Positions 1-54,831 of a stretch of 54,831 nucleotides of DNA are shown here, piece after piece. Position numbers and translations under genes: made by a program. The stretch lies in contig VFJJ01000049.1 of NCBI GenBank assembly GCA_009886115.1, positions 1 to 54,831 on the forward strand, given 5' to 3'. Under the pieces are notes generated by a model, which saw only the letters and a program-made list of their open reading frames with translations, ran no database searches and had not been told where the DNA came from. Origin of the DNA: Actinomycetota bacterium. Lineage in GTDB: Bacteria; Actinomycetota; Acidimicrobiia; IMCC26256; VFJJ01. Each line of letters begins with the position of its first letter. Within the stretch, counting starts at the first letter, position 1.

Positions 1-23
1 GGTGACGCGGTGACCCGGTGACC

Positions 24-684
24 GTGACGCCGGCTCAGCCGGTGGTCGTGCTCGACCACGTCTCCAAGTGGTTCGGTGACCTCGTGGCCGTCAGCGACGT
101 CTCGTTCAGCATCGGCCGGGCGTGACCGCGCTCCTCGGGCCCAACGGTGCCGGCAAGTCGACGTTGCTTCGGATGCTGAGCGGCCTGGCCCGTCCGTCGA
201 ATGGGACCGTGAGGGTGCTGGGCCACGATCCGAGGACCGCGACGGCCGTCCGGCGCCAGATCGGACTTGCGCCACAACAGGAATCGGTGTTCGAGCACCT
301 CGGTGCGCTGGAGCTGGTTCGGGTGTGTGCGGCGGTGCGCGGGGTCGCCGAGCCCGAGGCCGCCGCGCGACGTGCCCTGCTCGAGGTCGAGCTCGATCCC
401 GACGACACCCGTCGGCTGCCGACGTACTCAAAGGCATGCGCCAGCGGGTGAAGCTCGCCCAGGCCACGGTCCACGAACCGGCCGGGATCCTGCTCGACGA
501 GCCTCTCGCCGGGCTCGATCCTCGTCAACGGCTGCACATGGTGGAGCTCTTCCACCGTCTCGGTGACGCCGGGCGTTGCGTGGTGGTCTCGAGCCGCGTG
601 TTGGAGGAGGTCGCTCGCTTCGGCTCCGACATCGTCGTCATCGCCAAGGGCCGCCTTACGGAGCATCGATCAGGCTCCAGTTGA
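24..684 (+). pseudogene. ABC transporter ATP-binding protein, split by two frameshifts (pseudogene or sequencing indels)
   Basis: Three frames give [22 protein letters not shown] (from 24), Walker [12 protein letters not shown] (ORF 122..451), then KGMRQR/LLDEPLAGLDP (ORF 76..684). Shifts near 120 and 432. Confidence 0.75.
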
Positions 685-752
685 TCCAGTGGATGCCGAC
701 GCCGGGAAGGGGAGCAGACGCGATCTCGGAACCGGCATTCGCCGACGCCCGG

Positions 753-1502
753 CTACAGCGCCTGGAGGACGGAGTCGGGGATGTCGAAGTTGGCGTGGAC
801 GGCTTGCACGTCGTCGTGGTCCTCGAGGGCGTCGAGCAGGCGCAGCACCTTGCGCACGTCGCTCTCGCTCGACAGCGGGACGAGGTTCTGGGCGACCATC
901 GTGAGGTCGCTGCTCGCCACCTTGATGCCGGCCTCCTCGATGGCGGTGCGCACCGCGTGCAGGTCGGTGGGCGCGGTGGTGACCCGGAAGTTGTCGCCCT
1001 CGTCGGCGATGTCCTCGGCTCCCGCGTCGAGCGCCGCCAGCATGAGGTCGTCCTCGGTGACGCCGCCGGCCTTGTCGACGACGATCTGACCCTTGCGCTC
1101 GAACTGCCACGCCACGGCGCCGGGCTCGGCCAGGTTGCCCCCGTTCTTGGACAAGATGTTGCGCACCTCGGCGCCGGTGCGGTTGCGGTTGTCCGAGAGG
1201 GTCTCGACGAGCATCGCGACACCGGACGGGGCGTACCCCTCGTAGGTGATCGACTCGTACTTGACTCCCTCGAGCTCGCCTGCGCCGCGCTTGACCGCGC
1301 GCTCGATCGTGTCGACGGGCACCGAGGCGTCGCGCGCCTTTTGGACCATCGTGCGCAGGGTCGCGTTGGCATCGATGTCGCCGCCGCCCTCCCGGGCCGA
1401 CACCTCGACCTGGCGCAGGAGCTTGGCGAAGAGCTTGCCCCTGGCTGCGTCGGCGGCGCCCTTCTTGTGCTTGATCGTCGCCCACTTCGAATGGCCGCTC
1501 AT
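753..1502 (-). CDS. yebC: YebC/PmpR family protein
   Basis: MSGHSKWATIKHKKG N-terminus and YEGYAP motif; follows pdxT with ATGA overlap. Confidence 0.95.
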   Translation of the reverse strand: MSGHSKWATIKHKKGAADAARGKLFAKLLRQVEVSAREGGGDIDANATLRTMVQKARDASVPVDTIERAVKRGAGELEGVKYESITYEGYAPSGVAMLVETLSDNRNRTGAEVRNILSKNGGNLAEPGAVAWQFERKGQIVVDKAGGVTEDDLMLAALDAGAEDIADEGDNFRVTTAPTDLHAVRTAIEEAGIKVASSDLTMVAQNLVPLSSESDVRKVLRLLDALEDHDDVQAVHANFDIPDSVLQAL

Positions 1503-2101
1503 GCCGTCCTCCGGGAAAGGTCGTCCTGCACAACCTCGCGCAGGAACCACTGGTGGATGCGTTGATCACCCGACAACTCGGGATGGAACGTGAGACCGAC
1601 GGCCCGGCCCTGACGCACCGCGACCGCCAGGCCCTCATGGGTGACCAGCACGGTTACCTGCGGGCCGACCGACGTGATGACCGGAGCTCGGATGAACACA
1701 CCCGGGAACGGCCCGCCCGGCGCCAACGCCGTGATATCGAGATCGGCCTCGAACGAGTCGAGCTGACGCCCGTACGCGTTCCGGTCGACGGTCACGTCGA
1801 TCGCCGAGTACCAGCGTTGGTCGGGACGGGCCCCACCGACACCGGAGGCGAGAAGGATGAGCCCGGCGCAGGTCCCGAGCACGGCCAGGCCGTCTGAGAG
1901 GCGCCGCTGCAGCGGTTCGAGCAGGCCCGAGGTGACGAGGAGCTTCGACATGGTCGTCGACTCCCCGCCGGGCAGGACGAGCGCGTCGAGCGCGTCGAGG
2001 TGCTCGGGGCGCCGCACCTCGACCACGTCGGCGCCGAGCCCGCCGAACACCTCAGCGTGCTCGCGGAAGGCTCCCTGGAGGGCAAGCACACCCAGCTTCA
2101 C
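1499..2101 (-). CDS. pdxT: PLP synthase glutaminase subunit
   Basis: GVLALQGAF, LPGGEST, GTCAGLILL and FHPEL motifs; start chosen at GTG 2101. Confidence 0.95.
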   Translation of the reverse strand: MKLGVLALQGAFREHAEVFGGLGADVVEVRRPEHLDALDALVLPGGESTTMSKLLVTSGLLEPLQRRLSDGLAVLGTCAGLILLASGVGGARPDQRWYSAIDVTVDRNAYGRQLDSFEADLDITALAPGGPFPGVFIRAPVITSVGPQVTVLVTHEGLAVAVRQGRAVGLTFHPELSGDQRIHQWFLREVVQDDLSRRTA

Positions 2102-2152
2102 CTGGAGGCACCTCGCCGCGACCACCTGAGCAAGGCTCGGCGATCACGCCAC

Positions 2153-3040
2153 TCACCAACCCCGCTCGGCCAACTTGACGGCCACCGTGCGAGCGTCGTC
2201 GCCCCGCATGGCCTCACCGAGACCCCGTGACACCTTGGCCACGATCGCAGCGTCGGCGTAGTGCGTGGTGGCCTCGACGATGGCCTTGGCCCGCGAGGCC
2301 GGATCGGACGCCTTGAAGATGCCCGAGCCCACGAACACGGCCTGGGCCCCGAGCTGCATCACGAGCGACGCATCGGCCGGCGTGGCGATGCCGCCGGCGC
2401 AGAACATGGGAACGGGGAGCTCGCCGCGCTCGGCGACCTCCTTGATGAGGTCGTACGGAGCCCGGTGCTCTTTGGCGGCGACGAACAGCCCGGGCTCGTC
2501 GGCGACGGTGAGCTTGCGGATGTCGCCGAGGATCGTGCGCAGGTGGTACACGGCCTCGACCACGTCGCCCGTGCCCGCCTCGCCCTTGGAGCGGATCATG
2601 CAGGCGCCCTCGGAGATGCGCCGCAGCGCTTCGCCGAGGCTCGTCGCACCGCACACGAAGGGCACCGTGAAGGCCCACTTGTCGACGTGGTGCTCACGGT
2701 CGGCCGGGGTGAGCACCTCCGACTCGTCGACGTAGTCGACGCCGAGCGACTGCAACACCTGGGCCTCGGCGAAGTGGCCGATCCGGCACTTGGCCATCAC
2801 CGGGATCGACACGGCCGCCTTGATGGCCTCGATGAGCGCGGGATCGCTCATGCGGGCGACCCCGCCGTCCCTCCGGATGTCGGAGGGCACCCGCTCGAGG
2901 GCCATGACGGCGACGGCGCCGGCGTCCTCGGCGATCTTGGCCTGGTCGGCATCGACGACATCCATGATCACGCCGCCGCGCAGCATCTCGGCGAGGCCCC
3001 GCTTCACGCGTGCGGTGCCGGTGGTCCTGTTCTCGGTCAT
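2153..3040 (-). CDS. pdxS: PLP synthase lyase subunit
   Basis: [37 protein letters not shown] and C-terminal LAERGW. Confidence 0.97.
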
Positions 3041-3092
3041 GGGGACACATCCTCGGTGCAAGGGTGGCGTATCGGAAGTGTACCGCCGACGG

Positions 3093-4259
3093 TCAGGATT
3101 TCTTCGTGGTTGTGGTGACGCCCGGGCGCGTCGTGCTCGTCGCCACGATCGGCGGATCGGGAGCGCACTCGGGAGAGACCGTGACCGTCGCTCCCGGGGG
3201 GAGCAGGTGCACCCAGGTCTGGCCGGGACGCAGAGCGATCTCCGACCCGGCGCCGTCGAGGTACCGGGCGCCGAATGCGGCATCGGGCCGATCCCACGTG
3301 CCGACGATCTCACGACCGGCGGTGTAGACGGCCGCCTCGCCCGAGCCGAGCACGATCGTCTCCAGCACCTTGGTACCAGCGGCGTCGACGTACTGCGTGG
3401 CCTTCAGGCTCACACGCTGGACGATGAGGTTCCTCGGCGCGATCAAGGCGCCCGAAGCGGCCGTGTGGGGCTGCCCGTTGATCGAGCGGAGCCAGAGCCC
3501 GGTGGTCGGGTCGAGGTCGTAGTGCAGCTTGACCTGGTTGTTGTACACGATGTCGACACTGCAGATCGGGGCTCCGGTCGGCTGCGGTGCGTTGGCGGGT
3601 GCATAGACGAACTGGGGCGTCGGAGCCACCTTCTCGCCCCGCTGGTTCCACAGCTCAGCTGCGTGGGCCAACAGGTTGTGCGGGTTGCGCCGATCGCCGG
3701 CCCGGAAGAATCCCTCGGCGTTCGTGTCGAGCAGCTCCGAGACCTTGCGCGCCGACGACACGAACGCCCCGATGCCGCCCGAGATCACGAAGACCCCGTT
3801 CAGGGGCTGGATGATGTTGGCGTCCATCGGCCGAGCCGAGCGGATGGGCCCCACATCGCCCGGATCACGCGACTGGAAGACGGCGATGTAGCGGATCAGC
3901 CCTTCGACGGGCTCCTCGTAGACGATGTCGGCCACGTCGAGACCGACCTGGGGCTGGGCCTCCCGGGCGCCATCGATCTTGACGGCCAGGGCCGGGCGGG
4001 ACGGATCGTTGCCGAAGGTGTAGGGCAGACCCGTGAGCGGAGCGAGCAGGGCAGGGTCGACGATGCCGAGCGTCGTCGACGTCGCGGGCGATGACGATGT
4101 CGACGCTGAGCTCGACGTCGTGACGCCCGTCCCGGTGACGGTCGTCGTGGCCCCGCTGGAGGCACCGCCGTCGCCACCGCACGCCGCGGTGCCGACGATC
4201 AGAGCCGCGAGACCGATGCGCAGCGCGAGCCGGGGCAGTATGGGATTCGGTTGCCGCAT
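3093..4259 (-). CDS. DUF3048 (YerB-like) lipoprotein
   Basis: Lipobox TAAC, Ser/Thr linker, [26 protein letters not shown] and PHNL motifs. Confidence 0.8.
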
Positions 4260-4369
4260 GATGGAGACGTCTCCTGGATCGAGGGCCCGTGGAGGGCCCT
4301 CTCGTCGCCGGGCCCTCGTCGCCGGGGCACCCGGAGCGCCGCCTGCGAGAGCCCGTCAGCGACGGGCGG

Positions 4370-5275
4370 TCACAGCTCCTTGAGCGCCATGATGCGCTCG
4401 TCGAGCGGCGGGTGGGTGTCGAACAGGCGGTTCAGCCGGCTCCCCCGATGACCCTGCACTCGATCGACGGGCGACTCGATCCACAGATGGGCCATGGCGT
4501 TCGAATGGGCCCGCACGACGGTTTGGTCGTCGCGGAGCTTCTCCAGAGCGGAGACGAGACCCGGCGGGTACCGGGTGAGCGAGACGGCCGAGACGTCGGC
4601 GAGGCTCTCTCGTTGGCGGCTGACGGCCATCTGCATGAGCTTGGCCACGATCGGCGCCGCGATGAGGAACACCAGCCCGAGAAGGAGCAGGATCGGCGCT
4701 CCCGAGCCACCCTGGTTGTCGCGCCGGCGGCTCCCGCCTCCGAACCACAGGGCCCGGAGCCCGAAGTCGGTGATGAGGGCGATCGTGCCCACGAGCGTGA
4801 CGGCCAGCGTCATGACCAGGATGTCGTAGTTGCGGACGTGGCTGAGCTCGTGGGCCAGCACGCCTTCGAGCTCGACCCGGTTCATGCGCTCGAGCAACCC
4901 CGTCGTGACGGCGAGCGCAGCGTGCTCGGGGTTGCGACCCGTCGCGAAGGCGTTCGGCGCCGAGTCGACGATCACGTACAGACGGGGCATCGGGATCCCG
5001 CCGGCGATGCACAAGCCCTCGACGAGGTTGTGATAGCGCGGGTACTCGTCGCGCGACGCCGGCTGGGCGCCAGAAGCTCGCAACGCCACGGCGTCGGACT
5101 TCCAGTACGCGAAGAACGCCGAGCCGCCCGCGATGATCAGTGCGAAGACGGCCACGAACGGGCCACTCGCGCCGAGCACCAGCCCCACGGCCCACACCGC
5201 GGCGACGAGCACCACGACGAAGGCTGCCAACATGACGACGGAGCGGCGCTTGTTGGCCGCAATCTGCTCGAACAC
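4370..5275 (-). CDS. htpX: HtpX-like M48 zinc metalloprotease
   Basis: PNAFATG, HELSH (HExxH) and THPP; transmembrane segments; adjacent to lemA. Confidence 0.92.
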   Translation of the reverse strand: MFEQIAANKRRSVVMLAAFVVVLVAAVWAVGLVLGASGPFVAVFALIIAGGSAFFAYWKSDAVALRASGAQPASRDEYPRYHNLVEGLCIAGGIPMPRLYVIVDSAPNAFATGRNPEHAALAVTTGLLERMNRVELEGVLAHELSHVRNYDILVMTLAVTLVGTIALITDFGLRALWFGGGSRRRDNQGGSGAPILLLLGLVFLIAAPIVAKLMQMAVSRQRESLADVSAVSLTRYPPGLVSALEKLRDDQTVVRAHSNAMAHLWIESPVDRVQGHRGSRLNRLFDTHPPLDERIMALKEL

Positions 5276-5369
5276 GTCAGCGCGAAACCGGCGAGGGCGA
5301 CGACAGCGCAGACCGGCGCTGGAGCGGGGCCGAGGCGCGAACGATGGTGGGCTTCACGGGAATCGCCAC

Positions 5370-5921
5370 TCAGAACTGAACCTTGACCGGGCCGCGGGCC
5401 TCGGGCTCCTCGACCTCGAAGTACTCCTTGTCGGGGAACTTGCCGGCGATGAGGTTGCTCGGGAACGTCTGGCGCTTGTTGTTGTACTTCAGCACGCTGT
5501 CGTTGTAGAACTGCCGCGAGTAGCCGATGCGGTCCTCGGTGGCGGTCAACTCCTCCTGCAGCTCGAGGAAGTTCTGGTTGGCCTTGAGGTCGGGATAGGC
5601 CTCCGACAGCGCGAACAGTCGACCCAGGGTCTGGGTGATCATGTTCTGGGCTGCGCCCTGCTCCTCGACCGTGCTGGCGCTCACGCCCCGCTGGCGAGCG
5701 GCGATGACCGCTTCGAGGGTCTCGCGCTCGTGGGACGCGTAGCCCTTCACCGTCTCGACGAGGTTCGGGATCAGGTCGTAGCGCCGGCGGAGCTGCACGT
5801 CGATCTGCGACCACGCGTTCTCGACCCGGTTCTTGAGTCGCACCAAGGCGTTGTACGTGAGGACGAGCCAGAGCACGAGGATCACCACCACCGCGGCGAT
5901 GATGATGATTCCGACGTTCAT
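5370..5921 (-). CDS. lemA: LemA family protein
   Basis: N-terminal [40 protein letters not shown]. Confidence 0.93.
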
Positions 5922-5961
5922 GATGCTGCCTCCATCTCGGGCGGGTTCCGCCTGGTGACGT

Positions 5962-7083
5962 TCATCGTACCGATCGGCCGGGGCGAGCCAGGACCTCCGT
6001 GTAGACGTCGGCGTATTCGCCGGCGAGCCGGGCCATCGAGAACTCATCGGCTCGCATCCGTCCGTAGCCGGTGAGCTGCTCGGCGAGCATGGCGTCGTCG
6101 AGCACACGCCTCATGGCGTTCCGGAGCGCTGGGGGATCGCCCGGCGCCACCAGCACCGCCTCGACCCCGTCGCGGGCCACCTCGCGGTAGCCGCCGATGT
6201 CGGACGCCACCACCGGCGTGCTGGCGGACATGGCCTCGAGCAGCACCACCCCGAACGACTCGCTGTGGAGTGACGGGGCGCAGTACACCGACGCCGCGCG
6301 CATCCGGCGGGCCAGCTCGGCATCGCCGATCTGACCCAGCCACTGCACCCCGGGCATGCGGCGGGCCTGGAGCTCCGCGGTTTCCGGACCGAGGCCCACG
6401 ACCCACAGGTCGGCATCGCGTTCGAGGCCCGCGAAGGCGTCGAGCAGCACACCCAATCCCTTCCGGGGCTCGTGTCGGGCGGCGAAGAGGATCGCCGGAC
6501 GGCGCAGCGGCCACGGATCGGCCTTGGCGAACTTGGCGACGTCGACCCCGTTCGAGAGCACCCGGACCGGGCCACCCAGGTTGGCCTCGACCGTGTCGCG
6601 CGCCGCGTCGGAGACCGCGATCATCGCCCGGAATCGGCGACGCGCGGCCCACCTGCACATCGGCCCGAACGTTCGGTAGAGCTGATGCCCTGCGGCATGG
6701 AAGGTCGCCACGACCGGGTACCCGGTGGCCAGCACGACCGTCCAGTTGGTGCCGATCGCGAACGGCTCGTGGAGGTGCACGATGTCGGGGCGCTCGGCGT
6801 GCAGCGCTCGAAGCACCCTGAGCTGCGCGGCCGGATCGGGTGCGATCGGGGCGATCGAGCCGTTCGCGGCCACCGGGATGCTCCGACCCAGCTGGGTGAC
6901 GCCGGGCTCGGGTGGCGGACCGTCGCACGGGGCATAGGCGCGGGCGTCGATGCCGATCTCCCGCAGCGCGTTCGTGAGGCCCAGCACCTGTCCCTGCACG
7001 CCGCCGGGTCGCGACAGGGAGAACGGCGAGAACACCGCGATCCGAAGCGGACGAGGCTCGGTCAGGACAGTCCGCGCAGTCAC
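5962..7083 (-). CDS. pimA: GT4 glycosyltransferase, phosphatidyl-myo-inositol alpha-mannosyltransferase (PimA-like)
   Basis: PGGVQ, NGSIA, HLHEP, ATFH, EPRKG and [11 protein letters not shown]; context with pgsA/patA. Start uncertain. Confidence 0.85.
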
Positions 7084-7242
7084 CGAGGGACGAGCGGACA
7101 CGGACGGACCAGACACCGTGGATCGGGCAGTTCGCATCGCCCGCCATGATGACAAACTCGTCGAGCCCATGCCCGGATCATCCACGCCGACGGCCCGGCC
7201 GGACCAACCCGGGATCGTCGTCGGGGGTCGGACCTGCGATCG

Positions 7243-8766
7243 TCACACGCCCCGGCGACCCGAGCCCGACGAACGTCGCGCGCCGCCACTACGCCCGGCC
7301 GGCGCAGAAGACCGACCACGACTCCCGTGCGAAGCCGACGACCGGGCGACGCGCACCGGCTCCGGAGCTGCCGGGGGCGGCGTCACCCGGGGCGCCGCCG
7401 GCCCGCTGAGAGCGCCGATCTGGGGTGCACCCGGACCGACGAGCACGGGTGTGGCCTTGATGCCGGCCTGGCGGGTCAGCACGCGCACCTCGTCAGCCTG
7501 ATCGGGAGTGCTGATGGTGACGACCGTCCCCGCGGCGCCGGCGCGGGCCGTCCGTCCGGAGCGGTGCGTGTAGGCCTTGTGCTCGGAGGGCGGATCGACG
7601 TGCACGACGAGCGCGACATCATCGACGTGGATGCCCCGGGCGGCGATGTCGGTGGCCACGAGCACCCGGGCCGAGCCCTCGGAGAACGCTGCGAGGTTTC
7701 GTTCCCGCGCGTTCTGCGACAGGTTCCCATGGAGGTCGACCGCCGGGATCCCGGCTGCTGTGAGCTGCTTGGCGAGCTTCTTGGCCCCGTGCTTGGTGCG
7801 GGTGAACAGGAGGCTGCGCCCGTGCCCGGAGGCCAGCTCGTGCACGACGGCCGACTTCTGGTCGAGCGACACCCGCCACACGTGGTGCTCGGCCTCGGCG
7901 ACGGGTACGTCGGCCGGGTCGACGGCGTGGTGCGCCGGATCGTGCAGGTAGCGGCGGATCAGCACGTCGACGCCGTTGTCGAGCGTGGCCGAGAACAGGA
8001 GCCGCTGGGTCCCCTGCGGCGTCTGGTCGAGGAGCCGCTTGACGGCGGGGAGGAATCCGAGATCGGCCATGTGGTCGGCCTCGTCGAGAACGGTGATCTC
8101 GACGGCGTCGAGGCGGCAGTACCCCTGGCCGATGAGGTCTTCGAGGCGGCCGGGGCAGGCCACGACGATGTCGACGCCCGTGGTCAGCGCCCGCACCTGC
8201 GGAGCCTGTCCGACGCCGCCGAAGATGGTGACGGTCCGCAGACCCAGAGCCTCGGCGAGCGGGCTGAGCGTGGCCGCGACCTGGCTGGCGAGCTCACGGG
8301 TGGGCACGAGCAGGAGGGCCCGGGGTCGCTTGGCCTGACGGGTCTTGCCGCTGCCGGCGAGCGTGGCCACCACGGGGAGAGCGAAGGCGAGCGTCTTGCC
8401 GCTGCCGGTCTTGCCCCGGCCCAGGACGTCGCGCCCGGCGAGGGAGTCGGGCAGCGTCGCCACCTGGATGGGAAACGGTGCGGTGATGCCCTGGCGAGCG
8501 AGCACGGCCACCAGGGCCGGGGCCACGCCGAGCGCCTCGAACGACCCGGCCTCGGACGGAGTCGCCTTCAACGGACGGGGCAGGGGCTGCGCGTCGCTCC
8601 GGGGCTCGGCGATGCGCACGGGGCTCGCAGCGCGGGCCTCGACTGCGGAAGACGTGCGGTCGGACGACGTGGTGCCACGCGACTCGGCGCCGGTCACGGA
8701 TGCCGGACGGAGCGTACGACGACGGTTACGACGCGGTTGTCCCGCGTCGGGGAAGGTTGCAGACAC
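7243..8766 (-). CDS. DEAD-box RNA helicase
   Basis: Q motif PFPIQ, GKTGSGKT, PTRELA, DEAD, SAT and HRSGRTAR; GAGGA RBS before GTG 8766. Confidence 0.93.
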   Translation of the reverse strand: MSATFPDAGQPRRNRRRTLRPASVTGAESRGTTSSDRTSSAVEARAASPVRIAEPRSDAQPLPRPLKATPSEAGSFEALGVAPALVAVLARQGITAPFPIQVATLPDSLAGRDVLGRGKTGSGKTLAFALPVVATLAGSGKTRQAKRPRALLLVPTRELASQVAATLSPLAEALGLRTVTIFGGVGQAPQVRALTTGVDIVVACPGRLEDLIGQGYCRLDAVEITVLDEADHMADLGFLPAVKRLLDQTPQGTQRLLFSATLDNGVDVLIRRYLHDPAHHAVDPADVPVAEAEHHVWRVSLDQKSAVVHELASGHGRSLLFTRTKHGAKKLAKQLTAAGIPAVDLHGNLSQNARERNLAAFSEGSARVLVATDIAARGIHVDDVALVVHVDPPSEHKAYTHRSGRTARAGAAGTVVTISTPDQADEVRVLTRQAGIKATPVLVGPGAPQIGALSGPAAPRVTPPPAAPEPVRVARSSASHGSRGRSSAPAGRSGGARRSSGSGRRGV

Positions 8767-8898
8767 GAATGGTTCCTCTCGGAGATCGGTGGCCGGTGAT
8801 GCAATGGCCACTGCTCGTCACGAGCGGTACCCGGCGCCGGAACGGCGCTCGCATGTCGACCTGTGCGACCGGGGATTCCCGGCCACGGGTCAACCATA
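8767..8898 (-). promoter_or_regulatory. Putative -10 (TATGGT) and multi-hairpin 5' leader of the helicase
   Basis: Minus-strand TATGGT at 8898-8893, then five to six consecutive short stem-loops before the RBS. Confidence 0.5.
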
Positions 8899-9154
8899 CC
8901 CCATCGAGCCCCCGGTCCCGCGCATGGGGTGTTCAGACGGTCACGGCGTGTCGCATGACGGTGAGACTTCCCCGCCGAGATCGGGCCTGCAGCCGGCGCA
9001 CCACGGGCAGTCCCAGTCGCAGCACCGCAATGCGCTCAGCCGGACGACTCGGGTGCCAGCGGCGGCGGACGCGAGCGAGGCAGCATCCGGGCGACGCAAC
9101 GAGATCACGAGTTGTTCCCGCAGCAATCGTGGCTGGTCAGGGTATCGAGAATCC

Positions 9155-9202
9155 TACTCAAATAACTCTGCGAGTAAATACTCTCAGAATCTTCGGTACA
9201 CT
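9155..9202 (+). promoter_or_regulatory. Candidate operator dyad and -10 box for the MerR-family gene
   Basis: AT-rich patch with dyad GAGTA-aa-TACTC (9172-9183); TACACT at 9197-9202, 7 nt before GTG 9210 (leaderless-type). Confidence 0.5.
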
Positions 9203-9209
9203 CGATGTC

Positions 9210-9953
9210 GTGAGCGTCTCCACGCCGTCCGCCACGTCTCCAGGTCCCGCCGATGCCTTGTCGGTCGACGAGCTCGCCCGGGCCGCAGGAACGCTCACGT
9301 CGACGGTTCGCATGTACCAGTCCCGGGGCGTGCTCCCTCCACCCCGACGGAGTGGGCGGCGCGCTTTCTACGGGCCGGCGCACCTCGACCGTCTGCGCCG
9401 CATCGACGAGCTCCGACGCCAGGGCTTCTCGCTCGCGGGGATCAAGAAGCTCCTCGACGCCTACGAGACGGGAGCCACGCTCGGCGCCGTCCTCGGCATC
9501 GGGCCCGTGGGTCCTCGACGCCTGGTGCTCAGCGCGCCGCAACTCGCCGCCCGGTTTCCCGGTCTCGGGCTCACTCCCGAGGTGATGGTCGACGTCATGG
9601 CCGCGGGGCTCGTCGTGGTGCGCGACGACGCCAAGTACGTCGTCCTCGACGCCCGCGTCCTCGACCTCGCCAGCGCGCTCGGCACGCTCGGCGTGCCCCC
9701 TGAGCGCGTCATGACCGAGTGGCGTGCCGTGCGGTCGATCACCGACGAGGTGGCCCTCCGGTTCGCGGCCGTGTTCGACGACCATCTCCGGCCCCCGTTC
9801 GCCCCCCGACCTGGCGACGATCCCGCCGTCGCCTTGGCCCAGGCCAGCGCGACCCTCGATCGGCTGATGCCCCTGGCCAAGGCCATGGTCGACGTCGCCC
9901 TCGACGCCGCCCTCACCCGGACCGTCGACCGCCTCGTCGCCGGTGCCCCCTGA
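9210..9953 (+). CDS. MerR family transcriptional regulator
   Basis: LSVDELARAAG..TVRMYQSRGVLPPP.R.GR..FY...HLDRL..I..L...GFSL winged HTH. Confidence 0.88.
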   Translation: MSVSTPSATSPGPADALSVDELARAAGTLTSTVRMYQSRGVLPPPRRSGRRAFYGPAHLDRLRRIDELRRQGFSLAGIKKLLDAYETGATLGAVLGIGPVGPRRLVLSAPQLAARFPGLGLTPEVMVDVMAAGLVVVRDDAKYVVLDARVLDLASALGTLGVPPERVMTEWRAVRSITDEVALRFAAVFDDHLRPPFAPRPGDDPAVALAQASATLDRLMPLAKAMVDVALDAALTRTVDRLVAGAP

Positions 9954-10097
9954 CGGCACCCGTGTGCCGGCGTCGGGCACGTCGCGTCCGGCCGACGATG
10001 GCACGGCCGACGATGGCACGGCCGTTCCCTCCTCTGTAGTGTCCGCGGAGCCACGCACAGCAGATACCCGGCGTCGACGAAGGCTCGGAGTGAGACC

Positions 10098-11108
10098 GTG
10101 AGCGACCTGTCCGGAAGCGACCAGATCGTGGATGATGCGACGGCGGGAGTGCTGCGGGTTCCCGAGCGCATCATTCAGGCTCCGGCTCATCTGAGCCCCC
10201 ACGCCCAGGCAGTGGTGAGCGCGAGCTCCCCTCCCCCCGAGCCGTACCCCCCCATCGACGACAGCCCCGCTTGGAAGCGGCTGATCGCCGAGATGGACGA
10301 GCTGATGCTGCCGATGATGGATGCCATGTCGGCCCACATCGACGCACGCACCACGACCATGGAGATCGAGGGCACCCCGGTGTTCGACATCGAGCCCTCG
10401 TCGATCACCCCCGGCGGTGACGGTCACATCCTGCTCAACTTCCACGGCGGCGCCCTCGTCGCCGGCGGCGGCCCGGGCTGTCGGGCCATGGGCACCCTGT
10501 CGGCCCACCAGGCCGGTCTGCACACCTGGTCCGTCGACTACCGGATGCCCCCCGACCACCCCTACCCCGCACCTCTCGACGACTGCGTCGCCGTGTACCG
10601 GACCCTCCTGCGTGAGCATGCACCCGAGCGGATCTTCGTCTCTGGCGCGTCGGCGGGAGGGAACCTGGCCGCAGCCATGATCGTGCGGGCGCGCGACGAG
10701 GGCCTTCCCCTGCCGCGGGCCGCGATCTTGATGACACCCGAGCTCGACCTCACCGAGTCGGGCGACAGCTTCCAGACGAATCTCGGGATCGACACCGTGC
10801 TGGCCCGGAGCCTCATGCCGGCCAACCTCCTCTACGCCGGGGGCCACGATCTTTCCCACCCCCACGTCTCGCCCCTGTTCGCCGACTTCTCCCTGGGCTT
10901 CCCGCCGACCTTCCTCCAGGCCGGCACGCGCGACCTGTTCTTGTCGAACGCCGTCCGCATGCACCGGGCCCTTCGCACGGCCGGCGTCGCCGCCGAACTG
11001 CACGTCTTCGAGGCCATGCCCCACGGCGGATTCTTCGGCGCCCCCGAAGACGCCGAGATGGCGGAGGCCGTTCGCGACTATGTGCAGCGACAACTCGCGA
11101 TCAGCTGA
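10098..11108 (+). CDS. Alpha/beta hydrolase (HSL-family esterase)
   Basis: HGGA oxyanion motif, VDYRMPP, GASAGG nucleophile elbow and MPHG His. Confidence 0.9.
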   Translation: MSDLSGSDQIVDDATAGVLRVPERIIQAPAHLSPHAQAVVSASSPPPEPYPPIDDSPAWKRLIAEMDELMLPMMDAMSAHIDARTTTMEIEGTPVFDIEPSSITPGGDGHILLNFHGGALVAGGGPGCRAMGTLSAHQAGLHTWSVDYRMPPDHPYPAPLDDCVAVYRTLLREHAPERIFVSGASAGGNLAAAMIVRARDEGLPLPRAAILMTPELDLTESGDSFQTNLGIDTVLARSLMPANLLYAGGHDLSHPHVSPLFADFSLGFPPTFLQAGTRDLFLSNAVRMHRALRTAGVAAELHVFEAMPHGGFFGAPEDAEMAEAVRDYVQRQLAIS

Positions 11109-11141
11109 CGCCGTCAGTTCAGGATCGTGGGCCGCGTCGTG

Positions 11142-11564
11142 TCACTCCCCACCAGGTCGCTGGGCCAGTTGGGCTGCATGAGGTGCGGCACGTTCCTGAC
11201 CAGGAGCCTGTGGAGGGCTGCGCCCCGGGGAGCCGATGCTCACGATGGTCAGCCCCGCCTCGGCGAACCCGTCGACTGTCGGGGCGAGATCGTCACGCCA
11301 CCAACGGGCGATCACCCGACGTAACAACCCGTGCTCGATCGCACCGACCCATGTCTCGGCGCAAGCGTCGGCCTGGGCCTGTACGTCAGCCTCGACCGGC
11401 ACCGGACCATCCGCCCTGGTGTCATCCCACTGCCAGGTCCCGTCGGCCTGACGGGAGTAGAGCCGCACCTCGCACGCCTCGACCCACCACGGAGGTCGTG
11501 CACCGAGCGCACCATCCACAGCCGGCATGGTACCGGTCGCGGACATGACGAACGTGGACGACAC
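11142..11564 (-). CDS. Hypothetical protein of the element; reads through the att core
   Basis: 140-aa ORF directly downstream of another minus-strand ORF; no recognisable motif. Confidence 0.4.
   Translation of the reverse strand: MSSTFVMSATGTMPAVDGALGARPPWWVEACEVRLYSRQADGTWQWDDTRADGPVPVEADVQAQADACAETWVGAIEHGLLRRVIARWWRDDLAPTVDGFAEAGLTIVSIGSPGRSPPQAPGQERAAPHAAQLAQRPGGE
11152..11186 (+). repeat. att core copy 1 (displaced original patA 3' end)
   Basis: ccaggtcgctgggccagttgggctgcatgaggtgc, identical to 14351-14385. The minus strand reads HLMQPNWPSDL-VGSDTTRPTILN* with the stop at 11114. Confidence 0.93.
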
Positions 11565-11574
11565 AGACCGCGAG

Positions 11575-11720
11575 TTACTTCCCGGTGCTCTTCGGCATCT
11601 CAGCCAGCAGCTCGCCGGCCTTGCGTTCAGCTCTGAGCTTCAACTCGGCCCGTTGCGGCACACGCCGGGCGACGGCCCTGGCGACCTGCTGGGCGGTCGG
11701 CTGTGCCCCGTCAGATTCAT
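11575..11720 (-). pseudogene. Fragment of a phage-type protein (ELKLRAERKAGELLAEM motif)
   Basis: Resembles the 'E.kLRAERraGELL' segment I recall from phage proteins; the 5' boundary is approximate. Confidence 0.4.
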
Positions 11721-11805
11721 CGACCGCCTCGGCCCGCGCCTGCGCAGCGACCTCAGGCTGGTTTCGAAGGGTAGCGAGCGGACGGACCTGGCGCTCCGAC
11801 CGGGG

Positions 11806-11839
11806 CTCAGGAATGCCAACCATGGTTGGCATTCCTGAG
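11806..11839. repeat. 34-bp perfect palindrome
   Basis: ctcaggaatgccaacca|tggttggcattcctgag, with no loop. Confidence 0.95.
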
Positions 11840-12248
11840 ACGATGCTGGCGACATGAGTCGTTTGGCATGAGCCCGTTGCATCCCCCAGCGCGATGGTCG
11901 CTGAGTCACAGAACGCCCCCCCATTGATGCCCGACTCGTGGGTGGCGGCGGTGAACACCGGACGCGCCCAGGATGCTCTGAGATCGTGGAACGGGCTCTG
12001 AACGCCCCCGGCGTGCTGGCCGACCTTCAGCTGCTCAAGCTCGAGGAGCACGGCCGTGTGCTGCTTGGCGGTCACCGCCGTCCCGAGACCCTGACCGGCG
12101 TCGAGCGCCTGGGCCAGCACGACCGCCGTCGCAGCGAGGGCCTCCCAGGCGGCGCGATCGTCTCGGCCGTCCTCGACGAGACGACGGAGCGTCTTACGCG
12201 TCGCCCGCTATGCTTCGACGAGATGCCCCGGGACCGGGGTGCTCGGAG

Positions 12249-12609
12249 TCACATTGATGCCGCCCGTCTCGGTGACCACGACCCGGGCTTCGAGGCGTTC
12301 GAGCCCGGCCAGGGCGTCGGCCGGGTTCCACGTGGAACCCCGTCGAGCTCGACGGCGAGGGCCTGCGCGCAGCCGTGGCAGAGGCGCTCGCCCCGGCTCC
12401 AATACGGCGTCACGGCCGGAGGTTCGCCGCAGCCGCAGCAGGTCTCACCTGTCAGCGCTTGGAGCACCGCGGGTTCGTTGGCGAACAGGAGCCGTGCAAG
12501 CTCCAGGGTATCCGTGGTGCCGGACACGACGAGCGCCCCCGTCGGGCTTGACGGACACGCGCAGCCCGGCGGCGGCGGCGTCGTCGGCGAGGGCCTCGGT
12601 CAGCTCCAT
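12249..12609 (-). pseudogene. Small zinc-finger-containing phage-like protein, frameshifted
   Basis: MELTEALADD..GLRVSVKPDG (ATG 12609) joins ALVVSGTTDTLELARLL..TCCGCG..LCHGC after a shift in the G-run near 12536-12540. Confidence 0.45.
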
Positions 12610-12726
12610 TGGTCCCGACCCCCGCTGATGACCTCTAACTGCCCGTTCGTCTCGATGGGTGACGGGGGTTCCGGTTCCCCCCGCGAGAAGCCTCGCGGGA
12701 ATCAACGGGGACCCCTGTCACCCCCG

Positions 12727-12985
12727 TCACTTGGACGCCTTCCCACCGCCGAGCGCCCCCGATCCTCGGACAGATCGGGCCCCCGCAGCGCTCAGCGCCG
12801 CGGCGACTCGGGCCCAGTGCCGCTCTGGCTCGACCGGGACGGCGTTCTCGTCGAGCCATGTGCGATGCAGCGTTTGGAGCTCAGCGGCCAGGACCTCGCC
12901 ATGGGGGTCGAACTCGACGGTGTCGGCGATGAACCGGGCGGCCGTGTCGGACTGGCCTCGGTACTCGGCCGTGGCGGCCCGTCGC
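12727..12985 (-). pseudogene. C-terminal remnant of a P4/D5-type primase-helicase
   Basis: AATAEYRGQSDTAARFIADTVEFDP..V.A.EL...HRTWLDEN resembles the winged-helix tail of P4-family primases; the catalytic domains are absent. Confidence 0.6.
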
Positions 12986-12993
12986 GGAGCGAC

Positions 12994-13365
12994 GTGACAG
13001 TTCTGACGCCCAACAACACCACACCCGCTGATCCGCGGTTCGCGTGGCGATGGATGCGCGGCGATGCGCCATTCGGCGGGACCGTGGGTGATGAGCATCA
13101 GACCCTTGGGAACGAACGCTTCTACTGGGAGGCGTCCCCTGATGTCGAAGATGCCGTCGAGCGCGTGCTGCCTGGCGTGAGAGCGCTTCGCGGGATGGCA
13201 AGCAACTTGGCCTTCGCCGGCGCGATCACGCCCACCAAGGAGAACCCCGACCACCCGCGCGCCCAGGCGCTCCGGGACGTCGCGGAGCTACTCGAGATGA
13301 TGAGCGAGACGATCAAGGGCATGTCGCGGAACGTCAAGCGAATGATGGCGAAGGGGGATTCCTGA
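12994..13365 (+). CDS. Hypothetical protein translationally coupled to the integrase
   Basis: 3' part of ORF 11938..13365; its TGA overlaps the integrase ATG (tgatg). Start uncertain, possibly 5'-truncated. Confidence 0.5.
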   Translation: MTVLTPNNTTPADPRFAWRWMRGDAPFGGTVGDEHQTLGNERFYWEASPDVEDAVERVLPGVRALRGMASNLAFAGAITPTKENPDHPRAQALRDVAELLEMMSETIKGMSRNVKRMMAKGDS

Positions 13366-14310
13366 TGGCCTCGATCGACAAGCGTGACGACGGCACCTAC
13401 CGGGCCCGGTGGCGCGAGTACCCGGGCGGCCCGCAGCGGACGAAGGCCTTTCGCCGCAAGGTCGACGCGGAGCGGCACCTGGTCGAGGTGCAGCACCAGC
13501 TCGCACGGGGCGAGTACCTCGAACCGAAGGCCGGCCATACCCCGTTCGACGCCTACGTCGCGGCCTTCGTTGCCCGGGGCATGTGGCGGGATTCGACGAC
13601 GGCATCGGTGCGGGCCGCGTTGGCGCATGCGGTGCGGGCGTTCGGGTCGCGGCCGCTGGTGTCGATCAAGCGGGCCGATCTCCAGCTGTTCTTGAAGGGC
13701 TTGGAGATGTCCGACGGATACCGGCGGATCGTCCGGCAGCATCTCGGGTCGGTGTTCAACGCCGCGGTGGCCGACCAGATGCTCGCACGGAGCCCGATGG
13801 CCGGTCTACGGCTCGATACGGCCACGACGGCTCCGGTGGTCCCGCCGACGGTCGAGGCCGTGCAGCGGCTCCACGAGGCCGCTCCGGGCTGGTTCCGGGT
13901 CGCGGTGGTGCTCGGCGCCGGGCTCGGGCTCCGTCAGGCTGAGGCGACCGGGTTGACCGTCGACCGGGTCGACTTCCTCCGCCGGACGGCTCGGGACGAT
14001 TCTGCGGGCGCCCGATGGGGAGCCGCTCAACCGGAACCGGTTCGGTGACCTCTGGCGCGCGACGTCGAAGCGGGCCGAGCTCCCGGGGGTCCGGTTCCAT
14101 GATCTGCGGCATCACTTCGCGTCGGCGCTGATCTCGCCCGGATGCTCGGTGAAGGCGGTGCAGTCGGCGCTCGGGCACGAGGAGGCGACGACGACGCTCG
14201 AGACCTACGCACACCTCTGGCCGGAGGACGACGACCGGATCCGCGAGGCGATCGAACGGACCTGGGCTGGATCAGCTGAGGACAAACTGAGGACAAGCGA
14301 GGCCGAGTGA
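13365..14310 (+). pseudogene. int: Tyrosine recombinase/integrase with internal deletion and frameshift
   Basis: N-terminal arm-binding-like YRARWR..F.RK.DA and GLR..E..GL; in another frame after ~13988, RFHDLRHHFAS, LGH and TLETYAHLW to TGA 14310. Confidence 0.9.
14276..14296 (+). repeat. Tandem CTGAGGACAA pair, candidate integrase arm-type sites
   Basis: 10-bp direct repeat with 11-bp period, ~55 bp from the att core. Confidence 0.6.
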
Positions 14311-14342
14311 GCCTCCTGCACCTGCTATGAGCTGCTGTTATG

Positions 14343-15248
14343 TCAGGGTTCCAGGTCGCTGGGCCAGTTGGGCTGCATGAGGTGCCATTGCTCGGGCGCT
14401 TCGCGGATGATGGCCTCGAAGACGTGGGCCATCTCCTGGGTGATGCGGGTGACGTCGTCGCGGAGCGAGCCCTGGCGGCTCACGTCGAGCGCAGGGTGGA
14501 TCACGGAGTACTGGCGGCCGCGGGGACGGGCGAACGTGGCGACGGGCAGGATCTCGACGCCGTGGCGCAGCGCCAGCATGGCCGGGCCGGCGGGCAGGCG
14601 GGTGCGTTCACCGAAGAACTCGACCTCGACTCCGTTGCCCGTGAGGTCGCGATCGGCGACCAGGCACAGGACCCGGCCGGCGTCGAGTGCTCCACGCAAC
14701 ACGGGGAGCACGTCGTCACCGAGCGCCACGACGTCGATGCCGATCGACCGGCGCAGCTCCTTGAACCACTCGAAGAGCTCGGGTGGCTCGAGGGGTTCGA
14801 CCACCGCCGTCAGCCGGTAGCCCTGGAGGCTCACCCAGCGGCCGGCCATCTCCCACGAGCCGAAGTGCGGCAGGGCGAAGATGGCACCGCGTCCGCCGGC
14901 CGTGGCGGCTGCGAGGTGCGCCATCCCGGCCGGATCGGCATCGGCCAGCGCCAGGACCTCGTCGTCGCTCAGATGCGGGAGCCGGAACGAGTCGAGCCAG
15001 TACCGGGCGTAGCCCTCGAAGGTCTCCGTCACGGCTCGGCGCTGTGGAATCGACGCGAGCGCCGACCCGTTGACCCGATCGAGGTGGGCTGCGACGAGCC
15101 GACGCCGGTCGGTCATGGTGAGCGCGAACACGCGGCCGATGCCGAGTGCGAGCGGCTCGGCGATCAGCCGTGGCGTGAGGGCGGCGATAGCGGCTCCCGA
15201 CCGGTAGCCGTGGAACGCCAGCCGGTGCCGCCAACCCATGGTGCTCAT
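14343..15248 (-). CDS. patA: Phosphatidylinositol mannoside acyltransferase
   Basis: YARYWLDSFRLP, ALPHFGSWE, LVADRDL..GVEVEFFG and PEQWHLMQPNW; lies directly downstream of pgsA. Confidence 0.9.
   Translation of the reverse strand: MSTMGWRHRLAFHGYRSGAAIAALTPRLIAEPLALGIGRVFALTMTDRRRLVAAHLDRVNGSALASIPQRRAVTETFEGYARYWLDSFRLPHLSDDEVLALADADPAGMAHLAAATAGGRGAIFALPHFGSWEMAGRWVSLQGYRLTAVVEPLEPPELFEWFKELRRSIGIDVVALGDDVLPVLRGALDAGRVLCLVADRDLTGNGVEVEFFGERTRLPAGPAMLALRHGVEILPVATFARPRGRQYSVIHPALDVSRQGSLRDDVTRITQEMAHVFEAIIREAPEQWHLMQPNWPSDLEP
14351..14385 (+). repeat. att core copy 2 (within the current patA 3' end)
   Basis: Identical to 11152-11186; lies 40 bp beyond the integrase stop. Confidence 0.93.
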
Positions 15249-15294
15249 GCAATCGCCGGCGTCGGGGTCGCGCCGCGGCAGGCGCGGACGACGC

Positions 15295-16059
15295 TCAAGG
15301 GCGCGTGCGCAGCCCGCGCGTACCCCGACCACGAGCCACCCGGGCGGCACGTGACGGACGGGGCTGTCGAGGCTGACGCGGCTGCCGGCGGGCACGAGCG
15401 AGCCCGCCCGCGCCGACGGAGCGCTCGCTACGCAGCTCGGCCCGACGGGTCGCACCGACGGTGGGCTGACGCTCGGGCGGCGCATCGGCTTGGCGCCAGA
15501 CCTTGACGAAGCGCTGGATCGCGGTGAAGCCGGTGAGGGCCAGCATCACCCACAGCACCGGCACGAGCAGATCGGTGAACGCCAGCCCCAGCCCGAGCAG
15601 CACCATGCGCTCGGCGCGCTCCATCAGCCCGCCGCGGGCTTCGTAACCCAGGCTCTCGGCCTTGGCCCGCTCATACGAGATGATCTGCGAGCAGCCGAGC
15701 ACGGCGAGGGCGAGGATGGGCGTGTGGCCGCCCTCGGCGTCGGTGAGATACCAGGCAGCGCCGCCGAACATGAGACCGTCGGAAAAGCGGTCGCTCACGG
15801 AATCGAAGAACGCACCCCGCTTGGAGGTCTGACCACTGGCCTTGGCCACGTTGCCGTCGAGGATGTCGGTGACACCGCTCAGGATGAGCGTCACCAACGC
15901 CAAGATCAGGTGCCCGGCCCCGAACAGCACACCGGTGGCCACCGAGGCGACGAGCCCCAGCGCCGTGAGCCCGTCGGGCGAGATCGGGGTGCGACCCAGG
16001 GCTGAGGCCAGGGGCTTGAGGCCCTGTTCGACACCGGCACGCGCTCGGCGGTCGAGCAT
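15295..16059 (-). CDS. pgsA: CDP-alcohol phosphatidyltransferase (phosphatidylinositol-phosphate synthase)
   Basis: DILDGNVAK..GAFFDSVSDRFSD signature and ERAER motif. Confidence 0.9.
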   Translation of the reverse strand: MLDRRARAGVEQGLKPLASALGRTPISPDGLTALGLVASVATGVLFGAGHLILALVTLILSGVTDILDGNVAKASGQTSKRGAFFDSVSDRFSDGLMFGGAAWYLTDAEGGHTPILALAVLGCSQIISYERAKAESLGYEARGGLMERAERMVLLGLGLAFTDLLVPVLWVMLALTGFTAIQRFVKVWRQADAPPERQPTVGATRRAELRSERSVGAGGLARARRQPRQPRQPRPSRAARVARGRGTRGLRTRP

Positions 16060-16277
16060 GCTGTGATTCCTCCTGGCGCTGGGGATCGACCCGAGATCAC
16101 CCGGTGAGACCATCATCGACCGGCGCCGTCGCGGACAATGCGAGCCAGGGTAGTACGGCCCGACCGCAGCCCCCGTGACGAGCCCCCGTGACGAGAGCAC
16201 GTGCTGGTGCCTAGGATCGATCGAGCGTCGATCGTCGTGCACTGACCAGGCCGCTTCGCTCTCGCTGGGAGGACCTC

Positions 16278-18299
16278 GTGAAGACCGTCCCGTCGTCGAA
16301 GATCCGCAACGTCGCGTTGGTGGGCCACGGCCACTCCGGCAAGACGACCCTGGCCGAGGCCATGCTCTTCACGACCGGGGTGATTCCCCGGATGGGCAGC
16401 GTCGACGCCGGAACCACCGTGTGCGACTTCGACCCCGAAGAGCACAGCCGCCACTGCACCGTGTCGTTGGCCCTAGCCCCGCTCGAGGTCGACGGGCACA
16501 AGATCAACGTCATCGACACGCCGGGGTACGCCGATTTCATCGCCGACGCCGCTGCGGCGATGCGGGTGGCGGAGCTGGCTCTGTTCGTCGTGTCTGCGGT
16601 CGACGGCGTGGGCGTGCAGACCGAGATCCTCTGGAAGATGGCGGAAGCCAACGCGGTGCCCCGCGCCATCGTCGTCACCAAGCTCGACAAGGAACGGGCG
16701 TCGTTCGAGCGCACCCTCGAGCAGCTCCAGGCCCGCTTCGGCGCCGGGGTCGCCCCGCTCGAGCTGCCGATCGGCGAGGAGGGCGGATTCCGGGGCGTCG
16801 TCTCGCTGATCGACGACCTGGCCTTCACCTACAGCGGAGGTACCCCGACCGAGGTGCCCATCCCGGCCGAGCTGGCCGAGGAGGCTGCGACGCTGCGCAA
16901 CACGCTCGTCGAGGGGATCGTCGTGGCCGACGACGATCTCATGGAGCGCTATCTCATGGAGGACGACATCTCCACGAAGGAGTTGGCCAAGACCCTCGGG
17001 ATCGGCGTCGCCGCCGGATCGGTCTTCCCCGTGTTGTGCGTGAGCTCGACGAGCCAGATCGGCATCGACCGGGTGCTGCAGTTCCTGATCGACGCCGCTC
17101 CCGCGCCCGAGATGGCCGAGGGCCCGGCCGTCGCCACGGTCTTCAAGACGATCGTCGACTCCTACGTCGGGCGGATCAGCCTGTTCAAGGTGGTGCAGGG
17201 CACGGTGCGGCCCGACGCGCATCTCGTGAACGGGCGAACCGTCGTCGACGAGAAGCTGCACGCGCTGTTCTCGTTGCGGGGCAAGGAACAGCTCACGCTG
17301 GCCGAGGTCGTCCCCGGCGACATCGCTGCGGTGGCCAAGCTCGCCCACACCGGCACCGGCGACGTGCTCGGCGAGCGGGGCACCCAGATCACCGTGCCCC
17401 CGTTGGTGTTGCCCGAGCCGACCCTGCCGACGGCCATCCATCCCAAGTCGAAGAACGACGAGGACAAGCTGGCCAACGCCCTGCACCGCATCGTCGACGA
17501 AGACCCGGTGCTGCGCATCGAGCGCAACCCCGAGACCCACCAGACGATCCTGTGGGGGATGGGCGAGACCCACCTGAACATCACGATCGAGAAGCTGGCC
17601 CGCAAGTTCGGGGTGGCCGTCGAGCAGGAGCCGGTGCGGGTGCCGTACCGCGAGACGATCCTCACGATGGGCGACGCCGAGGGCAAGCACAAGAAGCAGT
17701 CGGGCGGCCACGGCCAGTACGGCGTGGCGTTCCTCAGGGTCGAGCCACTCCCACGCGGGATGGGCTTCCAGTTCGTCGACGCCATCGTGGGCGGCGCCAT
17801 CCCCCGCCAGTTCATCCCTGCGGTCGAGCGGGGCGTTCAGGAGACGATGGAGCGAGGCGGGGTGTTCGGCTTCCCCGTCGTCGACGTGAAGGTCACCTGC
17901 TACGACGGCAAGTACCACGCCGTCGACAGCTCGGAGATGTCGTTCCGGATGGCCGCGTCGCACGGCTTCAAGGACGCCATGGCCAAGGCCCAGCCGACCC
18001 TGCTCGAACCGGTGTCCGAGCTGTCGGTGATCGTGCCCGAGCAGTACCAGGGCGACATCATGGGCGATCTGAACTCCAAGCGGGGACGGGTGCAGGGCAC
18101 CAGCCCGGTCGGCGGCGGCGAGGTCGAGGTCAACGCCACCGCGCCCACGTCCGAGGTGTTGCGGTACTCGATCGACCTGCGTTCACTGACCCAGGGCCGG
18201 GGCCGCTTCGTCACGAAGCACTCGCACTACGACCCGCTGCCGGCCCATCTCGTCGACAAGGTCCGGTCGGAAGCCAAGGCCGTCCCCGACGCCCACTGA
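16278..18299 (+). CDS. fusA2: Elongation factor G-like protein (EF-G2)
   Basis: IRNVALVGHGHSGKTT, DTPGY, TKLD, GMGETHL, KKQSGGHGQY, DSSEMSF and LRSLTQGRG; divergent from pgsA. Confidence 0.92.
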   Translation: MKTVPSSKIRNVALVGHGHSGKTTLAEAMLFTTGVIPRMGSVDAGTTVCDFDPEEHSRHCTVSLALAPLEVDGHKINVIDTPGYADFIADAAAAMRVAELALFVVSAVDGVGVQTEILWKMAEANAVPRAIVVTKLDKERASFERTLEQLQARFGAGVAPLELPIGEEGGFRGVVSLIDDLAFTYSGGTPTEVPIPAELAEEAATLRNTLVEGIVVADDDLMERYLMEDDISTKELAKTLGIGVAAGSVFPVLCVSSTSQIGIDRVLQFLIDAAPAPEMAEGPAVATVFKTIVDSYVGRISLFKVVQGTVRPDAHLVNGRTVVDEKLHALFSLRGKEQLTLAEVVPGDIAAVAKLAHTGTGDVLGERGTQITVPPLVLPEPTLPTAIHPKSKNDEDKLANALHRIVDEDPVLRIERNPETHQTILWGMGETHLNITIEKLARKFGVAVEQEPVRVPYRETILTMGDAEGKHKKQSGGHGQYGVAFLRVEPLPRGMGFQFVDAIVGGAIPRQFIPAVERGVQETMERGGVFGFPVVDVKVTCYDGKYHAVDSSEMSFRMAASHGFKDAMAKAQPTLLEPVSELSVIVPEQYQGDIMGDLNSKRGRVQGTSPVGGGEVEVNATAPTSEVLRYSIDLRSLTQGRGRFVTKHSHYDPLPAHLVDKVRSEAKAVPDAH

Positions 18300-18348
18300 C
18301 CGGACCCCTCGAAACCCCGGACCCCTCGAAACCCCGGACCCCTCGAAA
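18300..18348 (+). repeat. 17-bp tandem repeat, ~2.9 copies
   Basis: ccggacccctcgaaacc starting at 18300, 18317 and 18334. Confidence 0.9.
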
Positions 18349-18392
18349 TTTGTGCAGAAATCGTCGCCTGGCGACGATTTCTGCACAAATTT
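18346..18392. repeat. 47-bp palindrome (23-bp perfect arms); possible bidirectional terminator or REP-like unit
   Basis: aaatttgtgcagaaatcgtcgcc-t-ggcgacgatttctgcacaaattt between convergent genes. Confidence 0.9.
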
Positions 18393-18418
18393 GGGGATTG
18401 GGCGGGGCTGTGCGGCCG

Positions 18419-19693
18419 TCAGCGCCAGCCGCTGGCCTGCCAAGCGGCCCACACGGCGTCGGCGTACGCCTCGGCGCCATCGGCATTGGGGTGCACGCAG
18501 TCGACGCCGCTGACCCAGTTGGGATCGTCGCCCAGGTTGTGGCCGTCTGCGCAGTAGGGGTGGATGCTGTCGAGCGCATCAAGCGCCCACCCGGTCCCCT
18601 CGGGGAGCAGCGACTCCGGCACCCAGTCGGCCAGCCCCCGATCGCGCAGCGCGTCGGGACCCCAGCCATTGGGCGCTCCATGGCCCACGAACATCGGCGC
18701 CACGTCGACGAGCGCCACACGGCCCGCCGGGAACGAGCGGACAGCCTCGCCGATCACGCCGTTGAGCTGCTCGACCACGGCGCTGGACGCGGCCCGGAAA
18801 CACGGACCGGAGCATCCGGGGACGCCCACGGGGTCGTCGGCCGTCGGATCGTGGTACGTCGTGACCACCACCCGGGCCCCGGTCCCGTCGAGCAGGCGGG
18901 CGATGGCTCGCCGGAGGTCGGCGCGGAGTCGAGACAACCGTGCGTCGACGGTCGCCTGATCGAGCACGCCTCCGGGTAGCAGTCGCTCGGGGTGGGTGAA
19001 GCCCAGGTCGTTGGCCCCGATGGTGATCGTCACCAGGCCGGGGTTGCGGGCTCGGGCCTGGTCGATCTGACCTCCCGGGCTCAGCATGTCGACGACCGTC
19101 GCCCCGCTGCAGGCCAGCAGCTGATAGCTGCGCCCGAGCGCCTGCGTGCTCCAGCGGGCGAAGAAGCGGCCGGGATAGGAGGCGTCCCGAGCCCGCCAGC
19201 AGGGGTCGGTGCGCTCGTAGTCGTACCAGTCGAGCCCATGGCCCGCCGGCACCGAATCGCCCAGCGCCAGGTACTCGCCCGAGTGGGCGGGCGCCCGCAC
19301 CACGAGGTTCAGGGTCGCGCTGGCCCGACGTCCGCCGGGGTCGTGGGCGATGAGCCGGACGGCCCGACGCCCGATGTGGGCAGCGGTCGGGGTCCACGTG
19401 AACGTGGCGGTCGAACCGTCGAACACCGCACCCTGCGGGAGTCCGACGACCGACCACGTCAGCGGATCGCCATCGGGATCGAACGCCTCGATCGTCACGA
19501 GTGCCGGCTGATCGGTGACCAGGACCGGCACGCTCGGGACCGAGACGACCGGAGCGCGCTGAGCCGACCGGACCGGTCCGGCCCACGCCGCCGATGTGCC
19601 GGCGGCCGTCCAGGGAATCCCAGGGACGCCGGCCACGGGGACGACGAGCGATGTCATCAGCCCGGCGGCGATCACGGCGAGCGTGGTGCGCAT
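18419..19693 (-). CDS. Secreted SGNH/GDSL hydrolase with an N-terminal Ig/cadherin-like domain
   Basis: Signal-like N-terminus; DPDGDPLTWS..GLPQGA..F.WTP Ig-like domain; GDS, ACSGAT, TIGAND and DCVHP blocks. Confidence 0.82.
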   Translation of the reverse strand: MRTTLAVIAAGLMTSLVVPVAGVPGIPWTAAGTSAAWAGPVRSAQRAPVVSVPSVPVLVTDQPALVTIEAFDPDGDPLTWSVVGLPQGAVFDGSTATFTWTPTAAHIGRRAVRLIAHDPGGRRASATLNLVVRAPAHSGEYLALGDSVPAGHGLDWYDYERTDPCWRARDASYPGRFFARWSTQALGRSYQLLACSGATVVDMLSPGGQIDQARARNPGLVTITIGANDLGFTHPERLLPGGVLDQATVDARLSRLRADLRRAIARLLDGTGARVVVTTYHDPTADDPVGVPGCSGPCFRAASSAVVEQLNGVIGEAVRSFPAGRVALVDVAPMFVGHGAPNGWGPDALRDRGLADWVPESLLPEGTGWALDALDSIHPYCADGHNLGDDPNWVSGVDCVHPNADGAEAYADAVWAAWQASGWR

Positions 19694-19814
19694 GCGTTGC
19701 ACGCCGGAATGGTAGGCGCAGCGGCCGCCCATCCGGCTTCGGGCTCGCGCCCGACCGGTCGGTAGATTCCGCCCCTGCATCGAGCGTCGCTTCACGACCA
19801 GACGGGGGCCGAGC

Positions 19815-20711
19815 ATGGCGGAGATCGGGTTCGACAACAGGGTGGCGATCGTCACCGGTGCCGGCGGCGGGCTGGGTCGCTGCCACGCGCTCGAGCTGGC
19901 CCGACGGGGTGCCCGGGTCGTCGTGAACGACCTCGGCGTCGCCAAGGACGGGGGCGGATCGTCCCTCAGCCCGGCCCAGCAGGTCGTGGCCGAGATCGAG
20001 GCCCTCGGCGGCGAGGCGGTCACCGACGGCCACAGCGTCGCCACCCCCGAGGGCGGCGCCGCGATCGTCCAGGCGGCCATCGATGCCTTCGGCCGGATCG
20101 ACATCGTGGTCAACAACGCGGGCATCCTGCGCGACAAGACGTTCGCCAAGATGGAGCCGGCCGACGTCGACGCTGTGTTCGACGTGCACCTCAAGGGGGC
20201 GTTCAACGTCACGAGGCCGGCCTGGATCTGCATGCGCGAGCAGAACTACGGGCGCATCGTGATGACCGCGTCGAACGCCGGGATCCTCGGCAACTTCGGC
20301 CAGACCAACTACGGCACGGCCAAGATGGGCCTCGTCGGGATGACCAACGTGCTGGCGGTCGAGGGCGCCAAGTACAACATCCGGGTCAACGCCATCGCCC
20401 CCGTCGCCGCCACCCGCATGACCGACGGCCTGATGGGCGACCTGACGAGCGCCATCGATCCGGCGCTGGTGAGCCCGGTGGTGGCCTATCTCGCGTCCGA
20501 GGCCTGTGAGGTGACCGGCGAGGTGTATTCCTGCGCTGGCGGCACCGTGGCCCGGTTCTTCGTCGGACTGACCCAGGGCATCTACGACCGTGGGCTCACC
20601 GCCGAGGCTGTTCGCGACCGGCTCGCCGAGATCCGTGACGAGACGGGCTACGACGCCTTCGCCGACAACAAGGGTGAGATCAAGAAGCTCGCCCGCATCC
20701 TCGGCGGCTGA
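19815..20711 (+). CDS. SDR oxidoreductase (MFE-2-like 3-hydroxyacyl-CoA dehydrogenase type)
   Basis: TGAGGGLG, VVVNDLG, NNAGILRD and GNFGQTNYGTAK. Confidence 0.9.
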   Translation: MAEIGFDNRVAIVTGAGGGLGRCHALELARRGARVVVNDLGVAKDGGGSSLSPAQQVVAEIEALGGEAVTDGHSVATPEGGAAIVQAAIDAFGRIDIVVNNAGILRDKTFAKMEPADVDAVFDVHLKGAFNVTRPAWICMREQNYGRIVMTASNAGILGNFGQTNYGTAKMGLVGMTNVLAVEGAKYNIRVNAIAPVAATRMTDGLMGDLTSAIDPALVSPVVAYLASEACEVTGEVYSCAGGTVARFFVGLTQGIYDRGLTAEAVRDRLAEIRDETGYDAFADNKGEIKKLARILGG

Positions 20712-20869
20712 TCGAGGTCACGACCGTGAACCCGTCAGCGTCATCCAAGCCCATCGAGCCCATCGAGCCCATCGACGAAGCGCTCGTGCGCGACCCCGCC
20801 CGGCCCGCCGGGACGCTGACCTGCTGACGCTCGGGCAGGCTCACACGCTCACGGCACGCCGCGACCGGA

Positions 20870-21571
20870 TCACGACGGTGGGACGTCTCCGTGACGTTCG
20901 ATGGTGATGTGCCGAGCCAGGAAGATCCGGGCGACGACCAGCAACGCCAGCCCGTAGCCCACCGTCAGCAGGAGCGGGCCGGTGATCGCTCCGTCACCGC
21001 CGGCGCCGACGTCGACGAGCTGCCTCGGGCCGTAGAACGGGAGCAGCTTCGACGCCAGAGCGTCGGGGCTCGCGGCGAGTTGCATTCCCACGACCCCGAT
21101 GAGCACCAACGTCCCCTCGAGCTCGCGAGGCAGCGCCGCTCCGACTGCAAGCCCGAAGGGAACGGCCTGGAACGCGACCGTCACCACGGCGAACCCGAGT
21201 AGCCACGGACGCTCGGGATGCGAGACGAGTCCCATCAACGTCGCGAAGCCGACGGCGATCACCAGCCCGAACGGTCCGAGGAACAGCAGCCGTCCGAGCA
21301 GCAGCTCGATCGGGCGATAGCCGCACAGCAGCAGCCGTTGATCGACCTCACGCGACGACAGCACCGAGAACAGCGTCGCCCCCGCGATCGAGAACGCCAT
21401 GCCCACGCCGCCGGCGACGAAGGCATCCGAGCTCCCATCGCTCGTCTCACTCGCCGCCGAGAGGTAGAAGCTCAAGGGCAACACGATGAGCAACCCGATC
21501 GCGACGTGATGACCCAGGAGGTCGCGCCCGTGCATCTCGGCCATCGTCACGACCCGTCGCAGCGAGTTCAT
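20870..21571 (-). CDS. ABC-2 type exporter membrane protein
   Basis: About six hydrophobic segments; overlaps the ABC ATPase stop. Confidence 0.7.
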   Translation of the reverse strand: MNSLRRVVTMAEMHGRDLLGHHVAIGLLIVLPLSFYLSAASETSDGSSDAFVAGGVGMAFSIAGATLFSVLSSREVDQRLLLCGYRPIELLLGRLLFLGPFGLVIAVGFATLMGLVSHPERPWLLGFAVVTVAFQAVPFGLAVGAALPRELEGTLVLIGVVGMQLAASPDALASKLLPFYGPRQLVDVGAGGDGAITGPLLLTVGYGLALLVVARIFLARHITIERHGDVPPS

Positions 21572-22257
21572 GGGGAACGCTCGGCCCGCGACGGATGCGC
21601 CGGCAGCTCGATGACCCGATCGACCCGATCGAGCTCAGCCAACATGTGGGTCACGACGACCACCGCCTTGCCGGCTCGGCGCCACGTCTCGCAGTGGTCC
21701 CAGAAGTTGATGTAGGTCCCGTGGTCGAAACCCTGGTAGGGCTCGTCGAGGAGCAGCACGCTCGGATCGGCGAGCAACGCCAAGGCCAGGTTGAGCTTCT
21801 GTCGCGTCCCCCCCGAGAGATCGCGGGTGACGAGCTTCTCGCGGAGCGGGAAGTCGAACTCGCCCAGGATCGCCCGTCCGCGGCGGAGCGCCTCGTCGCG
21901 ACCCATCCCCGCGCCCCGGCCGAACATCACCAGGTGGTCATCAGCCGTGAGCAGCTCGAACAGCCCGGCGGCCTGGGGGCAGTACCCGATGCGTCCCCGC
22001 ACACCGACGGTCCCCGTGTGGGCGCGAAGCAGGCCGGCGCAGATGCGCAGGAGCGTGGTCTTGCCCGCGCCGTTCTCGCCGGTGAGCGCCACGACCTGGC
22101 CCGCGTGCACCTCGAGGTCGACACCCTCGAGGATGACCGTACGCCCGTAGCGCCGCCCGACCCCGCGGGCGACGAGATGGCGGTCGGGCGGTTCGAAGGC
22201 ATCGAGCGGCTCGTGCGCAGAGCGTGGGTCCACGGTCCCGATCGTTGCACCCGACAC
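21568..22257 (-). CDS. ABC transporter ATP-binding protein
   Basis: GENGAGKT, LSGGTRQK, LLLDEP and H-loop. Confidence 0.9.
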   Translation of the reverse strand: MSGATIGTVDPRSAHEPLDAFEPPDRHLVARGVGRRYGRTVILEGVDLEVHAGQVVALTGENGAGKTTLLRICAGLLRAHTGTVGVRGRIGYCPQAAGLFELLTADDHLVMFGRGAGMGRDEALRRGRAILGEFDFPLREKLVTRDLSGGTRQKLNLALALLADPSVLLLDEPYQGFDHGTYINFWDHCETWRRAGKAVVVVTHMLAELDRVDRVIELPAHPSRAERSP

Positions 22258-22374
22258 GGCCGTTGGTCAGCTCGGGATTTCCTCCCGTCGGCTCGTTCAC
22301 GAATCCACGGCCAACCAGACCCGTCACCGCCACGGACACTCAAGTGGTCAGAACAGGGGGTTGATAGTAAGTTC

Positions 22375-23562
22375 ATGCTTGTGAATCGATATGAGGAGTC
22401 GCATCCCTGGATCACGTTCAAGGCCACCGACATCAACGATCTCGGACCGAGCACCTGGATGCTCCTCGGCGAGGCTCGATCGAAATGCGAGCACCTGGCC
22501 GGGACGCCCCTTCGGCCCGACATCGCCCGTCAGCTGTATGAGGTCACGTTGGTCAAGGGCGCCCAGGCAACGACGGCGATCGAGGGCAACACCCTGACTG
22601 AGGACCAGGTGGCCGGCATCTTGCACGGCACGTTCACGGCGCCGCCGTCGCGGGCGTACCAACAGCGCGAGGTCCAAAACGTGCTCGACGCGCTCACGAA
22701 CATCGACGCCCAGGTGATGCTCGGCGAACAGCTGCCAGTCACGTCGGCACTGATCTGTGGGTACAACCGCCAGATCCTCGAAGGTACCGAGTTCGAGGCC
22801 CACGTGGTCCCGGGCCGGGTACGCGACTACTCCGTGACGGTTTCGGGGTATCGCGGCGCACCCGCCGAAAACTGCGGGCACCTCGTCGAGCGCCTCGCTG
22901 AATGGCTCGAAGGCGACACGTTCCGCTCGCGCGATCCTGAGATCCAGTTCGCGCTGGCTGTGGCGTCGGCCGTCTACGCGCATCTTTACATCGCCTGGAT
23001 CCATCCCTTCGGCGACGGGAACGGGCGAACGGCGCGGCTGCTCGAGTTCCTGATCTTCGCCCGGTGCGGGATGGTCCCACTCCCGGCCGCCCATCTCCTG
23101 TCGAATCACTACAACCTGACCCGGGACCGGTACTACCGGGAGCTGGGCGAGTCGAGCCGGACCGGTCGCACCACCAACTTCCTGGCCTATGCGCTCCAGG
23201 GCTTCGTCGATGGCGTCCGCGACCAGATCGCCAGCGTGCGCGAGCAGCAACTCAGCGTGACGTGGACCAACTTCGTGCACGAGACCATGGGGCTGTTCCC
23301 CACGAGCCCGAGTCGCGAACGCCAGCGGGCACTCGTGCTGGCGATGAGGTCTGGCAAGGTCATCTCGCGTTCCGAGCTCAGCGGCCTGACCCCGAAGCTG
23401 GCCGCGCTCTACGCCAAGGCCGGTCCCAGAACGCTCAGCCGCGACCTGAACCGGCTCCGCGACGCCCAACTCATCCTCAAGCGAGGGACGGGCTGGCAGT
23501 CGAACGACGCCATCATCAAGGCGTTCCTGCCTCCGATGGCCCACGGCGATCCGAACCCCTGA
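22375..23562 (+). CDS. Fic family protein (class II-type) with a C-terminal HTH-like region
   Basis: HPFGDGNGRTAR canonical Fic motif, N-terminal TTAIEGN inhibitory motif and RTLSRDLNRL tail. Confidence 0.92.
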   Translation: MLVNRYEESHPWITFKATDINDLGPSTWMLLGEARSKCEHLAGTPLRPDIARQLYEVTLVKGAQATTAIEGNTLTEDQVAGILHGTFTAPPSRAYQQREVQNVLDALTNIDAQVMLGEQLPVTSALICGYNRQILEGTEFEAHVVPGRVRDYSVTVSGYRGAPAENCGHLVERLAEWLEGDTFRSRDPEIQFALAVASAVYAHLYIAWIHPFGDGNGRTARLLEFLIFARCGMVPLPAAHLLSNHYNLTRDRYYRELGESSRTGRTTNFLAYALQGFVDGVRDQIASVREQQLSVTWTNFVHETMGLFPTSPSRERQRALVLAMRSGKVISRSELSGLTPKLAALYAKAGPRTLSRDLNRLRDAQLILKRGTGWQSNDAIIKAFLPPMAHGDPNP

Positions 23563-23634
23563 CCCGTCGAAACCGTCGCAACCGGCGACAAGGCAACCGT
23601 GTCAAAGCACCTTGTGGACGTGTACATTCGCCAG

Positions 23635-23877
23635 ATGTCGATCTCGGAGTTCCGGGTGTCGCGACGAGGCCAGATGGCGTTGCCGGCCGAGGCTCGCCGC
23701 CGGTGGGAGCTCGTCGAGGGCGGCTCGGTCGAGGTCGTCGACCTGGGCGAGGCCCTCCTCATCGTCCCAGCCGCCCGGGGCGGGCTCCGGTCGCTCCTGC
23801 ACAGCGCGGTCGAAGCTGCCGGGGGCTACCAGGCGCTGGCCGCGTCGGTCGCCGCCGACGATCCCGACCTCGTCTGA
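23635..23877 (+). CDS. AbrB/MazE/SpoVT-type antitoxin
   Basis: RVSRRGQMALPAEARRRW.L..G..VEV swapped-hairpin pattern; TACATT -10 at 23623-23628. Confidence 0.8.
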   Translation: MSISEFRVSRRGQMALPAEARRRWELVEGGSVEVVDLGEALLIVPAARGGLRSLLHSAVEAAGGYQALAASVAADDPDLV

Positions 23878-23924
23878 GCGGTGTCAGCCTGTGAGCGGTG
23901 TGAACCCCTCAGCGGTGTGAGCCA

Positions 23925-24371
23925 GTGAGCCGCGGCGACATCGTCATCGACGACCACCTCCTGCTGCGCATGATCCTGGGCGACGAACCCGCCGCGTTGC
24001 GCCCGAGGGGAGGGCGACTGTCGACGACCGGGCTCTGGTACCACCGCCTCGGCCGAGCGCTCGCCAACCCGACGGTGACCGGCGTCATGTCGAGATCGCT
24101 CGGCGACGCCTACCCCGGCATGGGCGCGGCCGCCGTCCGGGCGATCACCGCGCTGCCCGATTCCGTCGGGCTCGTCTCGCTTCGTGAGCTGGCCTGGCCG
24201 ATGGCGCAACTGGTTGCTGACGGCCTGCGCCTGAACCTGCTCACGCTCGAAGCTCTGGCCGCGGCCGAGCACCTCGAGGCCGAGCTGTGCCTCGCTGCCG
24301 CCGACGAGAACCCACCGCTCCTCGAGGCCGCCACCCACCGAGGTGTCCCGATCCGCCTCATCGCCGCCTGA
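23925..24371 (+). CDS. Divergent PIN-domain (VapC-like) protein
   Basis: IVIDD N-terminal strand, LEALAAA helix and D..P.L.EAA...GV tail; 148 aa, directly after the AbrB gene. Confidence 0.55.
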   Translation: MSRGDIVIDDHLLLRMILGDEPAALRPRGGRLSTTGLWYHRLGRALANPTVTGVMSRSLGDAYPGMGAAAVRAITALPDSVGLVSLRELAWPMAQLVADGLRLNLLTLEALAAAEHLEAELCLAAADENPPLLEAATHRGVPIRLIAA

Positions 24372-24514
24372 CGGTCAGCGGACGGAGCCCTCGGCTCGGA
24401 GCCGCTCGGCCACACCGATCGCGTAGCCCACCCCGTGTCCGCAGGTACCTCTGCTGCTTCATGGGTCACCCTCGGGTCCCACCGTGAAGCGGTCGACCAC
24501 GGTGGGGAACCGCG

Positions 24515-25012
24515 CTATGAGAACTGGGACCAGTCTTCGGGGTTGTCCTGGGTCATGGTGCCGTTGACGCGGCCGCTGAAGGCGTCGACTTGCACGAGGC
24601 CTCGCTTCGACGGCGGCTCGTCGGCGCTGTAGAGGAGGATCCGCCATTCGGGGCGGCTGCGCCAGCCCCGCCAGGCCATGCCGGCCGAGGCGTGCCCGAC
24701 CGGGAAGCCCACGGTTCGGGTGGCGATCACCAGGGCGTCGGTCTCGTCGAGCTTCACGTCCCAGGCTGTGACGTGGTGGTAGAGCCCGATCACCCCGAGC
24801 AGCACGGCCACCATCGCCAGGCCCCGGTTGTCGGACAGCAGCCAGCCGCCGGCGCACAGCGCAGCGACGATCAGGTGCAGGGTGCCCGCCGTGCGGCGGC
24901 GCTTGATGTTGGGGAACTGGTAGGGCCCGACGAGCCCGGTGACGTCGAGCTCGGCCGGGAGCACGTCGCCTTCGGGCTCGGTGTCGACCGTGGTGACGTC
25001 TTCGTGTGCCAT
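24515..25012 (-). CDS. Hypothetical membrane protein
   Basis: 165 aa with two TM helices and high GC3 codon pattern. Confidence 0.7.
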   Translation of the reverse strand: MAHEDVTTVDTEPEGDVLPAELDVTGLVGPYQFPNIKRRRTAGTLHLIVAALCAGGWLLSDNRGLAMVAVLLGVIGLYHHVTAWDVKLDETDALVIATRTVGFPVGHASAGMAWRGWRSRPEWRILLYSADEPPSKRGLVQVDAFSGRVNGTMTQDNPEDWSQFS

Positions 25013-25146
25013 TGGCGCCAGCGTCGCCGCCCCGGCTCGGTCGGGGCAAACCGTGGAGACCGTGGAGACCGTGAAGACCGTGCGGACGGGCGAGCGGCGC
25101 GACAGACTGACCCCGGTATCGGCATCGACGACAGGGAGCGCAGCAC

Positions 25147-26046
25147 ATGGGTGTGAACAACTGGGGCCGCTGGGGAGCCGACGACGAGCTGGGTGCGCTG
25201 AACCTGCTGACTCCCGAGGTCGTCAAGGCTGCGGCGGGGTCCATCCGCACCGGCAAGACCTACAGCCTCGGCATCCCCATCCAGGGCCACGGCGTGCCGC
25301 TCATGGACTACCGCGGCACCCCCATGCGCCTCACGCTGCAGGACTCCACCGACGACGGCATCTACGACATCTACGGCGCCAAGCCCGGCACCGGCGCTCA
25401 CGAGGACGTCCTCGTGATGGCCTCGCACACCACGTCGCACATGGACGCCCTCATCCACGTGTACGAAGACCACCAGCACTACAACGGCGTGTCCTCCAAG
25501 GCCATGAAGGCACAGTCGGGGGCCCAGAAGCTGAGCATCGACAAGGTGGGGAGCTTCGCGGCCCGGGCAGTGATGCTCGACATGGTGCGCCACTTCGACG
25601 AGGGCGAATGGGTGCGGCTGGGCCGCAACATCACCGCCGACGACCTGCAGGCCGCCGCACGGAACCAGGGTGTCGAGGTGCGAGCTGGCGACATCGTGCT
25701 CGTCCGCACCGGCTACCTCCAGTGGTGGTGGCAGAACAACGCCGCTGGCGGCCCGGCCGGGTTCGACCAGGCCGGCATCGGCGAATCGGCGGCCGACTGG
25801 CTGGCCGAGAAGGACATCGTGGCCGTGGGGGCCGACAATGCCGCCGTCGAGGTGATCCCCTTCGACGACAACGACTTCCTCATCGTCCACAAGGTGCTGC
25901 TGGTTCGGGCGGGCATCTACATGCTCGAGTTCCTGAACCTGGCCGAGCTGGCAGCCGACCAGTGCTACGAGGGTCTGATGACCGTCTCGCCGCTCAAGGT
26001 GACCGGCGCCACCGGCAGCCCCATCAACCCGGTGTTCATCGGCTGA
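25147..26046 (+). CDS. Cyclase family (kynurenine formamidase-like) metal hydrolase
   Basis: NWGRWG.DDELGALN, HTTSHMDA, GDIVLVRTG, ADN.AVE and GATGSPINP. Confidence 0.9.
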   Translation: MGVNNWGRWGADDELGALNLLTPEVVKAAAGSIRTGKTYSLGIPIQGHGVPLMDYRGTPMRLTLQDSTDDGIYDIYGAKPGTGAHEDVLVMASHTTSHMDALIHVYEDHQHYNGVSSKAMKAQSGAQKLSIDKVGSFAARAVMLDMVRHFDEGEWVRLGRNITADDLQAAARNQGVEVRAGDIVLVRTGYLQWWWQNNAAGGPAGFDQAGIGESAADWLAEKDIVAVGADNAAVEVIPFDDNDFLIVHKVLLVRAGIYMLEFLNLAELAADQCYEGLMTVSPLKVTGATGSPINPVFIG

Positions 26047-26554
26047 CGCCGGGCCAGGCGGCGCGAAGGCGATCCCATGACGAGCTCAGCGACTCGGGCA
26101 TGACCCGGGTGTTGGCGATGGCGGTCATGAAGTTGGTGTCGCCGCTCCAGCGGGGCAGCGCGTGCAGGTGGGCGTGGCCGGGCACGCCCGCACCCGCCGC
26201 ATGACCGAGGTTGGCGCCCACGTTGATCGCATGGGGGTCGTACGCCCGCCGGATGGCCGCCTCGGCTCGCTGCAGCGCCGCGAACATCGCCGGGCCCTCA
26301 CCCGGCGCCGTGAGCCCGGCCAGCGACGCCTCGTGTCGTAGCGGGGCCACCATCACGTGGCCGTTGGTGTACGGATAGGCGTTCATGACCGTGAAGGTGT
26401 GGGGGGTGCGTTCCAGCACCATCATCTCGTCGTCGGTACCCTGCTGGAGCCGGCAGAACAGGCACTCGGCCGCATCGGCCGACGGAGGACCCGTGGCGAC
26501 CGCCGCGTCGATGTACGTCGAGCGCCAGCCCGCCCAGATCGTGTCGAGGCTCAC
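26036..26554 (-). CDS. HIT family protein (Ap4A phosphorylase-like)
   Basis: CLFC, NAYPYTNGHVM and HAHLHALPRW.GD.NFM; lies downstream of thrS. Confidence 0.92.
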   Translation of the reverse strand: MSLDTIWAGWRSTYIDAAVATGPPSADAAECLFCRLQQGTDDEMMVLERTPHTFTVMNAYPYTNGHVMVAPLRHEASLAGLTAPGEGPAMFAALQRAEAAIRRAYDPHAINVGANLGHAAGAGVPGHAHLHALPRWSGDTNFMTAIANTRVMPESLSSSWDRLRAAWPGVSR

Positions 26555-26569
26555 CTGCCACCCCTCCCG

Positions 26570-26616
26570 TTCTTTGTGGCCAAGACCGCGCCCGGAGCAG
26601 GCGCAGCCACAAAGAA
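26570..26616. repeat. Intergenic inverted repeat between thrS and HIT
   Basis: ttctttgtggc ... gccacaaagaa arms with an inner gcgcc/ggcgc stem. Confidence 0.75.
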
Positions 26617-26651
26617 GCGGGGTGTCCGCGGGCGCTCGGGCGGGGGCGGGG

Positions 26652-28703
26652 TCACGCGGGCTCGAGTCGACGCTCGGCGACCTGGTCGTGCATGCGATCG
26701 ACGAACGCGGCCAGAGCCACGTCGCGCTCGGGACGGTCGCCGCCGCGCAGGTTCACGCCCACCGTCTCGGCCTCGACATCGCTGTCGCCCACGACGAGGA
26801 TGTACGGCACCTTCTCGAGCTTGGCGTTGCGGATCCGATGACCGAGCGCACCCCGAGATCCGTCGACCAACTCGGCCCGGAACCGCTGTGACCGCAAGCG
26901 TTCGACAACGAGGGCCGCGTAGTCGTCGTGGCGATCGGCGACCGGCAGCACGACACATTGGACCGGCGCCAGCCACGTGGGAAAGGCCCCCGCGTAGTGC
27001 TCGACCAGCACGCCGAAGAACCGCTCGACGGAGCCGAACAGGGCCCGGTGGATCATGATCGGCCGGTGGCGGTCGTTGTCGCTGCCGACGTACTCGATCT
27101 CGAAGCGTTGGGGGAGCTGGAAGTCGACCTGGATCGTGCTCATCTGCCACGTACGGCCGATGGCATCGCGGGCCTGCACCGAGATCTTGGGACCGTAGAA
27201 CGCCCCACCGCCCTCGTCGAGCACGAGCTCGAGGTCGATCTCCGAAGCAGCGCTGCGCAACGCTTCGGTGGCCTCGGCCCATTCCTCGTCGGTACCGACG
27301 GCCTTCTCCTTAGGCTTGGTCGACAATTCCAGGTAGAAGTCGGTGAGTCCATAGTCACGTAACAACGACAGGACAAAGTCCAACAGCGACCGCAGCTCGT
27401 CGCCCATCTGCTCCTTGGTACAGAAGATGTGGGCGTCGTCCTGGGTCATACCCCGTACCCGGGTGAGGCCGTGCACGACGCCCGACTTCTCGTAGCGGTA
27501 CACCGATCCGAACTCGAAGAACCGCACCGGAAGCTCACGGTACGACCGCATCCGTGATCGGAAGATCAGGATGTGGAAGGGGCAGTTCATGGGTTTGAGG
27601 TAGTAGTCGGTGCCGCCGTCGAGCTCCATGGGCGGGAACATGCCATCGGCATACCAGTGCAGATGCCCTGAGGTCTCGAACAGGTTCGACTTGGTGATGT
27701 GTGGCGAGTACACGAACTCGTAACCGGCCGCCTCGTGGCGGGTGCGTGAATACTCCTCCATCACGCGCCTGATCACGCCGCCTTTGGGGTGAAAGACCGC
27801 CAGCCCCGAGCCGATCTCCTCGGGGAACGAGAAGAGGTCGAGCTCGACGCCCAGGCGCCGGTGGTCGCGCCGCTCCGCTTCAGCCAGACGGTGGAGGTGC
27901 TCGTCGAGCGCCTTCTGGTCCTCCCAGGCGGTGCCGTAGATGCGCTGCAGTTGCTTGCGTTTCTCGTCGCCCCGCCAGTAGGCACCAGCCACCCGCGTGA
28001 GCTTGAACGCCTTGAGCGCCTTGGTCGAAGGGACGTGCGGCCCGCGGCACAAGTCGGTGTACGCGACCGATCCGTCGGCCCGCACGTTGCGGTACACGCC
28101 CACGGTGCCGCCGCCAACGCCTTCCGCCGCATCGTCGACCGCGTCGTCAGCACCTCCAGCACCGGCAGCACCTCCGGCACCGGCCCGGTCGGCCCCTGAG
28201 ACCCGGTCGATGATCTCGAGCTTGTACGGCTGGTCGGCAACGGCGAAGAGCGCCCGTCCCTGTTCGAGGCCGAGCTCGAAGCGCTCGAAGCGCTGGTCCT
28301 GGGCCGCCAGCTCGCGCATGCGGGCCTCGATACGCACCAGGTCGTCGTCGGTGAAGCGACCGTCGCCGGGCAGGTCGAAGTCGTAGTAGAAGCCGTCGGC
28401 GATGGCCGGCCCGATGGCGTACTGCGCCCCGGGGAACAGGTCGAAGACGGCTTGAGCCAGGAGATGGCTCGTGGAGTGGCGGATCACCTCACGCCCCTCG
28501 GGTGTGGCCCGCGTGATGATCGCCACCTGGGCATCGGCGGCGATGGGTCTCGAGAGGTCGGCCCATTCGCCGTCGATCGTGGCGGCGACGGCGTCGGCCG
28601 CCAAGCGCCGACCGATCGAGGCCGCGACGTCGCCGGCCGTGACGCCGGGGTCGTAGTTGCGTTGCGAGCCGTCGGGCAGGGTGATGGTGATCGGAGCGCT
28701 CAT
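26652..28703 (-). CDS. thrS: Threonine--tRNA ligase
   Basis: TGS domain, [31 protein letters not shown] and HRALFGS.ERF. Confidence 0.98.
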
Positions 28704-28787
28704 CGGGGCCCGAGGTTACTGGTCGCCACGCCGGTCGCCTGGCCCGTCCGGAGGCTGGACCCGCCCCGGCTCACCCCGAGTGCCGAC

Positions 28788-29900
28788 TCACGACGCGGCC
28801 TCGACCCACGAAGCCTCGAAGTCGGCTCGCGGCCCGCCCCATACGGCATCGAACGCCTCGGCCTCCGATGCGCCTTCACCGATGACCTCGAGCAGCCGCA
28901 GCGGAGCGTCGCTCCCCCGCCGCTCGGCCAGGAACGCGATCGCCGAGCTGGCGCGTCCGTACGCCGACTGCACCACGTCGACGCTCGCCGAGAGGAACTC
29001 GTCATCGGACGGCAACGACGTGGGCCCGGGCGACGGGCTGGGCCCGGGCGGAGGTCGGTCGTGGGCGTACCACTCGGCCAGCCCTTCGAGCAGCCACACC
29101 GGGGGGGCATCGCCGGCCACACCGAAACCGACGACATGAACCAGCTCATGGGCAAGGGTGATGGTCTGGTCGGCCACCGGGAGCCCAGCGACGACGGCGT
29201 CGTTCACGACGATCAACGGCACGGGCCCCGTGACCGTGAAGGCGTTGAAGCGCGAGAGGTCGCCGTCGACCTGCAGGATGGCCGCCAGGTGGGCCTCGAC
29301 CGGGGTGGCCATCACCAGCGCCCGTTCGGGAAGATGGGGGCCGAGCCCCGCGGCGACCAGCGAGGCCTGCGCGCCGGCAACGATCGAGCTGAGCTCGGAC
29401 GGGCGCCCGGTGACGACCGCACCGTCGGTGGCGACGATGACCGTCGAGGCATCCGACTCCACGACAGCGAGCGGGCCGTAGTCCCAGAGTTGGGTGGCTG
29501 CGCCCGGCGCCTGCCCGCTCACGTAGCGGCTCCCGTCGCGCACGATCGTCTCGTAGCGCAGGGAATCGAAGACGACGGGCGTGTCGGCCGGGAACCCGTC
29601 GAGCCGCCAGCGCACGCCGTCGTGAGAGACCGCGTAGACGGCGAAGGGAACGCTCGACAATCCGGCGAACAGCCGCTCCTGGGCTTGCCGGAACGGGGCG
29701 GGCGCCTCGGGGTCGACGGTGGCCATGAACGCGACGTGATCCGACGCCATCACGGCGGCCGACCGTCGAGCCCACAGCGCGCCGACGGGTTCGGGACCCG
29801 CCGGGCCGGAAGCACACGAGGCGGCGACCAGAACCATCGCCACGGTTATCGCCACAGCAATCGCCCTCTTGGCCAAGACGCGCGTGGCGATCCGCCCCAC
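28788..29900 (-). CDS. Putative lipoprotein zinc metallopeptidase (gluzincin/MA clan)
   Basis: Lipobox-like AASC, LAHELVH and PVWLLEGLAEW; start approximate. Confidence 0.65.
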   Translation of the reverse strand: MGRIATRVLAKRAIAVAITVAMVLVAASCASGPAGPEPVGALWARRSAAVMASDHVAFMATVDPEAPAPFRQAQERLFAGLSSVPFAVYAVSHDGVRWRLDGFPADTPVVFDSLRYETIVRDGSRYVSGQAPGAATQLWDYGPLAVVESDASTVIVATDGAVVTGRPSELSSIVAGAQASLVAAGLGPHLPERALVMATPVEAHLAAILQVDGDLSRFNAFTVTGPVPLIVVNDAVVAGLPVADQTITLAHELVHVVGFGVAGDAPPVWLLEGLAEWYAHDRPPPGPSPSPGPTSLPSDDEFLSASVDVVQSAYGRASSAIAFLAERRGSDAPLRLLEVIGEGASEAEAFDAVWGGPRADFEASWVEAAS

Positions 29901-29911
29901 GAGACGCCGGC

Positions 29912-31117
29912 TCAGGTGCGATGTCCGGCGAGTGTGATCGGCCGCACCAAGTCGACCCCAACCAGTGCGGCCATGCGACGAAGCTCGTCGGGAGCGTCCC
30001 GACGATCGCCGCCCGACAACACCACCGACGCGAGATCGTCCAATGCCGACAAGGCACTCGGGGCGTCGAGGTCGTCGTCGAGCGCGGCCTCGACCCGGGC
30101 CACGTACGGTCGGGGATCGCCGCCGGTCGCGCACCCCGCAGCGGCGAGCAACCGCCGCAGCAGCGCAGTTCCTTCGTCGATGTCGGTGTCGTACCACTCG
30201 AAGCCCGCCCGGTAGTGGTGGCGTAGCAGCGACAGCCTGATCGCCCGCGGATCGACCGTCTTGAGCAACTCGCTCACGAACACCAGGTTTCCCAACGACT
30301 TCGACATCTTGGTGCCCTCGTAGGCGACCATCGCCGAGTGCATCCAGTGGCGCACGAACGGCTGACCGGTGATGGCCTCGGTCTGGGCGATCTCGCACTC
30401 GTGGTGGGGGAAGATGAGATCGGTGCCGCCGCCGTGGAGGTCGAGGGTGGGACCGAGGGCGTCGGTGGCCATGGCCGTGCACTCGATGTGCCATCCGGGC
30501 CGACCGGGCCCGAACGGAGCGTCCCACGACGGCTCGTCGGCGGCCGAAGGCTGCCAGAGCACGAAGTCGAGTGGGTTCCGCAGGCGGGGATCGTCGGGAT
30601 GGCCGCCGCGCTCGCGAGCGAGGGCCACCATCGCATCGGTGGTGGCGTGCGAGAGGCCGCCGAAGGCCGGAAAGCGGGACACGTCGTAGTGGACGGTCGC
30701 ACCCGCGGGCCCGTCGGACACGTACGCATGGCCGCTCTCGAGCAGGGCCGACACCAGCTCGATGATGCGGGGGACGGCCTCGGTGGCGCGGGGCTCGGCC
30801 AGGGCGGGCCGCATCTCCAAGGCGTCCATGTCGGACCGGAAGCGGGCCATCTCGGCCTCGGCCAACTCGAGGTAGTGCACCCCGAGAGCGCGCGCCTTGG
30901 GCAGGATCGAGTCGTCGACATCGGTGAAGTTGCGGACCAGGCGCACCTCGTGACCCAGCGACTCCAGCCGGCGGATCAGCAGGTCGTAGGTGAGGTACGT
31001 GGCTGCGTGACCCAGGTGGGTGGAGTCGTAGGGCGTGATCCCGCACACGTACATGCGCACGACGTGAGGCGGCGCGAACTCCACCACGTCGCGGCGGGCC
31101 GTGTCGTACAGGCGCAT
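29912..31117 (-). CDS. mshC: MshC-like cysteine ligase (truncated CysRS paralogue, mycothiol pathway)
   Basis: MYVCGITPYDSTHLGHAATY, GRPGWHIEC and KMSKSLGNLV; ~400 aa with no anticodon-binding domain. Confidence 0.8.
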   Translation of the reverse strand: MRLYDTARRDVVEFAPPHVVRMYVCGITPYDSTHLGHAATYLTYDLLIRRLESLGHEVRLVRNFTDVDDSILPKARALGVHYLELAEAEMARFRSDMDALEMRPALAEPRATEAVPRIIELVSALLESGHAYVSDGPAGATVHYDVSRFPAFGGLSHATTDAMVALARERGGHPDDPRLRNPLDFVLWQPSAADEPSWDAPFGPGRPGWHIECTAMATDALGPTLDLHGGGTDLIFPHHECEIAQTEAITGQPFVRHWMHSAMVAYEGTKMSKSLGNLVFVSELLKTVDPRAIRLSLLRHHYRAGFEWYDTDIDEGTALLRRLLAAAGCATGGDPRPYVARVEAALDDDLDAPSALSALDDLASVVLSGGDRRDAPDELRRMAALVGVDLVRPITLAGHRT

Positions 31118-31196
31118 CACGTGAGCCCTCGGCGGCGACGGTGGCGGCAACGGTGCTGGGACTGCTGCTGGGACGGAATGAGGGTCGATGCGGGTT

Positions 31197-31862
31197 TCAC
31201 GGGAGCCCGACGATCTCCAGCATCGAGTGGATCTTGTGCCGCACGTTGACCGTCAGCAACACCGCAGTCAGCGCCTCGACGCCGGCGGCGTTCACGAGCG
31301 GACCGGCGCCGACCGGCCGGAGTCGCGGCATCCGCGCTGTCATCTCGCACACCGTCTCGACGGCGGCGGCGTCGTCTCCGCACACGAGGACGTCACCGTG
31401 CATGTCGACAGCGAGATCGCCGAGCTCCCGGGCCGGGAGGTGCTGGTAAGCAGCTACGACGCGGGCGCCCGGGGCGACAGCCGCCACCTGGACCGACAGC
31501 GACCCACCCTCGGGGATGATCGCGGCGAACTGCCGTCCCTGCTTCACGAGCGCGTTGGCCATCGAGACCACGACCTTGCCGGCCAACGCCTCGGCGTGCT
31601 GGCGGGCGGTGTCGACGAGACCCTCCCACTGCGTGGCCAGCACCACAATCTCGCCCTCGACCGCGGCCGTCTCGTTGGTGGCCGGCACGAGCCGGCTCAC
31701 CCGATCGCCCCAGGTGGCCCGGAGCTCGACGACGGCGGCCTCGGCCCGCTCGAGGCTTCGCGACCCTGCGATGACCTCGTAGCCCGCGTCGGCCAGCCTC
31801 GCCGCCAACGCCATCCCCGCCGGTCCTGTTGCTCCGATGATGCCGATGGCCCCTGTGCGCAC
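31197..31862 (-). CDS. npdG: NADPH-dependent F420 reductase
   Basis: IGIIGATGP.G..LA, GSR..ERA, VVSMANAL, DVLVCGDD and VEALTAVLL.VN. Confidence 0.85.
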   Translation of the reverse strand: MRTGAIGIIGATGPAGMALAARLADAGYEVIAGSRSLERAEAAVVELRATWGDRVSRLVPATNETAAVEGEIVVLATQWEGLVDTARQHAEALAGKVVVSMANALVKQGRQFAAIIPEGGSLSVQVAAVAPGARVVAAYQHLPARELGDLAVDMHGDVLVCGDDAAAVETVCEMTARMPRLRPVGAGPLVNAAGVEALTAVLLTVNVRHKIHSMLEIVGLP

Positions 31863-31918
31863 CCGTCCATCCTCGCACGCGCCGTGGATGCCCGCCGAGC
31901 CGCGCCAGCCGACTGCGC

Positions 31919-32530
31919 TCAGCCCACGAGCGAACGGATCCCCAGGCTGGCGATCGCCAGTCCGCCCACCATCGCTGTCAGCCGTTGCACCGACGGCGAC
32001 AGGACCCGGCCCAGCACGGCTCCCCCGCCAACCAGCCCGGTGTGCCACACGAGCGACACGGCAAAGACGACCAGCGCGAACACCGGCACCGTGACCGCGG
32101 TGAACTCGACGCGGATGCCGGTGGTCACGGCGAGGAACGCCACGATCGTCAGAGGGTTCACGAGGGTGAGCCCGATGAAGCCCGTCAGGAGACGGCCCGG
32201 GGATCGGGGGGAGACCTCGGCGGTCGGTTCGGGTCCTCTGGAGCCCAGGGCTCGGACCGTGCACCAGGCAGCAACCGCGATGAGCACGAGCCCGGAGCCG
32301 ACCGACACGACCCGTTCGTGCCCGTCGATCATCGACCGGGCCCGCGCCCCGCCCAGCCCGGCGACCGCGGCGTACACGAGATCGGTCAGGGCGACGCCGA
32401 GCGCGGCAGGGAAGCCCCGACGAGGGCCGAGCCGGCGCCCGGTCTCGAGCAGCAAGAGGCTGATGGGTCCGAAGGGGGTGGCGACGGCGACCCCGGCAAC
32501 GGCTCCTACGGCGACGATCGAGAGTTCCAT
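31919..32530 (-). CDS. LysE family exporter
   Basis: PFGP, ALGVALTD.Y and LTLVNP motifs; TM helices; divergent from the Lrp gene. Confidence 0.82.
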   Translation of the reverse strand: MELSIVAVGAVAGVAVATPFGPISLLLLETGRRLGPRRGFPAALGVALTDLVYAAVAGLGGARARSMIDGHERVVSVGSGLVLIAVAAWCTVRALGSRGPEPTAEVSPRSPGRLLTGFIGLTLVNPLTIVAFLAVTTGIRVEFTAVTVPVFALVVFAVSLVWHTGLVGGGAVLGRVLSPSVQRLTAMVGGLAIASLGIRSLVG

Positions 32531-32610
32531 GCCCGCAGTGTGCTGCACCGTCGACCGCATGTGGGACCATGTTCATGAGCTGGATACCCAGATGACCAGA
32601 GGGAGATACA

Positions 32611-33054
32611 GTGATCGACGATATCGACCGCACAATTCTCAGTATCGTGCAGACCGACGGCCGGATCACGATGCGCGATCTCGCTGCGGCCGTGCACCTG
32701 AGCCCCAATGCCGCCGCCGAGCGCTACCGGAAGCTGGTGACGAGCGGGATCGTCACCAAGGTTGCGGCCGTGGTGTCGCCCGTTGCGTTGGGCCGGCCGA
32801 TCCGGGCGTTCGTCGACGTCCGGCTCGCGCCGACCACACCGGCGGAGGGGTTCGAGGCGAACCTGCGTCGTCTCGACCAGATCGAGCACGCCGCACACGT
32901 GACCGGGACGTACGACCTCGTGCTCCAGGTGGCCTGTCGGGACACGGCCGACCTCGATGCGCTGCTCACCGTCCTCAAGCGCGATGCCGGAGCCCTCGAG
33001 ACCAGCACCCGGGTCATCCTGCGTGAGGTGACCGATATCGCATTGGCGCCGTGA
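32611..33054 (+). CDS. Lrp/AsnC family regulator
   Basis: IDDIDRTIL..Q.DGR....LA..V.LS HTH and VTG.YD motif. Confidence 0.92.
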   Translation: MIDDIDRTILSIVQTDGRITMRDLAAAVHLSPNAAAERYRKLVTSGIVTKVAAVVSPVALGRPIRAFVDVRLAPTTPAEGFEANLRRLDQIEHAAHVTGTYDLVLQVACRDTADLDALLTVLKRDAGALETSTRVILREVTDIALAP

Positions 33055-33132
33055 CACTGACTCGTCGCCGCTCCGTGACGCATCCGACGCAGCCGACGCA
33101 GCCGACGCAGCCGACTCCGCCGACTCCCCGGC

Positions 33133-33855
<723 letters not shown>

Positions 33856-33858
33856 GGC

Positions 33859-34818
33859 TCAGCCCTCCCCGGCGGGCTCGGCACGACCGACAGGCTCGGC
33901 ATGTTCAGCATGTTCAGCATGTTCGGCATCCCCTGGAGCGCCGGGACCCGTCGACGCGAGAAGGTCCTCGTCGTCGGAGGGCACGCCGAGGTAGGCCTCG
34001 ATCACCCGCTGGTCGGCCTGCACCGAGGCGGGTGAGCCGTCGGCGATCTTCTCGCCGAAGTCGAGGACGGCCACCCGGTCGGAGATGCCCATCACGAGCG
34101 ACATGTCGTGCTCGATCAGCAGCACCGTGTATCCGTCGTCGCGGATGCGTCCGATGAGGCTCATGAGGTCGGCCTTCTCGGCCGGGTTGAAGCCCGCAGC
34201 CGGCTCGTCGAGCAGCAGCAGCTTGGGGCGGGTGGCCATGGCCCGGGCGATCTCGAGTCGGCGTTGGTCGCCATAGGGCAGGTTCCTGGCCGTCTGGTGG
34301 GCCCGACGGGCGATGCCCATGAACTCGAGCAGCTCCATCCCCCGCTCGTGGGCCTCCCGCTCTTCGCGCCGCTGGCGGCCGAGACGCAGGATCGCTCCCC
34401 CGACGCTGGAGTGATGCTGTGCGTCGACGCCCACCATCACGTTCTCGAGCGCGCTCATCTCGCTGAACAAACGGACGTTCTGGAACGTACGGGCAATCCC
34501 GAGCTTCGTGCGCTGGTAGCGCTTGCGCTTGACGATCGAACGCCCTTCGAAGAGCACGTCGCCGCCGCTGGGGTCGTACACGCCCGTGATGACGTTGAAC
34601 ACGGTCGTCTTGCCTGCGCCGTTGGGCCCGATGAGCCCCAGGATCTCGCCGCGGTCGATGTGGAGGTCGACCTTGTTCAACGCGTGCACTCCGCCGAACC
34701 GCATCGTGAGGTGCCTCAGCTCGAGCAGGCGCTGCGACCCCGAGCCCGACTCCGGGCCCGACTCCGGGCCAGCGGACGCTACCGACGGCGAGTCGCTCAA
34801 GATCGTCGCCTCAGCCAT
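33859..34818 (-). CDS. livG: Branched-chain amino acid ABC transporter ATPase
   Basis: GPNGAGKTT, ARTFQN, LPYGDQRRLEIARA, IEHDM and EAYLG. Confidence 0.93.
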   Translation of the reverse strand: MAEATILSDSPSVASAGPESGPESGSGSQRLLELRHLTMRFGGVHALNKVDLHIDRGEILGLIGPNGAGKTTVFNVITGVYDPSGGDVLFEGRSIVKRKRYQRTKLGIARTFQNVRLFSEMSALENVMVGVDAQHHSSVGGAILRLGRQRREEREAHERGMELLEFMGIARRAHQTARNLPYGDQRRLEIARAMATRPKLLLLDEPAAGFNPAEKADLMSLIGRIRDDGYTVLLIEHDMSLVMGISDRVAVLDFGEKIADGSPASVQADQRVIEAYLGVPSDDEDLLASTGPGAPGDAEHAEHAEHAEPVGRAEPAGEG

Positions 34819-36016
34819 GGTCGCCGTCGCCCGCAGGTGACCTGGGATCGGGTGCGAACGGCTTGTCGAGCGACACGGTCCCGGGCCCGAAGACCTCCCC
34901 CAGCTCGTACCCGGCCAGCTCCTGGCTACTCGTCGAAACGTCGGCCATCTCCGGCGGTGTGACGGGATCCTCCAGCTCCGCAGCCCGCCTCCGGCTCGGG
35001 ATCAGCCCCTGCGGCCGGAAGATCATCATGACGACGAGCGCGATGCCGAAGAGCATCACCCGCTTGTCCTCGAATCCACGGAAGCGCTCCGGCAGATAGG
35101 CGATCATGGCAGCCCCGACGATCACGCCGACGAGGTTCCCCGATCCCCCGAGCACCACTGCGGCGAGGAACAGGATCGAGAGGATGAGTTGGAACGTTCC
35201 CGGGCTAGCCAGACGGTGCTGGCTCGCATAGAGCGTGCCGCCCGCGCCACCGATACCGGCACCCATCGCGAACGCCCAGAGCTTGAACGTGAACGTGGGA
35301 ACGCCCATCAGCTCGGCGGCGTCCTCGTCCTCTCGGATGGCCGTCCAGGCGCGGCCGACACGACTGCGTTCGAGCCGCCGCACGATGAAGACGATCAGCA
35401 CGACCAGCGTGAGCCCAAGCCAGTAGAACGGTCGGTCGTCGAGGACGTTGTCGAACTCCAGGCCGCCCACGTTGGGCGGGACGGGGATGTCGGAGATGCC
35501 GCGGGGCCCGCCGATGCTCTCGGTGTTGTTGGCCGTGAGGCGGATGATTTCGCCGAAACCCAGCGTAACGATGGCCAGATAGTCGCCCCGCAGGCGCAAC
35601 GTCGGCGTGCCCAGGATCGCCCCGGCTGCCATGGCCAGGGCGATGCCCGTCGGGAGCACCAGCCACCAGTTCCAGTCGTGCAGGCCACCCAGCACGGCGG
35701 TTGCGTAGGCGCCGATGGCGAAGAAGGCCACGAACCCCAGATCGAGCATCCCGGTCCGACCCACGACGATGTTGAGGCCGATGGCCATCATCACGTAGAT
35801 GAGGATCGGAAAGAACAGGACCGACTCCCATTTCGTACCCTGGGTCTCGATCAAGCCGAGCGGGATCTCCGGGAGTAGGTACAACAACGCCACCCCGACC
35901 GTCCCGATCGTGTACCGCGCCGCCCGGGGAAGGCCCGTCCACGCTCCCTGGAGAGAACTCGAAATCCCCAGCGGTCCGCGCCGCCTCAAGCGCACTGACG
36001 CCCACACGGTGCTCAT
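34811..36016 (-). CDS. livM: Branched-chain amino acid ABC transporter permease
   Basis: GLNIVVG..G.LDLG, LRLRGDYLAIVTLGFGE and AIREDEDAA. Confidence 0.92.
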   Translation of the reverse strand: MSTVWASVRLRRRGPLGISSSLQGAWTGLPRAARYTIGTVGVALLYLLPEIPLGLIETQGTKWESVLFFPILIYVMMAIGLNIVVGRTGMLDLGFVAFFAIGAYATAVLGGLHDWNWWLVLPTGIALAMAAGAILGTPTLRLRGDYLAIVTLGFGEIIRLTANNTESIGGPRGISDIPVPPNVGGLEFDNVLDDRPFYWLGLTLVVLIVFIVRRLERSRVGRAWTAIREDEDAAELMGVPTFTFKLWAFAMGAGIGGAGGTLYASQHRLASPGTFQLILSILFLAAVVLGGSGNLVGVIVGAAMIAYLPERFRGFEDKRVMLFGIALVVMMIFRPQGLIPSRRRAAELEDPVTPPEMADVSTSSQELAGYELGEVFGPGTVSLDKPFAPDPRSPAGDGDHG

Positions 36017-36999
36017 GCGCGAGCCTTTCCGAGGCTCTCACCGAGCAGACCCGTGGGCCGGAACATCAACACGGCAACCAACAGGGTGAAGGAGATGACG
36101 TCCTTCCATTGGGTGCCGAACAGCGCCGAGCCGTAGTTCTCCACGAGGCCGAGGACGAACCCTCCCAGAAGTGCCCCCCGGAGATTGCCGATCCCTCCCA
36201 GCACGGCCGCCGTGAAGGCCTTGACCCCGAGGATGAAGCCGATGTTGTACCGGGTCTGCTCGAGGAACACCATGTCGAGGAGGGCGGCACCGCCGGCCAT
36301 GAGCCCGCCGAGCAGGAACGTGAGCACGATCACCCGGTCGATGTTGACGCCCATGAGCTGCGCCGTCTCGGAGTTCTGGGCCACGGCCCGTACGCCTCGA
36401 CCCAAACGTGTCCGGCGCACGAACTGGTCAAGGGCGACCATCATGAACAACGCCGAGAGGATGATGAGCACCTGGTCGGCCCGAACGTCGTACCCGAAGA
36501 GCGTGAAGACCGTGTGGGTCTTGTCGAAGAGCCGGGGGAACTGCTCGAAGTTTCGTCCCCTCCACAAGGCGAAGGCCTCCGAGATGGCGAACGACGCCCC
36601 GATGGCCGAGATCAGCGCCGCGAGCCGGGTCGAGCCCCGTCGACGGAGTGGGCGGTAGGCGATGCGCTCGAGCACGACCGCCGAGGCTCCTGAGACCGCC
36701 ATGGCGATGACGAGGCAGAACAGCAGGACCCCGATGAGCGCAATCCCCGTCTTCTTGGGATCGCCGGGATCGAAGCCCAGCCATTGCGTGGCATAGAGCG
36801 CCCCGAAGGTCCCGATCATGAAGATCTCGGAATGGGCGAAGTTGATCAGGCGCAGCACGCCGTAGACCAGGGTGTACCCCAACGCGACGAGCGAGTAGAT
36901 CGCTCCGATGGTGGCCCCGGTGACCGTGTAGTCCCAGAAATTGTCGCGTAGCAGGCGCGCGCCCTCTGAAAGCGAAGCCAGCACCACCGTCGCGATCAC
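36013..36999 (-). CDS. livH: Branched-chain amino acid ABC transporter permease
   Basis: ALGYTLVYGVLRLINFAH, KAFTAAVLGGIG and RPTGLLG. Confidence 0.92.
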   Translation of the reverse strand: MIATVVLASLSEGARLLRDNFWDYTVTGATIGAIYSLVALGYTLVYGVLRLINFAHSEIFMIGTFGALYATQWLGFDPGDPKKTGIALIGVLLFCLVIAMAVSGASAVVLERIAYRPLRRRGSTRLAALISAIGASFAISEAFALWRGRNFEQFPRLFDKTHTVFTLFGYDVRADQVLIILSALFMMVALDQFVRRTRLGRGVRAVAQNSETAQLMGVNIDRVIVLTFLLGGLMAGGAALLDMVFLEQTRYNIGFILGVKAFTAAVLGGIGNLRGALLGGFVLGLVENYGSALFGTQWKDVISFTLLVAVLMFRPTGLLGESLGKARA

Positions 37000-37033
37000 G
37001 GTCCCCCCGAATGTACCGCTCGAGTTTCGGTGC

Positions 37034-37065
37034 GACGATGGGGGCGCCGAGGCGCCCCCATCGTC
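37034..37065. promoter_or_regulatory. Intercistronic hairpin after the substrate-binding gene (mRNA stabiliser or partial terminator)
   Basis: gacgatgggggcgcc-ga-ggcgcccccatcgtc 15-bp stem; second hairpin near 37094-37119. Confidence 0.65.
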
Positions 37066-37141
37066 ACCACATCGTGCACATCATGCACCCGGATGGGGCT
37101 CGCTCACCAGTGAGCCCCAATGCGAGCTGGACAATCAGACG

Positions 37142-38332
37142 TCAGCCGCCGATCTGGCCGGCGCCCACGAGCACGCCGCCTTCAACGACGGTGGCATAGA
37201 TCGCCGCCGGTCCGTCGAGCTCACCATTGGGCAGGAACTTGAAGGTCTTGGTGATGCCCTGGAAGCTGGCGGTGCTCAGGAAGGTGTTGATCGCCTCGCG
37301 GGTGGTGTTCCCAGCCGTGATGGCGGCGAGGATGAGGTTCGCCCCGTCGTAGCCCTCGGCCGAGTACAGACCCGGAGCCGAGCCCGAGTCGGCCAGGAAC
37401 TTGGCCCCGAAGTCGGCGCCACCGGTGTAGCCGTCGGGCGAGAAGAACGCCGCAGCGGTCAGGATCGCCCCTTCGGCGGCCTCGGCTCCGGCAGCTTCGA
37501 TGAAGCCGGGGTCGAGCGAACCGTCACCGGAGATGAAGCCTGCCGTCACGCCTCCGTCGACGAGCTGCTTGCGCAACCGGCCGGCCTCGGCGTAGTAGCC
37601 GCCGTACATGACGACGTCGACGCCAGCGTCCTTCACCTTGGTGACGGTCGCTGAGAAGTCTTGCGATGCCGGGTCGACGTGGTCGGTCACCGTGACCTCG
37701 ACGCCTGCGGCTTCGAGCTCCCCGGCGACGATCTCCGCCAGGCTCAGGCCGTACTCCGAGTTGTCGTCGATGACGGCAACCTTCGCGGCCGCCAGCTCGC
37801 CTGCGATGTGCGCGGCGATGGCCGGACCCTGCGAGTCGTCGTTGGCGATCAGACGGTGGAAGATCGTCCAACCGAGCGTCGACAGGTCGGGAGCCGATGC
37901 CGACGGCGTCACGATCGGAAGACCAGCGGCCTCGAAGATCGGGTTGGCCGTGCGCGACTCGCCCGAGAAGGCGGGGCCGACGATGGCCACGATTGCGGCC
38001 TCATCGACAGCCTGCTGGGCCAGCGCCGGTGCGTTGTCGGGGTTGCCCTGCGAGTCGAACGCCTTGTAGCCGATCTGGCACGCCGGGTTGGCGGCGTTGA
38101 ACTCGTTGATCGCCAACTCGGCGCCCCGCGACTCGTTCAGGCCGAGGTTGGCGGCGTCACCGGTCTGCGCGCCGAAGAACGCGATGGTGAGCGGGTCGGC
38201 ACAGACGACGCCGGCAGCGGCCGGGGCCGCCGTCTCATCGGTTGTCGCCACGTCATCGTCGTCGTCACCGCACGCTGCTGCGAGCAGCGCCACGGCGGCG
38301 ATCGGTACGAGCAGTCTGAACCACTTCTTCAT
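37142..38332 (-). CDS. Branched-chain amino acid ABC transporter substrate-binding lipoprotein (LivJ/K family)
   Basis: Lipobox AAAC, DSQGNP, GPAFSG, TPSAS, ANDDSQG and YGGYYAEAG. Confidence 0.9.
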   Translation of the reverse strand: MKKWFRLLVPIAAVALLAAACGDDDDDVATTDETAAPAAAGVVCADPLTIAFFGAQTGDAANLGLNESRGAELAINEFNAANPACQIGYKAFDSQGNPDNAPALAQQAVDEAAIVAIVGPAFSGESRTANPIFEAAGLPIVTPSASAPDLSTLGWTIFHRLIANDDSQGPAIAAHIAGELAAAKVAVIDDNSEYGLSLAEIVAGELEAAGVEVTVTDHVDPASQDFSATVTKVKDAGVDVVMYGGYYAEAGRLRKQLVDGGVTAGFISGDGSLDPGFIEAAGAEAAEGAILTAAAFFSPDGYTGGADFGAKFLADSGSAPGLYSAEGYDGANLILAAITAGNTTREAINTFLSTASFQGITKTFKFLPNGELDGPAAIYATVVEGGVLVGAGQIGG

Positions 38333-38498
38333 GTGTTCCCCTTGCTGTGATGGGACCCGGCGAGATCTCCGACGGTCACCCCGGTCCGCTCCGGGGTGCC
38401 ACAGGTCGATCTTCCAGGCCTGGATTACCAGATGGTAACAAACCTGAGCCTGAATGTGACGGATGCGTGTCGAAAACTCGCGTCTGCCCGGATCAGGC

Positions 38499-38789
38499 TC
38501 AGCAGTCTTCGCAGAGCTCGATTGCGACGCGGCGGAGGCGTTCAGCCAGCTCGGCGTCGCCGCGTTGGGAGACCCGGACGATGGCGATCTTGAGATCGGC
38601 GATCACCGTGGCCTCGGCGGCGCACGGCGGGCAATCGTGCACGTGCTGGCGAACGTCGGCCTCGAACTCGCTCGGGAACAGCTCCTGGTCGAGCAGGGTT
38701 TGGATGTGGGCGGCTGAGGCCCGACATCGCTCGAGGGCCCGACGTCGCCGCCACGCGGGTGAGCCGGGGACGAGCACGAGAACTCTCAC
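38499..38789 (-). CDS. Zinc-binding anti-sigma factor (zf-HC2/ZAS)
   Basis: C...LD.EL and HVHDCPPC (HxxxCxxC); overlaps the sigma stop. Confidence 0.82.
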   Translation of the reverse strand: MRVLVLVPGSPAWRRRRALERCRASAAHIQTLLDQELFPSEFEADVRQHVHDCPPCAAEATVIADLKIAIVRVSQRGDAELAERLRRVAIELCEDC

Positions 38790-39478
38790 GACCGGGGCTC
38801 CACGTCGACCATCTCATCGACGGCGATCTCCGAACGATCGAGCGCCGTGCCGGCGATGGCCGCCCGCAGCCGATTCCGGGCCCGGTGCAGACGGCTCATG
38901 ATGGTGCCCACCGGGATCTCGAGGAGGTCGGCGGCTTCCTGGTAGCGCAACCCGCCGATGTCGACGAGGTCGATGACGAGACGGAACGCGGGCGGCAGCT
39001 CGTCGAGCGCCCGTTCGAGGACCTCGTCGTAGATCGGCTCCACGAGGATGTCACCGGGGTCAGCCGATTCGGAGCCGGTACCGGGACGACGGTCGAGGTC
39101 GTCGTCCGCGCCGAGCAGGCGTTCCCGGCTGCGCTGGTCGCGGTTGATGGCCGTGTTGCGGGCGATGCGGAACAGCCAGGCCCGCGGGTAGCGGCCGTCG
39201 AACTGACCGATGCCCCGAAAAGCCTTGAGGAGCGTGTCCTGGGCGAGATCTTCGGCTTCCGCTGCACTCTTCGACATCGATCGGGCCACACGGGCCAGGA
39301 AGGCGATCTCAGGAACGATCCACTCCTCGAAACGCTGCCGCCGCTCTTCGGGCGACACCGGCGGGGCCTGCGCTCTCCGCGTCACCTCGCGATCGTCGGA
39401 TCCATCGCCATCGCCATCGCCATCGCCGACGTGGTCGGCATCGTCGACATCGGGGCTCGGTCGGTCGTCGTCAATCAT
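38786..39478 (-). CDS. ECF RNA polymerase sigma factor
   Basis: AEDLAQDT, AWLFRIARN and Y.EAA.LL.IP.GTIMSRLHRAR; start uncertain. Confidence 0.9.
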   Translation of the reverse strand: MIDDDRPSPDVDDADHVGDGDGDGDGSDDREVTRRAQAPPVSPEERRQRFEEWIVPEIAFLARVARSMSKSAAEAEDLAQDTLLKAFRGIGQFDGRYPRAWLFRIARNTAINRDQRSRERLLGADDDLDRRPGTGSESADPGDILVEPIYDEVLERALDELPPAFRLVIDLVDIGGLRYQEAADLLEIPVGTIMSRLHRARNRLRAAIAGTALDRSEIAVDEMVDVEPRS

Positions 39479-39616
39479 CAAGCACGCCAGCACGCCATCG
39501 GGAACCGGGGCGGGACGGCGCTCATTCCCCATCCCTGCAGAACACGGCCAGGAGCGTGTCCCTGGGCTCTCTACCCACAGTGTCGGCACGCGCACCCGGA
39601 ACTCTTCTGCGAGACA

Positions 39617-40843
39617 TCAGACTCCTTCGCCCAGTACAGCAGCGATGCGCTCGACACCTTCCACCAGGTCGGCATCGCCGAGCGCGTAGGACATCCGCGC
39701 GTATCCGGGGGCCCCGAAGGCCTCTCCGGGGACGATCGCGACCCGCACCTCGTCGAGCAGCAGATCGGCCAACTCGAGCGTCGAGGACGGTCGCCGACCG
39801 CGGATCTCCCGTCCGAGCACGCCGGCGAAGGACGGGAAGGCGTAGAAGGCACCTTCGGGCTCGACGCAGGTGACGCCAGGGATCTCGTTGAGCATGCCGT
39901 GGATGCGTTGGCGACGACGGTCGAATGCCTCACGGAACCGGGCCACGTCGTCGAGACTCCCCGACACCGCGGCGAGCGCGGCGACCTGGGCGACATTCGA
40001 GACGTTCGACGTGGCATGGGACTGGAGGTTGGTCGCGGCGTCGATGACGTCCTTGGGTCCGATCATCCAGCCCACGCGCCAGCCGGTCATGGCGTAGGTT
40101 TTGGCCACACCGTTGACCACCACGCAGCGCTCGGCCAGCTCGGGGACGACCGTGGGCATCGAGACGAACCGGTGCGAGCCGTAGGTGATGTGCTCGTAGA
40201 TCTCGTCGGTGAGCACCCACAGGTCCCGATCGAGCGCCCACCGGCCGATGGCCTCGACCTGCTCGGGCGAGTAGACGGCGCCGGTCGGGTTCGAAGGCGA
40301 CACGAACAGCACCACCTTCGTGCGCTCGGTGACCGCCGCCTCGAGCTGATCGAGCGTCACCTTGAAGCCGGTCGACTCGTCGGTGGCGATCACGGTGGGC
40401 ACGCCGCCGGCGAGGGTGATGGCCTCGGGGTAGGTGACCCAGTACGGCCCGGGCACGATGACCTCGTCGCCCGGATCGAGGAGCGCAGCGAACGCGTTGT
40501 AGATCGCCTGCTTGCCGCCGTTGGTGACGAGGATCTGTGACGGCTCGACCGCATACCCCGAGTCGCGAAGCGTCTTCTTGGCCAGCGCGTCGCGGAGCTC
40601 GGGCAGGCCGCTCGTGGGCGTGTACCGGTGGAACTTGGGGTCGCGGCATGCCGCGATCGCCGCTTCGACGATGTGGTCGGGGGTCGGGAAGTCGGGCTCG
40701 CCGGCGCCGAAGCCGATCACGTTGTGGCCCGCAGCCTTGAGCGCCTTGGCCCTGGCGTCGACGGCCAGCGTGGCCGAAGGCGCGATCGCTCCGACGCGAC
40801 GCGAGACTCGGGTGCGGGACGGGTGACCGGTCGGGCTCGTCAT
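39617..40843 (-). CDS. Class I/II PLP-dependent aminotransferase (aspartate aminotransferase type)
   Basis: [25 protein letters not shown] and [12 protein letters not shown]. Confidence 0.93.
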
Positions 40844-40969
40844 GGCTCCAGTCTGACTGACCGATCGGCCGCTGCGAGAACGCATTTGCTTGGTTCCCCT
40901 GCCCGGCCCTGGCGTCGGGCAGGGGCAGGATTCGTGACCGTGCCGAGCCGGCGGCGAAAGTCAGGGTCG

Positions 40970-42091
40970 ATGAGCGACACGAGCCCGATCGTCCTGCCCG
41001 CCGAGCTGCGCCCGTCCGACGGTCGCTTCGGCGCCGGGCCCTCGAAGGTCCGGCCCGAAGCCGTTGCCGCGCTTGGAGAAGCCGCAGGCAGCTATCTGGG
41101 TACCTCGCATCGCCGCGACACCGTGAAGTCGATGGTGCGTCGACTGCGCGACGGCGTCGCCGAGCTGCTCGCGTTACCCGAGGGCTACGAGGTGATCCTG
41201 GGCAACGGTGGATCGCAACTGTTCTGGGACGCCGCGATCTCGTCACTGATCGAGCGTCGCAGCCAGCACCTCTGCTTCGGTGAGTTCTCGTCGCAGTTCG
41301 CGGGCGCCGTCGCAGCCGCGCCCCATCTGGATCCGCCCGAGATCATCGAATCCGGACCGGGCACGCACCCGCTCCCCCACCCGACGCCGGATGTCGACGT
41401 CTACGCCCTCACCCACAACGAGACCTCGACCGGTGTGATGATGCCCATCGTGCGCCAGCCGGGGATGGACGGGCTCGTTGTCGTCGACGCCACCTCGGCG
41501 GCGGGAGCGTTGCGCGTCGACCCCAGCCAGTTCGACGTGTACTACTTCGCGCCCCAGAAGGTCTTCGCCAGCGACGGAGGGCTGTTCTGCGCTGCGCTGT
41601 CGCCGGCCGCCGTCGAGCGCATCGAGCGCATCTCGGCGTCGGGGCGCTGGATCCCCCGCACCCTCGATCTCAGCACTGCGTTGGCCAATTCGCGTCAGGA
41701 CCAGACGCTCAACACCCCGGCGCTGACCACGATCTTCCTGTTCGTGCACCAGCTCGAGTGGATGCTGTCGAACGGCGGGCTCGAATGGGCCGTCCGACGC
41801 TGCGAGGAATCGGCGGCAGCGATCTACGGCTGGGCCGAGCGGTCGGCCATCGCCACCCCGTTCGTCGTCGACCCAGCGCAGCGCTCGACGGTCGTCGCCA
41901 CCATCGACCTCATCGACGGTGTCTCGGCCGATCGGGTCTCGGCAACCTTGCGCCACAACGGGATCGTCGACACCGAGGGCTACCGCAAGCTCGGCCGCAA
42001 CCAGCTCCGAGTGGCGCTGTTCCCGGCGATCGAGCCGTCCGACGTCGAGATCCTCGCCCGGGCCATCGACCACATCGCCCAACGCCTGTAA
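40970..42091 (+). CDS. serC: Phosphoserine aminotransferase (actinobacterial type)
   Basis: DGRFGAGPSKVR, GTSHR, HNETSTG, YYFAPQK and YRKLGRNQLR. Confidence 0.93.
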   Translation: MSDTSPIVLPAELRPSDGRFGAGPSKVRPEAVAALGEAAGSYLGTSHRRDTVKSMVRRLRDGVAELLALPEGYEVILGNGGSQLFWDAAISSLIERRSQHLCFGEFSSQFAGAVAAAPHLDPPEIIESGPGTHPLPHPTPDVDVYALTHNETSTGVMMPIVRQPGMDGLVVVDATSAAGALRVDPSQFDVYYFAPQKVFASDGGLFCAALSPAAVERIERISASGRWIPRTLDLSTALANSRQDQTLNTPALTTIFLFVHQLEWMLSNGGLEWAVRRCEESAAAIYGWAERSAIATPFVVDPAQRSTVVATIDLIDGVSADRVSATLRHNGIVDTEGYRKLGRNQLRVALFPAIEPSDVEILARAIDHIAQRL

Positions 42092-42193
42092 CCGTGGGAC
42101 TGCGATTGACCCGGTCGCGATTGACCCGCGGCAGGCCGGAGCTCGTCTGAGCGTCACTCCGGCGCTGCCGTCAGGCGGATGAAGCGTCAGGCC

Positions 42194-42649
42194 TCAGGCG
42201 GTCTGGAGCTCGGGGAGCTCCTCGACCTCAGGCCGGTCCCGCAGGGCAGCGGCGATCATCGGTCCGTGGGGGACCGCCACCGCCGGGTCGACGGGAGCGG
42301 GCCGGCACTTGGGCGGCCGACCACGCTTGCGCTTGGTCGGGATCACCTTGCCCCGCATGATGATCTGGCCTCCCCAGACCCCCCAGGCCTCCCGTCGGGC
42401 GAGAGCTCCGTCGAGGCAGGCCCGGGCGACCGGGCAACGCTCGCAGATGGCCTTGGCCAGGTTGATGTCGTCGATCTGCTCGGAGAAGAACAGACCGAGC
42501 AGCGTGCCGTTGCCGTCGTTGCAGCGGGCCTCGACCCACCAGTCGGGCTGACGGGTGCGGAACTGACCTTCGGGCTCGTACTGCTCGGCGGTGCGGCCGT
42601 CGATGCGGCCGTCGATGCGGTCGTCGGAGATGGTGGCGATGGGGAACAT
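42194..42649 (-). CDS. whiB7: WhiB7/WblC-type transcription factor
   Basis: Four Cys (C..AK.IC..CPV...C), WGVWGG and AT-hook KRKRGRPPK. Confidence 0.9.
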   Translation of the reverse strand: MFPIATISDDRIDGRIDGRTAEQYEPEGQFRTRQPDWWVEARCNDGNGTLLGLFFSEQIDDINLAKAICERCPVARACLDGALARREAWGVWGGQIIMRGKVIPTKRKRGRPPKCRPAPVDPAVAVPHGPMIAAALRDRPEVEELPELQTA

Positions 42650-42703
42650 CGTTCGCTCTCTTCAGTGCTCGGTGGTCGGGTGGTCGGGTGGTCGGGTGTG
42701 TGG

Positions 42704-42740
42704 AAAAAAAGAAGAGGCCGCCGGTTTCCCGGCGGCCTCT
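42704..42740 (-). terminator. Intrinsic terminator (attenuator) in the whiB7 leader
   Basis: Minus strand agaggccgccgg-gaaa-ccggcggcctct followed by tcttttttt. Confidence 0.9.
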
Positions 42741-42767
42741 GGAGCGGAACCCTGGTCCTGGAAGGAC

Positions 42768-43070
42768 TTACGGGGAACTCGGATCCGGAGGCCGGCGGTA
42801 CGGGTAGGCCATGGCCTTGGGGGCATTGACCGTGGCGATGGCGATCGGTCGGAAGGAGCCGGCGGTGCTGCGCTTGGCATGCATCGCCGCCACACCGAGG
42901 CCGAGGCCGAGATCGAGCCCGAACGCTGAGGCGGTGCCGCGCCCTCGGTCGATCGCCGACCAGAACGTCGTCGACCCGGTCGCACCGGCCGGGCTGGACT
43001 GGCCTCCCGCGCACGGGCGCGTGGCGACGCTGGTGCGCCGTTCGCTCGTGCCGAGAACCAGTGCTGCCAT
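42768..43070 (-). CDS. whiB7 leader peptide (uORF), 100 aa
   Basis: AGGAG RBS 8 nt before the ATG; stops 27 nt before the terminator; 3' end is complementary to the terminator 5' arm. Confidence 0.7.
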   Translation of the reverse strand: MAALVLGTSERRTSVATRPCAGGQSSPAGATGSTTFWSAIDRGRGTASAFGLDLGLGLGVAAMHAKRSTAGSFRPIAIATVNAPKAMAYPYRRPPDPSSP

Positions 43071-43164
43071 CGGGAGTGCTCCTGGGGTGATCGACGGGTT
43101 GCCGTCGACGAGTCGGTGGGACGTGATCGACGCGAGCGGTCGCGAGCGGCGCGGGCGTCAGCAC

Positions 43165-43206
43165 ACAAGAAACCACTTTCGCGCACCTGACGTCAAGCGA
43201 TTTATC
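43165..43206 (-). promoter_or_regulatory. Candidate WhiB7-dependent promoter
   Basis: AT tract ATAAAT, 3 nt, then TTGACG (-35, 43196-43191); the -10 is weak (tggTTTCTT). Confidence 0.55.
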
Positions 43207-43280
43207 GACCGCTCCGCGTGACCAGAATCGTCACACACTCGAAAAGGGGCCGCGTGGGGCTCGCGCGCTGGGCGAGTTCG

Positions 43281-44078
43281 TCAAGTATCGGCGCCCGTGG
43301 TGCGTCGACGGTAGGCGTCCATGTGCTCCTTGACATCGGGTGCGTGCTGCATGCTGTTCTGGTTGCGGATCTCCAACGCGAGTGCGCTCTGCAGGCTCGG
43401 CGCCTCGATGTTGTGCCAGAGCACGTCCTTGGTCGAGAAGAGCCCCGAGCGCGTGTGGCCGGCCAGCACCCGGGCGTAGGCCAGCACCCGCTCGTCGAGG
43501 TGAGCGGCCGGAGCGACCTGCGAGACCAACCCCATCTGGAGTGCCTCCGCGGCGTCGATGTCGCGCCCCGAGAGGATGAGGTCGAAGGCCCGGGCGTTGC
43601 CGATGAGGCGTGGCAGCAGGTAGGTGATGCCGATGTCGGTGCCCGACAAGCCCGTGCGGATGAACGCCGAGCAGAGTCGAGCGGCGCTGCTCGCGATGCG
43701 GATGTCGGCCGCGCAGGCCAGCGCCAGGCCACCCCCGAAGGCGGCGCCGTTGATCGCGGCGATGATCACCTGTGGGGTGTTGCGCATGTGCACCGTCAGG
43801 TTCGACATGTAGGTCTGGGCGTCGGTCCCGGCGTTGCGGTGAGGATGCTGTCCCGCCTCGGGAGGCGTTCCCCAGTCCTTCAGATCGAGGCCCGCGCAGA
43901 AGCCCCGTCCGGCCCCCGTGAGGATCACCACCTTGGTCTGCGGGTCGTTTCCGACCGTGTCGAGCGCGTCGTGCAGGTCGGTCACGAGCTCGAAGCTCAA
44001 GGCGTTCAAGCGCTCGGGCCGGTTCAGCCTGATGATCGTGATGTGCGGCTCGATCCGCTCGATCTCGACGGTGCTCAT
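43281..44078 (-). CDS. Enoyl-CoA hydratase/isomerase
   Basis: LNRPERLNAL, GRGFCAGLDL and AAINGAAFGGG. Confidence 0.92.
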   Translation of the reverse strand: MSTVEIERIEPHITIIRLNRPERLNALSFELVTDLHDALDTVGNDPQTKVVILTGAGRGFCAGLDLKDWGTPPEAGQHPHRNAGTDAQTYMSNLTVHMRNTPQVIIAAINGAAFGGGLALACAADIRIASSAARLCSAFIRTGLSGTDIGITYLLPRLIGNARAFDLILSGRDIDAAEALQMGLVSQVAPAAHLDERVLAYARVLAGHTRSGLFSTKDVLWHNIEAPSLQSALALEIRNQNSMQHAPDVKEHMDAYRRRTTGADT

Positions 44079-44221
44079 GGCGGGCTCCCTTTCGGTACGG
44101 GTAGGCCGGGCGTTGACGGACCGTGCTTGCGCATGGGGCCCTCCGCGGCCGAGTCTCGTGGCTGCGCGACCGGTTCCGCTCACCGGAACCCGATCCGACG
44201 AGCCCGAGCGAGGAGCCGACC

Positions 44222-45430
44222 ATGACTGCATCGCGAGTGCACAAGGTGACCGAGGCCGGACCGGTGCACGACGAGCGCGAGATCGAGGCCGTCCTCGAGG
44301 TGCTCCGCAGCGGGCTGCTCGATCTGGGTCCACGCGTCGCCGAGTTCGAGCGACGCGGCGCCGAGCTGCTCGCCAAGGCGCATGGTGTGATGGTGAACTC
44401 CGGCACCTCGGCCCTGTGGCTCGCGGTCGACCTGCTCGGCTGTGAGCCGGGCGACGAGGTGATCACGTCGCCGCTCACGTTCTCGAGCGACGTCGCGCCG
44501 CTCGTGCGCTCAGGGATCGTCCCCGTGTTCGTCGACATCGAGGCCGACACCTACCAGATCGACCCGGCCAAGATCGGCGCCATGATCGGCCCTCGTACCA
44601 AGGCGATCCTCGCTCCGAACCTGTGCGGCAACATCCCCGACTGGGACGCCATCCGGGCCATCGCCGACCGCCACGGCCTCCTCGTCGTCGAGGACAGCTG
44701 CGACGTCCTCGACTCGCACCTGCGGGGCACCCGGACGGGCCTGCGGGCCGACATCGTCGTCACCAGCTTCGCCCGCACCCACTCGATGACCGCAGCGGGC
44801 AACGGCGGCATGATCGCCGTGAACGATCCCGAGTGGTACGACCAGACGCTCGTGCGTCGCCGCTGGGGCCGCCGGTCCGAGACCTACCTGTTCGGCAGCC
44901 GCAAGGGGACTGCCGACCGGTTCGGCCCGCTCGCCGACGGCACGCCCTACGACCTGATCTTCGTGTTCGACGACATGGGCTACAACTTCGAGCCCTCCGA
45001 GATCATGGCCGCCTACGGGCTCGTGCAGATGGACAAGCTCCCCGAGTTCAACCGGCGTCGCCAGACGACCCACCGGGCGATCGACGACGTGCTCGCAGCC
45101 CACGAGGACAAGGTCGTGCGGCCACGGACGGTCGACGGCGCCGAGACGACCTGGATGCGCTACCCGTTCCTGCTCGCCGACGGCATCGACCGCACGGCCG
45201 TGCAGGAGTTCTTCGTCGAGCGCAACATCCCCACCCGCATGGTGTGGACGGGCAACATCCTGCGCCAGCCCGGCTTCGCTGCGATCGAGCACCGGGCCCC
45301 GGCCGACGGCCTTCCCGAGTGCGACCGCGTCATGGACCGGGCCCTTTCGCTGCCCCTGCACCACGGCCTGACGAGCGACGACGTGGGACACATGGTGAGC
45401 AGCGTCGAGGAGTGGCTCACGTCGCTGTGA
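44222..45430 (+). CDS. DegT/DnrJ/EryC1/StrS family protein, His-type (sugar 3-dehydratase-like)
   Basis: VNSGTSAL, GDEVIT, EDSCD, TSFARTHSMT..G.GG and GYNF. Confidence 0.85.
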   Translation: MTASRVHKVTEAGPVHDEREIEAVLEVLRSGLLDLGPRVAEFERRGAELLAKAHGVMVNSGTSALWLAVDLLGCEPGDEVITSPLTFSSDVAPLVRSGIVPVFVDIEADTYQIDPAKIGAMIGPRTKAILAPNLCGNIPDWDAIRAIADRHGLLVVEDSCDVLDSHLRGTRTGLRADIVVTSFARTHSMTAAGNGGMIAVNDPEWYDQTLVRRRWGRRSETYLFGSRKGTADRFGPLADGTPYDLIFVFDDMGYNFEPSEIMAAYGLVQMDKLPEFNRRRQTTHRAIDDVLAAHEDKVVRPRTVDGAETTWMRYPFLLADGIDRTAVQEFFVERNIPTRMVWTGNILRQPGFAAIEHRAPADGLPECDRVMDRALSLPLHHGLTSDDVGHMVSSVEEWLTSL

Positions 45431-45500
45431 CTCCAGCCGCAACTGTCAGCGTGAGGGGCCGTATCCGGGCCGCCACGCTGACAGTTGGAATGGTTCGGGG

Positions 45501-46529
45501 TCAGGCCAGGGCCGCGGCGACGGCCGGCACGACCCGACGGGCGAAATGCTCGAGCCGCTCGTTGGCCCAGGCGATGGGCTCACCCGGGAACCGGGTCCAG
45601 CAGTGGATGTCTTCCACGAAGCCGGTCCGGGCGGCGTCGACGATCTGACGGGTCATCTCGTCGACGTCGACGAGCTCGTAGGGCGTGCGGGCCAGCAGCT
45701 CGTCCACCGTCTCGACCGGGATCCAACCCGGCCCGTAGGCGCCCCGGTCGCCGTACTCGTTCACCTGGTGCATCACGTACGGCGCGACGCGGTGCAGCTC
45801 GCGCTCGGGATCGTCGCCGAAGATCCAGTGGTAGCCGACGGCCACCCGGGGTGTTCGGCCGTGACGCGCACAGGCCTGCGCGTACGCCGGCCACAGTGCC
45901 GGGATGGGCCCGAGCAAGCCGTCGGCGTAGCGGGCCGCTCGGTCGATCCCCTTGGGGCCGAAGGTTCCCAGCCACAGCTCCGGGCCGCCCCGGACGTCGT
46001 CGAGCGGGCCGGGCGTCACGGTGAGCCCGGCCAACTCGGGGTAGCCGTCCACTTCGATCGGGCGGCCGTCGAACGCCGCGCGCAGCACGTGCAGCGCTTG
46101 CTCGGTCCGGGCCCACCGGCCGTCGAGCGGCACGCCGAACGCCGCGAACTCCTCGGGCCGGTAGCCGACCCCGACCCCGAGCCGGAACCGTCCTCCCGAG
46201 AGGGCGTCGACCGTGAGGGCGTCCTCGGCGAGGCGGACAGGATGCGCCAAGGGCAGGATCACGACGCTGGTGCCGATCTCCATCCGCTGCGTGCGCACGG
46301 CGATCGCCGCGGCCAGCGTGAGCGGCGACGGCGTGTATCCGTCGTCGACGAAGTGGTGCTCGGAGATCCACGTGCTCGTGAACCCGAGCTCTGTTTCGGC
46401 CCAGGAGAGCTGGTCGAGGATCTCGCCGTAGTACCGGTCCCACGGCAGCGCCCAGCGGGGCGGGTTGCGGAAGTCGTGGTAGAGCCCGAACGCCGGTAGC
46501 GGAGCACCTGTGCCCGAGGTGGTGCCCAT
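45501..46529 (-). CDS. LLM-class flavin-dependent oxidoreductase
   Basis: WISEHHF..DGY.PSP, HPVRLAED...VD.LSGGR..LGVG.GYR..EF. Confidence 0.88.
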   Translation of the reverse strand: MGTTSGTGAPLPAFGLYHDFRNPPRWALPWDRYYGEILDQLSWAETELGFTSTWISEHHFVDDGYTPSPLTLAAAIAVRTQRMEIGTSVVILPLAHPVRLAEDALTVDALSGGRFRLGVGVGYRPEEFAAFGVPLDGRWARTEQALHVLRAAFDGRPIEVDGYPELAGLTVTPGPLDDVRGGPELWLGTFGPKGIDRAARYADGLLGPIPALWPAYAQACARHGRTPRVAVGYHWIFGDDPERELHRVAPYVMHQVNEYGDRGAYGPGWIPVETVDELLARTPYELVDVDEMTRQIVDAARTGFVEDIHCWTRFPGEPIAWANERLEHFARRVVPAVAAALA

Positions 46530-46555
46530 AGCGCCGCCGCCGGGGTCGGCGCCGG

Positions 46556-47764
46556 TCACCGAGGCGCCGTGAACGTGACCGGGAGCCGGTTCGGGCCCCG
46601 GAGGAGATGGTGGATCGTGCCCGTGATGCGCACGCCGGGATCGTCGACGAGCCGGAGGTCAGGGAGTCGCTCGAGGATGACGCGCAGCGCGACATCGAGC
46701 TCGGCTCGGGCCAGGGCCGCGCCCAGGCAGAAGTGCAACCCGAAACCGAACGTCATCACCGAGGTCGGGCGGCGCTCGACGTCGAAGCGGTCGGGGTCGG
46801 GATACACGGCCGGGTCACGGTTGGCGGCCATGATCCCGAGGAACATGGGCGCGCCGGCGGGAATGGGGATGTCGTGCCAGACGACGTCGCGCGGGTTGAT
46901 TCGCGGGATCCACGCGGTCGGCGGGTTGAGTCGCACGCCCTCTTCCGACGCCGAGCGGCACATCCCGTCGGGATCGGCGAGCACCTTGGCCATCTGATCG
47001 GGATGGGTGAGCAACGAGTGGAGTGTGCTGCCGAGGCCCAGGTACGTCGTGTCGGCCCCGGCGGGGAACAGCAGGCGCAAGAAGTTGAAGATCTCCTCAT
47101 CGCCCAGCTGTTGGCCTTCGACCTCGGTGGTGGCCAGCGTCGAGATGAGGTCGTCGCCCGGATCGGTGCGGCGCTGTTGCAGGATCGGCTCGACGAACGC
47201 CATGAACTCGTGCGAGCACTGCATTGCGTTGTCGTGACTGTTCTGGATGTCGAGCATCCCGAGCGCCCAGCGCTTGATGTCGTCCTCGGAGGTGCGAGGG
47301 AGCCCGAGGAGTCTGGTGATGACGATGAACGGGTACCGGCTGGTGAAGTCGGCCACGAGATCGGCCCGCCCGGTGTGCACGAAGCGGTCGATGAGCTCGT
47401 GGGCGATCGGCTCGAGCAGCGGCGGAACGAGCGTTGGCATCAACCGCTGCCGGAACGCTGGCGAGACGAGCGCCCGGTTGAGTCGGTGCTCCTCCCCGAA
47501 CATGCACTGCAGATTGCGCCCGAGCACGTCGGTGACGACGTTGCCGTAGAACTCGGCCGACGGGAAGGTCTCCTCGTCCTTCATCGCCGCGCTGACGAGC
47601 TCGTGCGTGAGCAGCAACAGGGCGGGCTGGCCGAAACCCTTGGCCCACAAGGCCGGCTTGCGCGCTCGCATCTCATGCAAGGCCGCGGCCACATCGGGCA
47701 GGTCGTCGAGGATCACGTCGACCTGGTCGTCAAGCTCGGTGGCGGAGGGAATGGTCATCGTCAC
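46556..47764 (-). CDS. Cytochrome P450
   Basis: AGADTT I-helix, EGVR (ExxR), ANRDP and FGFGLHFCLG heme motif. Confidence 0.95.
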   Translation of the reverse strand: MTMTIPSATELDDQVDVILDDLPDVAAALHEMRARKPALWAKGFGQPALLLLTHELVSAAMKDEETFPSAEFYGNVVTDVLGRNLQCMFGEEHRLNRALVSPAFRQRLMPTLVPPLLEPIAHELIDRFVHTGRADLVADFTSRYPFIVITRLLGLPRTSEDDIKRWALGMLDIQNSHDNAMQCSHEFMAFVEPILQQRRTDPGDDLISTLATTEVEGQQLGDEEIFNFLRLLFPAGADTTYLGLGSTLHSLLTHPDQMAKVLADPDGMCRSASEEGVRLNPPTAWIPRINPRDVVWHDIPIPAGAPMFLGIMAANRDPAVYPDPDRFDVERRPTSVMTFGFGLHFCLGAALARAELDVALRVILERLPDLRLVDDPGVRITGTIHHLLRGPNRLPVTFTAPR

Positions 47765-47870
47765 GGCGTCGCCTCCGATGTTCGGACCCCAGCGGGGCCT
47801 CGTCGGACGGGAGTCTGCTTCAGTCGGGTACATGTTTGCAGCCGCAGGGCCGCAGCGGCACGAGACGCGC

Positions 47871-48491
47871 TCAGGACGGTTTCCACACGTCGATGATCGC
47901 CTGTGACGCCACGACATAAGCGATGTTGCGGATCGTGTAGCGCAGCAACGTCTCGGCATACTCGGGCGGGTCGCTGGCAACGCAGTCGCTCGGCACGACG
48001 ACCGTGAAGCCGCGGTTCATGGCCTCGATGGCGGTGCCCACCACGGCGATGTTGAGCGAGACACCGGTGACGATCAGCGTGGTGACGCCGGTGTTGCGCA
48101 GGTACGGATCGAGCCCGGTGGCGTAGAAGCCCGTGAGCCCTTGCTCCCTGCGGAACACCACGTCCTCGGGCCGTGGCGCGATCTCGGGCATGACCGGGCC
48201 GTGACCGCCCATCCCCTCGTTGGCGCCATCACGCATGCGCAGATGGACGAGCGTGTTGCGGGCGAAACCGAACCCGTCGGACCGGCGTTCGTCGGTGCAG
48301 TAATAGACCCGGACGCCCGCACCACGCGCAGCATCGAACAGCCGGGCCAGGTTGGCGACGAGGCCCACGTGCTCTGCCGCCCGCGCCAGGCCGGGCAGGA
48401 TCGACGAGTCGCCCAGCAGCCCCTGCTGGCACTCCATGTTGACCACGGCGCAGGTGGCCGGATCGAGGTGAGGCGAGATGTCGAGCGGCAC
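47871..48491 (-). CDS. Isochorismatase/cysteine hydrolase-fold protein
   Basis: AVVNMECQ, L..YLRN.GVTTLIVTGVS and A.NRGF.VVVP.DC. Confidence 0.85.
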   Translation of the reverse strand: MPLDISPHLDPATCAVVNMECQQGLLGDSSILPGLARAAEHVGLVANLARLFDAARGAGVRVYYCTDERRSDGFGFARNTLVHLRMRDGANEGMGGHGPVMPEIAPRPEDVVFRREQGLTGFYATGLDPYLRNTGVTTLIVTGVSLNIAVVGTAIEAMNRGFTVVVPSDCVASDPPEYAETLLRYTIRNIAYVVASQAIIDVWKPS

Positions 48492-48496
48492 GGCGC

Positions 48497-49318
48497 TCAG
48501 CCCTCGCCGATGGCGCTCAAGGCGGAGGTGTCGGGCACACCGAGCTTGCAGGTGAGGCCACCGTCGATCGGGAGGAGCACGCCGTTGACGTACTCGCCCT
48601 CCTCCGACGCCAGGTAGAGGCAACCATTGGCGATGTCACGGGGCGTGCCGAGACGGGGCGACGGGATGGCCTTCTTCACCGCGGAGATGAATCCCTCGTT
48701 GGCGACCATCTTGGTCATCACCTCGCCACCAGTTGGGGTGAAGCCGACGATGATGGCGTTGCACCGGATGCCCAGCGGGCCGTAGTCGACGGCGATCTGG
48801 CGGGTCAGCGCGTTCACGGCGCCCTTCGAGGCCTGATAGGCGGGCCGGCCTTCGATCGCCCTCACGCTCGACGCCGCCGATATGTTGATGATCGCTCCCC
48901 CACCGGCTGCTTTCATGTGGGGAATGGCGTACTTCGACGTGTAGAGCACGCCCCAGATGCCCGTGCGCAGGATGGTCTCGAAGGCGTCGATGGCGATCTC
49001 CTCGACGTGACTGTCGGGCCCGCCGGGTGTGGTCATGTCGGTCGCCGCCGCGTTGTTCACCACCGTCGTGAGGCTTCCGTAGGTGTCGACAGCGAGCGCG
49101 ATGGCCGCCTGCACGTCGGCCTCGATCGCCACGCTGCCCTGGGCGAACGACACCGCCCGCCCTTCGCCGCGAAGCCGGTCCTGCAACGCCTGGCCCTTGT
49201 CGGCCGAACGGCCGGTGAACACCACCGACGCGCCTTCCTCCGCGAAGCGCTCCAGGATCGCCGTTCCGATCCCGTACGTCGCCCCGGTCACCAATGCCAC
49301 CTTGCCGGCAAGCCTCAT
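48497..49318 (-). CDS. SDR oxidoreductase
   Basis: TGATYGIG, VNNAA and YQASK. Confidence 0.92.
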   Translation of the reverse strand: MRLAGKVALVTGATYGIGTAILERFAEEGASVVFTGRSADKGQALQDRLRGEGRAVSFAQGSVAIEADVQAAIALAVDTYGSLTTVVNNAAATDMTTPGGPDSHVEEIAIDAFETILRTGIWGVLYTSKYAIPHMKAAGGGAIINISAASSVRAIEGRPAYQASKGAVNALTRQIAVDYGPLGIRCNAIIVGFTPTGGEVMTKMVANEGFISAVKKAIPSPRLGTPRDIANGCLYLASEEGEYVNGVLLPIDGGLTCKLGVPDTSALSAIGEG

Positions 49319-49582
49319 CGCCCGTCCCCCTCATTCGGATCAATCATGAACATTGTTCAACTGTGCACCGGTCGTCGCGGTCGTCCCGGTCGCGGTCCCC
49401 GCACCGGCGCCGCGACAGCGCCCACACACTGGTCGTCCGTTCGATCACATGTGATCGGTTCCACGACCAGTTCCTCGCCTGGGCACCCGTGCGAACCTCG
49501 TGACGGTGATCGTGCGCCCGATCCGTGAGAGGGCAGCGCAACTACACTCCGCCACAGCTCGCCAGGTCGTGTCAGCATCCCC

Positions 49583-49655
49583 GCCCTCGTAGCTCAGGGG
49601 ATAGAGCGTCGGTTTCCTAAACCGTGCGTCGCATGTTCGAATCATGCCGAGGGCG
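49583..49655 (+). tRNA. tRNA-Arg(CCT)
   Basis: Acceptor GCCCTCG/CGAGGGC, D-arm AGCTCAGGGGATAGAGC, anticodon loop TTCCTAA and T-arm GCATG-TTCGAAT-CATGC. CCA is not encoded. Confidence 0.95.
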
Positions 49656-49815
49656 CTGCACTTCTGGGCTCGGCCTGCTGGGGCGACGCCCATCGACGCA
49701 GGGGACCGACTCGCCGTCACCGACCCGCCATGGGGAGCGCGTGCGGCGGGGCGCTCAGGTCGTCGTCCTCGCTCATCGCAGATCGTGGCGCTCTGGCCGG
49801 ACCGACGACGCCAGG

Positions 49816-50532
49816 TCAGGTCCGGGTGAGGACCACCTTGAGGGCGCCGGTGTCGGCGGCCCGAGCGAAGACGTCGTCGGCGTCGTCGAACTGGTCGAGG
49901 GTGAAGTGGTGGGTCACGAAGCGGTCGGCGTCGATCTCGTGTCCCTGGGTCAGCTTCAGCAGCGTCGGGGTGGAGTACGTGTCGACGAGACCGGTGGTGA
50001 TGGTGACGTTGCGGATCCACAGTTCCTCGAGGTGCAGGGTGACCGGCTTGCCGTGGACGCCGATGTTGGCGATGTGGCCACCCGGGCGGGCCAGCTGGGT
50101 GGCGAGCTCGAAGGTTTCAGGCACGCCGACGGCTTCGATGGCGACATCGTGGCTCGGGCTGAACAGCCGCGCACCCATCATCGCCGAGAGGCCGATCGGG
50201 CCGGCGACGACGACGGCGCCGACGTCACCGACGACGGCGACGACGTCACCGGGCTGCACCGCGCCGTTGAGGACGCCGACCTCGTATCCGGTGGGGAGGA
50301 TGTCAGCGAGCGTGAGGATCTGCTCGTCGGTCACGCCGGCGGGGATGGCGTAGGTGGAGTTGTCGGCGAACGGGACCCGGACGTACTCGGCCTGGGTGCC
50401 GTCGATCTTGCGGCCGAGGATCCGGCCACCCCCGCCGAGGCACTGTCCATAGCTGCCCTCGCGGCAGTAGCGGCAGGCACCGCAGGCGGTCACGCAGGAC
50501 ACGAGGACGCGGTCGCCGACCTTCACGTTCTT
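49816..50532 (-). pseudogene. Zinc-dependent alcohol dehydrogenase, 5'-truncated with internal deletion
   Basis: Begins at KVGDRV..C..C..C..C; has GTQAEYVRVP and DILPTGYE; jumps from SPSH to DVAIEAVG; lacks the N-terminal catalytic-Zn Cys and GHE. Confidence 0.8.
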
Positions 50533-50869
50533 CGGTCTCGACGCGATCCACAAGGGTCGCCACGACCACATCAAGCTCGCCACCGTCGGCAACCCCGGGC
50601 TCCACCTACCGACGATGGCCGGCGGTCTCCCTGGCGTGTCGACGCTGATGACCCGCTACATGAACCACAAGATGGAGGCGCTCGACATCCCGTCCATCCC
50701 GGAGTTCGTCGAGATGATCGCCGACACCGGTGCCGGCATGGACGCCTGCAAGGCGTCCGTCGACCTCTTCGGGCTCGAGAAGAACGACTTCATCCCCCAG
50801 GTCCAAGACGTCATCACCGTCGGCGAGCTCTACGAGATCGCCGCCGGCGGCCAGATCATCTTCACCTGA
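50522..50869 (+). pseudogene. DsrE/DsrF/DrsH-like (DsrE2) protein, 5'-truncated
   Basis: FTFFGLDAI..., IPS..E..E.....G....ACKAS.DLFG and C-terminal IF; no N-terminal region. Confidence 0.7.
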
Positions 50870-50871
50870 TC

Positions 50872-51243
50872 ATGGCTCACGACACCGACGTCATCGACGA
50901 TCTCAAGGAACCCACCCGCAGCCTCGCCCAAGCCATCCCCGACGCGTGGAACGGGTTCACCCAGCTCCACACGGCCGCCGTCGCTGACGGCGCGCTACCG
51001 GCCAAGGTCAAGGAGCTCATGGCGTTGGCCATCGCCGTGGTCAAGCAGTGCGACGGTTGCATCGCCTACCACGCCAAAGCCGCGGCCCGGCGAGGCGCCA
51101 CCGCCGACGAGGTCGCCGAAGCCCTCGGCGTCGCCCTGCTCATGGACGGCGGCACCGCTTCGGTCTCCGGGCCCCGCGCCTGGGCCGCCTACCGAGAGTT
51201 CGCCACTCCCGGCGCGGCAACCCCGATCGCCGCAACGGCGTGA
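50872..51243 (+). CDS. Carboxymuconolactone decarboxylase/AhpD-like protein
   Basis: GALPAKVKELMALAIAV..QCDGCIAYH..AA...GAT..EV.EA. Confidence 0.88.
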   Translation: MAHDTDVIDDLKEPTRSLAQAIPDAWNGFTQLHTAAVADGALPAKVKELMALAIAVVKQCDGCIAYHAKAAARRGATADEVAEALGVALLMDGGTASVSGPRAWAAYREFATPGAATPIAATA

Positions 51244-51427
51244 CTCTCCCGAGCGACGATTCCGTGTCGTTCGGCGACCCCGATGGTGAGATCGGTGACG
51301 TGTCTCCGGCGCTGCTCGATAGGGAGATCGACGCCGACGTCGAAGGTGCGTCCCTGGTCGCCGCCTTCGAGCATCTGGGGTCACAGGACGAGCGTTCGAG
51401 CATCCCGTGGGCCGTTTCGCCGTCCCC

Positions 51428-52210
51428 TCACACGTACCCATCGGGTGGTGACATTCCCTCAGCCCCGACGGCTCGTGGACCGGGCACGCCACGGAACTTG
51501 AAAGCGACCGGGGGCGCACCGGCCTGACAGACGTACACCTCTCCCGTGAAGGCCCCGGTGAGGCAGGAGAGCACAGCATCGGCGATCTGCTCCGGTGAAA
51601 TGATCGGAAAGTTGCTGTCGATGAGCTCTTGACGGGCTGCTTCAGCAAGCAGGGGTGTATCGGTGATCCCGGGACACACCGCGTTGATGGTGATGCGACG
51701 GTCCTTCAGAGCCGGGCCGAGCGCTCGCACGAGGCCGACAACTGCGTGCTTGGTGGCCGTGTAGATCGGATCGCGTGAGAACGCCACCAAACCGGCAAGC
51801 GACGACGTCACCACGATCGCCCCTCCACCCCGGGCGGACAACGCGGGGATCAGTGCCCGGACACCGAACACGACCCCATCCAGGTTCGCACCGCGAATGC
51901 GCTCGTACTGCTCGTCGGTCATCGACTCGACCGCCTCCCAAACGCCGGTGTTCACGCCGGCGTTGAGATGGGCGAGGTCGACGCCGCCGTGGCGTCGGGT
52001 GACCGAGGCGAGAACGCGGGCCCAGTCAACGGAACGTCCGACGTCTGCCGCTTCGAAGGACCCACCCACCTCCGCCGCCGCAGCGCGGCCCATCTCGACG
52101 TCACGGTCGACGATGACAACCGTCGCCCCAACAGCTGCGAGACGCCGCGCCGTCGCACGACCGATTCCCGACGCCCCCCCAGTGACGATCGCCACCTTCC
52201 CCTCAAGCAT
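51428..52210 (-). CDS. SDR oxidoreductase
   Basis: TGGASGIG, LNAG, YTATKH and NAVCPG. Confidence 0.9.
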   Translation of the reverse strand: MLEGKVAIVTGGASGIGRATARRLAAVGATVVIVDRDVEMGRAAAAEVGGSFEAADVGRSVDWARVLASVTRRHGGVDLAHLNAGVNTGVWEAVESMTDEQYERIRGANLDGVVFGVRALIPALSARGGGAIVVTSSLAGLVAFSRDPIYTATKHAVVGLVRALGPALKDRRITINAVCPGITDTPLLAEAARQELIDSNFPIISPEQIADAVLSCLTGAFTGEVYVCQAGAPPVAFKFRGVPGPRAVGAEGMSPPDGYV

Positions 52211-52508
52211 CCGTCGCCCCTGTCTCGTGAGAGTTTCAGTTTCCACGGTAATTCTCCGAGCGGTGCCAGCGTTGACAGCCAAGCCTGGGCACGGCGGGCG
52301 ACCGGGGGCTACGGTCAAAACGTGCTCGAGAGGCCGCGGCTTGGGGGACGAGCTTCCTGAGCGGACAGAATCAGTGACACAGCCGGTCGTGGGGCGACAT
52401 CCCGTCGACATCCCGTCGACATCCCGGCGGGCCCGATCGGTTTCCAGAGGGTCCAGTGGACCCAGAGGGTCCAGAAGACGCATTGGCATCACGGGAGCGA
52501 GGCGCGAC

Positions 52509-53702
52509 GTGTACGTGGGCTACAGCGAAGAGCAGGAGGCGCTCCGTCAGGAGCTCCGTACCTACTACGAGCGGCTGCTGACGCCGGAGGTGCGCGAGAA
52601 GCTGGCGCACAGCGGCGGCGTCGGTCCGGAGATGCGGGCCGTCTGGAAGCAGATGTGCCAGGACGGCTGGGCCGGCATCGGCTGGCCCACGGAGTACGGC
52701 GGCCAGAACCGCACCGCGCTCGACCAATTCATCTTCTTCGACGAGTCGATGCGCGCCGGCGCCCCGGTGCCGATGCTCACGATCAACACCGTCGGCCCGA
52801 CGATCATGAACTACGGGACCCCGGAGCAGAAGGACTACTTCCTCCCGAAGATCCTGAACGGCGAGATCCACTTCTGCATCGGCTACTCGGAGCCCGAGGC
52901 CGGCACCGACCTCGCCAACCTGAAGACCCGCGCCGACCTCGACGGCGACGAGCTGATCATCAACGGCCAGAAGCTCTGGACGTCGCTCGCGAGCGATGCC
53001 GACTGGTGCTGGCTGGCCGTGCGGACCAACCAGGAAGCCAAGAAGCACAAGGGCATCTCGATGGTGCTCGTACCGCTCAAGGACGCTGAAGGCAACCGCA
53101 CGCCCGGCATCGAGATCCAGCCGTTGCACCTCATGGGCGAGCACGACATCAACGCCGTTTTCTACACCGACGTCCGGGTCCCCAAGGCCAACGTCGTGCT
53201 CGGCATCGACCAGGGCTGGACGCTCATCACCGGTCAGCTCAACCACGAGCGGGTCACGCTGTGCTCGTCGGGCGTGCTCGAACGCATGTTGAACAACGTC
53301 CTCGACTGGGCACAGAACACCAAGCTGGCCGACGGATCTCGCGTCGTCGACCGCGAGTGGGTGCAGATGAACTTCGCCCGCGTCAAGGCGGGCCTGGAGT
53401 TTCTGAAGCTCATCAACTGGAAGGTCGCCTGGACGGTCACCAACGGCCATCTCGACGTCGCCGACGCATCCACGATCAAGGTGCACGGCACCGAGTTCAA
53501 CATGCACGCGATCCGGATGCTCTCGGAGATCATGGGCGAGGCCGCCTACCTCCCGGAAGGGTCCCCCGGGGCGATCCTCAAGGGGCAGTTGGAGCTCTCG
53601 TACCGGGGCATGACGATCCTCACCTTCGGCGGGGGCGTCAACGAGGTGCAGCGTGACCTGATCTCGATCTTCGGCCTCGGCATGCCGCGGTCGATGCGCT
53701 AG
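52509..53702 (+). CDS. Acyl-CoA dehydrogenase, FadE26/ChsE4-like subunit
   Basis: GWP.EYGG, IGYSEP.AGTDLANL, INGQK.WTS, QLNHERV and ILTFGGG.NEVQRD, as recalled for FadE26. Confidence 0.88.
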   Translation: MYVGYSEEQEALRQELRTYYERLLTPEVREKLAHSGGVGPEMRAVWKQMCQDGWAGIGWPTEYGGQNRTALDQFIFFDESMRAGAPVPMLTINTVGPTIMNYGTPEQKDYFLPKILNGEIHFCIGYSEPEAGTDLANLKTRADLDGDELIINGQKLWTSLASDADWCWLAVRTNQEAKKHKGISMVLVPLKDAEGNRTPGIEIQPLHLMGEHDINAVFYTDVRVPKANVVLGIDQGWTLITGQLNHERVTLCSSGVLERMLNNVLDWAQNTKLADGSRVVDREWVQMNFARVKAGLEFLKLINWKVAWTVTNGHLDVADASTIKVHGTEFNMHAIRMLSEIMGEAAYLPEGSPGAILKGQLELSYRGMTILTFGGGVNEVQRDLISIFGLGMPRSMR

Positions 53703-53712
53703 GAGACCGACC

Positions 53713-54828
53713 GTGGACTTCACCTTCAGCGAAGAGCAGCAGGCGGTCAAGGACCTCGCCGCGCAGATCCTCGAGGGCACCATCAGCCACGAGCGCCTCA
53801 AGGAGATGCGGACCAACGGCGAGCACCTCGAGGCCAAGGCCTGGCAGGAGCTGGCCAATGCCGGCCTCATCGGCATCGCGCTCCCCGAGGCGTACGGCGG
53901 GTCCGGGCAGGGGTTCGTCGCGGCGACGCTCGTGCTCGAGCAGATCGGCCGTCACGTGGCGCCCGTCCCCTACTACGCCTCGGCCGTCCTGGGCGCGATG
54001 CCCATCGCCCGCTATGGCACCGAGGCCCAGAAGCAGGCCCTGCTCCCGCCGGCCATCGCCGGCACGCTCATTCTCAGCGGCGCGTACCAGGAGGCGGGCA
54101 CCGCCGCCGAGGAGCCGTACACGCAAGCCGAGTCGACCGACGGAGCCAACGGCAGCGGGCACTGGAGCCTCAGCGGGCAGAAGGACTTCGTGCCCGCCGG
54201 GCTCGACGCCGGCCGCATCGTCGTGTCGGCCCGGACCGGCGACGACGTGGGCCTGTTCCTGCTCGACCCGACGTCAGCCGGGGTCACCGTCGTCCGCCAG
54301 GACACCACCACGGGCATTCCCGAGGCTCGCCTGGAGCTGAGCGGCGCCCCCGCGGATCTGCTCGTCGTCGGACGCGAGGCCCTCGAGTGGACGCTCCAGC
54401 ACGCCATGACCGCCCTGTGCGCCATGGGCGTCGGGGTGTTCGACCGTGAAGTGAGGATGACGGCCGACTACACGAGCACCCGCAAGCAGTTCGACCGGCC
54501 GCTCGCCAGCTTTCAGGCCGTCGGCCAGCGAGCCGCCGACGCGTACATCGACGCCGAGGCCATCCGCCTCACCACCTGGCAGGCCGCCTGGCGGCTCGAG
54601 CATGACCTCCCGGCGGCCGTCGAGGTGACGACCGCCAAGTACTGGCTCGCCGAAGGCGGTCAGCGGGTCGCCGCCGCTGCGCAGCACCTCCACGGCGGCA
54701 TCGGCGTCGACCGCGACTACCCGCTGCACCGCTACTACCTGTGGGCCAAGTGGCTGCAGCTCTCGCTCGGCGGAGCGAGCCACCACCTCCAAAAGCTCGG
54801 CCGCATGCTCGCCGACACGCCCGTCTGA
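53713..54828 (+). CDS. Acyl-CoA dehydrogenase, FadE27/ChsE5-like partner subunit
   Basis: MDFT start, RKQFDRP..SFQAVGQR.AD.YID and HGGIGVD.DYPLHRY; lies adjacent to the FadE26-like gene. Confidence 0.85.
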   Translation: MDFTFSEEQQAVKDLAAQILEGTISHERLKEMRTNGEHLEAKAWQELANAGLIGIALPEAYGGSGQGFVAATLVLEQIGRHVAPVPYYASAVLGAMPIARYGTEAQKQALLPPAIAGTLILSGAYQEAGTAAEEPYTQAESTDGANGSGHWSLSGQKDFVPAGLDAGRIVVSARTGDDVGLFLLDPTSAGVTVVRQDTTTGIPEARLELSGAPADLLVVGREALEWTLQHAMTALCAMGVGVFDREVRMTADYTSTRKQFDRPLASFQAVGQRAADAYIDAEAIRLTTWQAAWRLEHDLPAAVEVTTAKYWLAEGGQRVAAAAQHLHGGIGVDRDYPLHRYYLWAKWLQLSLGGASHHLQKLGRMLADTPV

Positions 54829-54831
54829 CAC

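Follow-up and report, generated by a model that had tools for sequence, protein, structure and literature searches.

A 3.2-kb segment at the 3' end of a patA-like gene is very probably a locked and decaying relic of a site-specific element, most likely a small phage-like or phage-satellite island, that integrated at the last 11-12 codons of patA. The segment lies in a contig of 54,831 nucleotides (VFJJ01000049.1, assembly GCA_009886115.1) from an Actinomycetota bacterium, the whole of which we refer to as the window. An earlier note on this DNA had described an integrative element and by implication a mobile one; because its integrase survives as a pseudogene only and the remaining element is decayed, we regard it as a locked remnant. 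The features of the region are as follows (window coordinates).

10098-11108, plus strand: esterase/lipase-like flanking gene, on the chromosomal side of the empty site (PF07859 Abhydrolase_3, E 2.5e-47)
11114-11186, minus strand: displaced original patA 3' end (PHLMQPNWPSDLVGSDTTRPTILN and stop; translated, and aligned to the empty-site patA end of genome G001)
11142-11564, minus strand: 140-aa ORF, running across the att copy in a different frame (no match in Pfam, PHROGs or NCBIfam)
11152-11186, no strand: 35-bp att identity block, the copy far from the integrase (100% identity)
11187-14350, no strand: element body of 3164 bp (not present in G001)
11575-12120, minus strand: 181-aa ORF (no family match)
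11806-11839, no strand: perfect palindrome of 34 bp inside the element (matches itself on the other strand)
12249-12705, minus strand: overlapping ORF pieces in different frames, one with a CxxC...CxxC stretch (no family match above noise)
12727-13254, minus strand: ORF with a faint likeness, over its final ~70 residues, to the C-terminal end of P4-family primases (weak profile matches)
13195-13365, plus strand: 56-aa ORF, stop overlapping the integrase ATG by 1 nt (no Pfam match)
13365-13991, plus strand: integrase pseudogene, N-terminal part with the arm/core-binding domains and the start of the catalytic domain with its first Arg (PF22022; phrog_1 profile positions 117-321)
13993-14310, plus strand: C-terminal part of the integrase pseudogene, shifted to the +1 frame, with HDLRH, LGH and ETYAHL motifs; stop at 14308-14310 (PF00589, phrog_1)
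14343-15248, minus strand: patA-like phosphatidylinositol-mannoside acyltransferase gene, 301 aa; the last two codons and the stop are element DNA
14351-14385, no strand: integrase-proximal att identity block, 35 bp, which is the end of the live patA (repeat search)
15295-16242, minus strand: CDP-alcohol phosphatidyltransferase gene (pgsA-like), upstream of patA (PF01066; syntenic in G001)

An insertion that rewrites the end of patA

By homology and gene context, the target gene is PatA-like. Its product matches PF03279 (E 1.3e-47) as well as the M. smegmatis PatA chains of solved structure (PDB 5oce, 7ojt and 5f2t; E ~2e-48, residues 7-293), and the M. smegmatis alignment reaches the ...WHMLQPQWIADL end of the window protein. 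The element body is bounded by a direct repeat of 35 nt (CCAGGTCGCTGGGCCAGTTGGGCTGCATGAGGTGC), whose copies are 100% identical and 3199 nt apart; under a simple composition model, ~2.5e-12 such repeat pairs would be expected by chance in 7 kb. Translated on the minus strand, the repeat gives HLMQPNWPSDL, encoded by the last conserved codons of patA. The intact ORF terminates on element DNA as ...WPSDLEP and stop (its end being ...WHLMQPNWPSDLEP and stop), with the reading frame still open over 301 aa and the conserved residues kept, whereas the displaced 3' end reads ...WPSDLVGSDTTRPTILN and stop. The earlier note had reported exactly this, namely a perfect 35-bp repeat around 3.2 kb encoding these PatA residues, an intact gene ending in SDL-EP and a displaced copy with another tail, and both repeat copies and all translations agree with it. 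The element body occurs once in the genome to which the window belongs, and has a GC content (0.67-0.72) similar to that of the flanks.

The same site is empty in G001, a genome of the same genus in which pgsA, patA and the esterase gene are contiguous. The G001 contig matches window positions 15944-14354, then 11186-11140 and then 11098-10010, and in a three-way alignment its attB is a hybrid of both window junctions. The DNA of the esterase-like gene is 90.9% identical to that of the patA-adjoining gene of G001, and the displaced patA end aligns to the empty site with 89.6% identity over 48 columns including one 1-nt gap. This contiguous site bears out the proposal that the 3.2 kb are an insertion at the patA 3' end and that the new gene end came from the element. 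An identity block, an open target ORF and an empty site are all present, as expected when the attB of an element is a gene 3' end for which attP supplies a replacement. The tail predicted for the empty site was not found: G001 patA terminates ...SDRPGE and stop instead of in a VGSD-like tail. The DNA is homologous to the displaced tail of the window but a 1-nt indel apart, so the G001 tail cannot stand for the pre-insertion tail of the window lineage.

The C-terminal motif W-H-x-x-Q-P-N-W-P-S-D is conserved at 29 of 30 loci of relatives and in M. smegmatis PatA, and it is retained in the live window gene with an exchanged tail (LEP and stop), as had been suggested. Beyond ...WPSD, 29 relatives carry unrelated tails of 3 to ~25 residues. 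Because this tail differs so freely among relatives, the swap was probably neutral.

Taken as a course of events, we infer that a tyrosine integrase recombined attP with the final 11-12 codons of patA. The attP would have held a copy of the patA end, 35 bp long, and then two codons of its own and a stop, so that the motif ...W-H-x-x-Q-P-N-W-P-S-D was kept and the tail replaced by L-E-P and stop. The original patA end would have been displaced by 3.2 kb to its present place adjoining the esterase gene. After insertion, the integrase would have lost ~50-57 codons, including the presumed catalytic-lysine segment, and shifted frame, and other element genes would have been deleted or frameshifted, with self-excision no longer possible.

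Logan contigs from four runs of three studies, built from 31-letter words, all break inside the 35-bp repeat, and no joint that skips the element is listed among them; the integrated arrangement therefore rests on the assembly of the window contig. We nevertheless consider it highly improbable that the assembler placed a free circle sharing the 35 bp (attP/attB) within a chromosomal site that is in fact empty. Contigs of this kind cannot separate the two states and the genome, binned from a metagenome, is in 224 contigs, but in each run flank, element and patA side have similar depths (5.7, 4.6-7.0 and 5.2 in run X1, for example), and a circle whose integrase is dead and in which no replication gene is recognised would be unlikely to persist. 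In addition, the same integrated arrangement is found on a 60-kb contig of G025, a genome from another family.

The integrase gene is a pseudogene

A tyrosine integrase gene occupies positions 13365-14310 at the patA-proximal end of the element, where the earlier note had placed it, but what it had taken for an integrase gene without further qualification is broken into two frames and lacks a segment. Frame 1 is open to ~13991 and frame 2 from 13993. The C-terminal piece matches PF00589 with an E-value of 8.4e-15 over profile positions 101-168 of 172 only; phrog_1 matches both pieces (the C-terminal one at positions 369-450), and its positions 322-368 have no match. Compared with the intact integrase of G025, the N-terminal piece is 43% identical to residues 1-208 and the C-terminal piece 49% identical to residues 266-349, whereas residues 209-265, with PPKTSRSFRTVPL (the PPKT..R..VPL segment), have no counterpart. 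The window integrase is thus short of ~50-57 codons in its catalytic domain, and from the known fold we take the missing segment to have contained the catalytic-lysine hairpin. The Arg (GLRQAE), HDLRH, LGH and ETYAHL motifs are still present; the tyrosine-recombinase catalytic set is spread over two frames with this segment absent.

Three runs, each from a different study, show the lesion in their contigs (X2, 13524-14093; X6, 13829-14084; X4, 12632-14380); the X4 contig has no compensating insertion across it, and the lesion is common to a ~98% variant from another study. It is therefore very unlikely that the element is still mobile at patA, whether by readthrough of its own frameshifted integrase or by an integrase provided in trans. 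The att copies do remain identical over all 35 bp, and related integrases are common in the order (104 of 264 genomes, E<=1e-30). Against this stand the loss of catalytic-domain codons plus the frameshift, the lesion's presence in the variant, and the genome itself, which is 95.6% complete and has a single match to this integrase family (E<=1e-30), the window's own. Moreover, no excisionase or replication gene was recognised in the element with Pfam, PHROG and NCBIfam.

A second occupied site at patA

In G025, a 9.9-kb element sits in the same patA codons, bounded by a 29-bp repeat whose copies are 9934 bp apart. Its integrase is intact (366 aa) and convergent with patA, and it carries excisionase-like (HTH), AAA_25/primase-like, small terminase, prohead protease, major capsid and WhiB-like genes; large terminase, portal and tail genes were not found in it. 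Its sister genome G005 has an empty patA site. The window and G025 integrases (43-49% identical) fall into one supported clade of six (96/95), and the integrase is the sole gene common to the two elements. A tblastx comparison between elements was dominated by high-GC noise and is used for the integrase match alone. Because the site is empty in G001 and G005 and occupied in the window and G025, the patA 3' end is a genuine attB that has been used more than once.

The patA end is also duplicated in genus g45, in tandem units of 75-77 bp with no integrase between the copies. Such arrays lend some colour to the idea that the window repeat arose by local duplication or gene conversion, with the integrase there by chance, which we consider extremely improbable: exactly as in G025, the integrase gene lies directly against the restored gene end in tail-to-tail orientation, the insert is bounded precisely by the repeat and absent from G001, and the breakpoint is the same in two sister-pair comparisons.

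Other candidates for occupied sites were rejected. G002, G141 and G211 have two patA-motif matches each, which belong to two full-length patA genes on different contigs and not to att duplicates. In G012, a possible insert of 2 kb lies between two patA-end copies (25 bp, 1 mismatch); this stretch contains no integrase remnant and no Pfam match.

Decay and origin of the rest of the element

Outside the integrase, decay is seen in overlapping frames, in a primase-like scrap of which the C-terminal end alone is left, and in indels that the variant strain carries at 12193, 12341-12539, 12576 and 12665. The ORF pieces at 12249-12705 are probably one frameshifted gene. The ORF at 12727-13254 matches phrog_6088 (positions 681-746 of 772, E 0.0018), NF011296 (376-448 of 469, E 0.0015) and TIGR01613 (249-298 of 304, E 0.066); as every match falls below curated cut-offs, the primase resemblance is a hint only. 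The remainder of a P4-type primase gene is missing from the element, and this ORF, searched against longer proteins, had no match. The other element ORFs gave nothing above noise against Pfam, PHROGs and NCBIfam. The palindrome at 11806-11839 is predicted to form a DNA hairpin of -19.5 kcal/mol (z -4.3). Neither the element nor its flanks contain a tRNA.

What is said of the ancestor's nature is weakly based, on an integrase in common with the G025 element and on the primase-like match below cut-offs. Instead of a phage or phage satellite, it could have been an actinomycete integrative conjugative or mobilisable element (AICE/IME), which we judge unlikely. The actinobacterial host would suit such an element, the window element has no gene except the integrase in common with the phage-like G025 element, and P4-type primase scraps are also found in plasmid-like elements. 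However, no FtsK/Tra, Rep, relaxase or Nudix-type match was obtained in any frame of the element (ORFs of at least 50 aa), and related integrases adjoin head-module and replication genes, both in G025 and in IMG/VR contigs of 10-16 kb. The closest integrases among sequenced phages are those of actinobacteriophages (Arthrobacter phage TripleJ and phages of Gordonia, Rhodococcus and Mycobacterium): 24 of 28 matching phage records align over at least 80% of the G025 query at 31-35% identity.

Targets of related integrases

The expectation that integrase homologues consistently sit beside patA did not hold. The patA motif adjoins 1 of 30 integrase loci in the order's genomes, none of three loci in the genome_contigs set and, one chance frame aside, none of 80 in the metagenome_contigs set, where loci are often short downstream (64 of 92 with at least 400 nt). 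Many relatives lie at other protein-gene 3' ends, and the clade is also found at those of thiolase, ychF, glnA and htpX-like genes; no tRNA was present at 27 of the 30 genomic and 77 of the 80 metagenomic loci. Two degenerate patterns retrieved no free element with a patA-end attP from IMG/VR, and tblastn with the last 31 PatA residues (E<=10) found no patA-end mimic in 50,697 phage records.

A wider reading, which we offer tentatively and consider rather doubtful, is that in this order satellite-like islands encoding capsids recurrently attach at the patA 3' end, and that the integrase clade has repeatedly been retargeted among housekeeping-gene 3' ends (patA and thiolase-like; more widely ychF, glnA and htpX-like), each with a matching replacement end. 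If so, the g45 arrays would be scars that this traffic has left. The site is flanked in most families by patA and the pimA-like gene of the PIM operon (in G012 and G025, patA is followed by a GT4 pimA-like gene), so that a live element would also need to keep the downstream gene expressed. Because close relatives sit at different housekeeping-gene ends, the clade is a natural data set on target change, and it is a possible source of site-specific tools for uncultured, poorly studied Actinomycetota. The copy in the window, a fossil, is by itself of little importance.

Comparison with known systems

Phage 21 and e14 are examples of the lambdoid prophages and islands integrated in E. coli icd. 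Like these, the window element combines a tyrosine integrase, a site in a housekeeping protein gene and an attP with a replacement end; because attP carries this end, icd remains functional, and the far end is marked by a displaced fragment. The window element differs in its target, host phylum and integrase lineage, in an identity block of only 35 bp and in being a dead remnant. That icd is a well-known prophage site, and that the replacement-sequence rule holds for tRNA and protein genes alike, is stated in PMC10111431. In the Islander model, as outlined in PMC4383910, an island splits and regenerates a tRNA or tmRNA gene, and the regenerated target and the displaced fragment mark its ends. 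Here, too, the integrase adjoins the regenerated target, which is however protein-coding. The earlier note's premise that tyrosine integrases usually target tRNA/tmRNA genes was too strong: in the figures given by the TIGER/Islander survey of ~1.75 million islands, 43.4% lie in CDS and 33.8% in tRNA/tmRNA genes (PMC12424338). Among Actinobacteria, Bifidobacterium prophages are described as integrating in dnaJ2 (PMC6109161), likewise a protein gene but a different one and in different hosts.

The actinobacteriophage integrases are low in identity to that of G025, and no phage record carries a patA-end mimic. With ~10 kb and integrase, excisionase-like, replication, small terminase, prohead protease and capsid genes, the G025 element resembles PICIs and capsid-forming PICIs in size and gene content. 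The 3.2-kb window element, with a broken integrase and a doubtful primase scrap, has neither the PICI gene set nor the AICE set (FtsK/SpoIIIE-like transfer protein and Rep). Our literature search, outside which lay the TIGER/Islander database's own target list, found no report of patA as an integration target. Targeting of protein genes with a replacement end is well known, and patA, a core gene of phosphatidylinositol-mannoside synthesis, joins the protein genes used as integration sites as a new target of a known kind and of modest interest, the elements copying the conserved C-terminal PatA motif and leaving the tail behind it free to change.

A repeated patA end flanks an inserted element

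A repeat search of the window revealed an exact direct repeat of 35 nt with a spacing of 3199 nt, for which a simple composition model gives a chance expectation of about 2.5e-12 per 7 kb. The features of this region are:

14343-15248, minus strand: 301-aa gene (patA)
14351-14385: repeat copy, terminus of the 301-aa gene
13365-14310: integrase gene, convergent with patA
13195-13365: 56-aa ORF
12249-12705: ORF pieces overlapping in differing frames
11806-11839: perfect palindrome, 34 bp
11152-11186: repeat copy, displaced patA end

Minus-strand translation of the repeat gives HLMQPNWPSDL. The first of the listed copies closes the 301-aa gene (C-terminus ...WHLMQPNWPSDLEP, then stop), and the other reads on as ...SDLVGSDTTRPTILN to a stop, without a gene body ahead of it. 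The product of the 301-aa gene matches PF03279 (E 1.3e-47) and the solved Mycobacterium smegmatis PatA (5oce, 7ojt, 5f2t; E ~2e-48), the latter alignment reaching the equivalent ...WHMLQPQWIADL end, and a CDP-alcohol phosphatidyltransferase gene lies upstream of patA. Repeat search and translations thereby confirm what an earlier note had observed, namely an exact repeat coding for the PatA end with one restored and one displaced copy.

In G001, the sole same-genus genome compared, the pgsA-like, patA and esterase genes are contiguous. Its contig matches, in order, window positions 15944-15270, 15259-14354, 11186-11140 (89.6% over 48 columns) and 11098-10010, and in a three-way alignment the left side of its site corresponds to the live patA junction of the window and the right side to the displaced copy. 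Judged from these alignments, the 3.2 kb is an insertion; its integrated state rests on the bin assembly, the contigs of other runs being unable to resolve the 35-bp repeat. The bin is metagenomic (completeness 95.6%, 224 contigs), the window is one entire contig of it (54.8 kb), and the element is single copy within it. In GC content (0.67-0.72) the insert is indistinguishable from its flanks. PatA of G001 ends in ...SDRPGE, and the displaced window copy, homologous to G001 DNA, is one base shorter and so acquires the longer LVGSD... reading; the empty site therefore does not encode the VGSD-like tail predicted by the earlier note.

A broken integrase in an apparently decayed element

The window integrase is read in frame 1 up to ~13991 (...VDRVDFLRRT) and from 13993 in frame 2 only (ILRAPDGEPL...HDLRHHF...LGHEE...ETYAHLW...). 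Its pieces align with PHROG 1 at profile positions 117-321 and 369-450, respectively, and with residues 1-208 (43% identity) and 266-349 (49%) of the intact integrase of G025, a genome of the same order from another family. Residues 209-265 of the latter, including PPKTSRSFRTVPL, are absent from the window integrase, with 25 nt separating the two matches; we take these residues to be the tyrosine-recombinase beta-hairpin with the catalytic lysine. Contigs from three other runs of three studies have the same sequence across the lesion, which rules out an assembly slip in the window's bin. The window's genome contains no second integrase of the same family at E<=1e-30. Going by its sequence, the window integrase is dead. 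The 56-aa ORF, which stops 1 nt inside the integrase start codon (TGATG overlap), matches no family; in the original element it may have served as a small regulator or directionality factor.

Outside the integrase, too, the element looks decayed. Besides the ORF pieces in differing frames, two element ORFs have no family match, and the last 70 residues of another match P4-type primase models at their very C-terminal end only (phrog_6088, E 0.0018; NF011296, E 0.0015; TIGR01613, E 0.066), all under curated cut-offs. A ~98% variant of the element in X4, a sequencing run from another study, differs by indels between 12193 and 12665 (insertions of 1 and 17 nt, a 9-nt deletion, and 37 nt in place of 197 nt) and shares the integrase deletion of the window. 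This combination points to an inactivation long ago, with indels continuing to erode the element since. The palindrome (CTCAGGAATGCCAACCA/TGGTTGGCATTCCTGAG) could be an operator, origin or terminator.

The same site in other genomes

A degenerate pattern for QPNWPSD, searched in 264 genomes of the order, was present in 220 of them. Besides the window, two genomes show spaced duplicates on one contig: G025, at a distance of 9934 bp, and G012, also of this order, at 2005 bp. G002, G141 and G211, with two motif matches each, do not carry att duplicates and have two full patA genes per genome. The insertion of G025 (L036:1650-11590, 9.9 kb) and the putative one of G012 (L035:1287-3316, 2 kb, no recognisable gene) lie between patA and a GT4 pimA-like gene, inside the PIM gene cluster. 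The G025 element is bounded by a 29-bp repeat and encodes:

intact integrase, 366 aa, convergent with patA
excisionase-like HTH_17 protein
AAA_25/primase-like protein
small-terminase-like protein
prohead protease
HK97-type capsid protein
WhiB-like regulator

Genes for a large terminase, a portal or a tail were not recognised in this element. The live PatA of G025 ends in ...SDRDGRH; the displaced copy, ...SDRPSNDGGADDAGARG before its stop, resembles the native tail of the sister genome G005 and is followed by the GT4 gene. The site is empty in G005, where the counterparts of G025 positions 1-1655 and 11580-13057 are adjacent. On these comparisons, patA holds a genuine attB that has been used more than once, and the window element is the fossil of an integrase-borne island there.

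Targets of the integrase family

The G025 integrase has homologues (E<=1e-30) in 104 of the 264 genomes. A tree built from 29 sequences, using their N-terminal 208 residues, places the window integrase within a supported clade of six (96/95), together with two integrases from MAGs (L072, L073; 52% identity) and those of G057 (L044), G025 (L042) and G005 (L043). Just two of these six are located at patA; that of G005, 72% identical to the G025 integrase, is convergent on a thiolase-like gene. In three sets of loci the patA motif adjoins the integrase at 1/30, 0/3 and 0/80 (the last barring one chance frame). The reading of a patA-targeting integrative element is partly supported: the insertion and the reused attB stand, and the VGSD-like tail and a consistent link between integrase and patA do not.

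The 23 convergent ORFs scanned downstream of related integrases include four YchF, four glutamine synthetases and one each of M48 peptidase, sigma-70, thiolase-like and PmbA/TldD, with six lacking a match; tRNA genes are near related integrases at 3/30 and 3/80 loci. Given these downstream genes and the scarcity of tRNA and patA neighbours, this integrase group appears commonly to use protein-gene ends, patA being one among many targets.

Tail-to-tail partners of integrases, by locus

ychF: L105, L126, L132, L148
glnA: L071, L110, L117, L128
M48 peptidase: L092 (103 nt)
sigma-70: L129 (152 nt)
thiolase-like: L043
PmbA/TldD: L131

The tail-to-tail gap between integrases of the broad family and housekeeping 3′ ends is mostly within ~40 nt. 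These loci suggest a whole set of putative protein-gene attB sites in Actinomycetota. The tallies of the 264-genome pattern and integrase searches include seven unpublished genomes (G048, G049, G091, G092, G112, G113, G242), which also enter two tree rows (L064, L068) and one of three tRNA-Val adjacencies in the 30-locus set; the main claims are independent of them.

Related integrases at 34-41% identity are found on IMG/VR contigs, four of the seven being just 10-16 kb long. Within the 6 kb adjoining the integrase, these small viral contigs have only genes for regulation, replication, packaging or the head: repressor, excisionase, replication, large terminase, portal and protease-capsid genes are present in various combinations on three of the four (L155-L157), and the fourth (L158) has no PHROG match. 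Such contigs may represent prophage fragments or else Actinomycetota satellites of the capsid-forming type. Among sequenced phages, the nearest integrases are those of actinobacteriophage (31-35% identity).

The PatA tail and tandem arrays of its end

At 29 of 30 loci, PatA of relatives keeps an invariant ...QPNWPSD, beyond which the tails are unrelated and 3 to ~25 residues long, L009 being the sole locus without a match to the motif search. The element copies precisely this conserved part and swaps only the free part, and we infer that the tail swap is neutral.

In genus g45, two to four tandem units of 75-77 bp each come after the patA end:

L037:1831-2061 (G124): tandem array
L038:1740-2046 (G125): tandem array
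L039:4754-4881 (G118): tandem array

Each unit consists of the last ~16 patA codons (MAPEQWHLMQPNWPSD) and ~29 nt containing an inverted copy (TGCTCGGGGGCC) of its first 12 nt, and the tail of the last unit differs. Two 75-bp units are in frame in G125, predicting a PatA with three copies of the motif. Folding of the array is strong (z -4.5). Its possible origins include an integration scar that grew through unequal crossover and a small hairpin element sitting at the gene end.

Comparison with known systems

A full-text literature search found no paper naming patA as attB, and neither "acyltransferase" nor "patA" occurs in the main text of a survey of Mycobacterium prophages (PMC10654092); the TIGER/Islander tables may list the target. 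Supplying a replacement gene end is a textbook strategy for tRNA genes (PMC4383910), and it has been stated as a rule that holds generally for tRNA and protein genes, the classic example being icd (PMC10111431); 43.4% of ~1.75 million surveyed islands lie in coding sequences (PMC12424338). We regard patA as a new target of a known mechanism, and not as a new kind of system.
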